Of a stretch of 48,796 nt of DNA, positions 1 through 48,796 are shown in pieces (position 1 is the first letter of the stretch; each line of letters begins with the position of its first letter). Location: IMG/VR virus record IMGVR_UViG_3300014887_000003; one strand, given 5' to 3'. The notes under the pieces were generated by a model. The model was given only the letters and a program-made list of their open reading frames with translations. It did no database searches and had not been told where the DNA came from. Position numbers and translations under genes: made by a program. This stretch comes from a virus.

Positions 1-2
1 GA

Positions 3-1823
3 GAATGGTATTTTGTTACAGTTACATGGAAGATGATAAGCGACACCAGCAGTGAAATAAAAATATATGTAGATGGCGAATTAAAAGTTACGCATGATGC
101 AGGACATTTATCAGAAAAAACAGAAGATACAAAAACATGGATAGGCACTTATGGAGTAAACAAATATTTCGACGGCATCATCGACGAAGTCCGCATCTAC
201 AACAGAGCATTATCGGACGAAGAGATCAAAGTCATATATGAGAACAACACCTTCATCCGCGACGGGTTAGTGGCGTACTGGAGGTTCGACGAGGGTAGCG
301 GTTCAATTGCACACGACACACACCATTTAGTATATCCTGACAATACGGAGGGAGCGGTGGCTGGGAAGGCAATGAGCTTTGATGGAAGTAACGACTATGT
401 TAAGGTTCCTGATTCTCCGAGCTTTGACTTTTCAAGTGGTGTTACAGTCTCGGCATGGGTTAAAACGGAGCGAACGGGTATTTCTCAGAATATAGTGACT
501 AGAGTAGGTGAAATAACCTTAAGAATGGATGTATACGGCAATGCTATTTTCAGTATAAACGACGGTACTGGTTGGAAAGAAGCTAATTCAGGTGAAAAAC
601 TTACAGATGGAAAATGGCACTTCGTTACTGGAACATACGATAATTTGGAAGTAAAAATATATGTAGATGGAGAATTAAAAACCACATACAGCTATACCAC
701 AACTATACAGGACACAGTTAATCCCATATTGATTGGATCAGGGTCAGGATCAGCATACACTGAAGCTGTAATCGACGACGTTAGAATTTACAACCGTGCT
801 CTCTCTCCAGAAGAAATCAAAGCCCTCTACCTCCTCACAAAGAACAAGTACGACGGTCAGTTTACAATCGTTAACTATACAGTAGCCAGCACACCCGAAG
901 TACTTGACAAAGATAAGCTAAGAATCACTCTAACTCCAACAGACGAGCTAACAGACCTACACAAGCTCGTGTTCTTACCGGCAGCCGCCACACACTCCTA
1001 CGACCTGATATCGACCGACACGGACTACTACGGCAACACTCTACAGGTTGTCGAAGTCACGCCAACCGATACCGACCTGACTTTCGACATAACCATAACG
1101 GAGCCACATCCAGACGGCATAGCCCTTGCAGCATGGGAGTACTCAGAAGAAGTCCACTTCACGGCCGATCCAGCAATATACTCGGTACCGATCACTCTGA
1201 ACTGGAAGATCTTTAGCTGGGCAATCGACAACTTCACCAAGATATTCACCCACCGCAGCAACGAACTCGTGCCCGGAGACATGTTCACATTCAAGAAAAC
1301 TCAAACCGCCATAGTATCCGATGGGTACATAGCGTCAACTCATCCCATCGCCAAAACGGATCGCGGTCTTGTGATATCAGACAGTGAGTTTGCCGTGGAG
1401 CCGCAAGCGGACACTATAATCTACCTAACGGAGTTCAACCCCGCAGCAGTTAGGGAGGGTAGAAGCACAAAGCTTGCTGAATTTACGGTAAACACTCAAT
1501 ATCATGACCAGAACATAACGTTCATAATAACGAACCTAACGGCCGGTAAGACGTTTGACATATACAAGAACGGAGAGCTACTGAAAAACGTTACAACACT
1601 CGATAACGGTACGCTCATCTTCACTGATACGGGGTTCTCCCCAACCAATTACACAATAGTTGCTGCGGCACCGGCAATAATAATAGCTCCACCCATATCA
1701 GCACTGCCAACACTTCCAGAGCTGCCGCAGCTCAAACCTGCAATTGAGAGCGTATCGTACGTTATAGCATCAGCTCTAGTGCTACTGACGATTGCAGTAA
1801 TTGCAAGGAGGATAAAGAAGTGA
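3..1823 (+). CDS. LamG/concanavalin A-like domain protein with C-terminal membrane anchor (5' partial); probable surface or virion adhesin
   Basis: Repeated LamG motifs (WYFVTVTW..IKIYVDG, FDGIIDEVRIYNRALS, IDDVRIYNRALS, AYWRFDEGSG). Pro-rich linker, hydrophobic helix, then RRIKK tail. The frame stays open upstream of 33 to the window edge. Confidence 0.9.
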   Translation, partial: EWYFVTVTWKMISDTSSEIKIYVDGELKVTHDAGHLSEKTEDTKTWIGTYGVNKYFDGIIDEVRIYNRALSDEEIKVIYENNTFIRDGLVAYWRFDEGSGSIAHDTHHLVYPDNTEGAVAGKAMSFDGSNDYVKVPDSPSFDFSSGVTVSAWVKTERTGISQNIVTRVGEITLRMDVYGNAIFSINDGTGWKEANSGEKLTDGKWHFVTGTYDNLEVKIYVDGELKTTYSYTTTIQDTVNPILIGSGSGSAYTEAVIDDVRIYNRALSPEEIKALYLLTKNKYDGQFTIVNYTVASTPEVLDKDKLRITLTPTDELTDLHKLVFLPAAATHSYDLISTDTDYYGNTLQVVEVTPTDTDLTFDITITEPHPDGIALAAWEYSEEVHFTADPAIYSVPITLNWKIFSWAIDNFTKIFTHRSNELVPGDMFTFKKTQTAIVSDGYIASTHPIAKTDRGLVISDSEFAVEPQADTIIYLTEFNPAAVREGRSTKLAEFTVNTQYHDQNITFIITNLTAGKTFDIYKNGELLKNVTTLDNGTLIFTDTGFSPTNYTIVAAAPAIIIAPPISALPTLPELPQLKPAIESVSYVIASALVLLTIAVIARRIKK

Positions 1824-2263
1824 GATTAGCTGCTACGGCAGCCACAGCAATCATCGTTTTATTATTTTTTGTAGCGGTTTTATTCATTGAATACATTATA
1901 CCAACGTTTTTCGTAGCCTTCGTTGAGGAGGGTTTGGGTAAGCTCATACCGCTGCTAATCGCTCTGTTAGTGTTCCGGGTTAACTGGGTTAAAGCCGGTC
2001 TTACCGTTGGGATTACGTTTGGCGTGCTTGAAGTCTTGTCCAAGGTGTACCACCTTTCAAACGAGATATGTAACGGAACGTGCGTTTACTTCTCATGGCT
2101 GATGATCGTGCCCGTTCTAGCTGTGCACATACCAAACGCACTTATACAGGCAAAGGTTATTGATTTCTGCCGTCAAAGAGGTAGTTACGAACTTGTTATA
2201 CCCGCATACGTCATCTGCTCGCTTTACCACTGGCTTTATAATGCGAATTTATACGTGATTTAG
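1820..2263 (+). CDS. PrsW-family intramembrane glutamic/metallo-protease-like protein
   Basis: Multi-TM protein with EEGLGK (EExxK), GITFGVLE, H and HWLYN motifs in PrsW order; overlaps the upstream stop codon. Confidence 0.7.
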   Translation: MRLAATAATAIIVLLFFVAVLFIEYIIPTFFVAFVEEGLGKLIPLLIALLVFRVNWVKAGLTVGITFGVLEVLSKVYHLSNEICNGTCVYFSWLMIVPVLAVHIPNALIQAKVIDFCRQRGSYELVIPAYVICSLYHWLYNANLYVI

Positions 2264-2377
2264 GTTATGAGTTACGTCTACTATTTGGACGAGATCGATG
2301 ACGAGTTCGTGTATGAGCACAGCAGATGGGTGTGCAAGTGCAGGGTGAGCGCCGGAGAGCTTGGGAGGATTTAGGAC

Positions 2378-2836
2378 ATGGTTGACCCGAAGCTCGTAAT
2401 CAAAGAGATCCGAAGGCAGGGAGGTGCGTGCAGAAAGGTACGCGGTAAGCCTGAATGGGACTGCTCACTGGGTGAAACACATCTGGTGGTCTCAGAAGAT
2501 GTAATCTCCGTCAGACCTCCCGTAGAATACGGTGCCTCAATATCGGTGGAGTGTTATCCGGGCGTGGAGATGCTCAGGTGTTTTGAAATCCTCAAAGATA
2601 AAGGATTTGAGGTTGATTACAGAGGGAAAACTGGTGATATCATTTTCGAGTTCAATTTTCCACTAGACGAGTACGATAAGGCAATATCCCTCTCCAAAGT
2701 ATTGAATGAGGACGATATATGGGTTAGCGTCGGTCTGCGTGAGGTGATACGGTTCAATAAGGGAGACGAGAGTTTTGATGACCCTTGGGACTTCGCCGAT
2801 CACCTGCGTGAGAGGTTGACCTATAAGCGATTATGA
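2378..2836 (+). CDS. Acidic hypothetical protein
   Basis: 152-aa ORF in a tightly packed + strand gene run. Confidence 0.75.
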   Translation: MVDPKLVIKEIRRQGGACRKVRGKPEWDCSLGETHLVVSEDVISVRPPVEYGASISVECYPGVEMLRCFEILKDKGFEVDYRGKTGDIIFEFNFPLDEYDKAISLSKVLNEDDIWVSVGLREVIRFNKGDESFDDPWDFADHLRERLTYKRL

Positions 2837-2843
2837 GCGCAAG

Positions 2844-3215
2844 GTGATTACGTTGCTAGAGCTGACTGAAAACGTAGAGTACGAAGCTCTGTGGGACAAA
2901 ACAATGGAAAACGCTAAGAAGTGGGAGCTCGGTTCTGGTATAATATACGATCTGCGCAAAAAGCACGGGTACCACGGTAGTTGTGCAATGATCCGATGCT
3001 ACGATTCGGGAAAATGTGATGTAGAAATCGAGGCTGTTCTACCAAAAGATACAGCGGTGCTAAATGTAGCTAAAACGGACTTAGAGATGCTTGGTTGCTA
3101 TGTATATGACGTTCACATTCATCCTGAACCGGAAGATACCTATCACGTTCATGCGATCTGCAGCGTTAACGTTAAGCGGGTGAACGACATTTTGAAGTAT
3201 ATTAAGAACCTGTAG
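2844..3215 (+). CDS. Hypothetical protein, paralogue family (LGC..HVH..C motif)
   Basis: C-terminal LGCYVYDVHIH..YHVHAICSV resembles segments of 3227-3382, 3408-4034 and 7127-7660. Confidence 0.75.
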   Translation: MITLLELTENVEYEALWDKTMENAKKWELGSGIIYDLRKKHGYHGSCAMIRCYDSGKCDVEIEAVLPKDTAVLNVAKTDLEMLGCYVYDVHIHPEPEDTYHVHAICSVNVKRVNDILKYIKNL

Positions 3216-3226
3216 GGTGATGTTTC

Positions 3227-3382
3227 GTGAAATCAGAGCTGTGCATCGCTGAAGAAAAGATCCTTGACGACGTAAAAGCTGAAGCTGAGAAGCCATTCAA
3301 AACCGAGAAGCACGTCCACCTGAGCTGCAACGTTAAGCTGAGAGACTTTGAGGATACGGTAGTCGGGATTATAAAAACATAA
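3227..3382 (+). CDS. Small hypothetical protein (51 aa), paralogue fragment
   Basis: Manually translated from GTG after AGGGTGA RBS: MKSELCIAEE...KHVHLSCNVKL; shares HVHxxCxV with 2844-3215. Confidence 0.55.
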   Translation: MKSELCIAEEKILDDVKAEAEKPFKTEKHVHLSCNVKLRDFEDTVVGIIKT

Positions 3383-3407
3383 GAATATTCTTGACAAGTA
3401 CATCTAG

Positions 3408-4034
3408 GTGACGATCATGCCCGACGAGCTGTTTGAGCGGGCTCAAAAGCTCTGCGAAGAGCGAGTAGCTGATCTGTTTGATCCAACACAGTTTGAGATA
3501 GCTGGAGTTTATGCTGGTATAGACTGGGGAACCAAACAACCGTATTGTGTCGTTGACTTCAGGCGAAAAGGGTGGACGGCTGACGTTGAGTGCAGCAGTT
3601 ATTGCAGAGACGCCATTGAGTACTTTGCCTACGAGGAGTGTGAAGAGGGTGACGAGGAGTGCTGGGAGAAACTTGAGAAAGAGTGCATTGAGGAGTGTGA
3701 GGATAACGTTAAGAAGATACTTACGGGATCGATTGAATTCGACCCCGTAACCCTCAGAGTCAAGAGCGCAACAATACCAACCGACTGCGAACACGTATGG
3801 GGAAGCGAGGAAATGAGTACGGAGGAATTCGAAGAAATGGAGGAAGAGATGCGTAAGAATATTAGGATGTACGGATGCGAGCCCGAAAAAGTTAACTGGA
3901 TACACCCACACGAGATCATACCGATCGAGACACCGGAGCTCGGTTATGAAGAGTATCCGGCGATGTGTTACTACCACGTGGCTGTGTGCAGCTTACGTAG
4001 CGTCATAAGGCTGATGGAGGAGGGGGTGTTGTGA
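3408..4034 (+). CDS. Acidic Cys-rich hypothetical protein
   Basis: CxxxC repeats (CEEGDEECWEKLEKECIEEC); very Glu-rich. Confidence 0.8.
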   Translation: MTIMPDELFERAQKLCEERVADLFDPTQFEIAGVYAGIDWGTKQPYCVVDFRRKGWTADVECSSYCRDAIEYFAYEECEEGDEECWEKLEKECIEECEDNVKKILTGSIEFDPVTLRVKSATIPTDCEHVWGSEEMSTEEFEEMEEEMRKNIRMYGCEPEKVNWIHPHEIIPIETPELGYEEYPAMCYYHVAVCSLRSVIRLMEEGVL

Positions 4035-4612
4035 TGGATAAATGGGAACTAGCCGAGGAGAAGTTAGAAATCCTCGACGAATTGCTCGACAAGTATGGAG
4101 ACGTTAAAACGCTGTTTAATCTCCCGCTCAGAAGAGTTAAGGAGACAGACGAGTACGATGCTCTCCGCTGGGGAGTGGAGCACAGAGCCGGTGATGTGGA
4201 CAAAATTAACGAGGGGCTTGACCGGTATTTGAGGGACGTGCTTAAGTTCGTCGAGGCAAACATGAAGGAAATCGTCGTTACCGATGAGGCCGTTACTAGA
4301 GGGAAACACTGCGTTATACGCCCCGTTTGCTTCGATAAACCCGTGAGAGAGTGTACTACTTTCTATTATCCGGTATTCGATCACGAACTTGGTGATGCCG
4401 AGAGCATTGACGTGAGAGCACCGTCTGAGGATGACCTGTTCGATGAGCTCGCAGAGAGATCATATACTTCGAAGTGTCTTTTCGTAGACCCGTCTTTTGA
4501 GAAACTGTACGATCTCGAAAGTGGTGATGAGATCGATATAGACAAAGAAAGTAAGATGCTGGTCGAATATTACAGAAAAAGACTCAAAAAATTGGGAGTA
4601 GAGCTATGGTAA
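4031..4612 (+). CDS. Acidic hypothetical protein
   Basis: 193-aa ORF coupled to the upstream stop; followed by a T-rich stretch. Confidence 0.75.
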   Translation: MMDKWELAEEKLEILDELLDKYGDVKTLFNLPLRRVKETDEYDALRWGVEHRAGDVDKINEGLDRYLRDVLKFVEANMKEIVVTDEAVTRGKHCVIRPVCFDKPVRECTTFYYPVFDHELGDAESIDVRAPSEDDLFDELAERSYTSKCLFVDPSFEKLYDLESGDEIDIDKESKMLVEYYRKRLKKLGVELW

Positions 4613-4788
4613 CTTTCGCTTTCATTACGGTTTTAACCGTGTCAAAGGTATCCCCTGCGTTCGAGCCACTCCGCTACTGCCTCTCTGATAATATCTGACT
4701 TGTTGCGTTCGTATTTCTTAGCTACCTTGGATACGGCAGAATATAGTTTCTCCCCAAACCGGACGGAAACCTTGTACTTCATCCCCTC

Positions 4789-6423
4789 TCACCCGATGAT
4801 TATCTCTCTTAACTGGTCATACACCTTATCAACCGCCTCATCAGGTATCGTGGCTTTTACTCTCCTTAGCTTCGTGTTTACCCATGCGTAGAACGTATTC
4901 CTAAAACCCCTTTTACCGTGAAGGCTTGCCTCGGCAATAATCCCTATTCCTTCAAGCTTCCTCAGATAAGATCTAACAGTTGACTCCGTTACGGTAGTAT
5001 CTACATCTTCCACAAAGAAGACAGTGTCTGGATCGAACCTCACGACCTGTCTGAAGATGTCCGGTAAAGCCCCTCTCACCCCAAGCAACTCTCTCTTAAT
5101 GTAGCTCTCCATTTCACGAATCGTTTGTTTTACTGCAACATCGCTTAGTGCCTGATCCACAAGATACTTCCTCTCCCTCTCAGTAGCTTCGTACATCTCT
5201 ACCTTCTGCTCAAGTTCTCTAACTCTTCTGATGAGCTCTGCAATGTCGGATGGATAAAGTTCAATCCCTACTTCCTCCGCAAATTCCGTTATCGCATCCA
5301 CTACCGCCGTCGATACTTCTTTGATCCTCTCAAGCTTTCTTCCAAGCTCGCTTGCTGTTGCTAGATCGTCCTCAAGTTTCTTTATTCTTTCGTCTCTTGC
5401 TTTTATTTCACTCCTGAGCCGCTTATTTTCCTCTTCAAGTTGTTTGTTTCTTTCTTCAAGTTCAGCCAATCTCTTCTTCATGTCAACGATGGAAGATTCA
5501 AGTTCCTTTACCCTTCTCGGTAGATCTCTGCCCCTCTCACTCTCCTCAGCGCTTTTTTCAATTTTCTCAACCAGTTTTAGAAAAGAGGATATATCTACCT
5601 CGACAGGAGTAAAGACCGGTGTCTCTCCACCGTGCGGCGTCTTTCTTTTGTCCACTTTTATAACAAACTCCTCGTCAAACCCTAAGACAACTGCCTCTCC
5701 AGCCTTGAAGTTCTTCACTTCATTTGCTATTTCCTGAGGAATCTTCCTTCTCAAGTTCTCGAAATCTACCCCAGTAACTTTGAAGTTTATCTGGATCTCA
5801 CACTGTGTCAGAGACGTCTTTGCGGTCTCGGCTTCTCTCTGACCCGCAACCACGTAACCAATCCCGTGTTTTCTACCCGTTCTTGCAATCTCTGCAACCC
5901 AGTACGCAACCTTGTTCTGATATTCAGCGACTTCTCTAAGTTTTATCATGCTCCTCTCCGGGGTTATCCTGTGTATCTCATCAATTATCAGAACAACCGG
6001 CCTTCTGACCTCTCTTGCGGTATCGTAGAAGGCTTTAAAAAAGGAAGCCATGAATCTGTACTGATCCAGCATAGTTGCATAGCTCAGATCGAGCACAACA
6101 CTCTGGCCAGATTCAAGTATTACTTTTGCTATATCCTCAGCCATATCTACGGTAACTTTAAAGTCGGCGTATTCTTCCTTACCCATTGAAACAACTATGA
6201 CCGGATACTTCTGCTTTAGCGTATAGTACTGCCCCATTATATCGACAAGGACGAACTGCTGCCCGATTTCAGACAATCTTTCAGCAATTAAGCCAACTAA
6301 GTAGCTTTTGCCAACCCCTCTCTTTCCTATTATTGCGAGGCCACTGTTTATCAAATACTCTCTCACATCCAGCTCAAACGGCTCTCCATCCCTCCTAACA
6401 CCAATTCTAATTTTCAAAAACAC
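4789..6423 (-). CDS. HerA/FtsK-like (DUF87-type) ATPase with coiled coil and C-terminal winged helix
   Basis: Walker A GKRGVGKS, LVDIMGQY, Walker B VLIIDEIH, RTGRKHG and QR motifs; long heptad region; C-terminal TESTVRSYLRKLEGIG. Confidence 0.85.
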   Translation of the reverse strand: MFLKIRIGVRRDGEPFELDVREYLINSGLAIIGKRGVGKSYLVGLIAERLSEIGQQFVLVDIMGQYYTLKQKYPVIVVSMGKEEYADFKVTVDMAEDIAKVILESGQSVVLDLSYATMLDQYRFMASFFKAFYDTAREVRRPVVLIIDEIHRITPERSMIKLREVAEYQNKVAYWVAEIARTGRKHGIGYVVAGQREAETAKTSLTQCEIQINFKVTGVDFENLRRKIPQEIANEVKNFKAGEAVVLGFDEEFVIKVDKRKTPHGGETPVFTPVEVDISSFLKLVEKIEKSAEESERGRDLPRRVKELESSIVDMKKRLAELEERNKQLEEENKRLRSEIKARDERIKKLEDDLATASELGRKLERIKEVSTAVVDAITEFAEEVGIELYPSDIAELIRRVRELEQKVEMYEATERERKYLVDQALSDVAVKQTIREMESYIKRELLGVRGALPDIFRQVVRFDPDTVFFVEDVDTTVTESTVRSYLRKLEGIGIIAEASLHGKRGFRNTFYAWVNTKLRRVKATIPDEAVDKVYDQLREIIIG

Positions 6424-6434
6424 ACCCTCCGTAC

Positions 6435-6638
6435 TTACTGGATAATGGTGTTAGGTGTAATCCCTCTCCATCTTGGCGGGAACTTAGGTGGAACCCACTT
6501 CCATCTTGGTGGGAACTCCGACCATGGCTCCTTCTTCTCAACAGGCTCGAAGTAGTCCCTTCTCCTGTTGTGTTTGCACATAGGACACTTGTGCGGGTAG
6601 CTCGTGCATACATCTTTATACGGACACTCGACCTCCAT
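6435..6638 (-). CDS. Small Cys-rich protein
   Basis: CPY..C....CPMC motif; PPRW/PPKF/PPRW repeats; same operon as the HerA-like gene. Confidence 0.6.
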   Translation of the reverse strand: MEVECPYKDVCTSYPHKCPMCKHNRRRDYFEPVEKKEPWSEFPPRWKWVPPKFPPRWRGITPNTIIQ

Positions 6639-6655
6639 CTTTGGTTTCCCCCAAT

Positions 6656-6817
6656 CTAGTCTTTCCCTCCCTCTTCAGTAGTGTTAAGTTCGGCTGAATC
6701 ATCCACTCCGTCAAAGCTTAACCGACCAGTTGCCCCATGTATTGTCCCATCCTTGATTTTAACCAATCTAATCTTTCCTTCAACAAATCTAATCTTTCCT
6801 TCCCAGATTACTTCCAT
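6656..6817 (-). CDS. Small hypothetical protein (53 aa) with internal EGKIR duplication
   Basis: Manually translated; GGAGGTGAG RBS upstream; MEVIWEGKIRFVEGKIRLV. Confidence 0.55.
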   Translation of the reverse strand: MEVIWEGKIRFVEGKIRLVKIKDGTIHGATGRLSFDGVDDSAELNTTEEGGKD

Positions 6818-7126
6818 CCTCTCACCTCCTTATATGGGCTCGACACCATGTGTAATACAATGTCTTACAATATATAAACTTACCGATAGAATATCGCTCA
6901 TCGACGCTATCCACGATTTAAGATCCTGAGCCACTATTTTTGTTAGTGCCACCCCTAGGCTGAAAGGTAAAACTCTTATAATTTTAGTACCGAACTTTAA
7001 GCATGGGATATTCACAAGATCAAATGAGGGTTGGACGAGAGCTAATGAAGAGATGCATCATCGATAAGGACGAGGAAGCATGCAGAGTGCTTGCTGAAAT
7101 TTTAAAAGATTTAGATACTGAGAAAA

Positions 7127-7660
7127 ATGAAGATTAAACTATTCGAGACGGAAACGAGATGCCTTGAATGGTCTGAGAGCTTTATCTCACGGTGGATTGG
7201 GAAGTCCCGTTCAGCAGTTGAGAAGATTACCCTAGAAGGCCTAACGATAGCCGAAGACTACGACTGTCCGGTTAACTACGAGTTCGTAGAGGACAATACC
7301 TTAATAAAAGCAGGCTGCTACGGCAACGATGCTTTTTTCATCGTTAAATATCCCCCTTACTATACCACTCAATGGGCAAGCGCTGATGTAGGTGTAAGGT
7401 GCTCAGACCCCGCATCTTGCATGGTAAACGGCATGGTGGCTGTAGATCCAGAATCTGAGATCGGCTACGAAGACATTGCAGAGAAGTTGAAAGAGCTAGG
7501 CTGCGAGGTCGAAGTTGACAAACACTTGGGAGCATATTACATCGAATTTTCGTGCAAGGAGATAACGGAGAGAGAGGTCGATAAAGTGATAGATATCACC
7601 AACGATGTTGTTGTAAAGCAGTGGCTGGAAAAGTTTGAAGACTGGTGTGAAGCAAGATGA
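7127..7660 (+). CDS. Acidic hypothetical protein, paralogue family
   Basis: LKELGCEVEVDKHLGAYYIEFSC resembles the 2844-3215 C-terminus. Confidence 0.75.
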   Translation: MKIKLFETETRCLEWSESFISRWIGKSRSAVEKITLEGLTIAEDYDCPVNYEFVEDNTLIKAGCYGNDAFFIVKYPPYYTTQWASADVGVRCSDPASCMVNGMVAVDPESEIGYEDIAEKLKELGCEVEVDKHLGAYYIEFSCKEITEREVDKVIDITNDVVVKQWLEKFEDWCEAR

Positions 7661-7855
7661 TTGCATTAGAAGTTAGAAGCGCAGAGATTCTACAAGATGA
7701 AAAAGATGAACCGGTAGGAAATGCCGAAATTATGCGTTTTCTGGAACTAGAAGAGAGGCTCAGAACGTTAAACTCAGAAATACAGAGATTTAGGCCGGCA
7801 AAATAAACAAAGACGTATACGAGCTTGCAAAACAGGGATACTACGACTTCTGGAG
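7657..7855 (+). pseudogene. Frameshifted, truncated copy of the 5' end of the 8403-9629 gene
   Basis: FLELEERLRTLNSEIQ matches FLELEEKLRTLNSEIQ; a 1-nt deletion gives TAA at 7804-7806; 7806-7843 is identical to 8493-8530 (38 nt). Confidence 0.75.
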
Positions 7856-7894
7856 TGATAACTTTTTTATCTTATTAATTGCTATTTCTTTTCA

Positions 7895-8401
7895 ATGATC
7901 GTAAATGTTGCGTGCAACGATAACGCATTTCTAATTGAAGCTCTAAAAGAACAAAATCTAATCGACTACAAAGGAGTCGTGTTTGACGTAGATTTTCCTG
8001 AATACGAAATCAAGTTATACAAGGGTAGAGAGAACTGGTTCTATGAGATATACGATATGGGGCAACTGCGTGAGTGCATAGTACCAAAGGATGTCCCTAA
8101 AGATGTTGCCACGAACATGGTTGTTCTGTTAGATTCAAGGAGGATGATCAAAGAGCTTGACTGTGACGATAAGTATAGACACTGTGTTATGGGTTGTGAG
8201 GATAGACCTGATTTTTCAGAATGTATCGAAGACTGCAACAAATGGGATAGAATATGTAGAGATGCTGAAAAAGATTTTGAGTCCGCATACGAGAGTGCAA
8301 GAGAGCATCTTGGAAGTAACAGAATTCACTTCATAGGCTGCATTCTTGGTGAACAGGCTGAAAGCCCGGATATTGACTGGATTTGCGCATTTAGGTGGTA
8401 G
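7895..8401 (+). CDS. Acidic Cys-rich protein, paralogue of 11493-11999
   Basis: Both 168 aa; shared Y.G.E.W, IVPKD, C...Y..C...C and GE.A.SPD.D motifs. Confidence 0.8.
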   Translation: MIVNVACNDNAFLIEALKEQNLIDYKGVVFDVDFPEYEIKLYKGRENWFYEIYDMGQLRECIVPKDVPKDVATNMVVLLDSRRMIKELDCDDKYRHCVMGCEDRPDFSECIEDCNKWDRICRDAEKDFESAYESAREHLGSNRIHFIGCILGEQAESPDIDWICAFRW

Positions 8402-8402
8402 C

Positions 8403-9629
8403 GTGACCTCCGAAGTTAAGCACTTTCTCGAACTTGAGGAAAAGCTCAGAACGCTCAACTCCGAAATACAGGGATTCAAGGCCGGCAAAATCAACAAAGA
8501 CGTATACGAGCTTGCAAAACAGGGATACTATAACTTTTGGAGGTTCAGAGACCTTATGAGGACGGTTGATGATGCAAGGGTTGAATTATACGACGTAGAT
8601 GAGCACGAGGACTACGTTGGGTTTAAACCCATCATCCACCCGCTGATCGACTGGAGCGAGGACTTGCTAAAGTGGAAAGAGGTTGCATGCCGCAGAGAGG
8701 GGGCGTTCTACAAGTGCGAGGAGGTTCCAGCCCATCCATTCTACGCTCACCAAGGTGAGATTCGTTCAGCGGGGATTACATGCGGTTTCATATCGCCGGA
8801 TGAGGAGAAAATATCAATGCTGAAAGCTGTAGACTCTTTTACAAACTGTCTACACTCCTTTGCTGTAGATGCAGCTAAAGCGTTCAAAGACAAAGATGAG
8901 CTTGAAGAGGAGACTGCTGGAATATGCAAGATAATAGGATACCCATCCGATCCCAAAACACGAGAAATTCTATTCAAAGCATGCAAAACATTTGCTAAGT
9001 GGGTAGACGAAAACGAGTGGTGGTATAGCAGTGCGGATACGGATGAGCAGGAGGGGTTAATATTCCCCAACAAGATACAGTTCACCATTGGAGGATATGT
9101 CGGGCACAAGTCTGAAATAGACCTGAAGGATATGGAATTCCTCTACTACGACCACCACTACGCAAGGGCTGAAGCGGCAAAGTATGCGCTTGAACGCGGA
9201 CTGAATTTAGAGTGTTCGGGCACATTAGAACTATCGTGTAAACTCAAATCGCCGGAAGATGCAATTGAGATTGCGAGATTTTTAACTTTTCTACCAAGCA
9301 TGGATATACACCTCAATGAGATTGCACACGATATTGCAAGTGAGAGATCCGAGATGTGCGAGGTGGAGTGTCATGCGGATCCAGAGGATTACATAGACTA
9401 CGATTCGTGTGTGGAGGATTGCGAGATATCGTGCGATGAAGATGAAGCGTGTAAAGAGGAGTGTATAGATTCGTGTGTTATTAACCAATGCGCCGATGTG
9501 TGCGGGAGGAGGACTTTGGAGGAAACAAAAGAGGAGCTATCAGAGAACTTGAGAGACCTGTACTATAAGGCCATCACGGATAGGAGTATGAACTACGGCG
9601 ATATACTAGAAGACCTAAGAGAGTGGTGA
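8403..9629 (+). CDS. Large acidic protein with C-terminal CxxxC-rich domain
   Basis: Probable GTG start at 8403 after AGGTGG; C-terminal CEVEC..CVEDCEISC..CKEECIDSC..CADVC. Confidence 0.8.
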   Translation: MTSEVKHFLELEEKLRTLNSEIQGFKAGKINKDVYELAKQGYYNFWRFRDLMRTVDDARVELYDVDEHEDYVGFKPIIHPLIDWSEDLLKWKEVACRREGAFYKCEEVPAHPFYAHQGEIRSAGITCGFISPDEEKISMLKAVDSFTNCLHSFAVDAAKAFKDKDELEEETAGICKIIGYPSDPKTREILFKACKTFAKWVDENEWWYSSADTDEQEGLIFPNKIQFTIGGYVGHKSEIDLKDMEFLYYDHHYARAEAAKYALERGLNLECSGTLELSCKLKSPEDAIEIARFLTFLPSMDIHLNEIAHDIASERSEMCEVECHADPEDYIDYDSCVEDCEISCDEDEACKEECIDSCVINQCADVCGRRTLEETKEELSENLRDLYYKAITDRSMNYGDILEDLREW

Positions 9630-9633
9630 TAAG

Positions 9634-10110
9634 GTGAAGGAAGCAATATATCTGGATGCTGACGATACCATCTGGGACGTGTTGCCGGACGGTATGGCAT
9701 CCAAATGCCTACCGCCGTACAAGAAGGTCGATGATGATCTGCTAATCGGCCACGGCAGCATGGGAGAATGTGCAATACTGCTGCGAGAGGGTGTTAGGGA
9801 TCTAATCGACTATGCAAAGTCTCATAACATGGACGTCGTACTTGTATCGCAGAATGATCCGGTTCCAGTTAAAGTTGCAATTAGAGAGCTGGATTTACCA
9901 TTTGACAGAGAGTACATTAGCTTTGATATGAACAAGTACCTTACTATATTAAGAGATATGCGAGAGCACGAAGTCGATCACGCATATTTTGTAGATGATG
10001 TCTACGGTAACGAGAAGCTTGTTAGAGGGATTAAGTCCCTCAAATTTATAAAAGATAGAGTTGAATTATACGACGACGTTACAAAATTAATTAGAAAGTT
10101 GGAAGGATAA
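9634..10110 (+). CDS. HAD-superfamily phosphatase (MDP-1-like)
   Basis: Motif I YLDADDTIW, motif II VSQN, motif IV FVDD. Confidence 0.8.
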   Translation: MKEAIYLDADDTIWDVLPDGMASKCLPPYKKVDDDLLIGHGSMGECAILLREGVRDLIDYAKSHNMDVVLVSQNDPVPVKVAIRELDLPFDREYISFDMNKYLTILRDMREHEVDHAYFVDDVYGNEKLVRGIKSLKFIKDRVELYDDVTKLIRKLEG

Positions 10111-10125
10111 TTTGGGGGTGAAGGA

Positions 10126-10446
10126 ATGGTAAATCGGAGAAATGCTAGATCGAGAAACGTATGTACATGTTTCGGTGCTGCGAACGTCATTGTAACTGAG
10201 CTATGGAAAAACATTGAACGTGCTGTAGAATATGGTGAATTCGAGCCATCAACAAGCCTAGATTCTCTGCTAAATTTGATGGAAAACGTGTGCGGTGTTG
10301 ACGTATCCAAAGAGAGAGATGAGCTGGATAAGTACATACACCATATGCGTGAGGAAAATCTTGAAGCTGCTATAAATTCAGCCAAATCGATATCTTACAA
10401 TTTGCTCTCAGATTTAGTATCAGCATGCGAAAAAGAAAAAATATGA
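10126..10446 (+). CDS. Hypothetical protein
   Basis: ORF with GGGGGTGA RBS inside the operon. Confidence 0.65.
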   Translation: MVNRRNARSRNVCTCFGAANVIVTELWKNIERAVEYGEFEPSTSLDSLLNLMENVCGVDVSKERDELDKYIHHMREENLEAAINSAKSISYNLLSDLVSACEKEKI

Positions 10447-10450
10447 AGAG

Positions 10451-10888
10451 ATGACGTGGTCTCACGGATACTTTTGCCCCGTGTGCGAATGTCGCTGGGT
10501 ATACCACCTCTGCAAAGACGGTAAGCTACCATGCGGTTGCGGAGTAAGCGTAGATGATGCAGTATACATATACACGAAGTGGTACGCTAAGAGCGGTTTT
10601 GAAGTTCAGATACAGTACAAGGGATTCAAGATTGACGAATTCTTCCCAAAGAACGTTGATTACGAAGAGATAGAAAAACGATTGTGCGAAAAAGTTGCTG
10701 GTCACCCACAAGCTGACCTGCTGAAAAAAGCCATTCACAACGCCATTTGGGGAAAGAGCTTGTACTGGAAAGATTGGATAGTTAGATGCAGCAAGTGTAA
10801 GTACTTCACAAGCCCATACAACAAGAAAAAGTGCAGGATCCACAACTGGTGCTCGATAGACTGTTCAGATTTTTATAAGTCCATTTAG
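10451..10888 (+). CDS. Cys-rich (putative Zn-binding) protein
   Basis: CPVCEC, CGC, CSKC and C..H..C motifs. Confidence 0.7.
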   Translation: MTWSHGYFCPVCECRWVYHLCKDGKLPCGCGVSVDDAVYIYTKWYAKSGFEVQIQYKGFKIDEFFPKNVDYEEIEKRLCEKVAGHPQADLLKKAIHNAIWGKSLYWKDWIVRCSKCKYFTSPYNKKKCRIHNWCSIDCSDFYKSI

Positions 10889-10902
10889 AGTGTGAGTCTA
10901 CG

Positions 10903-11208
10903 TTAACTGCTTGATTGACTGAGTTCAAACTCAAGCTCCGTCAGCTTGACAACTACCGGGTGCTTCTCGTTCACTTTATACATTACAGCTCTACCTATCT
11001 TACGCGTCTGAACGATTATACCATCTCTTACGAGTTCTCCAAAGTACTTGTAGAATGTCTGCTTGTTCATCCCCAATGCGTTTATTACCTCCTGCTTAGA
11101 AAAGTCGTAGAACCTGTTATCCAAGAAGAAATCCAGTATCCTAAGCTTTGGATTATCACCCAGCACTCTTATCAAAATAGATTTCTCCTTTGAGTATAAC
11201 TCCTCCAT
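10903..11208 (-). CDS. Winged-helix transcriptional regulator
   Basis: LRILDFFL..FSKQEVINALGMNKQTFYKYFGELVRDGII..TRKIGRAVMYKVN, a typical archaeal wHTH. Confidence 0.85.
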   Translation of the reverse strand: MEELYSKEKSILIRVLGDNPKLRILDFFLDNRFYDFSKQEVINALGMNKQTFYKYFGELVRDGIIVQTRKIGRAVMYKVNEKHPVVVKLTELEFELSQSSS

Positions 11209-11209
11209 G

Positions 11210-11490
11210 TAATATTTTGCAACATTTAGGTACTTAAATATTACTCATAACGTAATGCTACTATACCTAAATAGTAAATATACAAGTACCTCTAAATTTT
11301 ATCTATTGCTGTTTTTATTTTTTGAGTATTTTTATATCCTTAAACTTTTTAAAATCCAACCACAACGTCAAGTCTGGTAAATTATAGTACCATTTTATAT
11401 AAACATTGCAACCCAAGCACCCTTAAACTTTTTCACGAGGTTTAAGGTTTGACAATCTTTATAACACTACTCCACAAAAAAATAATTAAG
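11210..11490. promoter_or_regulatory. AT-rich divergent promoter region with CCTTAAAC inverted and direct repeats
   Basis: CCTTAAACTTTTT at 11338 and 11421; CCTTAAAC-N11-GTTTAAGG at 11421-11447; lies between the divergent wHTH gene and 11493. Confidence 0.55.
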
Positions 11491-11492
11491 GC

Positions 11493-11999
11493 ATGAAAAC
11501 CGTAGACATAATACACAATTGGAATGCCGAGCTTGTGAGAAGATTAAGAGAGGAAGAGATCATAGAAAAAGTTGATTGGATTGAAGACAAACCTCTCAAC
11601 ATCTTCTGCCACATATACTCCGGTAAGGAATACTGGTATTTCGCTTGTGGAGAACCGGATATTTATGAAGAGTACATTGTTCCAAAGGATTTAAGTTTGC
11701 ACGAGGCTTGTGCAGTAGTTAAATTTGAAGAGTACAACGAAACGCTGCGGAGTTTACCATCCAAATGTGAAGCAGAATACCACATGTGTTTAGATGAATG
11801 TTCTGGAGATCATGATTGTATTGTTCAGTGTAGGGAAGAGTACAATGAGTGCATGAGTAAAATAGACCTAGCAACTAGGAGGTTGGATATAGAGGGTAAG
11901 AAACTCGAAAGATATGGTTTGCAAATACTCGAAAGACTTGCAGGAGAAGATGCCGGAAGCCCAGATGTAGATGAAATTATTAGAGTTGAAAAATTATGA
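11493..11999 (+). CDS. Acidic Cys-rich protein, paralogue of 7895-8401
   Basis: Shared motifs and identical length with 7895-8401. Confidence 0.8.
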   Translation: MKTVDIIHNWNAELVRRLREEEIIEKVDWIEDKPLNIFCHIYSGKEYWYFACGEPDIYEEYIVPKDLSLHEACAVVKFEEYNETLRSLPSKCEAEYHMCLDECSGDHDCIVQCREEYNECMSKIDLATRRLDIEGKKLERYGLQILERLAGEDAGSPDVDEIIRVEKL

Positions 12000-12049
12000 G
12001 ATCCCAATCCCGTGGGAACATTTTTTATAAGACTGGTCAAATTTAGTAT

Positions 12050-12616
12050 ATGACCTCAAACTTCTGCGTTGTACTGCCAGAAGAGATCGTAGAAGACATG
12101 TGGAGAACACACGTTTCTGCTAAAGACTTTGACCGAGAACTGGGCTTCGCTCTTTGCGATGTTAACGGTAAAATCCTCCGTGGTTCGATATGCGAGGGTG
12201 ATGAGTGTAGAATTCCGGGTGAGAAAATCGAGTTCTGTCTAGTAGGGAAAACAATTGGTTTCTTCCACTCGCATATTGACAGCGAACCGGTACCCTCTCT
12301 ACAAGACCTTGAGTATGGGTATTCTACAGGAATACGTTTCGAGTGTATTGCCGGACTTGGAGATTGGGATGAAGAGATTGTTTGCTATGACCTCTCAGTT
12401 GCTAAAGACGAACTTGAACGCATAGATAAGATACTTGACGAGATAGAGAACATAAGAGACAAATACGGTATTAGATCGCCAATGGATATTCTGTCTATGG
12501 GCTTTGAGAGATACCTCAAATACAAAGAAGAGGTCGAACCTCTCGAACATGAGCTAGATAGAGTCTATGAGAGAGCCTTGGAAAAATTGATCGCAGAGGG
12601 TTCGTGCGAAATATAA
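12050..12616 (+). CDS. JAB/MPN+ (JAMM) metalloprotease-domain protein
   Basis: RELGFAL (catalytic E) ... GFFHSHIDSEPVPSLQDL = HxH-x7-S-x2-D motif. Confidence 0.8.
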   Translation: MTSNFCVVLPEEIVEDMWRTHVSAKDFDRELGFALCDVNGKILRGSICEGDECRIPGEKIEFCLVGKTIGFFHSHIDSEPVPSLQDLEYGYSTGIRFECIAGLGDWDEEIVCYDLSVAKDELERIDKILDEIENIRDKYGIRSPMDILSMGFERYLKYKEEVEPLEHELDRVYERALEKLIAEGSCEI

Positions 12617-12669
12617 AATGCAGAGACCTCTCTAGTAAGCGTTATATATGAAATAACAAAATCAAAAAC

Positions 12670-13341
12670 ATGAAATGCGATTATATTCTGTACAAGTCTC
12701 TTGAAGAGGAGTGCAACCCCGACGATTACTTTAACTGGATACGAGAAGAACTTATACCATCTATAAGGGAGTACAGCGAGGATTTGGCTGAAGAAACCGA
12801 AGAATGGGTTGACTGCACGTCGGGATTTCTTAGAAGGTACATGAAATTTGCGAGCGGTTGCATGACCGACGCTGAGCTATACAGGCTCTATAGCGATGTT
12901 CTGAAAATGATCAATGAGGGGATACAGGCACGAGAATACCAAAAAAGCTTAGCCGATGACCAGCTAAATGAGGCTAGAGAACTATACGCTCAAGAAATTA
13001 TAAATGAAGACGAGCTCATAGATATAAAACATTCCGTCAAGGAGGTTAAAAGAGCTCTTGATGAAGATATTGAGCAACTAGAAGAGTTAAAGGACTTTTG
13101 TATCAAGGCAGAAGATAAGTTCGATGTTGTTATGTGTATAGAGAGAGTTGCAACCACAGCACACAACAGAGGAGTTATGCTTCCAGTTATGTGTGGAGCT
13201 TATCTACCGGAAGATATTATTGACGCCGTAACGGGATGGGAGAGAGAACGCGAATATACAAGACCCGAAGATGTCGGGTTGTGGTTATCAAGGGATGCTG
13301 TAAAAGTATTTGAGTGCATAAAAGAATTCAAGGGGATGTAA
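12670..13341 (+). CDS. Acidic helical hypothetical protein
   Basis: 223-aa ORF; convergent with 13342-14130. Confidence 0.75.
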   Translation: MKCDYILYKSLEEECNPDDYFNWIREELIPSIREYSEDLAEETEEWVDCTSGFLRRYMKFASGCMTDAELYRLYSDVLKMINEGIQAREYQKSLADDQLNEARELYAQEIINEDELIDIKHSVKEVKRALDEDIEQLEELKDFCIKAEDKFDVVMCIERVATTAHNRGVMLPVMCGAYLPEDIIDAVTGWEREREYTRPEDVGLWLSRDAVKVFECIKEFKGM

Positions 13342-14130
13342 CTAAAGACCCTTTAACTGTTCTTCAGCCCACTCGATCAGATCTATCTCACCGCTCTTAA
13401 CTTTCCTGTCAAGCTCCTTCAGATGCTCTATTACCTGCTCTTTTGTAAGCATTTTGCCCTTCATTTCCTCTTCCGTTATGATCCTGAACGCAATAAACCC
13501 ATCTATCTCGATTGGTTGTCCTCCTTCTGGATTGTACGCTTTTTTAGTTGGATACTCAAACACAACCCGATCCTCGTTGAAGTTCACGTAGACGTTCATC
13601 TCGTTAGTATGATCGAGAGACATAATCTTGTCACTAAGTCTATCGGCAATGCCAACGAACATGGGATTACTCTCCCAGTCAAACACCGATGTCTGCGTCT
13701 CAATTGGTATTGTGAGATCTAAATCTTTGAAGTCTTTCTCATTAACCACTCTAAAACAGACGTTATTAACTTCATTTCTGCTATCTCCAAACTCACTAAC
13801 CTCAGACCTAACGACTGTTACCTTACAGTCGTATCCGTACGGCGTTTTGCGGCATCTAAGCTCGTATCTACTGAATAAATCTGCGAATGGGTCGTCTATA
13901 CCACCATAAATATCGTGATCGCTCCACAGCGCAATCAGCTCGTCACCAAAAACCTGAGAGCAGCTAATCCTGCTGATGAAAGCTCTCTTGTCTGGATTGT
14001 TCACAGTCTCGGCAATTCTTTCAATCTCTGCGAGGGCTCGTTCAGTAAAAGCTCTTCTAAGCGCCTCGTCCCCAATCGACTGGTAGTCCAACTCGATCTT
14101 ATGCTTGTAATAATCTTCATCAAAGCGCAT
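13342..14130 (-). CDS. Acidic hypothetical protein
   Basis: 262-aa ORF with GAGG RBS; overlapping + strand ORFs are shorter and look like shadows. Confidence 0.75.
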   Translation of the reverse strand: MRFDEDYYKHKIELDYQSIGDEALRRAFTERALAEIERIAETVNNPDKRAFISRISCSQVFGDELIALWSDHDIYGGIDDPFADLFSRYELRCRKTPYGYDCKVTVVRSEVSEFGDSRNEVNNVCFRVVNEKDFKDLDLTIPIETQTSVFDWESNPMFVGIADRLSDKIMSLDHTNEMNVYVNFNEDRVVFEYPTKKAYNPEGGQPIEIDGFIAFRIITEEEMKGKMLTKEQVIEHLKELDRKVKSGEIDLIEWAEEQLKGL

Positions 14131-14139
14131 CTTAATGCC

Positions 14140-14343
14140 TCACTTTTTTCTCCTGTACTTCCTCTCTCTAAACACCTCGTATTTGTCTGATAACAGCCTT
14201 AGCACCTCTACTATACTCTCTCCAACAGATTTGGGGACGTCCTTAACTTCCACGTGATCTATGAACACCTTGTACCTGTGAGTTGATGTATTGTGCCTAA
14301 CTCCCACAATCCTCCCCGAAATCGTGAACTTATACCACACCAT
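14140..14343 (-). CDS. Small basic hypothetical protein
   Basis: 67 aa, AGGTG RBS, basic C-terminus. Confidence 0.65.
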   Translation of the reverse strand: MVWYKFTISGRIVGVRHNTSTHRYKVFIDHVEVKDVPKSVGESIVEVLRLLSDKYEVFRERKYRRKK

Positions 14344-14351
14344 AACAACAC

Positions 14352-14510
14352 CTAAGAACGTCTTGGAACCAAAAAACCTATGCCAAAAGCAAAAGCTGCT
14401 AAAAGTATTGTCTTAGTGTCTAAGTTAAAAGATACAGAAGTGATGGCTAGCATAAGCAGAAGCACACCGGATACAAATGTAATCGTCAGTCCCAGCAGTC
14501 TCGACCACAT
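14352..14510 (-). CDS. Small two-TM membrane protein
   Basis: Likely start MWSRLLGL; two hydrophobic helices and an RRS tail. Confidence 0.6.
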   Translation of the reverse strand: MWSRLLGLTITFVSGVLLLMLAITSVSFNLDTKTILLAAFAFGIGFLVPRRS

Positions 14511-14768
14511 AATTAGAATTCCAGAAGATAATATATATTTCTTCTGATCTTCCAGTCGAATATATATTCGACAAAGTGGTGGATCAAAATATGGCAATGG
14601 AGTTTTCACCGTGGGGTTCGACCCCACCTACGTGCAACATAGACGCGTGAGAATGTTGTCTGTGAAGGGGCAATGATTAAAACTATAGCCCTCCCTCGGA
14701 AAATGCATCAGAGGAGCTCTATTTTTAACATTATGAATAATGCTAAATAATGAGCTAGACTAAATAAT

Positions 14769-14784
14769 CAAAACTCTTAAATAA
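14769..14784 (+). promoter_or_regulatory. Putative archaeal BRE-TATA promoter for the structured RNA
   Basis: CAAAACTC-TTAAATAA about 25 nt upstream of the abrupt GC-rich onset at ~14808. Confidence 0.55.
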
Positions 14785-14807
14785 CGTAACTTACTAAATA
14801 ATATTGA

Positions 14808-15322
14808 GGTGCGGGCGTGCGGGCAGGTGTGGAAACACACCTGCCTAAGTGGGTAGCCGTCGGGGCAGCAGAAAATCCGCCCCGCAACCCCGGCGGCAAT
14901 GATCCGTCACAGGTGGCGGGGACGGGAGAGCCCCGTCCACCGCTGGGGTCTGAGGGAAGCGGGGTGCAGCCGCTTCCCGATGAAGAGTTGGGTCAAGATT
15001 CATGTGAAACACTATTCTGTTATACGCCATACGGCGGGCTTGTTCTTGTACACGGTTCTTTTTGTGCTTTTAAACGCCGAGCCCGCACCGGCAGCGATGT
15101 CTAAACGGTCTTGTACAGCGAAACAAGCATACGCCCGCCTTGAATGCAGCAACAGTCTAGAACAGGGTTCATGTGAACAGTAAACACCCGGTGGTGGAGG
15201 GGCTTCAGGGAGGCTGTGCAACCGTTTTAGAAATCCAGTTGCACGACAAGCCCACCAGCCGGGTGTGCTCTCCCCGTGCCTGTCTGGTGGGTTCGGTGGA
15301 GCATAAACGGGGGACAAGAGCG
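14808..15322 (+). ncRNA. Large structured non-coding RNA of unknown class (~510 nt)
   Basis: GC-rich island with many helices: GGCAGGTGTG-GAAA-CACACCTGCC (14822-14845), GCCGTCGGGG/CCCCGGCGGC (14856-14897), GGGAAGCGG/CCGCTTCCC (14954-14978), GGCGGGC/GCCCGCC (15033/15133), ACACCCGG/CCGGGTGT (15184/15259). TATA upstream, T-tract downstream. Confidence 0.75.
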
Positions 15323-15342
15323 TTTTTAATTTTAAATTTTAT

Positions 15343-15391
15343 GGGGGTGCGGGTTCAAGCCCACATCCCGGTGCAAGTCCGGGACACCCCC
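15343..15391 (+). ncRNA. Miniature tRNA-like element (acceptor stem + small hairpin + T-arm, no anticodon arm)
   Basis: GGGGGTG/CACCCCC 7-bp stem, GGG-TTCAAG-CCC hairpin, TCCCGG-TGCAAGT-CCGGGA T-like arm; ATG follows at 15395. Confidence 0.65.
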
Positions 15392-15394
15392 GTT

Positions 15395-15973
15395 ATGTCG
15401 GTTAAAGAGATTGAGAAGATGATTAAGACATTGAAGTTAGGAACCAAAGTACCTAAAGACGTAATTAACAAAGCCATCAGTGTTCTCAATATCACTGTAG
15501 ATTACAGCGAACTAGGAGAAGTACATGACAACTATGTTATCGAAACATCATGGAAAATTCAAGAATTACTAGAAGCAGTAGTAAAATTAGACAAGACTAG
15601 GGAGGAACTATACAATGCATTCGAGGGTGTCAGAAATGTCGTTGGCAAAGCATGGACTGACAGACAGTGGAGAGGATCACTAACAAAAAAGGAGTCAAGA
15701 ATTGCAACAAAGATCATGGATTTAGAAGTATTGCTGAGAACAAAAAATGTATACTTACTAAGAGCTCTGCGAAGAGAGCATAAAAAACTACTAGAAAAAC
15801 ATGGAATCAAAAATGTCATTGTAAAGAGATTCAAGTATGGTACATGGCTGTTTGCAATTATTCCAATGAACGGCATCGTTGATGCCAGAGACTTGCCCAG
15901 AGAGTTCACTGGGTACTTAATAAACAGAAAGCAAAAATTTGGAATTAAATTTGTTAAAGGAGGGTTGAATTGA
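15395..15973 (+). CDS. Basic hypothetical protein
   Basis: Likely start at ATG 15395 (MSVKEIEK); the longer track ORF from 15173 runs through the structured RNA. Confidence 0.75.
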   Translation: MSVKEIEKMIKTLKLGTKVPKDVINKAISVLNITVDYSELGEVHDNYVIETSWKIQELLEAVVKLDKTREELYNAFEGVRNVVGKAWTDRQWRGSLTKKESRIATKIMDLEVLLRTKNVYLLRALRREHKKLLEKHGIKNVIVKRFKYGTWLFAIIPMNGIVDARDLPREFTGYLINRKQKFGIKFVKGGLN

Positions 15974-15974
15974 G

Positions 15975-16967
15975 ATGACTGAGATGATTCTAGTTTTTTT
16001 TAGAGGTAAACGAGGCAATATAGTATCACGGTTGCCGAATGGCAAAATAGCCCTAGTGAACAAGAAATCAACAATTGTCCCAAAACCCGGTGAGAAATGG
16101 GTCTGCAAAGTTGACTTTGAAAGGCCAAAATTCGCAGTAATAACACCGATTACAAGGATCGTCAAGAAAGAAGTCAAAGACATACTAAGGTATGCGTGCG
16201 GTTGCGAGGAAGTCATTGCAAGGCGCTACGAAGAAATGCCAGAGAACCAACCCCCGCAACACAGAATTATTCATGCGGGGGTTTGCGAGAGATGTTACCA
16301 AAAATACAAAGATGACATAGAGAGCATTAGCAACATCGACCTATTCAATGAACTGATCACAAAAAAAGTCAGTGAACTAGAGAGTAAAATTGTAGAACTT
16401 AAAAACAAAAAACTAGAGATCCAGCGAACGGTTTGGATAGAAATTCAAAGGTTACCACCAATACCCGGTTCCGGCGATAGAAAGGGACGATTTCCAGAGT
16501 ACATCGACTGCCCATACTGCGGCCAGAAAATTCCAGTAAGACAGCTAAAGAACGGCGAGTTCTATGAGTGCAAGTGCGGTGCAAGATTCATTATGAGTAA
16601 AACAGTAGACGTCGAACAAGGGTTCTGGGAGAAAACATGGGTGCAAGAGTACTGGAGTTTAAAAGACTTACAGAGAGAACAGGAGATACAACCGGAACTA
16701 GAGAAAATAGACAAAGAGATCAAGGAGCTAGAAGACCAAATTAAGAGAATCAGCGAAATCAGGGAGAAAAGACTCATCAGCGAACTTAGAAAACTGGGAA
16801 TCATCGAAGTCAGATACGACGTTGACAGAGGAACAGGAAAAGTTACAGTAACCTTCAGAGATGGAAAAACGATCACAGGGACATTCGACGATGGCTTCAT
16901 ATTCGATGTCCCAGAACACATTGTAAATATTCTAAGCAAATTACCCGTCAGAAATTTTATTTTCTAA
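15975..16967 (+). CDS. TRAM-like OB-fold + Zn-ribbon + coiled-coil protein
   Basis: N-terminal GKRGNIVSRLPNGKIALV..PGEKWVCKV..KFAVITPI resembles a TRAM domain; CGC, CERC, CPYC and CKC motifs. Confidence 0.6.
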   Translation: MTEMILVFFRGKRGNIVSRLPNGKIALVNKKSTIVPKPGEKWVCKVDFERPKFAVITPITRIVKKEVKDILRYACGCEEVIARRYEEMPENQPPQHRIIHAGVCERCYQKYKDDIESISNIDLFNELITKKVSELESKIVELKNKKLEIQRTVWIEIQRLPPIPGSGDRKGRFPEYIDCPYCGQKIPVRQLKNGEFYECKCGARFIMSKTVDVEQGFWEKTWVQEYWSLKDLQREQEIQPELEKIDKEIKELEDQIKRISEIREKRLISELRKLGIIEVRYDVDRGTGKVTVTFRDGKTITGTFDDGFIFDVPEHIVNILSKLPVRNFIF

Positions 16968-16968
16968 T

Positions 16969-17016
16969 GCCGGGGGGCTGGTGCCCTTTTCGCGGGTTCG
17001 ATTCCCGCGCCCCGGC
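16969..17016 (+). ncRNA. Miniature tRNA-like element filling the intergenic gap
   Basis: (AT)GCCGGGG/CCCCGGC(AT) stem, GGC-TGGT-GCC hairpin, CGCGGG-TTCGATT-CCCGCG canonical T-loop; lies between TAA 16967 and ATG 17019. Confidence 0.75.
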
Positions 17017-17018
17017 AT

Positions 17019-17306
17019 ATGATGGAGGTTAAGGTTGTTTGCCCGGTTTTGGATGTGTTTGGAAATATAAAGCCGGATAAAAAAGCTAAAAAAGTTAAAT
17101 TGCCAATTCACTTCAAAGTACAGCACAAAAATTCCGGTAGACGATACGATGTCTACTACTTCGAAAACTTGGATCTGCTCGTTAAAATCTCCAATTGTAC
17201 CAATACCAATGATTCCGATATCCACCCACCGTTCGATAGCTTTAAGCCTATAAGCAAGCACGTTTTTAATGCAATTCTCAATTCAGATGTTTTCGAGGTG
17301 GTGTAA
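17019..17306 (+). CDS. Hypothetical protein
   Basis: 95-aa ORF directly after the tRNA-like element. Confidence 0.7.
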   Translation: MMEVKVVCPVLDVFGNIKPDKKAKKVKLPIHFKVQHKNSGRRYDVYYFENLDLLVKISNCTNTNDSDIHPPFDSFKPISKHVFNAILNSDVFEVV

Positions 17307-18248
17307 ATGGGCAAGGAACTAATAATAGGTCATACAGACGGACATGGAGTTTCCGCCACCGCTATAACAGCAAGATTCCTAAAGCACGTTCACAAACCGT
17401 TCGAGGTTCTCTGCAAGTTCCCAGACACGGGCGTTATTCCCAAGTTTTGGTCAGAAACAATCGATAAGATCATAGAAAAAGCAGAGAAATATGAGAGAAT
17501 AATAATTTTGGATATCCCACTAGATGCAAAAAACATTCAGCTTAGTATTAAAAAGTTGATAGAATTGGCAGAGAGAACCGAGGTTATCTACGTGGATCAC
17601 CATCAGAGCAGTGCCGTTGACTTTGATAAACCTGAAAATCTGATATTCTCAGTCGTAGATTCAGCATACAAATGCTACTGGTACTACATTAACGACGGTG
17701 TAATACCAGAGATCTTGAAAATAGGAGCGATATGCGACAGAGATCCGAAAGTCTTTGATCTAGGAGTTACGAACAGAGAGCTAGAAATAGCTGATGGACT
17801 CGATGTCCTTGTCAGAAAAGACATCAATGAGGCATTGGATTTGTTAATAAACGCAGAAAACATGGGCGAAATAGAGGTAGAACTACTCAAGTATGCTAAT
17901 GAGATTCCAAACCCGACTATTGCGGCGGTTTGTGGTGGAGTCGTGGTTGTCAAAGATGTCCCACAGAGCTGGAAGTTCAAAGTTCTCGATAAAGCATGCA
18001 GGCAAACACGCAAGGATTATGCTGTGACGTTAACGGAGAACCAGCCAGACAGAGCAACTGGCGAGCCAAAGGACTTCGTAACAGCCATAAAGTTCTGGAT
18101 GTCCGATAAGCCGAGTGTTAAGGCATTGTTACCAGACGACTTACAAAAGATTGCAATTGGTCACCCTGATGCGATAACTATCAGTGTTCCAGTAGGACAG
18201 GGAAGAACTGTGCTCAAGAGAGTGCTTGAAGCCTTAAGGGGGGAGTAA
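17307..18248 (+). CDS. DHH-family phosphoesterase
   Basis: IIGHTDGHG, IILDIP, YVDHHQ and GAICD motifs plus DHHA1-like GHPDA. Confidence 0.85.
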   Translation: MGKELIIGHTDGHGVSATAITARFLKHVHKPFEVLCKFPDTGVIPKFWSETIDKIIEKAEKYERIIILDIPLDAKNIQLSIKKLIELAERTEVIYVDHHQSSAVDFDKPENLIFSVVDSAYKCYWYYINDGVIPEILKIGAICDRDPKVFDLGVTNRELEIADGLDVLVRKDINEALDLLINAENMGEIEVELLKYANEIPNPTIAAVCGGVVVVKDVPQSWKFKVLDKACRQTRKDYAVTLTENQPDRATGEPKDFVTAIKFWMSDKPSVKALLPDDLQKIAIGHPDAITISVPVGQGRTVLKRVLEALRGE

Positions 18249-18249
18249 T

Positions 18250-19329
18250 TTGGAGATTGATTGGTCAGGGAAACACATTCTACAAAAAAGCTTCCCCGTT
18301 GTTGGGGAAGCTAAAGTGTACATGAGAAGAAATGAAAACATGGGTAAGTGCTTACTTAAGAATGGTTTCATAACACCAAACATGCCTAAGCTTGGGTATG
18401 CCGTTGACTTCAGGTACGACGGAGAAACAGTAATAATGATGAACAGGCTTACTTCGGAAGCAGAAAAATTCGATTACGCTCATGTTTTCGAGAAGAGAGA
18501 TGGCTTTAATTGTTTGTTCTATTTGTACAGGAACAGAGTAATTCCAAAAACTCGATTAGCTCCAATAGCTTCAGGGAAAATAATACAGATAATCAAGCTG
18601 TCAGAATTTCCGATGAAAAACGTTGAGGAAATGGTCAAAGACGATTACATTCCTGTCTTTGAAATCTGGGGTACAAAACTGCTGGAGTACAACATACAGT
18701 TTGGCTGCGTTGATGTCAAAAAAGTTCAGGAGCTCGAAGGTCTTCCAGAGTTGAATGTTGACTTGATCGCTGTAATGCAGGCTGATTATAAAAATTACAA
18801 CTATACATTTCTGCCACCAGATCAGATTTTCAAGTTAGCAAGAGATTACAATCTAAATCCAGTGAAGTATCATGGAACTATTGAACTAACATACAACAAT
18901 GTCACAAAGATCATGGAGGAAGTTGAGGAGCAGAACAAAGACGGAATAATTTCTGAGGGCAGAGTTTTACATTGCTACAACGGGCAGTACAAAATGTTCA
19001 AAGTTAAACCATTTGACATAATGACCAAGGATGTTTCAGCAACGTCTAAAATAATTTCACCAAACAGAATTGTTGCAGAGTTACAAAAGATACTACTAGA
19101 AACTGATGTTCTAGAGATAACAAGGAATCCTGATTGCTACATTAAACAGCTAATAGATTATCTCTCAGAAGACTACAAACTGAATAAAAAATCAAAGAAA
19201 TTCATAATGAAAATCTTTGTTCAAGAGATAGCAAGGGAATTCGTCCAGAGATACAAAGATGTCAAAGAGCCTTGGAAACTAGGCGTCCATAAAATGTTCT
19301 TAGGTCAAATAATGGCTCTACTAAGGTGA
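18250..19329 (+). CDS. ATP-dependent RNA ligase-like nucleotidyltransferase
   Basis: Motif I EKRDGFN (KxDG), III VFEIWG, IIIa DLIAV, IV SEGRV, V MFKVK; no OB-fold C-terminus typical of DNA ligases. Confidence 0.8.
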   Translation: MEIDWSGKHILQKSFPVVGEAKVYMRRNENMGKCLLKNGFITPNMPKLGYAVDFRYDGETVIMMNRLTSEAEKFDYAHVFEKRDGFNCLFYLYRNRVIPKTRLAPIASGKIIQIIKLSEFPMKNVEEMVKDDYIPVFEIWGTKLLEYNIQFGCVDVKKVQELEGLPELNVDLIAVMQADYKNYNYTFLPPDQIFKLARDYNLNPVKYHGTIELTYNNVTKIMEEVEEQNKDGIISEGRVLHCYNGQYKMFKVKPFDIMTKDVSATSKIISPNRIVAELQKILLETDVLEITRNPDCYIKQLIDYLSEDYKLNKKSKKFIMKIFVQEIAREFVQRYKDVKEPWKLGVHKMFLGQIMALLR

Positions 19330-20115
19330 ATGGAAATGGAGGCAAAGATGCTTATGAACTTGGACTTTTGTTTTAAGCCAGTTCTTAGGAAGAATGGAGA
19401 AGAGAAACAGTACGGCCCTCGGTTTTCTATATTTATTAAACCACCAACAGACAAGTGGTGGAAACTTAGTCCCCCCGATAAAGAGTACCAATGGGATCCA
19501 GAGCTGGACGGCGAGTGGGAGTGGGGCTACAAGTGCGTAATATGCGGCAAGTTCTTCAAGTTGCTTGACCACAGGGCTAAGCAGCATTTCAAGTGTTTTG
19601 CAGAGGCGTTCGGTGAGGTTTCAGGAATGAACGAAATGCGAAGACTAAGAATTGCAGTACACAGCAAAGCGGGGAACAACGCAATAATGCCAGCATTACA
19701 GGCAGCAGGCATACAGATAAGGCCGGTCAGCGAGATCAAAAAAGAGATGATCAAGCATGCAGAGACGCACAAGCACGAGATCGAGCGCAGGTACAGGCAG
19801 TGGCTTACTGAGCAATTCAAGCAGTACATGGACACCATAGTAAGGGAGTGGAACACCAAGAACGAGGACGAGTTCATGGTTTATCCAATGGAAGTTCCAA
19901 GGAGCAGATGCATTCGAACTAGTGATGCAGTCATCTTTAAGAATGCATGGAGAGTATATACAGTCATTTTCAAAGGCGATGTTGAGGTGCGAGAAAGGCA
20001 TGACTCGTTTGTGACTTATTGTTACATCTCATTGAAGAATAAGCGGCTGAAAAATATTAGAATGAGCAAAAGCGGCAAATCGTTTATAGTAGTGCTCAAA
20101 CAATTAAACTTCTAA
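19330..20115 (+). CDS. Hypothetical protein with Zn-finger-like motif
   Basis: YKCVICGKFF..H...HFKC. Confidence 0.7.
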   Translation: MEMEAKMLMNLDFCFKPVLRKNGEEKQYGPRFSIFIKPPTDKWWKLSPPDKEYQWDPELDGEWEWGYKCVICGKFFKLLDHRAKQHFKCFAEAFGEVSGMNEMRRLRIAVHSKAGNNAIMPALQAAGIQIRPVSEIKKEMIKHAETHKHEIERRYRQWLTEQFKQYMDTIVREWNTKNEDEFMVYPMEVPRSRCIRTSDAVIFKNAWRVYTVIFKGDVEVRERHDSFVTYCYISLKNKRLKNIRMSKSGKSFIVVLKQLNF

Positions 20116-20136
20116 ATTTTTTTTGGAGGTGGGATT

Positions 20137-20502
20137 ATGCCTACAAAACTTTATACGGAAGACGAAGTATTCGTTTCAGTAGACGAATTGGAAGAGATAG
20201 CCACAATACCAGAAAAACGATTAGAACTTATTGACAAATTGTGGATTGCATGTGACAATTACTACAATGCCTTCAAGATCAAAAATCCCAAGGCAGTAGT
20301 AAGCATATCCATCGCAAACTTAATTCACGAAGTCGTCAGAAGTCGGGAATTACCAGTATATGACGCTATTGCAAAGCTAATAGATAAACTACAACTGAAA
20401 ATAAAATCCATAAACGAACTGTATACTACTGACATTGATAGAGCACTAGAAGAGCAGGAAAAGCTACGCAAGGTTCTAGAAGATTTAGTACATTCCCTAT
20501 AA
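20137..20502 (+). CDS. Hypothetical protein
   Basis: T-tract + GGAGGTG upstream. Confidence 0.75.
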   Translation: MPTKLYTEDEVFVSVDELEEIATIPEKRLELIDKLWIACDNYYNAFKIKNPKAVVSISIANLIHEVVRSRELPVYDAIAKLIDKLQLKIKSINELYTTDIDRALEEQEKLRKVLEDLVHSL

Positions 20503-20521
20503 TTTTTTTTGGAGGTGAATT

Positions 20522-20797
20522 ATGGATATTGGTGAGTTTATTACAAAAGCAAATAGAATACTAAACGAACTTTTCGGTAGGAAAGTGTATCTAAAAGAAC
20601 TTGAACATGTTGTACGTATACACGTAAGGCATGGTAGTACATACTTGCCCGAATTCGTACTTAATCCCACAGTAAAAGCACTAGCAGAAGTAGGGCTGGA
20701 ATTCGAAGCTGTTAGGTACGATGCAGACTATGACTGCATGGAACTTGTATTCTGCGTTCCTAAAGAAAGGATAAAGAAGATTTTAGAGACTATATAA
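20522..20797 (+). CDS. Hypothetical protein
   Basis: T-tract + GGAGGTG upstream. Confidence 0.75.
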   Translation: MDIGEFITKANRILNELFGRKVYLKELEHVVRIHVRHGSTYLPEFVLNPTVKALAEVGLEFEAVRYDADYDCMELVFCVPKERIKKILETI

Positions 20798-20959
20798 TTC
20801 TGTAATTTTTTTAATTTTTTTGTAAATGGTGAGGGAAAAGCCATCGATGTCCTTGGAAGATTGGTTACTGTACCAGATAGTTTTACCAAAGATAACGGGC
20901 AAGCATCCGCTGCTACACGGGGAGTAAGCTAAGGTTTAAATTTTTTTGGAGGTGTTAGC

Positions 20960-21406
20960 GTGAATGAGTATGAAGCATGTAGAAAGTGGTTAAGATGTGA
21001 TTTTAGTAGCATACCAACAGGTCTTCTGGAAAAAGCCTACGGCCCGACATTTGATGACATTATAATCTTAGCACCAACATTAGACGATTATAAAAAAGAG
21101 TACATAGACGATGGAAACTGCGATGGAGACTGCGAGTCTTGTACTTACAGAGAATGTGAAGACAGCTACTATGAAGATGTACCAAAGATTCCAAGTTGGG
21201 GTTGGGTATTTGTACCTAGGGAGGGTCTTGATGCTCGGTGGATACGCAATAATGCAAGAGATATTTACAATAAGTGCGGGATCATTGTCTACGAAACAGA
21301 CGAGATCGGAGTTTTCTTAGGCATAAATGGGGCAGGGTACGATTTCTACAAGGTTCATTGGTTACCGTTGTACAGGTTAAGAGGATTAAAGTGGCATGAG
21401 GGTTAG
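20960..21406 (+). CDS. Hypothetical protein (GINGAGYDFY..HW.PLY motif, recalled from mobile-element proteins)
   Basis: GGAGGTG RBS; CDGDCESC motif; conserved-looking C-terminal motif. Confidence 0.75.
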   Translation: MNEYEACRKWLRCDFSSIPTGLLEKAYGPTFDDIIILAPTLDDYKKEYIDDGNCDGDCESCTYRECEDSYYEDVPKIPSWGWVFVPREGLDARWIRNNARDIYNKCGIIVYETDEIGVFLGINGAGYDFYKVHWLPLYRLRGLKWHEG

Positions 21407-21548
21407 AAAACACAAACTGCCATAATAACTCTTTATTTTTTGGAGGGATGTGTGGGCGATATGAGACACTTAGCTGTCCAAGTCGTTTGAACTTGACTTC
21501 AGACTTAAATTTTTAATTTTTTGGGGGAATTTGGAGGTGGTGTTGTTG

Positions 21549-21824
21549 GTGAAGGTTTTGAAGTTTTTTAAAGGAAAGAAGGGCGATTTTATATCAAGGT
21601 ACGATGATGGAAGGATAAAGGCAGATATGGTGAGGGATGTACCAAAGGACTTTGCTTTCGTAGTCGTTGATGTAGAGGTCGAATCAATTAAGGCATTGCT
21701 TGGTGAAGTGGCAAAAGAGTTCGACTCCTTTTACATCAAGACAGAGAACGGTAAGATCATTGAAGCCTACGGAATGCACGGAATAATCCCGCACGACGAT
21801 AAACCAGTCTATAAGATTTTATAA
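21549..21824 (+). CDS. TRAM-like N-terminus protein (paralogue of 21863-22525)
   Basis: GTG start after GGAGGTGG; VLKFFKGKKGD N-terminus; 35 nt identical to the next gene. Confidence 0.7.
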   Translation: MKVLKFFKGKKGDFISRYDDGRIKADMVRDVPKDFAFVVVDVEVESIKALLGEVAKEFDSFYIKTENGKIIEAYGMHGIIPHDDKPVYKIL

Positions 21825-21862
21825 CTTTTTTTGGGGAAATTTAGGATTTAAGAGGTGGTGTT

Positions 21863-22525
21863 ATGAGGGTTTTGAAGTTTTTTAAAGGAAAGAAGGGCGA
21901 TTACATTTCTAAATGGAGCGACGGTAGGATCGTTATCCCTACCAGACCTGTAAGCGAGGGTAAGTATATCTGCAAAATCGTAAGATATGCTCGCAGATAC
22001 GTTCTCGTGGAGCCGGTTCAGCCGGCTCACGATTATCTCGAAGTCTGCAACGGTCTAATAAGAATTACAATATATTACGATGAAAAAGTGCACGGGGACT
22101 ACATTGACATCTACGACGTATTTGGGCGAGGGATGAAACTGTATTTTACTACAAAAGCTGTTAGAGGTTTCATTGATTTCGACAGTAACAGAAGGACTGC
22201 AGTGTTCGCATTTCTGGCGATGCTAGGCCTGAAAGAGGCAGAGAAGGAATTCGATAAACAAGTAGTTCAAGTGTACAGGGGTGTAGGAGCTATTCACACA
22301 ATATTCCAGAGAGACTATGCGCTAAAAGCCTTTGGATCATCAGTTACTGCAGAGGAAGCCAGAGAGATACTGCACAGCAATTCAACGGAAAATGAAGTTC
22401 TTAAGGAGCAACTGAACGAGATCTTAAGAGAGGCAGAGGTTAGCAGAGACGATACGAACGAGCTAATCAACTTCGCGGCCAAAATAAAAGGTATCCAGAA
22501 CTTATTTAGTTCTGGAGGGTTATGA
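21863..22525 (+). CDS. TRAM-like domain protein
   Basis: GKKGDYISKWSDGRIVIP..SEGKYICKIVRYARRYVLVEPV. Confidence 0.65.
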   Translation: MRVLKFFKGKKGDYISKWSDGRIVIPTRPVSEGKYICKIVRYARRYVLVEPVQPAHDYLEVCNGLIRITIYYDEKVHGDYIDIYDVFGRGMKLYFTTKAVRGFIDFDSNRRTAVFAFLAMLGLKEAEKEFDKQVVQVYRGVGAIHTIFQRDYALKAFGSSVTAEEAREILHSNSTENEVLKEQLNEILREAEVSRDDTNELINFAAKIKGIQNLFSSGGL

Positions 22526-24306
22526 AGACCCTAATAATATGTGAAAAAGATCCGGCTGCTGAGAAATTCGCTGAATTCCTTAATGCCGATCCCAGAAACG
22601 GGTTTTGGGAGTCTCCCGATTACTACATTGTTGCCGCAAGAGGACACCTTATTGGTACAACTCTTAAAGGCCTTAGAGGCTGGAATCTTCCTATTTTCGG
22701 CTTTCGCTGGTACGTTCCAAAAAGCAGCCTTGAGAAGCTTGAACTTATACGGCAGCTTTATACAAACTCTTCAAACGTACTCATAGCGACGGACTGGGAC
22801 AGGGAAGGGGAAGTAATAGGCGAGAGAATAGTTGCTTATCTGACCGGCAAACTCAACAAATATTGCTTGCCGGACAGGATCTATTTCTCAGCTCTAACAA
22901 AAACAGAGGTCTTACGAGCCCTAAACAATGTAATGTGTATGAATGAAACCTTGCTTGCACAGGGTCACGCCAGAAACTACGCCGATACCGTAATTGGGCT
23001 TAACTTAACCAAGTTACTTACAAAAATATACAAGATTGACTTGGGTTACAACGAGCTCTCACAAGCCCTTAGTATGGGAAGAGTTCAATCTCCAGTCCTT
23101 TCCTACATAATTAAGAGTACGAGTGTTAGATTCAGGCTGGACAGTAAAATCGAAAATTTTGAGCACGAGACTGTCAGGACGTTCATCCACACGGATGAAT
23201 GTGATATTGAGGTCGAGGGCGTTACGATTCCCCAAGATGTCTCGGAAGTTGAACTAGAGGGGTATGAAGACGAGGAGTTCGAGCAAGAACAAGCAGTTCA
23301 CCTACCAAATACAGACGATGCTTTTTGGGAGATTCATCTAGATCCACACATAACCATGGAGATCATGGAATCTCTGTACCTAAGAGGTTTCATAACCTAT
23401 CCACGTACTAGATCTACCAGTGCTCCCGATTATGTGCTTAAAGAGCTCGAAGATACGCTGCGCCAGTACGACTTGCTCCAGTCACCTAACTTTACACATT
23501 CAAATGTTGTGAGTGGCACTTCCGAGGCCGGAAAACTACCGCTTTTACCCACTCCAGAGGGGATCAAGGCATACGCTGACGGCCTTTTAAGCAAGAGAGA
23601 CCTAGTTGTTTTCACGTGGCTTCTTGCTAGGGTTAACAAAGCGTTTGCTCCACCACTGAAAATTAAGAGGAAATATGCGATTATTAAATACAACCTCCAA
23701 GGAAATCAGTTTACGGAGAAAATTGCGTGGGGAGAAGATATCGAGAATCCCGACGATGTGGTTGGCGGTGTACTGCTCAGTACGTTACCCGAAGTCCAAC
23801 CCGGAAAGTACCCAATAGTGAGAATTAAAATAAAGAAGAAGACTGCGGACGTCACTGGTGGTAGCAAAAACGAGTTCTACAGACTTGACGATAAGGACAT
23901 TGTCTCGTGGATGTCACTGGAAAAATTAGGCACCGAGGCGACGAGGCAAATTTACGCACCACTGCTAAGGGAGCGAAAATACATAGACGAGGCAAACCTA
24001 CCAACACAGGTTGGTGAGGTAGTTTCCAAGTTAATTACAAAGATTGGGCTAGATACAACACTAACAGTTGAAATGGAATCGAGAATTGAGAACGTTTCAA
24101 GTTTAAGCGATTTGTCAGGCTTCACGCAGTGGGTTAATGATGTGACTACAGAGCTTATTAACAGGGTTCAAAACGTCGATGTATCGGAAATAGATGTTTT
24201 TAAGTGCCCTAAAGGGCACAAAGCACAGCTTGTAAACAGATTTTGGAACGGAAAACAAGTTTTACTGCTAAAATGTGGTGTGTGTAATAAGCTATATCCG
24301 ATTTAG
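22522..24306 (+). CDS. topA: Type IA DNA topoisomerase
   Basis: TOPRIM LIICEK, ATDWDREGE, GRVQSP, active-site ITYPRT, LGTEATR, C-terminal Zn ribbon. Confidence 0.93.
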   Translation: MKTLIICEKDPAAEKFAEFLNADPRNGFWESPDYYIVAARGHLIGTTLKGLRGWNLPIFGFRWYVPKSSLEKLELIRQLYTNSSNVLIATDWDREGEVIGERIVAYLTGKLNKYCLPDRIYFSALTKTEVLRALNNVMCMNETLLAQGHARNYADTVIGLNLTKLLTKIYKIDLGYNELSQALSMGRVQSPVLSYIIKSTSVRFRLDSKIENFEHETVRTFIHTDECDIEVEGVTIPQDVSEVELEGYEDEEFEQEQAVHLPNTDDAFWEIHLDPHITMEIMESLYLRGFITYPRTRSTSAPDYVLKELEDTLRQYDLLQSPNFTHSNVVSGTSEAGKLPLLPTPEGIKAYADGLLSKRDLVVFTWLLARVNKAFAPPLKIKRKYAIIKYNLQGNQFTEKIAWGEDIENPDDVVGGVLLSTLPEVQPGKYPIVRIKIKKKTADVTGGSKNEFYRLDDKDIVSWMSLEKLGTEATRQIYAPLLRERKYIDEANLPTQVGEVVSKLITKIGLDTTLTVEMESRIENVSSLSDLSGFTQWVNDVTTELINRVQNVDVSEIDVFKCPKGHKAQLVNRFWNGKQVLLLKCGVCNKLYPI

Positions 24307-25108
24307 AATTTTATTCGGGGTGATGGTTTTGAATTGGGAGGATTTTGTTAAGACCCGACCAGAATTTAGGAAACTTAAAGAGTGTATTTCCTGTTACCGT
24401 ACCTTAAAGGAGATTTTTGATGAAGATGGGGCTGATGGAATTACTGAAGGTATATGGACTGACAAGGGGTTTGTATGTCATAGTTGCTTGATTTACGATG
24501 AAGAAAACCCGATAGGATTTGTTACACTGTATAAAAATGGAGAAGAGCTATGCGGCAGTTTCGGATGCTACACATACTTTACTGAAGATGATGAACTCGA
24601 TGATCTAATACAGGAGCTCATGAACGCGACCCGCTGGGTTAGCACATCACCTTGGAGAGGGTACTACGAAATCGACCGCAAGAAGCTAAAAGAGTGGGCT
24701 GTACTCCACTCCGATTGCGCACTAATCGGGTCAAGGGATGCTTCGTACTTGGAGGAGTTCGATGAGAGGTTCCATAAGTTCTTGGACGTTCTTGAAGTCG
24801 CGCACGCAAGGGTAATACTGAGGACGTCAAACGTATTCTCAGCAGGTTACGAGCTTTTGGTAAGAAAAGACGACCTGAAAGACGTTCAGAAGTACATAAA
24901 GATTGTATCAAAATTGGTAGAACTGAAGTATCATTACAGAGATCCAATAAGATTCACGCTCACGGCGCTGACAGGAAAGGATCATTTCGATGACAGGGAT
25001 TACCTCCTACTCAGCGTCTGGGAGAGGGTCAAAAACGGTGAGGGCGTAGAGGATATTCTACATAGTATAGAGGGGGTCGTCGGTGTCAAAAAGAAGGCAA
25101 AAACATGA
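24275..25108 (+). CDS. Hypothetical protein (CxxC motifs)
   Basis: CISC and CHSC; true start probably near 24320 after GGGGTG. Confidence 0.7.
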   Translation: MVCVISYIRFRILFGVMVLNWEDFVKTRPEFRKLKECISCYRTLKEIFDEDGADGITEGIWTDKGFVCHSCLIYDEENPIGFVTLYKNGEELCGSFGCYTYFTEDDELDDLIQELMNATRWVSTSPWRGYYEIDRKKLKEWAVLHSDCALIGSRDASYLEEFDERFHKFLDVLEVAHARVILRTSNVFSAGYELLVRKDDLKDVQKYIKIVSKLVELKYHYRDPIRFTLTALTGKDHFDDRDYLLLSVWERVKNGEGVEDILHSIEGVVGVKKKAKT

Positions 25109-25490
25109 TATTTACTTCAAAGCACTAGCGTACGGCTTGTTTGCTCCAACAGTCGTTGATAAACGATGGATGCAGATCCCAGAGTATCTTAATAACCTAG
25201 CAAAATGCCACAGAATACTAAACTCCCTGCAGTGTGTCAACGATAAAATTGCCACCGAGTTTGATGCACTTGTATTTCTTCATACGGCATCGCTATGTGT
25301 GCCTTTCAACACGACGTGGTTCAACATCTACATTTATCTGTTCAGAAAGTTTTTTCCACAACACGCGAAAGTTATCGATCTGCCAAAAGTTGAAAGTCTA
25401 GACACATACGAGGTTGCGAAACTTACCGATCTCAGAAGGTGGATATTCAAACAACAAATGAAAAATTTGAAGCAAAGAAAACTAGTCTAA
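25083..25490 (+). CDS. Hypothetical protein
   Basis: 135-aa ORF overlapping the upstream gene end. Confidence 0.65.
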   Translation: MSKRRQKHDIYFKALAYGLFAPTVVDKRWMQIPEYLNNLAKCHRILNSLQCVNDKIATEFDALVFLHTASLCVPFNTTWFNIYIYLFRKFFPQHAKVIDLPKVESLDTYEVAKLTDLRRWIFKQQMKNLKQRKLV

Positions 25491-25904
25491 CAGTCTCTTA
25501 AAGAAGTCGTGCTCTTTCATGTAATCCGGTACTTCCCTTCTGTAATCCCCTTCAACAAACTCAAATCGATCTATATTATCCTCGACGACCATGACCGCTG
25601 CTTGTCCAAGGTCTTTTCCTATTTCTCTTGCAAGATTCCTAACGAAGTCTCTCGCTCTTTCGAGTTCACTTTCGGATTTCGAGGAGGCGTCAAATGCAGA
25701 CAGTAGCATAAGATTTTCTTCACATACTAGTTGGTCTCGTTCCCTATCAAACCAGCAACCCAGAATAGATGGATTGACAGTAACACCACCGAAATACTCC
25801 GCCATCTTCTTCGCATACGTCGCCAGAACGTCGCTATCGATTCTCTCACGATCGTTCGAATACTTTGGGACTATAATTTTGAACTCCTTATCAAACCTTC
25901 CCAT
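25482..25904 (-). CDS. Hypothetical protein (GG.T....G.W...EE motif)
   Basis: 140-aa ORF, YFGGVTV..GCWFD..CEEN. Confidence 0.7.
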   Translation of the reverse strand: MGRFDKEFKIIVPKYSNDRERIDSDVLATYAKKMAEYFGGVTVNPSILGCWFDRERDQLVCEENLMLLSAFDASSKSESELERARDFVRNLAREIGKDLGQAAVMVVEDNIDRFEFVEGDYRREVPDYMKEHDFFKRLLD

Positions 25905-25957
25905 GTTTCATAAATCTCATAAGACTTTAAAAAGATAATGCAAAAGAGGGATGTAGA

Positions 25958-26227
25958 GTGGCTAGAATCGTTGACGTAGATCTGGGTGAATTCGAGTTCA
26001 TACACGAAATGACCAGTAAACCCGCTAGAACTGGTGAGGTAATCGATTCGTGCAGAGACTGCCCACACGCCCTTATAGTTGACGGAGATAATGTAGAGGG
26101 TGGGGAGATTCTGTTCTGTAAGAAGTTCTTCGACTTCCCCGTGAGGAGAATCAAGGTTGTGTTCATTCCAGATAGAATTAGAATAAAATATACCGAGAAA
26201 AGGTACTGCAAAAAGCATACACACTAA
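25958..26227 (+). CDS. Small Cys-containing protein
   Basis: CRDCPH..C motif. Confidence 0.6.
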   Translation: MARIVDVDLGEFEFIHEMTSKPARTGEVIDSCRDCPHALIVDGDNVEGGEILFCKKFFDFPVRRIKVVFIPDRIRIKYTEKRYCKKHTH

Positions 26228-26374
26228 AAGATTTAGTTCGCTCTGGTCGACCTTAAACCTACCAAAAAAGTTTCAGGTTTTTCGGAACTGACGTTAATAT
26301 AAAATTTTGTGATATTTTTTAGGAATTGATTTTGGATTTTTATGAATTATCCGTAAAATAATTGGGTAAAAAGT

Positions 26375-26409
26375 TTCAGGGTAGGAACCGGGATTCGATC
26401 CCGGCTGAA
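26375..26409 (+). other. T-arm-like minihelix
   Basis: TTCAG/CTGAA outer stem enclosing CCGGGA-TTCGA-TCCCGG, at the start of a new transcription unit. Confidence 0.45.
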
Positions 26410-26434
26410 GAAAATAAATTTTTGGAGGTGGAAA

Positions 26435-26806
26435 ATGAAGGTGGTTGGAGTTAAAAGCGTAATTAGGGGCAAGGACGGCAGGGTAGTGGGCTACAGTCTG
26501 AAAATAGGAAAGGAACTTGACGAAGAGATCGTCGAAAGGCTTGCCAGAGGTGAAAAATTGGCCAAAGTCGTATACGATCCATTCGATCCCTACTTAGAGC
26601 ACCTTAGGAAGAACGGAATACTCCACAAAGTGTTTGAGATCAACGGTACAAGAGCTGCTATGGTGAAAATTGACGAGAACTTCAAGCGTTTTGATGGTCT
26701 AGCTGGTCTGGGAGAGATTTTCTTAAAGCTAGATGGGGAAGATCTAAATTTGGCTATTGAGACTTTTGTAGAGGCTGAAGTAGATTTGATTTTTGGAGGA
26801 TCATGA
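26435..26806 (+). CDS. Hypothetical protein
   Basis: T-tract + GGAGGTGG RBS. Confidence 0.75.
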   Translation: MKVVGVKSVIRGKDGRVVGYSLKIGKELDEEIVERLARGEKLAKVVYDPFDPYLEHLRKNGILHKVFEINGTRAAMVKIDENFKRFDGLAGLGEIFLKLDGEDLNLAIETFVEAEVDLIFGGS

Positions 26807-26827
26807 TAAACTGGAAGGGGGGATGGT

Positions 26828-27220
26828 ATGGAGTTTGTAGAGTTTATTGTTAAAAAAATTAGAAATACAGACTTTGATGACGGATATATAGTACAGCAAA
26901 TCCTTTGCGATGTTAATCAACTAACACCTAAAACTGCAAAGCGCTATGTCACCGAGTTTTCACCATCAAAACTAGGTAGACTTGGATGCCTTGGACTTAG
27001 AAAGTTAGCAATTATAAAGAGAGATCATCCAGAGATTTGGAACCAGTGGCTACAAGAGTATGAGCAAATGAAACACGGTAAACAAGGAGTCATTGCTGAT
27101 GAGGATTTACAAGAGGCTAAAGAACAAGATATAGCATTCCAGCACCTCAAGAAGGCAGTTGAACTCGTTGGGATTAATAAAGTCGAGTTATGGCTGCAAA
27201 AGTTTAAACAAGACAGTTAA
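26828..27220 (+). CDS. Hypothetical protein
   Basis: 130-aa ORF in operon. Confidence 0.7.
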   Translation: MEFVEFIVKKIRNTDFDDGYIVQQILCDVNQLTPKTAKRYVTEFSPSKLGRLGCLGLRKLAIIKRDHPEIWNQWLQEYEQMKHGKQGVIADEDLQEAKEQDIAFQHLKKAVELVGINKVELWLQKFKQDS

Positions 27221-27421
27221 TTTTTATGGAGAGGGGTTTGATGAAAGAAGAGATACATACAACCGTCAGATTATCTCAGCTAAAACCATGCAGATACCGC
27301 TATGGAATAACAATTGCAGGGCAACCAGCAATTAAATGCAAAAAGTTTGGTTATGTTTTTTTCATTGAGTCTATTTTGGAGATATGTGGAGGTTGTTAAG
27401 GTCGAGAGGGGGTGATGGGGT

Positions 27422-27784
27422 TTGGCGCACATTCGTAAATACACTCGCTTGGAGGTTGAGGTAGGCTCTTTTGGATTGAGCCCAGACGTAGTTCAGAGGG
27501 CTATTAGCGATGCCATAAAGTACCACTACACCTGCTACTTAGATTACACAAATCTGAGGATTGTTGACATAAAAGACAACGTAATTACTCTGGAGAAGGT
27601 CGGTAAGGTTACAGATGAGGAGTTTGCAAAGGTACAAGAAGTTGCAGAGAATATAGAGGAGAAACTACAGGACTTAGCTAAACTCAAGAGAAACTTGGAT
27701 TTAATTATCCCATCACCGGCAAGAGACGTATTCGAAAAACATCACGGAGGTGACGCAAGTGGAGGTTGCAAGCCCAATAATTAA
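27422..27784 (+). CDS. Hypothetical protein
   Basis: ORF with GGGGGTGA RBS upstream of the AAA gene. Confidence 0.65.
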   Translation: MAHIRKYTRLEVEVGSFGLSPDVVQRAISDAIKYHYTCYLDYTNLRIVDIKDNVITLEKVGKVTDEEFAKVQEVAENIEEKLQDLAKLKRNLDLIIPSPARDVFEKHHGGDASGGCKPNN

Positions 27785-29024
27785 AGTCCCGTTGAATGAA
27801 GCCAAAGAACTCGTAAAGCAGCTCTATCTGAAAGGTCACAGGCAGAGCATACTGTGGCTCGGTGCACCCGGTATAGGTAAAAGCGAGGGGATTAAACAGA
27901 TAGCGGAAGAGTTAGCTGATATCAAGAGAAAAGAGTTTGAGCCAATAAAATTTAGGTTCCGTGGAAAGAAGTTGCTCAACTATACCACCGTTTACGAGAG
28001 AGCCGCAGCTATACTCAGCGAGCCTGATAGGTACTTTTCCTTCCTTGATATCAGGCTGACGGAGTTTGAGCCTGTTGACTTGATGGGCGTACCGAGAGAC
28101 TTCAAGCTAAACATTAAAGATCTCGAAGCTACCCTTTTTGACTACCAACCGTTCATCTGGCAGCTTATAGCTTCATCAACAGCAGGCATAGCCCTTTTTG
28201 ATGAGGTAACGAACGTCAACAGACCTGATCTGCGTACAGTCATGTACAAGATTCTCAGAGACCGCATGACTGGCTGGGTGGAATTTCACCCAGATATGCT
28301 CGTGATGGCAGCAGGCAACAGACCAGAAGATGCAGCTATCGCGAGCCAGCTCGATGCCCCTGTAATAAACAGAGTTCTAGTAATGAATATACTGCAACCA
28401 TCAGTTGACGATTGGGCTGAAAAATACATGAACAAATATGTTGAAGATTGGGACAGAAGGGTCTATGCATTCCTAAAGCGATTTGAAAATTTCATGTTCC
28501 AGAAGCCGCAGGATGTCGAGACTCTTGATCCATTCCCAACACCACGATCTTGGACTGAGCTTGCAAAAATTTCACACAAGATTTCAGAGGATCATCTGGA
28601 ATACGTAGTATATGGAGAAGTTGGAGCCGAGGCTGCATCACACTTCGTTACATTCGTCAGAACAAACGTTCCTGACCTAAGTGAAGTACTTGCACATCCA
28701 GAAAAGCTGGCTGCCCTTGACGTTGATGGAAAATACCTCGTGGCATCTCAGGTAGCCTCACAGATTAACGCCGAGCTTACGGCGAATCCGCACAAGAAGA
28801 CCGATGTAAAACCGGCTGTACAGAAGTACGTAAGGTTGTTCACATGGCTCAACCAAAATGACAGGGAAATACTCATGCTCATACTCACAATGTGCAACGA
28901 TAAAGTTAGGGTTAGGTTGCATGCTACAATGTTAACAATTCCAGCGCTGAGACCCGTTGCAGAATTCATGAAAGACAGTATTAAGCTCGGTTGGGATGTT
29001 GGAATCGATAAAACCAGAAGGTGA
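27750..29024 (+). CDS. MoxR-like AAA+ ATPase
   Basis: LGAPGIGKS, LFDEVTN, AAGNR, INRV and FPTPRSW motifs. Confidence 0.88.
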   Translation: MTQVEVASPIIKVPLNEAKELVKQLYLKGHRQSILWLGAPGIGKSEGIKQIAEELADIKRKEFEPIKFRFRGKKLLNYTTVYERAAAILSEPDRYFSFLDIRLTEFEPVDLMGVPRDFKLNIKDLEATLFDYQPFIWQLIASSTAGIALFDEVTNVNRPDLRTVMYKILRDRMTGWVEFHPDMLVMAAGNRPEDAAIASQLDAPVINRVLVMNILQPSVDDWAEKYMNKYVEDWDRRVYAFLKRFENFMFQKPQDVETLDPFPTPRSWTELAKISHKISEDHLEYVVYGEVGAEAASHFVTFVRTNVPDLSEVLAHPEKLAALDVDGKYLVASQVASQINAELTANPHKKTDVKPAVQKYVRLFTWLNQNDREILMLILTMCNDKVRVRLHATMLTIPALRPVAEFMKDSIKLGWDVGIDKTRR

Positions 29025-29458
29025 TCGCCATGGACTTTAGCGTAGAAAAAACGGCTGTTTACAAATTTTTTAACGTGTGTAGAGAGGATGTCGATAGTAT
29101 AACTGAAGTTGTAGCGGCACTAGAAGGTTTTGTACCAGACGTGTACTGGCACGAAGACGTTGCAATTGCAATAGTTTCGGGATCTGGAACTAACCACATA
29201 GATTATGAAGAAGCTACAGCGTATAAGATACTTACACTACAGGATGCTCTGAACTCTATCGGAGACAGAAAAGCATGCAAAATCGATCTCGTTTACAGAG
29301 ATCCGGGGTTTGAAGTCTACGTATGCTGGACTCATCGAAAGGTCTGGAAGATCGATACCACAGGAATAGGATCTCTACTCGATAATCCGCCTAAAACATG
29401 TAAAGAATGCGAGGATGCCATAAGAAGAGCTCATCAAGTGGCTGAGGGAACATCTTGA
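29021..29458 (+). CDS. Hypothetical protein
   Basis: Coupled to the AAA gene. Confidence 0.7.
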   Translation: MIAMDFSVEKTAVYKFFNVCREDVDSITEVVAALEGFVPDVYWHEDVAIAIVSGSGTNHIDYEEATAYKILTLQDALNSIGDRKACKIDLVYRDPGFEVYVCWTHRKVWKIDTTGIGSLLDNPPKTCKECEDAIRRAHQVAEGTS

Positions 29459-29574
29459 AGAAAATGGAGGACTGTGACCTATGATACGCTTCCCACGTCT
29501 CGGCTTTCCAAGCCGGAGACCGCACAGATCATTACTGTACAGAAAAATTAAGCGTCAGTTTAGGAGGTGGAACA

Positions 29575-30918
29575 ATGCAGGTAAAGGACGCTTATCTAAA
29601 AACGATGCTGCTAATCGCTAGAACGCACCCACACCTGTATTTCCTTTCTAAATACTTACGAGTTGTATACGATGAAAACGCACCGCTTACAATGACGAAC
29701 GGAAAAGTGCTTATAATATCCCCAACGTGGCTTGAATACAACGATAGAGGGCGTTACATAATTTTTCTGCACGAACTCTATCACGTGTTGCTGAAGCATC
29801 CGGTAAGAGCTGCACAGGCTACCAAAGCCCTCGGTTGCAGTCCAGATACTGCTTTAATTGCCTGCGATGCTAAGGTAAACTATCTACTGCTGTTATCGCT
29901 TGAAGATAGGTTCTCCAGAGACGTGTTCGAAGAGGTTGCAGAAATGTTGCCAACATACAACGTTGATGAAGAACTGCTCGAAAAGGGCAGCATAGAGGAG
30001 ATCATCAAGTGGCTAATGGATAATCAGAAGCAACCCATGTCACCAACTTTTGGCAACGACATAGTAGGGGGGGATAGTAGCAGAGATGAAACCCAAGATG
30101 GGAGTCAGCATGGCAACCAAGATCAGCAAGATCATGGAGATCATGGAGGTAGTAGCGGACAGAGTGATCAGAGCCGGCATGATGACAGGTATCCAAGCAG
30201 GGGAACCGGCAGAACGGTTGTGCTGAACGAGGGGTCTGAAACGCTACGCAATACTAAAGATGACGATGAACTGGATCAAAAACTCACAAAAATAATAAGA
30301 GATTCGTTGCTATCGGCAAAAATGGCTGGAGCAACACTGACTGCAATAGAGGAGAGAATAGTACAGTTTCTAACTAAGTCAAAAGTAAATTGGAGATCCC
30401 TCCTTAGGAGCGCCATACAATCGTACATAAGGAATACTGTTGTGCAGTCATATCAGCGACCGAACAGGAGATTTAGCCATCTACCGGGCATTAAGTCAAT
30501 GTCGAAGCCTAATGCATGGGTGTTCATCGATCTAAGTGGTAGCATAAGTGAGAGAGAATTCAATCAGTTCATGAGCGAGGTAAAGGCTCTAACGCAGCAT
30601 GTGAATTCTCTAAAGCTCATAACGTGGGATACATTCGTTACAGGTGAGTACGACATAGTGAGAGGAGATCAAATCGGAAAGATACAATTTAGAGGTGGCG
30701 GTGGCACGAGGTTCGCGCCAGTTATATCACAGTATTTGGACAAAATTAAGTCAGAAGATGTTGTAATTGTCCAAACAGACGGGATCTGGTATGATAAAAA
30801 TACGGCAGAACCTCTTGTTAAAAAGATCAGAGCATTTAAGGTAGCTGTTACCACAAGTGTGGATCTGGACTTTTTCGATAGATGTATACGTATTGAGGTT
30901 GAGAAAAACCCATTTTAA
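29575..30918 (+). CDS. HExxH metallopeptidase-like + vWA domain protein (DUF2201-type)
   Basis: FLHELYHVLLKH; low-complexity D/Q/G/S linker; MIDAS IDLSGS, GGGGT, QTDG. Confidence 0.85.
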   Translation: MQVKDAYLKTMLLIARTHPHLYFLSKYLRVVYDENAPLTMTNGKVLIISPTWLEYNDRGRYIIFLHELYHVLLKHPVRAAQATKALGCSPDTALIACDAKVNYLLLLSLEDRFSRDVFEEVAEMLPTYNVDEELLEKGSIEEIIKWLMDNQKQPMSPTFGNDIVGGDSSRDETQDGSQHGNQDQQDHGDHGGSSGQSDQSRHDDRYPSRGTGRTVVLNEGSETLRNTKDDDELDQKLTKIIRDSLLSAKMAGATLTAIEERIVQFLTKSKVNWRSLLRSAIQSYIRNTVVQSYQRPNRRFSHLPGIKSMSKPNAWVFIDLSGSISEREFNQFMSEVKALTQHVNSLKLITWDTFVTGEYDIVRGDQIGKIQFRGGGGTRFAPVISQYLDKIKSEDVVIVQTDGIWYDKNTAEPLVKKIRAFKVAVTTSVDLDFFDRCIRIEVEKNPF

Positions 30919-31119
30919 GGAGGGTGTGCTGAAATGAGGAAAGTTATAGTGTGTACTGTTAGAACACCGTACCCATGGGACTGTGCAGAGTGCCCTCTCC
31001 GCGATAAATGCTTTAAAGCTCATCCCGACGGTAGCCTTCCTACAACTGAGGAAATTAAAAAGTGGTTGGAGGAGTTAGAAGTATAGATAAATTTTCTAAA
31101 AAAATTTGGAGGTGGTGGA

Positions 31120-31860
31120 TTGATGCAAGTTGAGAGGTTGGTAGCCGAATTTGAGGTAGAAAAGATTGTAGATAAAGGATACGGATACGAAGAGAAATAC
31201 CTGTTGTTCAAGGGTGTCAAGATACCGTATAAAGCGATTATCAAAAAGGGTGCGCTAATAGCAATTGTAAGTAGAAAATATCACCTAATCCCAAACGAGC
31301 TTATTGAAGAGCTTTGTAAGCAGATTGCAGAACGCAGAAAGTGGGAGATCGTAGTCGATAAAACGGAGACCAGTATACATGTAAGCATGGGCAGAGATGG
31401 CGTTGGCGTTGTAGTTGCTAACAGAGTTGATGGCTACGGAGCGCTCAGAGTTGACCTGTACATTACAATTAACGGCGCTAAGGTAATCTACAAAATTAAA
31501 AAGGATGACGAGCTAGAACAGGTGTACAAGAAGCACTACAAGGGCGCAAAAATTGTGATAGATGATCTAGAAAAGATCGTGGATGCCGTACTGAGTAAAG
31601 TCGATGACCTCAAGTACCTCATAAACCGCATGGATAAAATTCAGGCAAACAAAATTTACGATGAACTTAAGATTTTGGAAGACCTCATTCCAAAGAAGTA
31701 CATACAAACAGCGATGCACCTCTTACAGTATAGAGTGACACTAAAGCAGTTCTACAGCAAGGTTGCAAGTGAGATCTGGAGTGCAGATATAAGCATGGAT
31801 ACCAAAATCAGATACTTCGACTATCTCAACAACATTACATTTGCAATCGTAGCGCAATGA
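31120..31860 (+). CDS. DUF932-like mobile-element protein
   Basis: VSRKYHLIPNE and VVANRVDGYGAL motifs. Confidence 0.6.
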   Translation: MMQVERLVAEFEVEKIVDKGYGYEEKYLLFKGVKIPYKAIIKKGALIAIVSRKYHLIPNELIEELCKQIAERRKWEIVVDKTETSIHVSMGRDGVGVVVANRVDGYGALRVDLYITINGAKVIYKIKKDDELEQVYKKHYKGAKIVIDDLEKIVDAVLSKVDDLKYLINRMDKIQANKIYDELKILEDLIPKKYIQTAMHLLQYRVTLKQFYSKVASEIWSADISMDTKIRYFDYLNNITFAIVAQ

Positions 31861-32432
31861 TAGATGAAGTAGCAATGATGGCCATTGATGAAATAGATGT
31901 GTTTCCAGATCTCAGAGACTATTTTTCAGTCTACATTGCTGCAGAGGGTACAGCCGACGCCGCTCCACCGATAGAACCAACTAGCTACGATATACACCTA
32001 TTTTTTGTACCAAACATAGACAAGTTCTACGTTATGAGGGAAGGAGAGACCACAAAACCTCTAGCTGCTTCACTGGATAGCATAAATCCAGTCTACGAGA
32101 GTAAAAAAGGTGTAATTACTGCTGTATCGAAGCTAATTGCGGTACAGGCACTAAAGAGAGATCTAGATAAGCTAATAACGCAGATAATAAACGCAAATGA
32201 TTTTGTAAACCCGGTTACACTACTAAAACCATTTTCAACAACAATTCACACGACGATAATTGATGTGTGCGAGAGCCCAAGATACCTTCTATTTAAGGTT
32301 GTGCCAAAGAAAAGAAAACGCAAGAAGATTACAAGAGAGATAGAGATAAACTACTTTTGGGAAATCGTCTCACATTGCATAAATAACTCTCCAGACAAAA
32401 TATACGTGTTCAAGTTAAATTTAGAGGGGTGA
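31857..32432 (+). CDS. Hypothetical protein
   Basis: Coupled ORF. Confidence 0.7.
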   Translation: MIDEVAMMAIDEIDVFPDLRDYFSVYIAAEGTADAAPPIEPTSYDIHLFFVPNIDKFYVMREGETTKPLAASLDSINPVYESKKGVITAVSKLIAVQALKRDLDKLITQIINANDFVNPVTLLKPFSTTIHTTIIDVCESPRYLLFKVVPKKRKRKKITREIEINYFWEIVSHCINNSPDKIYVFKLNLEG

Positions 32433-32438
32433 TAAAAA

Positions 32439-32729
32439 TTGGTGTTTACGTTGGGAGGGGATCACGACGATCAGATAGAGTTCCTTCTGAAGCAACTTCA
32501 AAAATTCCTTGAGCTGGAGGCCGGAGAGCGGAAAATTGGGCTCCACCACGTGGTGTATTTTACAGCAAAGTTTACCCTGTATCACATAGTAGGTAAACCC
32601 AAGGAGTGGCGCAAAGTCCTAGAAGAGTGCCTATCCGAGAGAGAAATGGATGACGATCAATTCAAGCATACCGTAGACCAGATCCTCGATGACTTGAAAA
32701 AAGTGGTCGTTGACGGAGGAATACTATGA
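32439..32729 (+). CDS. Hypothetical protein
   Basis: GAGGGGTGA RBS. Confidence 0.65.
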   Translation: MVFTLGGDHDDQIEFLLKQLQKFLELEAGERKIGLHHVVYFTAKFTLYHIVGKPKEWRKVLEECLSEREMDDDQFKHTVDQILDDLKKVVVDGGIL

Positions 32730-32887
32730 GGATCGTAATTAAGCTCACAAATGACACAGAGAGGAGAATTAAACAACTAGCGATACTCAAAGGTATCAAT
32801 GAAAGCGAGATTATAGACTCGCTAAAGCGGAGAGCTGAGCAGTTCATAATAAACGAGGTTGAACGTGAGCTGAGGGAGGTTCTATGA
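32726..32887 (+). CDS. Ribbon-helix-helix-like small protein (53 aa)
   Basis: Manual translation MRIVIKLTNDTERRIKQLAILKGINESEII; GGAGG RBS; overlaps both neighbours by ATGA. Confidence 0.55.
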   Translation: MRIVIKLTNDTERRIKQLAILKGINESEIIDSLKRRAEQFIINEVERELREVL

Positions 32888-33201
32888 GGAGGAACCCAAG
32901 GAAGACGAACATAAACTGGCTGCTGCTCGTAAGAATGGTTGAAGCTGCAGATAGTGTGGCTGCTGATCCGCCAATACCGGACAACATACGCGAGCTCGTA
33001 TTAAAGAGGGACGGCAAATGCAGAATATGCGGTAGAACAAAAGACTTGCATGTGCACCACATAAATCCCGGCTACTCATCAACTCCAGCTAACCTCGTAA
33101 CATTATGCAAATTCTGCCATCAGGTCGTACACTGCTTGCTATATGTTGCAGGAAAACATAAGTTTGTTAACGTCATATCGGGATTCAAGAAGAAAAGATA
33201 G
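32884..33201 (+). CDS. HNH endonuclease
   Basis: VLKRDGKCRICG..LHVHHI..NLVTLCKFCHQVVH. Confidence 0.9.
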   Translation: MRRNPRKTNINWLLLVRMVEAADSVAADPPIPDNIRELVLKRDGKCRICGRTKDLHVHHINPGYSSTPANLVTLCKFCHQVVHCLLYVAGKHKFVNVISGFKKKR

Positions 33202-33341
33202 AGGGGGTACAATGAAAATTGTAATCATACAGCCGCATAAAGGTGGATTGAGAGTTATACTGCTTAACGATACTTTCGAAATACACGACGTGCCGCTAAG
33301 CTGGGATCTGAACCAGATAAAGCCTTTCCTCAGGTGACAGT

Positions 33342-33971
33342 ATGATTAAAACCGCAGATCAAACGAAGTATCCAAGACAGAAATGGTCGGTGCTATACGA
33401 TACGCAGAGCCCGATAAGATACACGAGAATACTCAGACCTGTCGAATTTGATCTACTGGTCGAGGGTGTTCCAAGTTATGAGAACCGCATAAAGCTCAAA
33501 ATAGCTTTAGTAACCGGTATGAGATTCAGAGAACTTCAAAAGCTGCACAAGCACCCCGAATGGTGGAGGAAAGATGAAGACTACATTCTAATTGAAGAGA
33601 TAAAACCAAAGAGAAAAGAGAACAAAGTATACAGAAGATACGTTTTTCTGCCAGATGTTGCACGTGAGCTCTTGGATGCTTTCTTCTCAATGAAGCTGAG
33701 ATTCCCAACATACCAGACATGGGAGGAGAGCCTAAAGCGATGGGCTAACAGAGCTGGATTGTCTCCACTCTACATGAACGCAAGAATGACCCGCAAAACG
33801 TGGGAATGCTGGCTAACATTCAGCTTTCCGCACATGAGAGATCAGATACTGCTAAGTCAGGGTCACACGTCCGAGACTTCAATAAAACACTACCTTAACA
33901 CACCGTTTACGGAGGAAGATTTAATTAAAATGAAGTATTGGGTGAAAGGATGGGACAGAATCCGCGCTTAA
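33342..33971 (+). CDS. Tyrosine recombinase/integrase catalytic domain
   Basis: TGMRFREL (R), RKTW (R), QGHT (H), HY (Y). Confidence 0.85.
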   Translation: MIKTADQTKYPRQKWSVLYDTQSPIRYTRILRPVEFDLLVEGVPSYENRIKLKIALVTGMRFRELQKLHKHPEWWRKDEDYILIEEIKPKRKENKVYRRYVFLPDVARELLDAFFSMKLRFPTYQTWEESLKRWANRAGLSPLYMNARMTRKTWECWLTFSFPHMRDQILLSQGHTSETSIKHYLNTPFTEEDLIKMKYWVKGWDRIRA

Positions 33972-34112
33972 GGGTTAGAAGACGATGCGCATTATGCAGG
34001 TACTGGTATAATTTTAACGAATACAAGGGATACTGCATACTACGAAATATAGAAACGTTCGGAAACCAATCGTGTAATAATTTCAAACCTATTAATAAAT
34101 CCCGGTGATACC

Positions 34113-34310
34113 ATGTATACGAGGATACGAGAGATGTTAAAAAACTCAGACGATGTAATAGAATTCATAGAAAAACAGAAGCGCTGTTTCAAAAAAATGA
34201 TGAACGCCAAAGACGTCAAGTTCATCGGCCTTGGGTTTTTCTTTCTCGTAGACAACGACGTTCTAGTGAAGACTATAATTTGGAGTAAAGATCTAGATGA
34301 CAAGACATGA
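34113..34310 (+). CDS. Small hypothetical protein
   Basis: 65 aa, coupled to the helicase gene. Confidence 0.55.
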   Translation: MYTRIREMLKNSDDVIEFIEKQKRCFKKMMNAKDVKFIGLGFFFLVDNDVLVKTIIWSKDLDDKT

Positions 34311-36001
34311 TATGGGGGCTATATAAAGACGATAGGTTGCAGAGACCGCTCAAATACTCAAACGGAAAAACGCAGGCCGACGTAGTAGAAGACATACTCG
34401 ATGCCTTCAACTCATACGATATCGTGCTGCTACGCGGAGCGGTGGGTACCGGTAAATCAGCAATTGCAGCACATGTAGCGGCACTCATCGGAGGTGGAAA
34501 AGGAATCATCGTAGTTCCAACAAAGGTGCTTGAGCAACAGTACGTAGAAGATTACGGCGGTGGAAGGTTTTCAATAATACTGAACGATGAGAAGGTCAGG
34601 TTTGCACACATAATGGGTAGATCGAACTTCAAATGCCTATACAGACAGTGTTCAGCATCAAACCCATCACTACCATGCACATGTCCCCTTACGTATACGA
34701 CGTCAACCGGAAGAGTCAAAAGATACAGTAGAGTTGACCTTGCAAGACGGTGTGTACACTGGTCACCAATAGTGGGAGAAGAGTTAACCAAAACATACGG
34801 AGAGAAACTATCAGATGCCCAGCAAATACATTACCTATCAGTAAGGGGCAAGAAAACGATGTTCGTTAGAGATCCTTGCCCATTTTACAAGCAGTTTCTG
34901 TACTATGCAGGAGATAATATAATACTGATGAATATGTCAATATGGGAAGCGGAGACGTTCAACGGCAGAAAGCCACTGACAAATATCGAGATAATAGACG
35001 AGGGAGACTTATGGCTTGATTCACTTACATTCGAGAGAGCAATATCAATAAAAACTATTATGAGGCTCATAGATTTGTACGAGGACGACGAAGATGTGAT
35101 TCGCAAACTTGAGGAGCTGTTGGTGAACCTAACAGAGCTCCTGCACAAGTACGACGGGTATCTTGGTACGATCACAGACGACTGGAGAGAGTTTCTTGAA
35201 GAGTACTGCGACACATTCGACGAAATAGGCAGAGAAGCCCGTATTGAGCCGCTACTTAAAGTTGGTAGAGTGTACATGTCCGTAGATTCAGGATGGGAGA
35301 GGGTCAGGTTTTTTGTGCCAGATCTTAAATCCGTTCTCAAATCAACACTTGAAAGGTGTGCAAAGAAGATATTGCTCATGTCGGCAACGTTTCAGCCCTT
35401 TGACGTACTAAAAGACGTATACGGCATAGACGATATTGGAATAGTTGAAGGGGAGACGAGGTTTCCCGGCACCGTATTCTTAAAGCGTACTGGAAAGGAG
35501 AGCTACGTAAGTCACAAAAGATGGCAAAATGAGGAGTTCAGAAAGAAGTACCACAAGTGTCTGGATGAGATACTAAAAAAGGCCAAAAGACCTCTACTCG
35601 TACACGTACATGCGAAGAAGTATCTGCCAGATAACGTAAAACTAGATTGTCTAAAAGATGCTTCAGTATTCAGAGAGGAGTTCGATGAAGTTTGGTCTAC
35701 TATCGCAAAACGTGGTCTCGATTTGAGAGGAGACAGATGTAGATCGATCTGCATACTGAAGTATCCGTTCCCGGACTTGAGTGATGGTATGCTTCAGGCA
35801 ATAAGACTGCTGCTAGGTGATGATGCTTTCTTCAGATACTACCGGGATAAAGCCGACAGGGAGCTTATACAGCAGATAGGGAGAGCTGTAAGAAGCAAAG
35901 ACGATTGGGTCGAGGTATGGTCTCCTGACTTAACGGTGCACATGGCAGTAAGATACAAGTGGAAGGGTAAACTCATTGCTGATACTGTTTTAGATATTTA
36001 A
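34307..36001 (+). CDS. Superfamily 2 helicase, DinG/XPD-like
   Basis: GAVGTGKS, IIDEGD, LMSAT, RGLDLRGD, KYPFP, QQIGRAVR; Cys cluster in the Fe-S position. Confidence 0.88.
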   Translation: MIWGLYKDDRLQRPLKYSNGKTQADVVEDILDAFNSYDIVLLRGAVGTGKSAIAAHVAALIGGGKGIIVVPTKVLEQQYVEDYGGGRFSIILNDEKVRFAHIMGRSNFKCLYRQCSASNPSLPCTCPLTYTTSTGRVKRYSRVDLARRCVHWSPIVGEELTKTYGEKLSDAQQIHYLSVRGKKTMFVRDPCPFYKQFLYYAGDNIILMNMSIWEAETFNGRKPLTNIEIIDEGDLWLDSLTFERAISIKTIMRLIDLYEDDEDVIRKLEELLVNLTELLHKYDGYLGTITDDWREFLEEYCDTFDEIGREARIEPLLKVGRVYMSVDSGWERVRFFVPDLKSVLKSTLERCAKKILLMSATFQPFDVLKDVYGIDDIGIVEGETRFPGTVFLKRTGKESYVSHKRWQNEEFRKKYHKCLDEILKKAKRPLLVHVHAKKYLPDNVKLDCLKDASVFREEFDEVWSTIAKRGLDLRGDRCRSICILKYPFPDLSDGMLQAIRLLLGDDAFFRYYRDKADRELIQQIGRAVRSKDDWVEVWSPDLTVHMAVRYKWKGKLIADTVLDI

Positions 36002-36023
36002 ACGAGTTTGGAGGTGTCAGAGG

Positions 36024-36323
36024 ATGGATGTAGAAAAAGCCATTAAGAGGTTATTCGACGCTTATGCAAGACTTCTCGACAGGGTAAACAAGATCGAAAA
36101 AGATGTCAAAGCAATCAAAGAAAACGTTGATTGGTTAATGGATGAATTAAGAGTACAAATTAGAGAGATCGAAGAGATGGGTAAATACAAGAGAGAAAAT
36201 TGCGCAAACCTTGTTAATGGTAAGTGTACAATGTGGCAATGGTCTATTACCAAGCAGCCATTACGACCGAGTAAAGTTTGGTGCGCCGTTTGTTGGATGT
36301 ACAAAAAAAGAGAGGTACATTGA
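36024..36323 (+). CDS. Coiled-coil + Cys-motif protein
   Basis: GGAGGTG RBS; C...C..W and CAVC motifs. Confidence 0.7.
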   Translation: MDVEKAIKRLFDAYARLLDRVNKIEKDVKAIKENVDWLMDELRVQIREIEEMGKYKRENCANLVNGKCTMWQWSITKQPLRPSKVWCAVCWMYKKREVH

Positions 36324-36363
36324 TGCCTCCAACTCTGAATCGTCCTAAAATAGTGTATGAAAA

Positions 36364-36957
36364 GTGGTGAATATGAGAGAGATAATTGGGAGATTAAGCA
36401 AATACGACATTAAAGAGCTGAGCGATGGTAGAGTTGTGGTTTTCACGAATAGGACTTACCCGGACGGTGATGTTGTCTCGCTAATCATTGAACGACGTGA
36501 TGGTGTGCTCATTCTCACAGACGCAGGAGAGACACTTAGCAACGTATATTCGAGGTTCGGGACTGAAATACCTACAAAACTCGCACGAGAGATTGCATCA
36601 TCACTGGGAGTAAAATTCGCTGATGGCGAGTTCTACGTTGAGATAGATAGAGAAGAGGCAGTAACTGAGCTCATAGAGGTGCTATCTAGTACCGTAGAGC
36701 ATGTTGCAAAATTGTGTGAGATATTTATCGAGTTCATAACATCGGATATACATGCAGTATGCACTAATTGTGGATACAATGAGCGGGTTAGCTTTGATAA
36801 AGCGCTAGAGCTTGCTGAAGCTGGCTGCGACAGGTGCGGATCACGTGTATTTCTTTACACAATTGGAAGAAAAGGCAAACCAACGATCGTCCATATTTGG
36901 GTCGGAAAGGGAAATTGGACTGAACTCGTAAAATCATTTAAAGATACTAAAGCGTAA
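36364..36957 (+). CDS. DUF1828-like domain + Zn ribbon protein
   Basis: YPDGDVVSLII..LTDAGETL; CTNC and CDRC. Confidence 0.65.
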   Translation: MVNMREIIGRLSKYDIKELSDGRVVVFTNRTYPDGDVVSLIIERRDGVLILTDAGETLSNVYSRFGTEIPTKLAREIASSLGVKFADGEFYVEIDREEAVTELIEVLSSTVEHVAKLCEIFIEFITSDIHAVCTNCGYNERVSFDKALELAEAGCDRCGSRVFLYTIGRKGKPTIVHIWVGKGNWTELVKSFKDTKA

Positions 36958-36969
36958 AGGGGGTATTTA

Positions 36970-37191
36970 ATGGCACGTAAATACGTCTGCCCACGATGTG
37001 GAAGAGAGTTTACGAGCTCTGAGTCTGAGTGGAAGCACTTCAAGAACGAACATGTTGGCAAACTCAGTGATGAGAGTATAGAGTACCTGCTACTGAATGG
37101 AGTTAAACCAGATAGAATAATAGCACACGGAGCAGAGCCCAAGAGAGTGTATAAAATTGCAAGAAAATTGATGAAAGAGGGTAAACTCTGA
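36970..37191 (+). CDS. C2H2 zinc-finger protein
   Basis: YVCPRCGREF..WKHFKNEH. Confidence 0.85.
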   Translation: MARKYVCPRCGREFTSSESEWKHFKNEHVGKLSDESIEYLLLNGVKPDRIIAHGAEPKRVYKIARKLMKEGKL

Positions 37192-37751
37192 TGAAGGTAA
37201 AAGAAGGTGATGTGGTTAGGTGCGCATACTGCAAGAGGCCTATAGTCATAAACCAAAAGTTGCTGCCGATCGCACGGCGTGGCTCAAACCTATTCTGCAG
37301 CACAGAGTGTGAAGACCTATATCACGGAGAGAGGCTTGTAAACTGGAAAGAGCTTATAAAATACATATCGGAGTGTGGTAGATGTTACCAGCAAGATATC
37401 GCACGTAGATTTGGTATTGAGGGTGGCTACAGGATCAGATTGAGCAAGTACCTAAAAGTTCTGGAACGTAAAGGAATTATATATATTTTTAAAAATGGTG
37501 AGCAAAATATAATAGAGTTAAGAGAGGTGATGCGTGTTATGTCGGTAGACGACATCAAGAATTTTGAGGAACTTGTTAAAAAAGTTGAGGAAATATCGCA
37601 GAAAAAGGACTACACAAAAGAGATAGAAGAGCTCCGAACAGAAATAACGAATATAAAGGAGTATATAGACAAAGAAATCAGTACGATAAACAGAAAGCTG
37701 AATATACTGAAGGCCGCTGTTGAGAGGCTTGTTGAGGCGTTTACGAAGTAA
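37191..37751 (+). CDS. Zn-finger + winged-helix + coiled-coil regulator
   Basis: CAYC..FCSTEC; QQDIARRFG..LSKYLKVLERKGII. Confidence 0.7.
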   Translation: MKVKEGDVVRCAYCKRPIVINQKLLPIARRGSNLFCSTECEDLYHGERLVNWKELIKYISECGRCYQQDIARRFGIEGGYRIRLSKYLKVLERKGIIYIFKNGEQNIIELREVMRVMSVDDIKNFEELVKKVEEISQKKDYTKEIEELRTEITNIKEYIDKEISTINRKLNILKAAVERLVEAFTK

Positions 37752-38244
37752 GGAGGTGTTTGTATGGATGCGTTTGGATACGTCGTATTTGGAGCCGCTT
37801 TTTTGTTTTCGGGCTATGTAACTTTCTTCGTACTACCAAAGTTCACGAAGTGGTATACAAGACGACAGGTTATATCCTGCATAGAGCGTGACGAGAAGTT
37901 GCGAAAAGAAGTTGAAGAGAGGTTCTTCTGGAGGTAAATGGTGACTTCATATCTAAAGGAACGAATTAAAGTACTGATTGAAGTGGAAGACAGGATAAGA
38001 GAGATCGAAGCACAGATACAGATGCTTGAAAGGGAGAAAAAAGAGTTAATAGCAAAATTCGAGTTTCTGCTAGCCGAAATACGGAAAATTGTCAAAGAAC
38101 ATGAGGGCTGACCGCACTCTAAAGGGGTTCACTTTTAATCCCGTAGCTACCGCCCACCTCCGCAATGCAGCCACATATTTTGCCCCCGGAGAATTGCGGT
38201 CGGCCTGAGGGCAAATATATTTATAGTAAAACATAGAATACCTC

Positions 38245-39141
38245 ATGCGAGTACCGTCAGCTATTGCAATTCTAATTTTGCTTACGGTACAAACAGCATA
38301 CGCATTCACTCCCGCTAAATACACAGACTACGATGTCAACAACGATGGCATGTTCGATATTTTGGATCTCACAGAAGAGGTTAATGCCATTCTAGACGGA
38401 GTAAATTACAGCTACAAGTACGATGTTAATCTTGACCTATCTGTAGACGTAATCGATCTCGTTATGATGGTTAATGCTCTACTAAACGCGTCTGATCTAA
38501 GTGCATACAATATACTAAAAAATCAATTGACTGAGATCGACAACGTGGAGGGTTTGCACCTGTTTAAAACAAAAACAGATGCCGTAGAAAAGTGGTTCGA
38601 TTGGTTCTGCAGGGTTCAAAACCACGAATGGTACACGCCAAAAATCAAGCCAAACCCGAACGATCCAAACTGGACTTATGTGTGCTGGGATTTTTCAGAA
38701 GATACCTCAAAAACGGCTTGGAAGAACGTAGATAACTTCGGAGTGATAGGGGTTGGGGTTACGATTGATGAAGATAAGATGCAGGGGCACGCCTACAACG
38801 TGTTCTGTGAAGGTGACTGGAGAGATCCAGAGAGCTGGTACATTCTAGAGCCGCAAAATGGTCACATATATAAAGCAACCAACGACAGTCTGCCATGGTA
38901 CTATAATATACACGACGGGTTCTACTTTGAAGACTACAAAAATAACACGATGTACGTTTTCACATACAACAAAACTACACAAAGGTTTGAACTTAAGCAG
39001 AAGCTTAACTACACCTTCTCAAGCGTACTAAAGCTCGGTATAGAGCCGCCAAATGGAAAGGGTACATGTAACTTGCTTGAACTGTGGTACTACTTGATAA
39101 CCGGCAAAATAGTACGCATTAACCCGGTTGTTATATCCTAG
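38245..39141 (+). CDS. Secreted dockerin-like (EF-hand) + transglutaminase/papain-like domain protein
   Basis: Signal peptide; YDVNNDGMFDILDL and YDVNLDLSVDVIDL; C(WDFS), GHAYN and LEPQ as a C-H-E triad. Confidence 0.75.
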   Translation: MRVPSAIAILILLTVQTAYAFTPAKYTDYDVNNDGMFDILDLTEEVNAILDGVNYSYKYDVNLDLSVDVIDLVMMVNALLNASDLSAYNILKNQLTEIDNVEGLHLFKTKTDAVEKWFDWFCRVQNHEWYTPKIKPNPNDPNWTYVCWDFSEDTSKTAWKNVDNFGVIGVGVTIDEDKMQGHAYNVFCEGDWRDPESWYILEPQNGHIYKATNDSLPWYYNIHDGFYFEDYKNNTMYVFTYNKTTQRFELKQKLNYTFSSVLKLGIEPPNGKGTCNLLELWYYLITGKIVRINPVVIS

Positions 39142-39240
39142 CCCCGTCCACACCCCACAGGAAGTTTTTGTATATCCCACAACCCACCGCCGATTCCGCC
39201 AGCTATTATTTGCTAAATCCGGGGAAATGTGGACGGGGCT
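39140..39240. repeat. 13-bp perfect inverted repeat enclosing 75 nt
   Basis: AGCCCCGTCCACA (39140-39152) / TGTGGACGGGGCT (39228-39240), between a stop codon and the next RBS. Confidence 0.75.
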
Positions 39241-39256
39241 TTTAGGAGGTGATTAT

Positions 39257-39643
39257 TTGGAGAATGAGGATGCAAGATCGGTAGATTACATACCACCATA
39301 CGAAATGGGTAGCTGCTCAATTACGAGTTTATTATTTGAACTGAATAAACTATGCATTGAAGTCTATGACAAGGGAAACAAATCAAAGAAGACGAAGCTC
39401 AAGATGATGAAAGATGAGCTGGCAAAGTGTATCAAAGAGCGCATGGACGGGCTTAAATCACCTGACGAAGTACTAGTTAGAATCATAAGATCACTGAACG
39501 AGTTCCTAAAGGAGAATGTGCTGCACACGATGACCATATCCATCGTACACGATGTGCTGAGCAAGATAACAATAGACTACTACAAATCCTCATACTCGTA
39601 CATATTTAGGATTTTACTGGAAGAGACCAAGAAAAAGAGTTAA
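39257..39643 (+). CDS. Hypothetical protein
   Basis: Likely TTG start after GGAGGTGA; in frame with track ORF 39128. Confidence 0.65.
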   Translation: MENEDARSVDYIPPYEMGSCSITSLLFELNKLCIEVYDKGNKSKKTKLKMMKDELAKCIKERMDGLKSPDEVLVRIIRSLNEFLKENVLHTMTISIVHDVLSKITIDYYKSSYSYIFRILLEETKKKS

Positions 39644-40263
39644 CAGTGCTTGTAGAAGCACACGTTAACAACGAGGTCTTCTCTCAGCTCACTATCACGA
39701 AGGTCTGAAGGTAAAAACTCCTCCATTATCCTGTCATAAATGTGCTGACAGACCGGATCCGTATGAGCCCAATCTGCGCTTGCAAGTGTATCATCTATAC
39801 CTGCCTCAGCAAGAATGTTTGCCTCTTTGAGGATCCTGTAGTCATTAATCCTGTGCTCGAACTTTCCACTACCATGACATCTTTTCCTCGGTTGATTGTT
39901 GCGCCACACCTCTCGGTTGAACTCGCGCTTTAGCCATGCTTTTTCGCTATGTCCGCTAGGAGTTCTGTTGATCCACTCAAGTCTTATGTAGTCAGCAAAC
40001 TCATCAACAAGCTCCTTACCAAGGTATTTTTCAGTTAATCTCTCGGAAAATGGCGGCATATCGTCTGTGTACACCGTACAGTGATCCTCTATTGCTTTTA
40101 ACTCAGCTCTGGGATTCTGTTTGAGTTCCCTATATGCGGTTGGGGGTATTATGCAGTGATCATCGGAGAATATGACATCACAAGCAGCCTTATCTCCCTC
40201 CGGTGGCTTCTTGCCACGCATATAATTAATACACTTGACTACGACAGACGTATCATATATCAT
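39640..40263 (-). CDS. PIN-domain ribonuclease-like protein with insertion
   Basis: MIYDTSVV, AYREL, NDYRILKEA and LASAD acidic motifs. Confidence 0.65.
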   Translation of the reverse strand: MIYDTSVVVKCINYMRGKKPPEGDKAACDVIFSDDHCIIPPTAYRELKQNPRAELKAIEDHCTVYTDDMPPFSERLTEKYLGKELVDEFADYIRLEWINRTPSGHSEKAWLKREFNREVWRNNQPRKRCHGSGKFEHRINDYRILKEANILAEAGIDDTLASADWAHTDPVCQHIYDRIMEEFLPSDLRDSELREDLVVNVCFYKHC

Positions 40264-40314
40264 TGCAAAATACTAATAAAGCACGCATAAAAATTTTTAG
40301 GAGGAGGTAGAGGA

Positions 40315-40647
40315 ATGACTTGCATACTCAACATAATACTGTCCTCAGTAGGCGGTGTAGCATTCTTTTACATTCTGTACACATACAACAAGAGAGGTAG
40401 AATACTTAACACACTATATGCAACTGTTGCTGCCGTTCTGGACACTTATCCAGTACTGTTTGGTGAAATGGCAAAAGACATAAACATTGCCGGAGCAATA
40501 CACGGACTCATAACACTTGCCGCATACATGTTTTTTGTGGTATGGATGGTCACGTACGATTACAAGGTTTACAGGTACTTCTGCATGATATGGGTTGCTG
40601 CGTACCTAAGCGGATATATAGCCGCTGCTGAAAGGTCGATAATATGA
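40315..40647 (+). CDS. Multi-TM membrane protein
   Basis: Four hydrophobic segments; GGAGG RBS. Confidence 0.75.
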   Translation: MTCILNIILSSVGGVAFFYILYTYNKRGRILNTLYATVAAVLDTYPVLFGEMAKDINIAGAIHGLITLAAYMFFVVWMVTYDYKVYRYFCMIWVAAYLSGYIAAAERSII

Positions 40648-40979
40648 CTTCTCGTGATACTTGGAAGAAATTCGAGCGTAAAGTCGCTAAGAAACTTGGT
40701 GGCGTTAGAACGCCGCTTTCTGGATCGCATAGCAGACACACAAGCGGAGACGTAATACACGACCGATTTTACGTTGAGTGCAAGTACAGGAGCAGGTTCG
40801 CCGTAGCAAGTATTTTCGATGAGGTAAAGAAAAAGGCAAAGATGGAAGGTAAGATCCCGATTCTGGTTCTGAAGCAAAGAAACAGGCGGGGAGAGCTTGT
40901 CGTGCTGGATTTAGATGACTTCGTTAGATTAGCAGTAAGTAAAAAAATTTCTAAAAAATTAAAAAATAATGAAAAGTAG
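40644..40979 (+). CDS. PD-(D/E)xK nuclease, Holliday junction resolvase-like
   Basis: WKKFERKVAK..SGDV..YVECKYR..LVVLDLDDF. Confidence 0.8.
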   Translation: MTSRDTWKKFERKVAKKLGGVRTPLSGSHSRHTSGDVIHDRFYVECKYRSRFAVASIFDEVKKKAKMEGKIPILVLKQRNRRGELVVLDLDDFVRLAVSKKISKKLKNNEK

Positions 40980-41190
40980 TAGAAAAATTTATAAAATATT
41001 TTAAACACAAAAAATTCATGCCATATATCAAAGACAAAGACCTGTCTCTCGTAATTAGCATACTTGAGCTTGCTCAAAAACAGAAAGAGCCCGAAGATAT
41101 AAAAGCTTCAATCGCTAAGTCCCTCGAAATTTTAAAAAAATATACATCCTCACGCTCCTCCCTTGATGAGCAAAACGATGGGAGAGGGGG

Positions 41191-41943
41191 GTGGAGGTGA
41201 GAACTCTGAAGAAGTTGATTCCGGTTTTGGGATTGTTGCTGATTGTAGCAGCAATTGGTACAGTATCAGCAGAGACCTTCTACATCAAAGTTAGCACAAA
41301 CGGATACGGTACCGGAACTGTTGTTGATTCTGTGAGTTACGATGACTTTGCGTTATCAGGTACGGGATTCGAGGCTAAAGACATGTACTTTAGATGTTCT
41401 CACTCAACAGTCGTCAACCTCGATGAGGGTTTACTAAGAGATACAAAGTGCGTTGACGTTGATGCTCACAAGCTTACGTCATTCGAGAGCCAGATCCACG
41501 TTGATGATATAGTTGACACGATGTTCGCTGTATACAATGCAAGAGATATAACAATAAACTACAGAGCTGGAGTGACTGTAGATAGTGAAGTACATGCATA
41601 CAGGAACATAGGAGTTGACGCATACAAGATTAAAACGGGTGACGAAGACTACAACTTACTCACAAGCGAATCTCTATTCAGTGGAGATGTACAACATGCA
41701 TTCGCAACAAATGCAAAGATGAAGAACGTCAGGTTTACAGTAGGCTCAAGCGTAACTTCAGACTTTGATCGCAATGGAATTATAACATACAACCTGCACT
41801 ACAACCCAAGCAAGTTCAACGGTGAGATGACTAATTCATTCAAATACTACGAGTACACCGGTGGCACATCGATAAGTGGTGTATATGACGATCTCGTATT
41901 CAACTTCAACGTTAGGGTGCCACTGATCGCTAGCTTGGAGTAA
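41191..41943 (+). CDS. Secreted/membrane beta-rich protein (putative structural)
   Basis: KK + hydrophobic signal peptide. Confidence 0.75.
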   Translation: MEVRTLKKLIPVLGLLLIVAAIGTVSAETFYIKVSTNGYGTGTVVDSVSYDDFALSGTGFEAKDMYFRCSHSTVVNLDEGLLRDTKCVDVDAHKLTSFESQIHVDDIVDTMFAVYNARDITINYRAGVTVDSEVHAYRNIGVDAYKIKTGDEDYNLLTSESLFSGDVQHAFATNAKMKNVRFTVGSSVTSDFDRNGIITYNLHYNPSKFNGEMTNSFKYYEYTGGTSISGVYDDLVFNFNVRVPLIASLE

Positions 41944-41988
41944 CTAAATTAATTCTATTTTTATTTTTTTATTAAACAAATTAAGGAG

Positions 41989-43011
41989 GTGAGAAATTTG
42001 AGAAGTGTGATTGCGTTCCTGATTGGACTCGTAGCAATACTGTGTATGTCAACTGGAGTACTTGGAGACGTACCACCACCAGTAAAGCACGTGACGGTAA
42101 CGGTTGATGCAACAATGGACGATACACGAACTCAGGTGAACATATTCGTAAACGGCGTAAATATAGACGACAAAATAGATGAGCTTCAGTCAGAGTACCA
42201 AATGCTGTACGAGGAGATGATCAAAGGCAAAATGGGGATATCTGACTACATGATGCTGTCAAAGATAAGAAATGAGCTGATAAACCTGTACAACACTAAG
42301 ATTGCCAGCGCCATGCAGAGCGGAAACGTGTCAGAAGTTAGAAAGATAGCCGACATGGAATCGAGGTTGCTCGAAATGCACGATGATGTCGTAACTAAGC
42401 TCGCATACGATATCTCCCAGCAAGAGAATAACAAATACGTAGACAGGGGTTGGTTCGATATCTACGGAAACCACAGAGACTTCGGAGATTCGGAGTACTT
42501 GGTTAATGACGAATTCGAGTTCAGGCTCGATGACTGTAAATCAGAGATTGGCAGATCTGCGGTGCTTCAAGGAGGGACGATTAAGATATACGGTACAATA
42601 TCCCTGTACAACTGGGGTACGACCAATCACCTCAAAGTAATACTTGCGGATCCAGACAGTAGAGTGAAACCTCAGACTATCATATCCACAGAGCTTGGAG
42701 AGGATGCGAGCAGCGAATTTGCAAGAATACACTGGATATACCCGACGCAGTTCGTAATAGAGATCAATACAACAGAAATGGTACCGGGTTTGAAGAGGAT
42801 TGACGTCAAATTCGATGGATACGTTGTATCATGTGTATTCGAGGTCATTAAACCATACATAAGCACAGAGAAGGTTGGACAGTTCGTTAAGATATACACA
42901 AACTACCCAGAGCTTCAGGTTAAATCAGGAAACACTACGAAAGTCGTTATCCCAATAGATGGTGTTGCTTGGGTAAAGGCTCCAGCTGAGATCGACGGCA
43001 TTGTATCCTAA
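41989..43011 (+). CDS. Secreted/membrane protein (putative structural)
   Basis: Signal peptide, helical then beta-rich regions. Confidence 0.75.
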   Translation: MRNLRSVIAFLIGLVAILCMSTGVLGDVPPPVKHVTVTVDATMDDTRTQVNIFVNGVNIDDKIDELQSEYQMLYEEMIKGKMGISDYMMLSKIRNELINLYNTKIASAMQSGNVSEVRKIADMESRLLEMHDDVVTKLAYDISQQENNKYVDRGWFDIYGNHRDFGDSEYLVNDEFEFRLDDCKSEIGRSAVLQGGTIKIYGTISLYNWGTTNHLKVILADPDSRVKPQTIISTELGEDASSEFARIHWIYPTQFVIEINTTEMVPGLKRIDVKFDGYVVSCVFEVIKPYISTEKVGQFVKIYTNYPELQVKSGNTTKVVIPIDGVAWVKAPAEIDGIVS

Positions 43012-43062
43012 ATTTTTATATCTTTTTTAGAGATTTTTTTAAACTGAGAAAGGAGGGTTAAT

Positions 43063-43404
43063 ATGGAACTTGAGGATGCTATCAAGTTTTGCAACAAATT
43101 AAACGAGAAAATTGATAAAGGAGAATGCATGAGTCTAGATGAGATTGCATTTCACTGTACAAGAATACATGGTGCGGTGGAAATCGTACACTCTAAGAAA
43201 ACACTAATAATGGCATGCACAACAGGGGATGGTCAAATTGTAATGTGTTCATTCGAATCGTGTGGCGAGAACATGTACAGGAAAATAGATTCGGTACTAT
43301 TGCCACCACTGCTATTCAGGCATAGAGTTTTGCGAGCTTACCACAAAGCCATGAATCTGTTCCTGATCAACCATGTTGCGAGTGACATTACATACATACA
43401 CTAA
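43063..43404 (+). CDS. Hypothetical protein
   Basis: GGAGGG RBS. Confidence 0.65.
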   Translation: MELEDAIKFCNKLNEKIDKGECMSLDEIAFHCTRIHGAVEIVHSKKTLIMACTTGDGQIVMCSFESCGENMYRKIDSVLLPPLLFRHRVLRAYHKAMNLFLINHVASDITYIH

Positions 43405-43433
43405 AGTGTAAGAATGGTAGTACTCCTATTTTT

Positions 43434-43809
43434 CTATTAGTTTAGATTCCAAATACTAAGAACAACTACTTCTTTGAAAACTTTTTTAGAAAAACTTTTT
43501 TAGAGTTAGAATATAGAATTATATCTTATATATACATATATATTATATATACATTTTAACTAGAAAGTCTTACTACTCTGTATTTATATTTTTCGCTTTT
43601 AGATATATAGATTATATATAAATAATCTACTTAAATATAATAGATAAATCTTTTATATAATCTAACTAAAACCAGAATACTCTTACTTACAATTCTCTAT
43701 AGTATTTGGAATCTAAACTAATAGAGAAAGGTCGGTATCAAGTTTAGTATTTGGAATCTAAACTAATAGCAAAACACTTAAGTATATTGAATAAAACATT
43801 CCAAATACT
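43434..43809. other. Putative replication origin: 25-bp inverted/direct repeats flanking an AT-rich unwinding element
   Basis: CTATTAGTTTAGATTCCAAATACTA (43434-43458); exact reverse complements at 43700-43724 and 43745-43769; partial copy 43798-43809; very AT-rich core; directly upstream of cdc6. Confidence 0.85.
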
Positions 43810-43823
43810 TTGGGGGGATGTAA

Positions 43824-45035
43824 ATGGGACAGAGACGAGAAGTCGATCTAGCAACCTTTTTTGAGGACAAAAGCGATATCTTCAAAATTCCACGTGTATA
43901 CAAGAACAGAGACGCACTTTCTGGCAATTTTATCCCGGACGAACTACCTCACAGGGAGGAAGAGCTTAGAAAAATTGCACAGTACTTGAGCTACGCAATA
44001 GCTGGGAACACTCCACCTAATTTGTTGATTCTCGGATCTACCGGTACGGGGAAGACCGTGACGGTTAAGAAAGTCATAAAGGAGCTGAAAAATTATGCTG
44101 GAGGAATGGTTGAAACGCTTTATACGGTTGTGGGAAGAACGCAGCAGCAAACACTAATCTTTCTCGGACAGCAGATGGGTGTAAGGCTACCGGCTAGGCG
44201 GGGATTTGACGAGAATTGGCGTAAGTTCAAGAATTCAATAGACGGGGATAAGAAAGTAATTGTTGTACTCGATGAGATCGATAAAATACTGCCTAGTTGT
44301 GATCTGCTGTACTATCTTACAAGGCAGCAGAACATCTGTCTGGTAGGGATATCGAATAAGATAGGAGTAATGGAAATGATAAAAGATAAGAGAGTAATTT
44401 CATCGTTCAACCCAATTAAGATCGTATTTAAGAGGTATAACTCCAGTCAGCTTGCTGATATACTGAGGTACAGAGCATCGATGGCCTTCTGCAACGGTGT
44501 ACTGGACGATGGGGTAATAAACTACGTTGCATCTCTTGCAGCTAAAAGCGGTGGTGACGCAAGATACGCTCTCGATTTACTTGCTTTTTCTGGTGATATT
44601 GCAATAAGCGAGGGTAGATCGAAGATAACCGTTGATATAGTTAGAAAGGCAATGAATGAAGTTGAAATCGAGTACATCAGAAAGAGCATAAGCGATTTGA
44701 CGGATCCGCAGAAAATACTGCTTGCAATAGTTGTTGCCTCTAACGAGAATTTATCACCGAGCGCGGTCTACAACATATGTAAGAAGGTCATGTTGAGCTA
44801 CTGCGGCCGGGATCTAACGTCATGGAGACTATCTGAATACATGAGCGAGCTCGATCTGCTCGGATTCGTGAGGATAATCAAAAAAGGAAGGGGGAAGGGT
44901 AAAGGGTTCTCGTGGTACGTTCAGCTCGACATGTCACGTGACGTAATTTTGGATATTATACGTGAAGAGCTGAACAAGATGGATATCGATTTTGAACACG
45001 TTGTTAAGCTCGTTAAGCTCGCTAAAGGTGGTTAG
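43824..45035 (+). CDS. cdc6: Orc1/Cdc6 replication initiator
   Basis: LPHREEE, GSTGTGKT, VLDEID, GDARYAL, C-terminal wHTH. Confidence 0.95.
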   Translation: MGQRREVDLATFFEDKSDIFKIPRVYKNRDALSGNFIPDELPHREEELRKIAQYLSYAIAGNTPPNLLILGSTGTGKTVTVKKVIKELKNYAGGMVETLYTVVGRTQQQTLIFLGQQMGVRLPARRGFDENWRKFKNSIDGDKKVIVVLDEIDKILPSCDLLYYLTRQQNICLVGISNKIGVMEMIKDKRVISSFNPIKIVFKRYNSSQLADILRYRASMAFCNGVLDDGVINYVASLAAKSGGDARYALDLLAFSGDIAISEGRSKITVDIVRKAMNEVEIEYIRKSISDLTDPQKILLAIVVASNENLSPSAVYNICKKVMLSYCGRDLTSWRLSEYMSELDLLGFVRIIKKGRGKGKGFSWYVQLDMSRDVILDIIREELNKMDIDFEHVVKLVKLAKGG

Positions 45036-47021
45036 ATGATAAGTTCTACGAATATCTGGGAGGAGTTTTTTGATAGGTATATAAAGGACGTTTTAATCAA
45101 AGATACCGAGTACGGTACTGTAGGGCGCGTTGACGTGAGTAAAACGCTGCTGGTGTTCTTTGAGAGCAGGCTATACGAGGATCTGGTAAACAACCCTGTG
45201 CCGGTAATAAATCATGCAAGACAGGCTTTTAAATGGGTCATAAACCGATACTACCCGTCCAGCAATGGTAGGGATGTTGAAGTGAGATTCTACAATTTAC
45301 CAATTAAAAGGAGGGTAAAGGATCTCAGGTCTCGACTCCTTGCGAAGTTCGTTGAAGTGGAGGGAATAGTAACGAAAGTAACGAACGTTTTCCCGCGAGT
45401 GACCAAGGCTATTTATCAGTGTACAAATTGTTCTAACCTCATTGAGGTGGACGTAGATGGCGACAATATACCAAAGCCAACGCAGTGCAAGTGTGGAAGG
45501 AGGAAGTTCGACCTTGTTGATTACAACTCAGTGGATTCGCAGATAATAAGCGTGCAAGACTACCCCGAAAAACTGAAGGGTGGGGAGAAACCGCGAGTCG
45601 TAAACGTAATACTCGATCGGGATCTCGTGGATGAGGTTGTACCCGGCGATAGGGTCAGGTTGACCGGTATCGTAAAGGCCGGTGTTAGAGGGGGTAGAAA
45701 GAACGCTTATCTCGACGTTTGCATAGAGGCCAATTGTGTTGATGTAATGCACAAGGAGTATGAGGAGTTCACGTTTACGGAAGAGGATGTACTGGAAATA
45801 AAGCGGCTATCTAAAGACCCAGAGCTTGTAAGAAAGATAGTCTCGTCAATCGCATCGACAATACACGGGTACGATGACATAAAGCTTGCGGTGATCCTTG
45901 CACTGTTTGGAGGGGTTCCGAGGACTTTTCCAGATGGAACAAGGAGGAGAGGAGACATACACATTTTGCTGTTAGGAGACCCGTCAACGGCAAAGTCTCA
46001 GATTTTGATGAGCGTTGCGAATATCGCACCACGTAGAATTATCGCATCTGGTAAGGGTGCAAGTACAGCCGGCTTAACAGCCGCAGTTGTAAACGATGAG
46101 GCTACAGGAAGATGGACTGTTGAGGCTGGAGCATTGGTACTCGCTGATAAGGGAGTAGCCCTGATAGATGAACTCGATAAGATGAGCAAACAGGACAGGG
46201 AGAGCATACATACGGCGCTTGAGCAGCAGATAATACCGATCAGCAAGGCCGGGATAAACGTAACTCTGATGTCGAGGTGCACGTTGATAGCAGCAGCGAA
46301 TCCCAAGTATACTAGATTCGACCCGTACGTGCCAATTGCAGATCAGATTGATTTTGACCCCGCTCTACTTAGCAGATTCGACCTGATCTTTATGGTAAGG
46401 GATGAGCCGGACGCGGACAAGGACGCGGCTATTGCAGATTTTATTTTGGAATCGTATATGTCTCCGAGCTCGTCGACTCCGGCAATAGACCCTGAGCTGT
46501 TGAGGAAGTACATTGCATACGCAAAAAAGAACATCTCTCCGACCATCTCCAAAGAGGCTGCAGAGAGGATCAAAGAGTTTTATGTAAAGATGAGGAAGCA
46601 CCGCAGCGGGAGTCCGGTGCCGATTACACCGAGGCAGCTTGAAGCGGTGATAAGACTGTCTGAAGCATCTGCAAGATTGCATCTGAGAGAGACCGTCACG
46701 GTAGAAGACGTAGAGATGGCTATAAGCTTGGTAGAGAAGAGTCTCCTTGACGTAGCGTACGACGTTCAGGAGCAAACAATAGATATCGATAACGTGTACG
46801 GCACTCCAAAATCTAAGAGAGATAAAATAATGACGATTGTAAAGCTGCTTGAGCAGCTTAGTACGGGGGTCTACGGAGCAAGTGAAGAGGATATAATCGG
46901 TGCTGCAGCTGACAGGGGGATATCTGCAAGTGATGTAAAGGAAATACTGAGAATAATGAGAGAAAAAGGAGACGTGTACTGTCCGAGGTATGGTTACTAC
47001 AAATTAACGGATCGAGTTTGA
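45036..47021 (+). CDS. mcm: MCM replicative helicase
   Basis: Zn finger CTNC/CKC, GDPSTAKS, IDELDKM, AAANP, SRFD, TPRQLE; no intein seen. Confidence 0.97.
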   Translation: MISSTNIWEEFFDRYIKDVLIKDTEYGTVGRVDVSKTLLVFFESRLYEDLVNNPVPVINHARQAFKWVINRYYPSSNGRDVEVRFYNLPIKRRVKDLRSRLLAKFVEVEGIVTKVTNVFPRVTKAIYQCTNCSNLIEVDVDGDNIPKPTQCKCGRRKFDLVDYNSVDSQIISVQDYPEKLKGGEKPRVVNVILDRDLVDEVVPGDRVRLTGIVKAGVRGGRKNAYLDVCIEANCVDVMHKEYEEFTFTEEDVLEIKRLSKDPELVRKIVSSIASTIHGYDDIKLAVILALFGGVPRTFPDGTRRRGDIHILLLGDPSTAKSQILMSVANIAPRRIIASGKGASTAGLTAAVVNDEATGRWTVEAGALVLADKGVALIDELDKMSKQDRESIHTALEQQIIPISKAGINVTLMSRCTLIAAANPKYTRFDPYVPIADQIDFDPALLSRFDLIFMVRDEPDADKDAAIADFILESYMSPSSSTPAIDPELLRKYIAYAKKNISPTISKEAAERIKEFYVKMRKHRSGSPVPITPRQLEAVIRLSEASARLHLRETVTVEDVEMAISLVEKSLLDVAYDVQEQTIDIDNVYGTPKSKRDKIMTIVKLLEQLSTGVYGASEEDIIGAAADRGISASDVKEILRIMREKGDVYCPRYGYYKLTDRV

Positions 47022-47035
47022 AGTGGGGGTTATAT

Positions 47036-47554
47036 ATGAAATCGAGGAGAAAATGGAGTTATGAGGAAGAATCTTTCATACTTGAGAATTATCCTTATAT
47101 GGGGCGGGAAAAAATATCGAAGATTTTGAATAGACCGCTCAGCTCAGTAGCACTTAAATTGAAGCAGCTTGGAGTTATGAAGTGTATAAGGTGGACTGAA
47201 GAAGAGGATCGGTTTATTATTGAGAACTACGACAGAATGAGTATAAAAGAACTTGCAGCCCATCTTGGGAGGACTCAGTACGCTGTTGTGAGCCACATAC
47301 GGATGCTGAGAAATAGAGGGATTATTAAACACAGAAAACGGATATCCAAGGATTGGAGTGAGGATGAGGAGGAGTTTTTGAGGAAGCACTACGGTATAAT
47401 GGATACAAAAGAACTCGCAAAGCTTCTCGGTAGGAGTACGTGTGCAATTAATACAAAAGCTAGCAGGATGGGGATTAGGAAACACTGGCACGGCAACATG
47501 CCAAAGTACTTGATTCCGCTGATGAGAGCGGCTGAAGAACGCTCTTTTTCTTAA
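47036..47554 (+). CDS. Triple Myb/SANT-like HTH repeat protein
   Basis: Three W(S/T).EE..F...Y......A..LGR repeats; ATG at 47036 after GGGGG. Confidence 0.8.
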   Translation: MKSRRKWSYEEESFILENYPYMGREKISKILNRPLSSVALKLKQLGVMKCIRWTEEEDRFIIENYDRMSIKELAAHLGRTQYAVVSHIRMLRNRGIIKHRKRISKDWSEDEEEFLRKHYGIMDTKELAKLLGRSTCAINTKASRMGIRKHWHGNMPKYLIPLMRAAEERSFS

Positions 47555-47847
47555 AAGGGAAAGAGGTGATGGTTTTTTGAGGATCAGGATTTTGGTCGGG
47601 TTTGATTACGAATTTGAGGGAGAAGATTTATCCGAGGTAAAGTATGGCGATCTGATGGATGAGATTACGAAGTTCTACAACGCCGTGAAGAAAAATTATC
47701 CCGTAAGAGAGTTTAGAGTCCTTTTCAAGGAGGTGGAGCAATGAAGAGAGAAATATTGGGAAAAGGGTGGGTTTACAGACACACAATGGCGGCATTTGTT
47801 TTGGGTTTTGCAATTGCAGCGTTTTCGCAGTGCCCGTAACGGCAACT

Positions 47848-48081
47848 ATGGTGCTTGTTGGTGGCAGACTTCTCTACATATCGGTAAAAGCTGAAAATGC
47901 AGACTGGGTATGTCCGAAGTGCGGTAACGAGGACAACATTCGCAGGAGCAGGTACTGTCCAGAGTGCGGATCGGAGATGGTTGCGGTTCTACGTCAGATG
48001 CGAAGGTGTCCAAACGGGCATAAGGTGTCCGAATTCGACAAATACTGCCCGAAGTGCGGAGCAAAAATAGATGGAAGCTGA
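47848..48081 (+). CDS. Double zinc-ribbon protein
   Basis: CPKCG, CPECG, CPNGH, CPKCG; probable ATG at 47848. Confidence 0.75.
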   Translation: MVLVGGRLLYISVKAENADWVCPKCGNEDNIRRSRYCPECGSEMVAVLRQMRRCPNGHKVSEFDKYCPKCGAKIDGS

Positions 48082-48085
48082 AAAA

Positions 48086-48796: not shown

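Follow-up and report, generated by a model that had tools for sequence, protein, structure and literature searches.

Gene array and tRNA-like elements

The DNA from position 15975 to 19329 was examined within the window, i.e., the whole analysed stretch of 48,796 nucleotides. In our best explanation, the window is an integrative mobile element of a heat-loving archaeon; it also encodes cdc6, mcm, topoisomerase IA, an XPD-like helicase and an integrase-like gene. The region sits within a long, tightly packed polycistronic array. The four ORFs at 15975-16967, 17019-17306, 17307-18248 and 18250-19329 are all on the + strand, and their location and common orientation agree with a preliminary description of this DNA. 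Two tRNA-like hairpin elements and a GC-rich RNA are located among and before the genes. The features are as follows.

15343..15392, + strand, tRNA-like element 1: acceptor-like stem, small hairpin and T-arm-like hairpin
15395..15973, + strand, ORF of ~192 aa, the first gene after tRNA-like element 1
15975..16967, + strand, 330-aa TRAM-fold protein (structure match of the N-domain, residues 1-64)
16969..17017, + strand, tRNA-like element 2: acceptor-like stem GCCGGGG/CCCCGGC, small hairpin and T-arm
17019..17306, + strand, 95-aa ORF, the first gene of a tight run that continues with the DHH, ligase and 261-aa protein genes
17307..18248, + strand, 313-aa DHH/DHHA1 phosphoesterase of a distinct 'DxHG / DRD / GHxxA' subfamily
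18250..19329, + strand, 359-aa ATP-dependent RNA-ligase-type nucleotidyltransferase (TTG start; assigned by motifs and fold)
19330..20115, + strand, 261-aa protein with a C2H2-like CxxC...HxxxxH motif and no P-loop

Starting with the 95-aa ORF, neighbouring genes are 0-1 nt apart, and Shine-Dalgarno-like runs lie inside the preceding gene. We compared the genes with those of L002, which together with L001 represents the close relatives of this element (85-96% identical). Codon changes were mostly synonymous in the DHH gene (47 synonymous, 19 non-synonymous), the ligase gene (94 and 55) and the TRAM-like gene (22 and 9), indicating that the genes are real and under selection. The DHH and ligase genes are both under purifying selection.

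The tRNA-like elements, earlier noticed as interleaved with the genes, both fold as an acceptor-like stem plus two hairpins, and their T-arm-like hairpins have a 7-nt loop. Element 1 (fold −30.4 kcal/mol, z −3.0) carries the T-loop-like motif GGGTTCAAGCCC, is identical in L002, and has its 3' end 2 nt ahead of the ATG at 15395. Element 2 (−29 kcal/mol, z −2.1) has the T-arm CGCGG-GTTCGATT-CCGCG; its 3' end is 1 nt ahead of the ATG at 17019, and it lies inside a 577-nt block identical to L002. ARAGORN and Rfam scans of the window, both elements included, detected no tRNA and no known RNA family. No such mini-tRNA element was found in the other ligase loci by a T-loop motif search.

The 330-aa protein had been described as TRAM-like and as a member of an RNA-repair cassette. 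Its fold supports the name: residues 1-64 of the Atlas model matched TRAM clusters with TM scores of 0.62-0.73 (ten rows), and nine of these ten structural clusters carry PF01938 or a TRAM name. However, Pfam TRAM (PF01938) gave no match at E ≤ 1, either with this protein or with the two paralogues encoded at 21531 and 21863. A feature search ranked TRAM first (score 0.80), which is a lead only. The protein also has a conserved Cys cluster (C75, C104 and C107), a zinc ribbon at ~178-203 with weak Zn-ribbon Pfam matches, a coiled coil and a variable C-terminus; conservation across 10 homologues is limited to residues 1-110. Its gene belongs to a separate unit upstream of tRNA-like element 2 and is absent from every other ligase or DHH locus compared. 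The TRAM-fold protein is a separate, locally expanded family of RNA-binding type, not a fixed part of the DHH-ligase pair.

The flanking ORFs gave no family assignment. The ~192-aa ORF, which lacks a Shine-Dalgarno sequence and is 86% identical in L001/L002, matched no family in Pfam or NCBIfam. The gene of the 261-aa protein follows the ligase stop codon directly. L001/L002 encode a version of the protein that is 92% identical, with an inserted 160-aa gene in front of it. Neither this protein, at a significant level, nor the 95-aa ORF matched a family in Pfam, PHROGs, NCBIfam or PADLOC. The 95-aa ORF shows 100% DNA identity in L001/L002; RNA-level constraint was considered as the cause and rejected, as a mosaic recombination pattern explains the identity better.

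The RNA-ligase-type protein and the DHH phosphoesterase

The ligase consists of an N-terminal beta domain, an NTase domain and an all-helical C-terminal region, and it lacks an OB domain. In an alignment of 18 sequences, K82-x-D84-G85, E138, E236-G237-x-V239-x-H241 and K251-x-K253 were invariant; motifs I (K82xDG), III, IV and V are all kept, and K82 is the predicted adenylated lysine. The AF2 model (pLDDT 92.8) matched RNA ligases with Z scores of 12.6-16.7, compared with 8-10.5 for DNA ligases and ~7 for capping enzymes, and the best matches were MthRnl (5d1o, Z 16.7), 3qwu (15.6) and T4 Rnl1 (15.3). In an unbiased structure search of 48,161 chains, the top 11 rows were all RNA ligases (Z 12.6-16.0), with DNA ligases at 10.5 or lower. 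The alignments to 5d1o, 3qwu, 2vug and 8uce cover model residues 1 to 326-339, and that to T4 Rnl1 covers residues 1-296/307.

At the sequence level, the family profile matched only Rnl3 chains in the PDB (2vug, E 8e-5), and a single-sequence PDB search found nothing. The ligase matched Pfam RNA_ligase PF09414 at E 0.0028 and did not match PF09511, to which 4 of the 18 family members match weakly (best E 4.4e-6). Of the Rnl3 models, neither TIGR01209 (NCBIfam, E ≤ 1) nor PF18330 was matched; the homologue P0011 scored 15.6 bits against TIGR01209 (cut-off 136.9) over motif I only. The ligase fails every curated family threshold and thus forms a new Rnl3-like clade. The family comprises ~18 sequence clusters from thermophile archaeal mobile elements, and no relative was found in the viral_contigs, phages or plasmids collections.

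By its motifs and predicted fold, the protein is shown to be a genuine, very divergent lysine-adenylating nucleotidyltransferase with a predicted RNA-ligase architecture closest to Rnl3 and Rnl1, in line with the earlier suggestion of a Pab1020/MthRnl-type ligase. It shares its covalent nucleotidyltransferase motifs and an origin in thermophilic archaea with the archaeal, homodimeric Rnl3 enzymes (Pab1020, MthRnl and Palaeococcus pacificus Rnl), which give the best fold match over almost the whole length (model residues 1 to ~330, Z 14.8-16.7). However, the identity is just 14-17%. Rnl3 is chromosomal and co-occurs with HARP RNase P (PMC12153264), whereas the clade described here is borne by mobile elements.

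The DHH protein passes no curated family model. It scored 28.0 bits against Pfam DHH (cut-off 28.1) and 18.3 bits against NCBIfam RecJ_archaeal NF053576 (threshold 360; E 8.6e-4), matched a PHROG RecJ-like family weakly, and had no match in PADLOC and no relative in the viral_contigs collection. Its identity as a DHH phosphoesterase, first proposed from motifs, was borne out by invariant metal and substrate motifs and by fold matches of Z 16-19. Alignment of 16 sequences showed invariant H9-x-D11-x-H13, D69, D97-H98-H99, D144-R145-D146 and G285-H286. Motifs I (D11-x-H13, a DxD variant), II, III and IV and the DHHA1 GGGH-type motif are present, and the second Asp of motif I is replaced by His in 100 of 112 family members. 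The subfamily is small and distinct, with 293 representatives and its own DRD and GHxxA signatures. The protein looks catalytically intact, with a predicted complete two-metal DHH/DHHA1 active site.

The AF2 model of the DHH protein (pLDDT 94.4) gave full-length two-domain matches to RecJ-Cdc45 (7bhi, Z 18.8), RecJ2 (Z 18.2) and PAP phosphatase (8a8k, Z 16.4); matches to NrnA, GdpP and PggH (Z 11-13) were below those to RecJ-type nucleases (18-19). The entire 313-aa protein aligns to the core of 7bhi and 7yik. The best PDB match of the family profile was PAP 3'-phosphatase 8a8k (E 0.003), and a single-sequence PDB search returned only noise. The fold aligns end to end with those of RecJ-Cdc45/GAN, M. 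jannaschii RecJ2 and M. thermolithotrophicus PAP phosphatase (Z 16.4-18.8), which also share the motif I H-x-D spacing and the DHH triad, but the protein is more than 100 residues shorter than RecJ-Cdc45, and its family mostly has His in place of the second Asp of motif I. A RecJ-like DNA exonuclease had been named as the outcome that would speak against RNA repair. The closest structures are indeed RecJ-Cdc45 and RecJ2, but their extra domains are missing here. Sequence alone cannot say whether the substrate is DNA or RNA; we infer that the enzyme acts on RNA 3' ends or short (oligo)ribonucleotides.

Linkage of the DHH and ligase genes

The DHH and ligase genes are separated by a 1-base gap, and an SD-like run precedes the ligase start, which suggests that the two are co-expressed. 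Adjacency alone says little, because tight gene spacing is a general trait of the whole element. Outside this element and L001/L002, the two families were not seen side by side. No DHH-family gene was found in the eight other ligase loci (L003, L004, L006, L007 and L014-L017), and no ligase of this family was found in the ~13 long DHH loci or in the rest of the DHH set (L008-L013, L020, L021, L035 and L043-L050 in all); many of the synteny loci are short, so that the negative count rests on ~20 informative loci. The comparison with L002 placed the ligase gene in a ~80%-identity patch between flanks of 94-100%, indicating that the ligase was exchanged on its own.

A second pairing was found in a Njordarchaeota virus-like contig. 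There, a tRNA-Tyr gene and an RNA ligase of another kind (PF09414) are followed, 3 kb downstream and within one gene array, by a distant DHH relative. Such a repeated association, here with a non-homologous ligase, is a hint that the functional link may be real.

No recognisable 5'-OH polynucleotide kinase was detected among the window ORFs by Walker-A and Pfam scans, which small or non-P-loop kinases could escape. The only Walker-A proteins in the window were a HerA-like ATPase, a MoxR-like AAA protein paired with a VWA protein, an XPD-like helicase and Cdc6; the two kinds of scan together gave only these and MCM.

The preliminary description had read the TRAM-like, DHH and ligase genes as one cassette, modelled on T4 Pnkp and Rnl1. 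The identities of the DHH and ligase genes hold, whereas conserved linkage, a 5'-kinase and the TRAM gene as a partner do not, and the comparison of gene neighbourhoods, one of the checks proposed there, gave no support to a dedicated system. The element resembles the T4 system in that a phosphoesterase lies beside an ATP-dependent RNA ligase on a mobile element, and its ligase fold is tied with that of T4 Rnl1. It differs in that no 5'-kinase was detected in the window, the phosphoesterase has a DHH fold rather than the HAD-type fold of the Pnkp phosphatase, the linkage is not kept outside one lineage, and PF09511 is matched only weakly, by 4 of 18 ligase family members.

Possible roles of the pair

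We consider it a little less likely than not, though likelier than any other reading (probability about 0.45), that these are two independently mobile enzymes of RNA ends or oligonucleotides, perhaps cooperating here, and not a conserved T4 Pnkp/Rnl1-type system. The ligase would seal RNA 3'-OH/5'-phosphate ends using ATP, most likely in single-stranded RNA, and would serve in break repair or circularisation. It probably works alone, because no healing partner occurs in the eight other elements. Suitable ends may arise from RNase P and RNase Z acting at the tRNA-like punctuation of the element's own transcripts, or from metal-dependent host RNases. Since the two genes are side by side and translationally coupled, the DHH enzyme and the ligase may cooperate in this lineage, with the former making a ligatable 3'-OH for the latter.

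A dedicated system that heals and seals RNA is a possibility here, not a demonstrated fact. In a true two-enzyme cassette, which we regard as rather doubtful, the DHH enzyme would remove a 3'-phosphate or 2',3'-cyclic phosphate, or trim, and the ligase would seal, as a defence against ribonucleases of the host or for the maturation or circularisation of RNAs that the element itself encodes; the 5'-phosphate would already be there or come from a host kinase. The coupling of the genes, conserved in L001/L002, and the independent second case, in which a member of the DHH subfamily lies near a tRNA gene and another kind of RNA ligase, argue for it, as does the 3'-phosphatase 8a8k as best PDB sequence match, this being the chemistry that a healing enzyme needs. 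Hydrolysis of 2',3'-cyclic nucleotides by DHH enzymes is cited in PMC7824862, and the RNase P/Z-type tRNA-like elements beside the genes would give 5'-P/3'-OH ends. However, the linkage is missing in the other ligase and long DHH loci, no 5'-kinase was found in the window, and the ligase recombined independently of most of the DHH gene. A role of the pair in DNA metabolism is quite improbable. The DHH protein would then be a minimal RecJ/Cdc45-like ssDNA exonuclease that takes part in recombination or assists the element's MCM replisome, and the ligase would seal DNA or RNA-DNA nicks. The closest DHH structures, the weak RecJ_archaeal and PHROG matches and the presence of Cdc6 and MCM are consistent with this, but archaeal RecJ/GAN proteins have 430-470 aa and carry inserted or additional domains that are missing from this 313-aa protein, which also falls far below the RecJ_archaeal cut-off (18 bits vs 360) and whose gene lies 27 kb from mcm. 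The ligase, without an OB domain, also scores higher with RNA ligases (Z 13-17) than with DNA ligases (~10).

It is unlikely, though less so than a DNA role, that the DHH protein has no functional tie to the ligase and serves as a phosphodiesterase in counter-defence or nucleotide turnover. It would then break down small nucleotides that act as signals or accumulate as waste, e.g., cyclic or linear oligoadenylates, pAp or nanoRNA. The DHH enzymes MAD and NrN degrade the type III CRISPR signals cA4 (PMC8284326) and SAM-AMP (PMC10600005), respectively, and are likewise DHH/DHHA1 enzymes tied to genetic conflict. The DHH subfamily is itself mobile among archaeal viruses and elements and occurs in their variable accessory regions, with one member near a genome end of lipothrixvirus SBFV3. 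Among 48 long relatives, 15 are fused to an HD/HD-CE phosphohydrolase and seven to a Csx3'-type P-loop domain, and a cellular member lies downstream of a nucleoside ABC transporter and near an adenine deaminase. On the other hand, no type III CRISPR context was seen for any DHH member, the Z scores favour RecJ-type nucleases over NrnA, GdpP and PggH, and the protein lacks the membrane anchor, the CorA or Cas neighbour and a sequence-level match that would tie it to MAD or NrN. Small RHH proteins were the only gene family found to recur beside the DHH gene.

In a further, speculative scheme, which we hold to be a long shot, archaeal mobile elements would process RNA by a pathway that needs no kinase. 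Transcripts would be cut by the host's RNase P and RNase Z at the anticodon-less tRNA-like marks, which leaves 5'-P/3'-OH ends. The DHH enzyme would clean up the 3' ends, and the Rnl3-like ligase would circularise or rejoin the pieces set free. Its substrates may be the GC-rich RNA of ~510 nt, the mini-tRNAs or entire stretches of mRNA, and the products would be circular RNAs resistant to heat and exonuclease. If true, a DHH-based healing enzyme would be working with a new family of RNA ligases. With tRNA-like punctuation beside the two genes, it becomes testable whether transcripts of archaeal elements are processed and circularised by the elements themselves.

No paper on this ligase clade or on a DHH-RNA ligase repair system turned up in literature searches. 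If the ligase is active, it would stand for a deep new branch of ATP-dependent RNA ligases that hyperthermophilic archaea harbour in their viruses and plasmids. It would then be a candidate for a thermostable ligase and would point to a part for RNA sealing in archaeal virus-host conflict. The DHH subfamily, which has a DxH metal site, is likewise uncharacterised. As it recurs in archaeal viruses and is fused elsewhere to HD or Csx3'-type P-loop domains, knowledge of its substrate would inform the biology of counter-defence. Any connection with CRISPR is indirect, because the fused P-loop domain does not have the fold of the Csx3 ring nuclease. PADLOC 'Csx3' matches of the fusions were rejected as evidence of a Csx3 ring nuclease, as the matched part is the P-loop half of Csx3-AAA models. 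A profile of the P-loop fusions had no PDB match, and a Clp1- or Pnk-like kinase identity is unproven. In the Csx3' proteins of cyanobacteria, this domain is attached to the Csx3 ring nuclease (PMC7371418); in the DHH fusions, its Walker A motif reads GDPNSGKS and its Atlas structure is similar to ParA/MeaB.

Gene layout and flanking RNA elements

We examined the gene layout around the DHH and ligase genes, which the preliminary description had joined with a TRAM-like gene into one RNA-repair cassette. The features are listed below.

Features of the window
15343-15392: tRNA-like element 1
15975-16967, + strand: 330-aa TRAM-like ORF
16969-17017: tRNA-like element 2
17019-17306, + strand: 95-aa ORF
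17307-18248, + strand: 313-aa DHH protein ORF
18250-19329, + strand: 359-aa ligase ORF, TTG start
19330-20115: 261-aa ORF, next after the ligase
21531-21824: 97-aa paralogue sharing the N-terminus of the 330-aa protein
21863-22525: 220-aa paralogue sharing the same N-terminus
27750-30918: MoxR-like P-loop ATPase, then a 145-aa ORF, then a DUF2201 metallopeptidase/VWA protein
33342-33971: 209-aa protein, tyrosine recombinase (Phage_integrase) match of 23.7 bits, just below the threshold of 27.1

Judged by sequence comparison, the DHH, ligase, and 330-aa genes are real, as codon changes relative to L002, a close relative of the element (85-96% protein identity), were mainly synonymous (synonymous/non-synonymous: 47/19 for DHH, 94/55 for the ligase, and 22/9 for the 330-aa protein). 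From the 95-aa ORF on, the stop-to-start gaps are 0-1 nt, and GGAGG-like runs lie within the preceding gene. Since genes are tightly packed across the entire element, not only in the DHH-ligase run, the 1-nt gap between the DHH and ligase genes is weak evidence of coupling.

In the fold of both tRNA-like elements (~50 nt each), an acceptor-like stem is accompanied by a small hairpin and by a T-arm-like hairpin whose loop has 7 nt. ARAGORN and Rfam called nothing at either element or in the GC-rich segment 14808-15322. This segment, upstream of element 1, had no Rfam match, whether the gathering threshold or E ≤ 1 was applied, and was 96-100% identical to L002, too similar for a covariation test. 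Both elements stop 1-2 nt ahead of an ATG without a Shine-Dalgarno (SD) sequence (15343-15397 and 16969-17021), and SD-like sequences accompany the later genes of each run. Cutting of the RNase Z type would leave the first cistrons leaderless, matching this pattern.

The 330-aa protein had no Pfam TRAM match, but the Atlas model of residues 1-64 resembled TRAM-domain clusters in 10 of 10 rows (TM 0.62-0.73). Among 10 homologues, conservation was limited to residues 1-110, comprising the TRAM fold and a Cys cluster, and the remainder was variable. The 97-aa and 220-aa paralogues begin with the same motif (FFKGKKGD..S....GRI), indicating local expansion of the TRAM-like N-domain family. The TRAM-like gene lies upstream of tRNA-like element 2, in a unit separate from the DHH-ligase run, and its family was absent from every other ligase or DHH locus examined.

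The ligase clade

Neither the DHH protein nor the ligase is annotated, and each is a divergent form of a known kind of enzyme. The 359-aa protein matched Pfam RNA_ligase (PF09414) weakly (E 0.0028), and no match was found in NCBIfam, PHROGs, or PADLOC. The database search yielded 18 ligase clusters, 39-85% identical to the window protein except for its own cluster, from metagenomes and MAGs of thermophile archaea, Ferroglobus placidus (Ferp_0570), and a Thermococcus MAG. In their alignment (n = 18), motif I (K82-x-D84-G85), motif III (E138), motif IV (E236-G237-x-V239-x-H241), and motif V (K251-x-K253) were invariant. Weak matches to PF09414 and PF09511 were detected in 11 and 4 of the 18 members, respectively.

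The AlphaFold model of the ligase was confident (pLDDT 92.8), and Foldseek ranked Rnl3 enzymes at the top (E ~1e-12). VIA-align gave Z scores of 16.7 for MthRnl (5d1o), 15.6 for the Aquifex enzyme (3qwu), 15.3 for T4 Rnl1, 14.8 for Pab1020, 12.6-14.4 for Rnl5, Rnl6, and Rnl2, and ~10 for DNA ligases; a Foldseek-independent search of 48,161 chains left the match order unchanged. The family profile matched only Rnl3 chains in PDB (2vug, E 8e-5), and the thresholds of the curated Rnl3 models TIGR01209 and PF18330 were not reached. PMC11040149 summarizes the six Rnl families along with the flanking domains that define them. The absence of an OB domain and the gap in Z score argue against a DNA ligase. 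We conclude from the motifs and the predicted fold that the protein is of the RNA-ligase type, in agreement with the preliminary assignment, and that it belongs to a new, deep clade whose nearest neighbor is Rnl3.

In L017, a virus-like contig with a ligase-clade gene, a second RNA ligase (219 aa, PF09414; 9057-9716) is located 1 kb downstream of that gene and a tRNA-Gln gene 3.6 kb upstream.

The DHH subfamily

At 28.0 bits, the Pfam DHH score of the 313-aa protein was just below the cut-off of 28.1. Several residues were invariant in 16 relatives (H9-x-D11-x-H13-G, D69, D97-H98-H99, D144-R145-D146, and G285-H286), and the model (pLDDT 94.4) aligned over its full length with two-domain DHH/DHHA1 enzymes. 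The Z scores were 18.8 with archaeal RecJ-Cdc45 (7bhi), 18.2 with M. jannaschii RecJ2, 16.4 with PAP phosphatase (8a8k), ~16 with bacterial RecJ, and 11-13 with PggH, NrnA, and GdpP; the top PDB match of the sequence profile was PAP 3'-phosphatase (E 0.003).

Searched exhaustively with the family profile, 1.84 billion representatives yielded only 293 proteins at E ≤ 0.001. Among 112 near-full-length members, motif I is DxH, not the usual DxD, in 100, and the DHH, DRD, and GHxxA signatures are likewise retained. The subfamily is small and distinct, and its members are presumably active. Among 48 long relatives, some carry fused domains, as listed with one cellular locus.

DHH-subfamily fusions and a cellular locus
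DHH + HD/HD-CE fusions (15 of 48): P0086, P0094, P0095, and others
DHH + Csx3'-type P-loop fusions, matching the AAA half of PADLOC Csx3-AAA models (7 of 48): P0097, P0099, P0106, P0109, P0128, P0130, P0183
L075 3827-10378 (genome G284): cellular 489-aa DHH member directly after a Bmp/PnrA nucleoside ABC transporter operon, adenine deaminase nearby

The fused P-loop domain was considered as a Csx3 ring nuclease and rejected, since its Walker A motif is GDPNSGKS and its fold is predicted to be ParA/MeaB-like. Fic or HATPase_c domains are also present in some fusion proteins. The surroundings of the cellular member look like a purine salvage context, and a relative annotated as hypothetical lies near one genome end of lipothrixvirus SBFV3. 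Some known DHH enzymes degrade type III CRISPR signals (PMC8284326, PMC10600005). Without singling out a substrate, these associations suggest that the subfamily works on RNA ends or oligonucleotides in a conflict setting.

Linkage of the two genes and possible functions

An 85%-identical relative retains the order 210 aa, 327 aa, 95 aa, DHH, and ligase. Between the ligase and the 251/261-aa gene, L001, another close relative (4289-4771), and L002 (7090-7572) carry an extra 160-aa gene that the window lacks. Relative to L002, identity is mosaic: ~99% at 12600-15400, 80-95% at 15400-16000, 100% across 577 nt (16753-17329) with tRNA-like element 2 and the 95-aa ORF, and ~80% at 18000-19500, which covers the ligase, with 94-100% on either side. 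This pattern indicates patchwise recombination, in which the ligase, as a divergent allele between well-conserved flanks, was exchanged on its own.

Although the genes are adjacent in the window and its close relatives, a profile search found no DHH-family gene in the 8 other ligase loci, which include that of Ferroglobus, one that carries an integrase together with a type IV CRISPR, and several virus-like arrays. The ~13 DHH loci whose flanks extend for several kb contained no ligase of the window clade and no recurrent neighbor. A suggestive exception is a Njordarchaeota virus-like MAG contig (L010/L011 1014-7029), in which a PAPS-reductase-like gene, tRNA-Tyr, a different RNA ligase (284 aa, PF09414), eight small ORFs, an RHH protein, and the DHH gene form one array, with the tRNA and ligase genes 3 kb upstream of DHH. 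A PAPS-reductase-like gene also lies beside type IV CRISPR genes in L003, ~3.4 kb upstream of the ligase-clade gene.

We favor, at a probability of roughly 45%, two independently mobile accessory enzymes that possibly cooperate in the window lineage. The ligase alone would seal RNA 3'-OH/5'-P ends, for example after metal-dependent cleavage or cleavage of the RNase P/Z type, and the DHH enzyme would target RNA 3' ends or short ribonucleotides. The dedicated heal-and-seal cassette proposed earlier agrees with the adjacency but not with the missing linkage elsewhere, and seems rather unlikely; no recognizable polynucleotide kinase was found within the window, and our literature search found no description of such a pairing as a repair system. 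The pairing is lineage-specific and at most a putative repair system. A signal or nanoRNA phosphodiesterase with no functional tie to the ligase accords with the chemistry of known DHH enzymes and with the domain fusions of the subfamily, but the Z scores are higher with RecJ-type nucleases, and we consider it improbable. Still less probable is a RecJ/Cdc45-like role on DNA, which is in line with the highest Z scores of the DHH model.

The whole window is an archaeal integrative element that also encodes Cdc6, MCM, topoisomerase IA, an XPD-like helicase, a HerA-like ATPase, and an integrase-like gene. The integrase-like match fits this assignment, as do host-like genes (PmbA/TldD, riboflavin synthesis) adjoining the related element in L001. 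The MoxR-like AAA protein of the window is paired with the DUF2201/VWA protein, a two-gene module of known kind.
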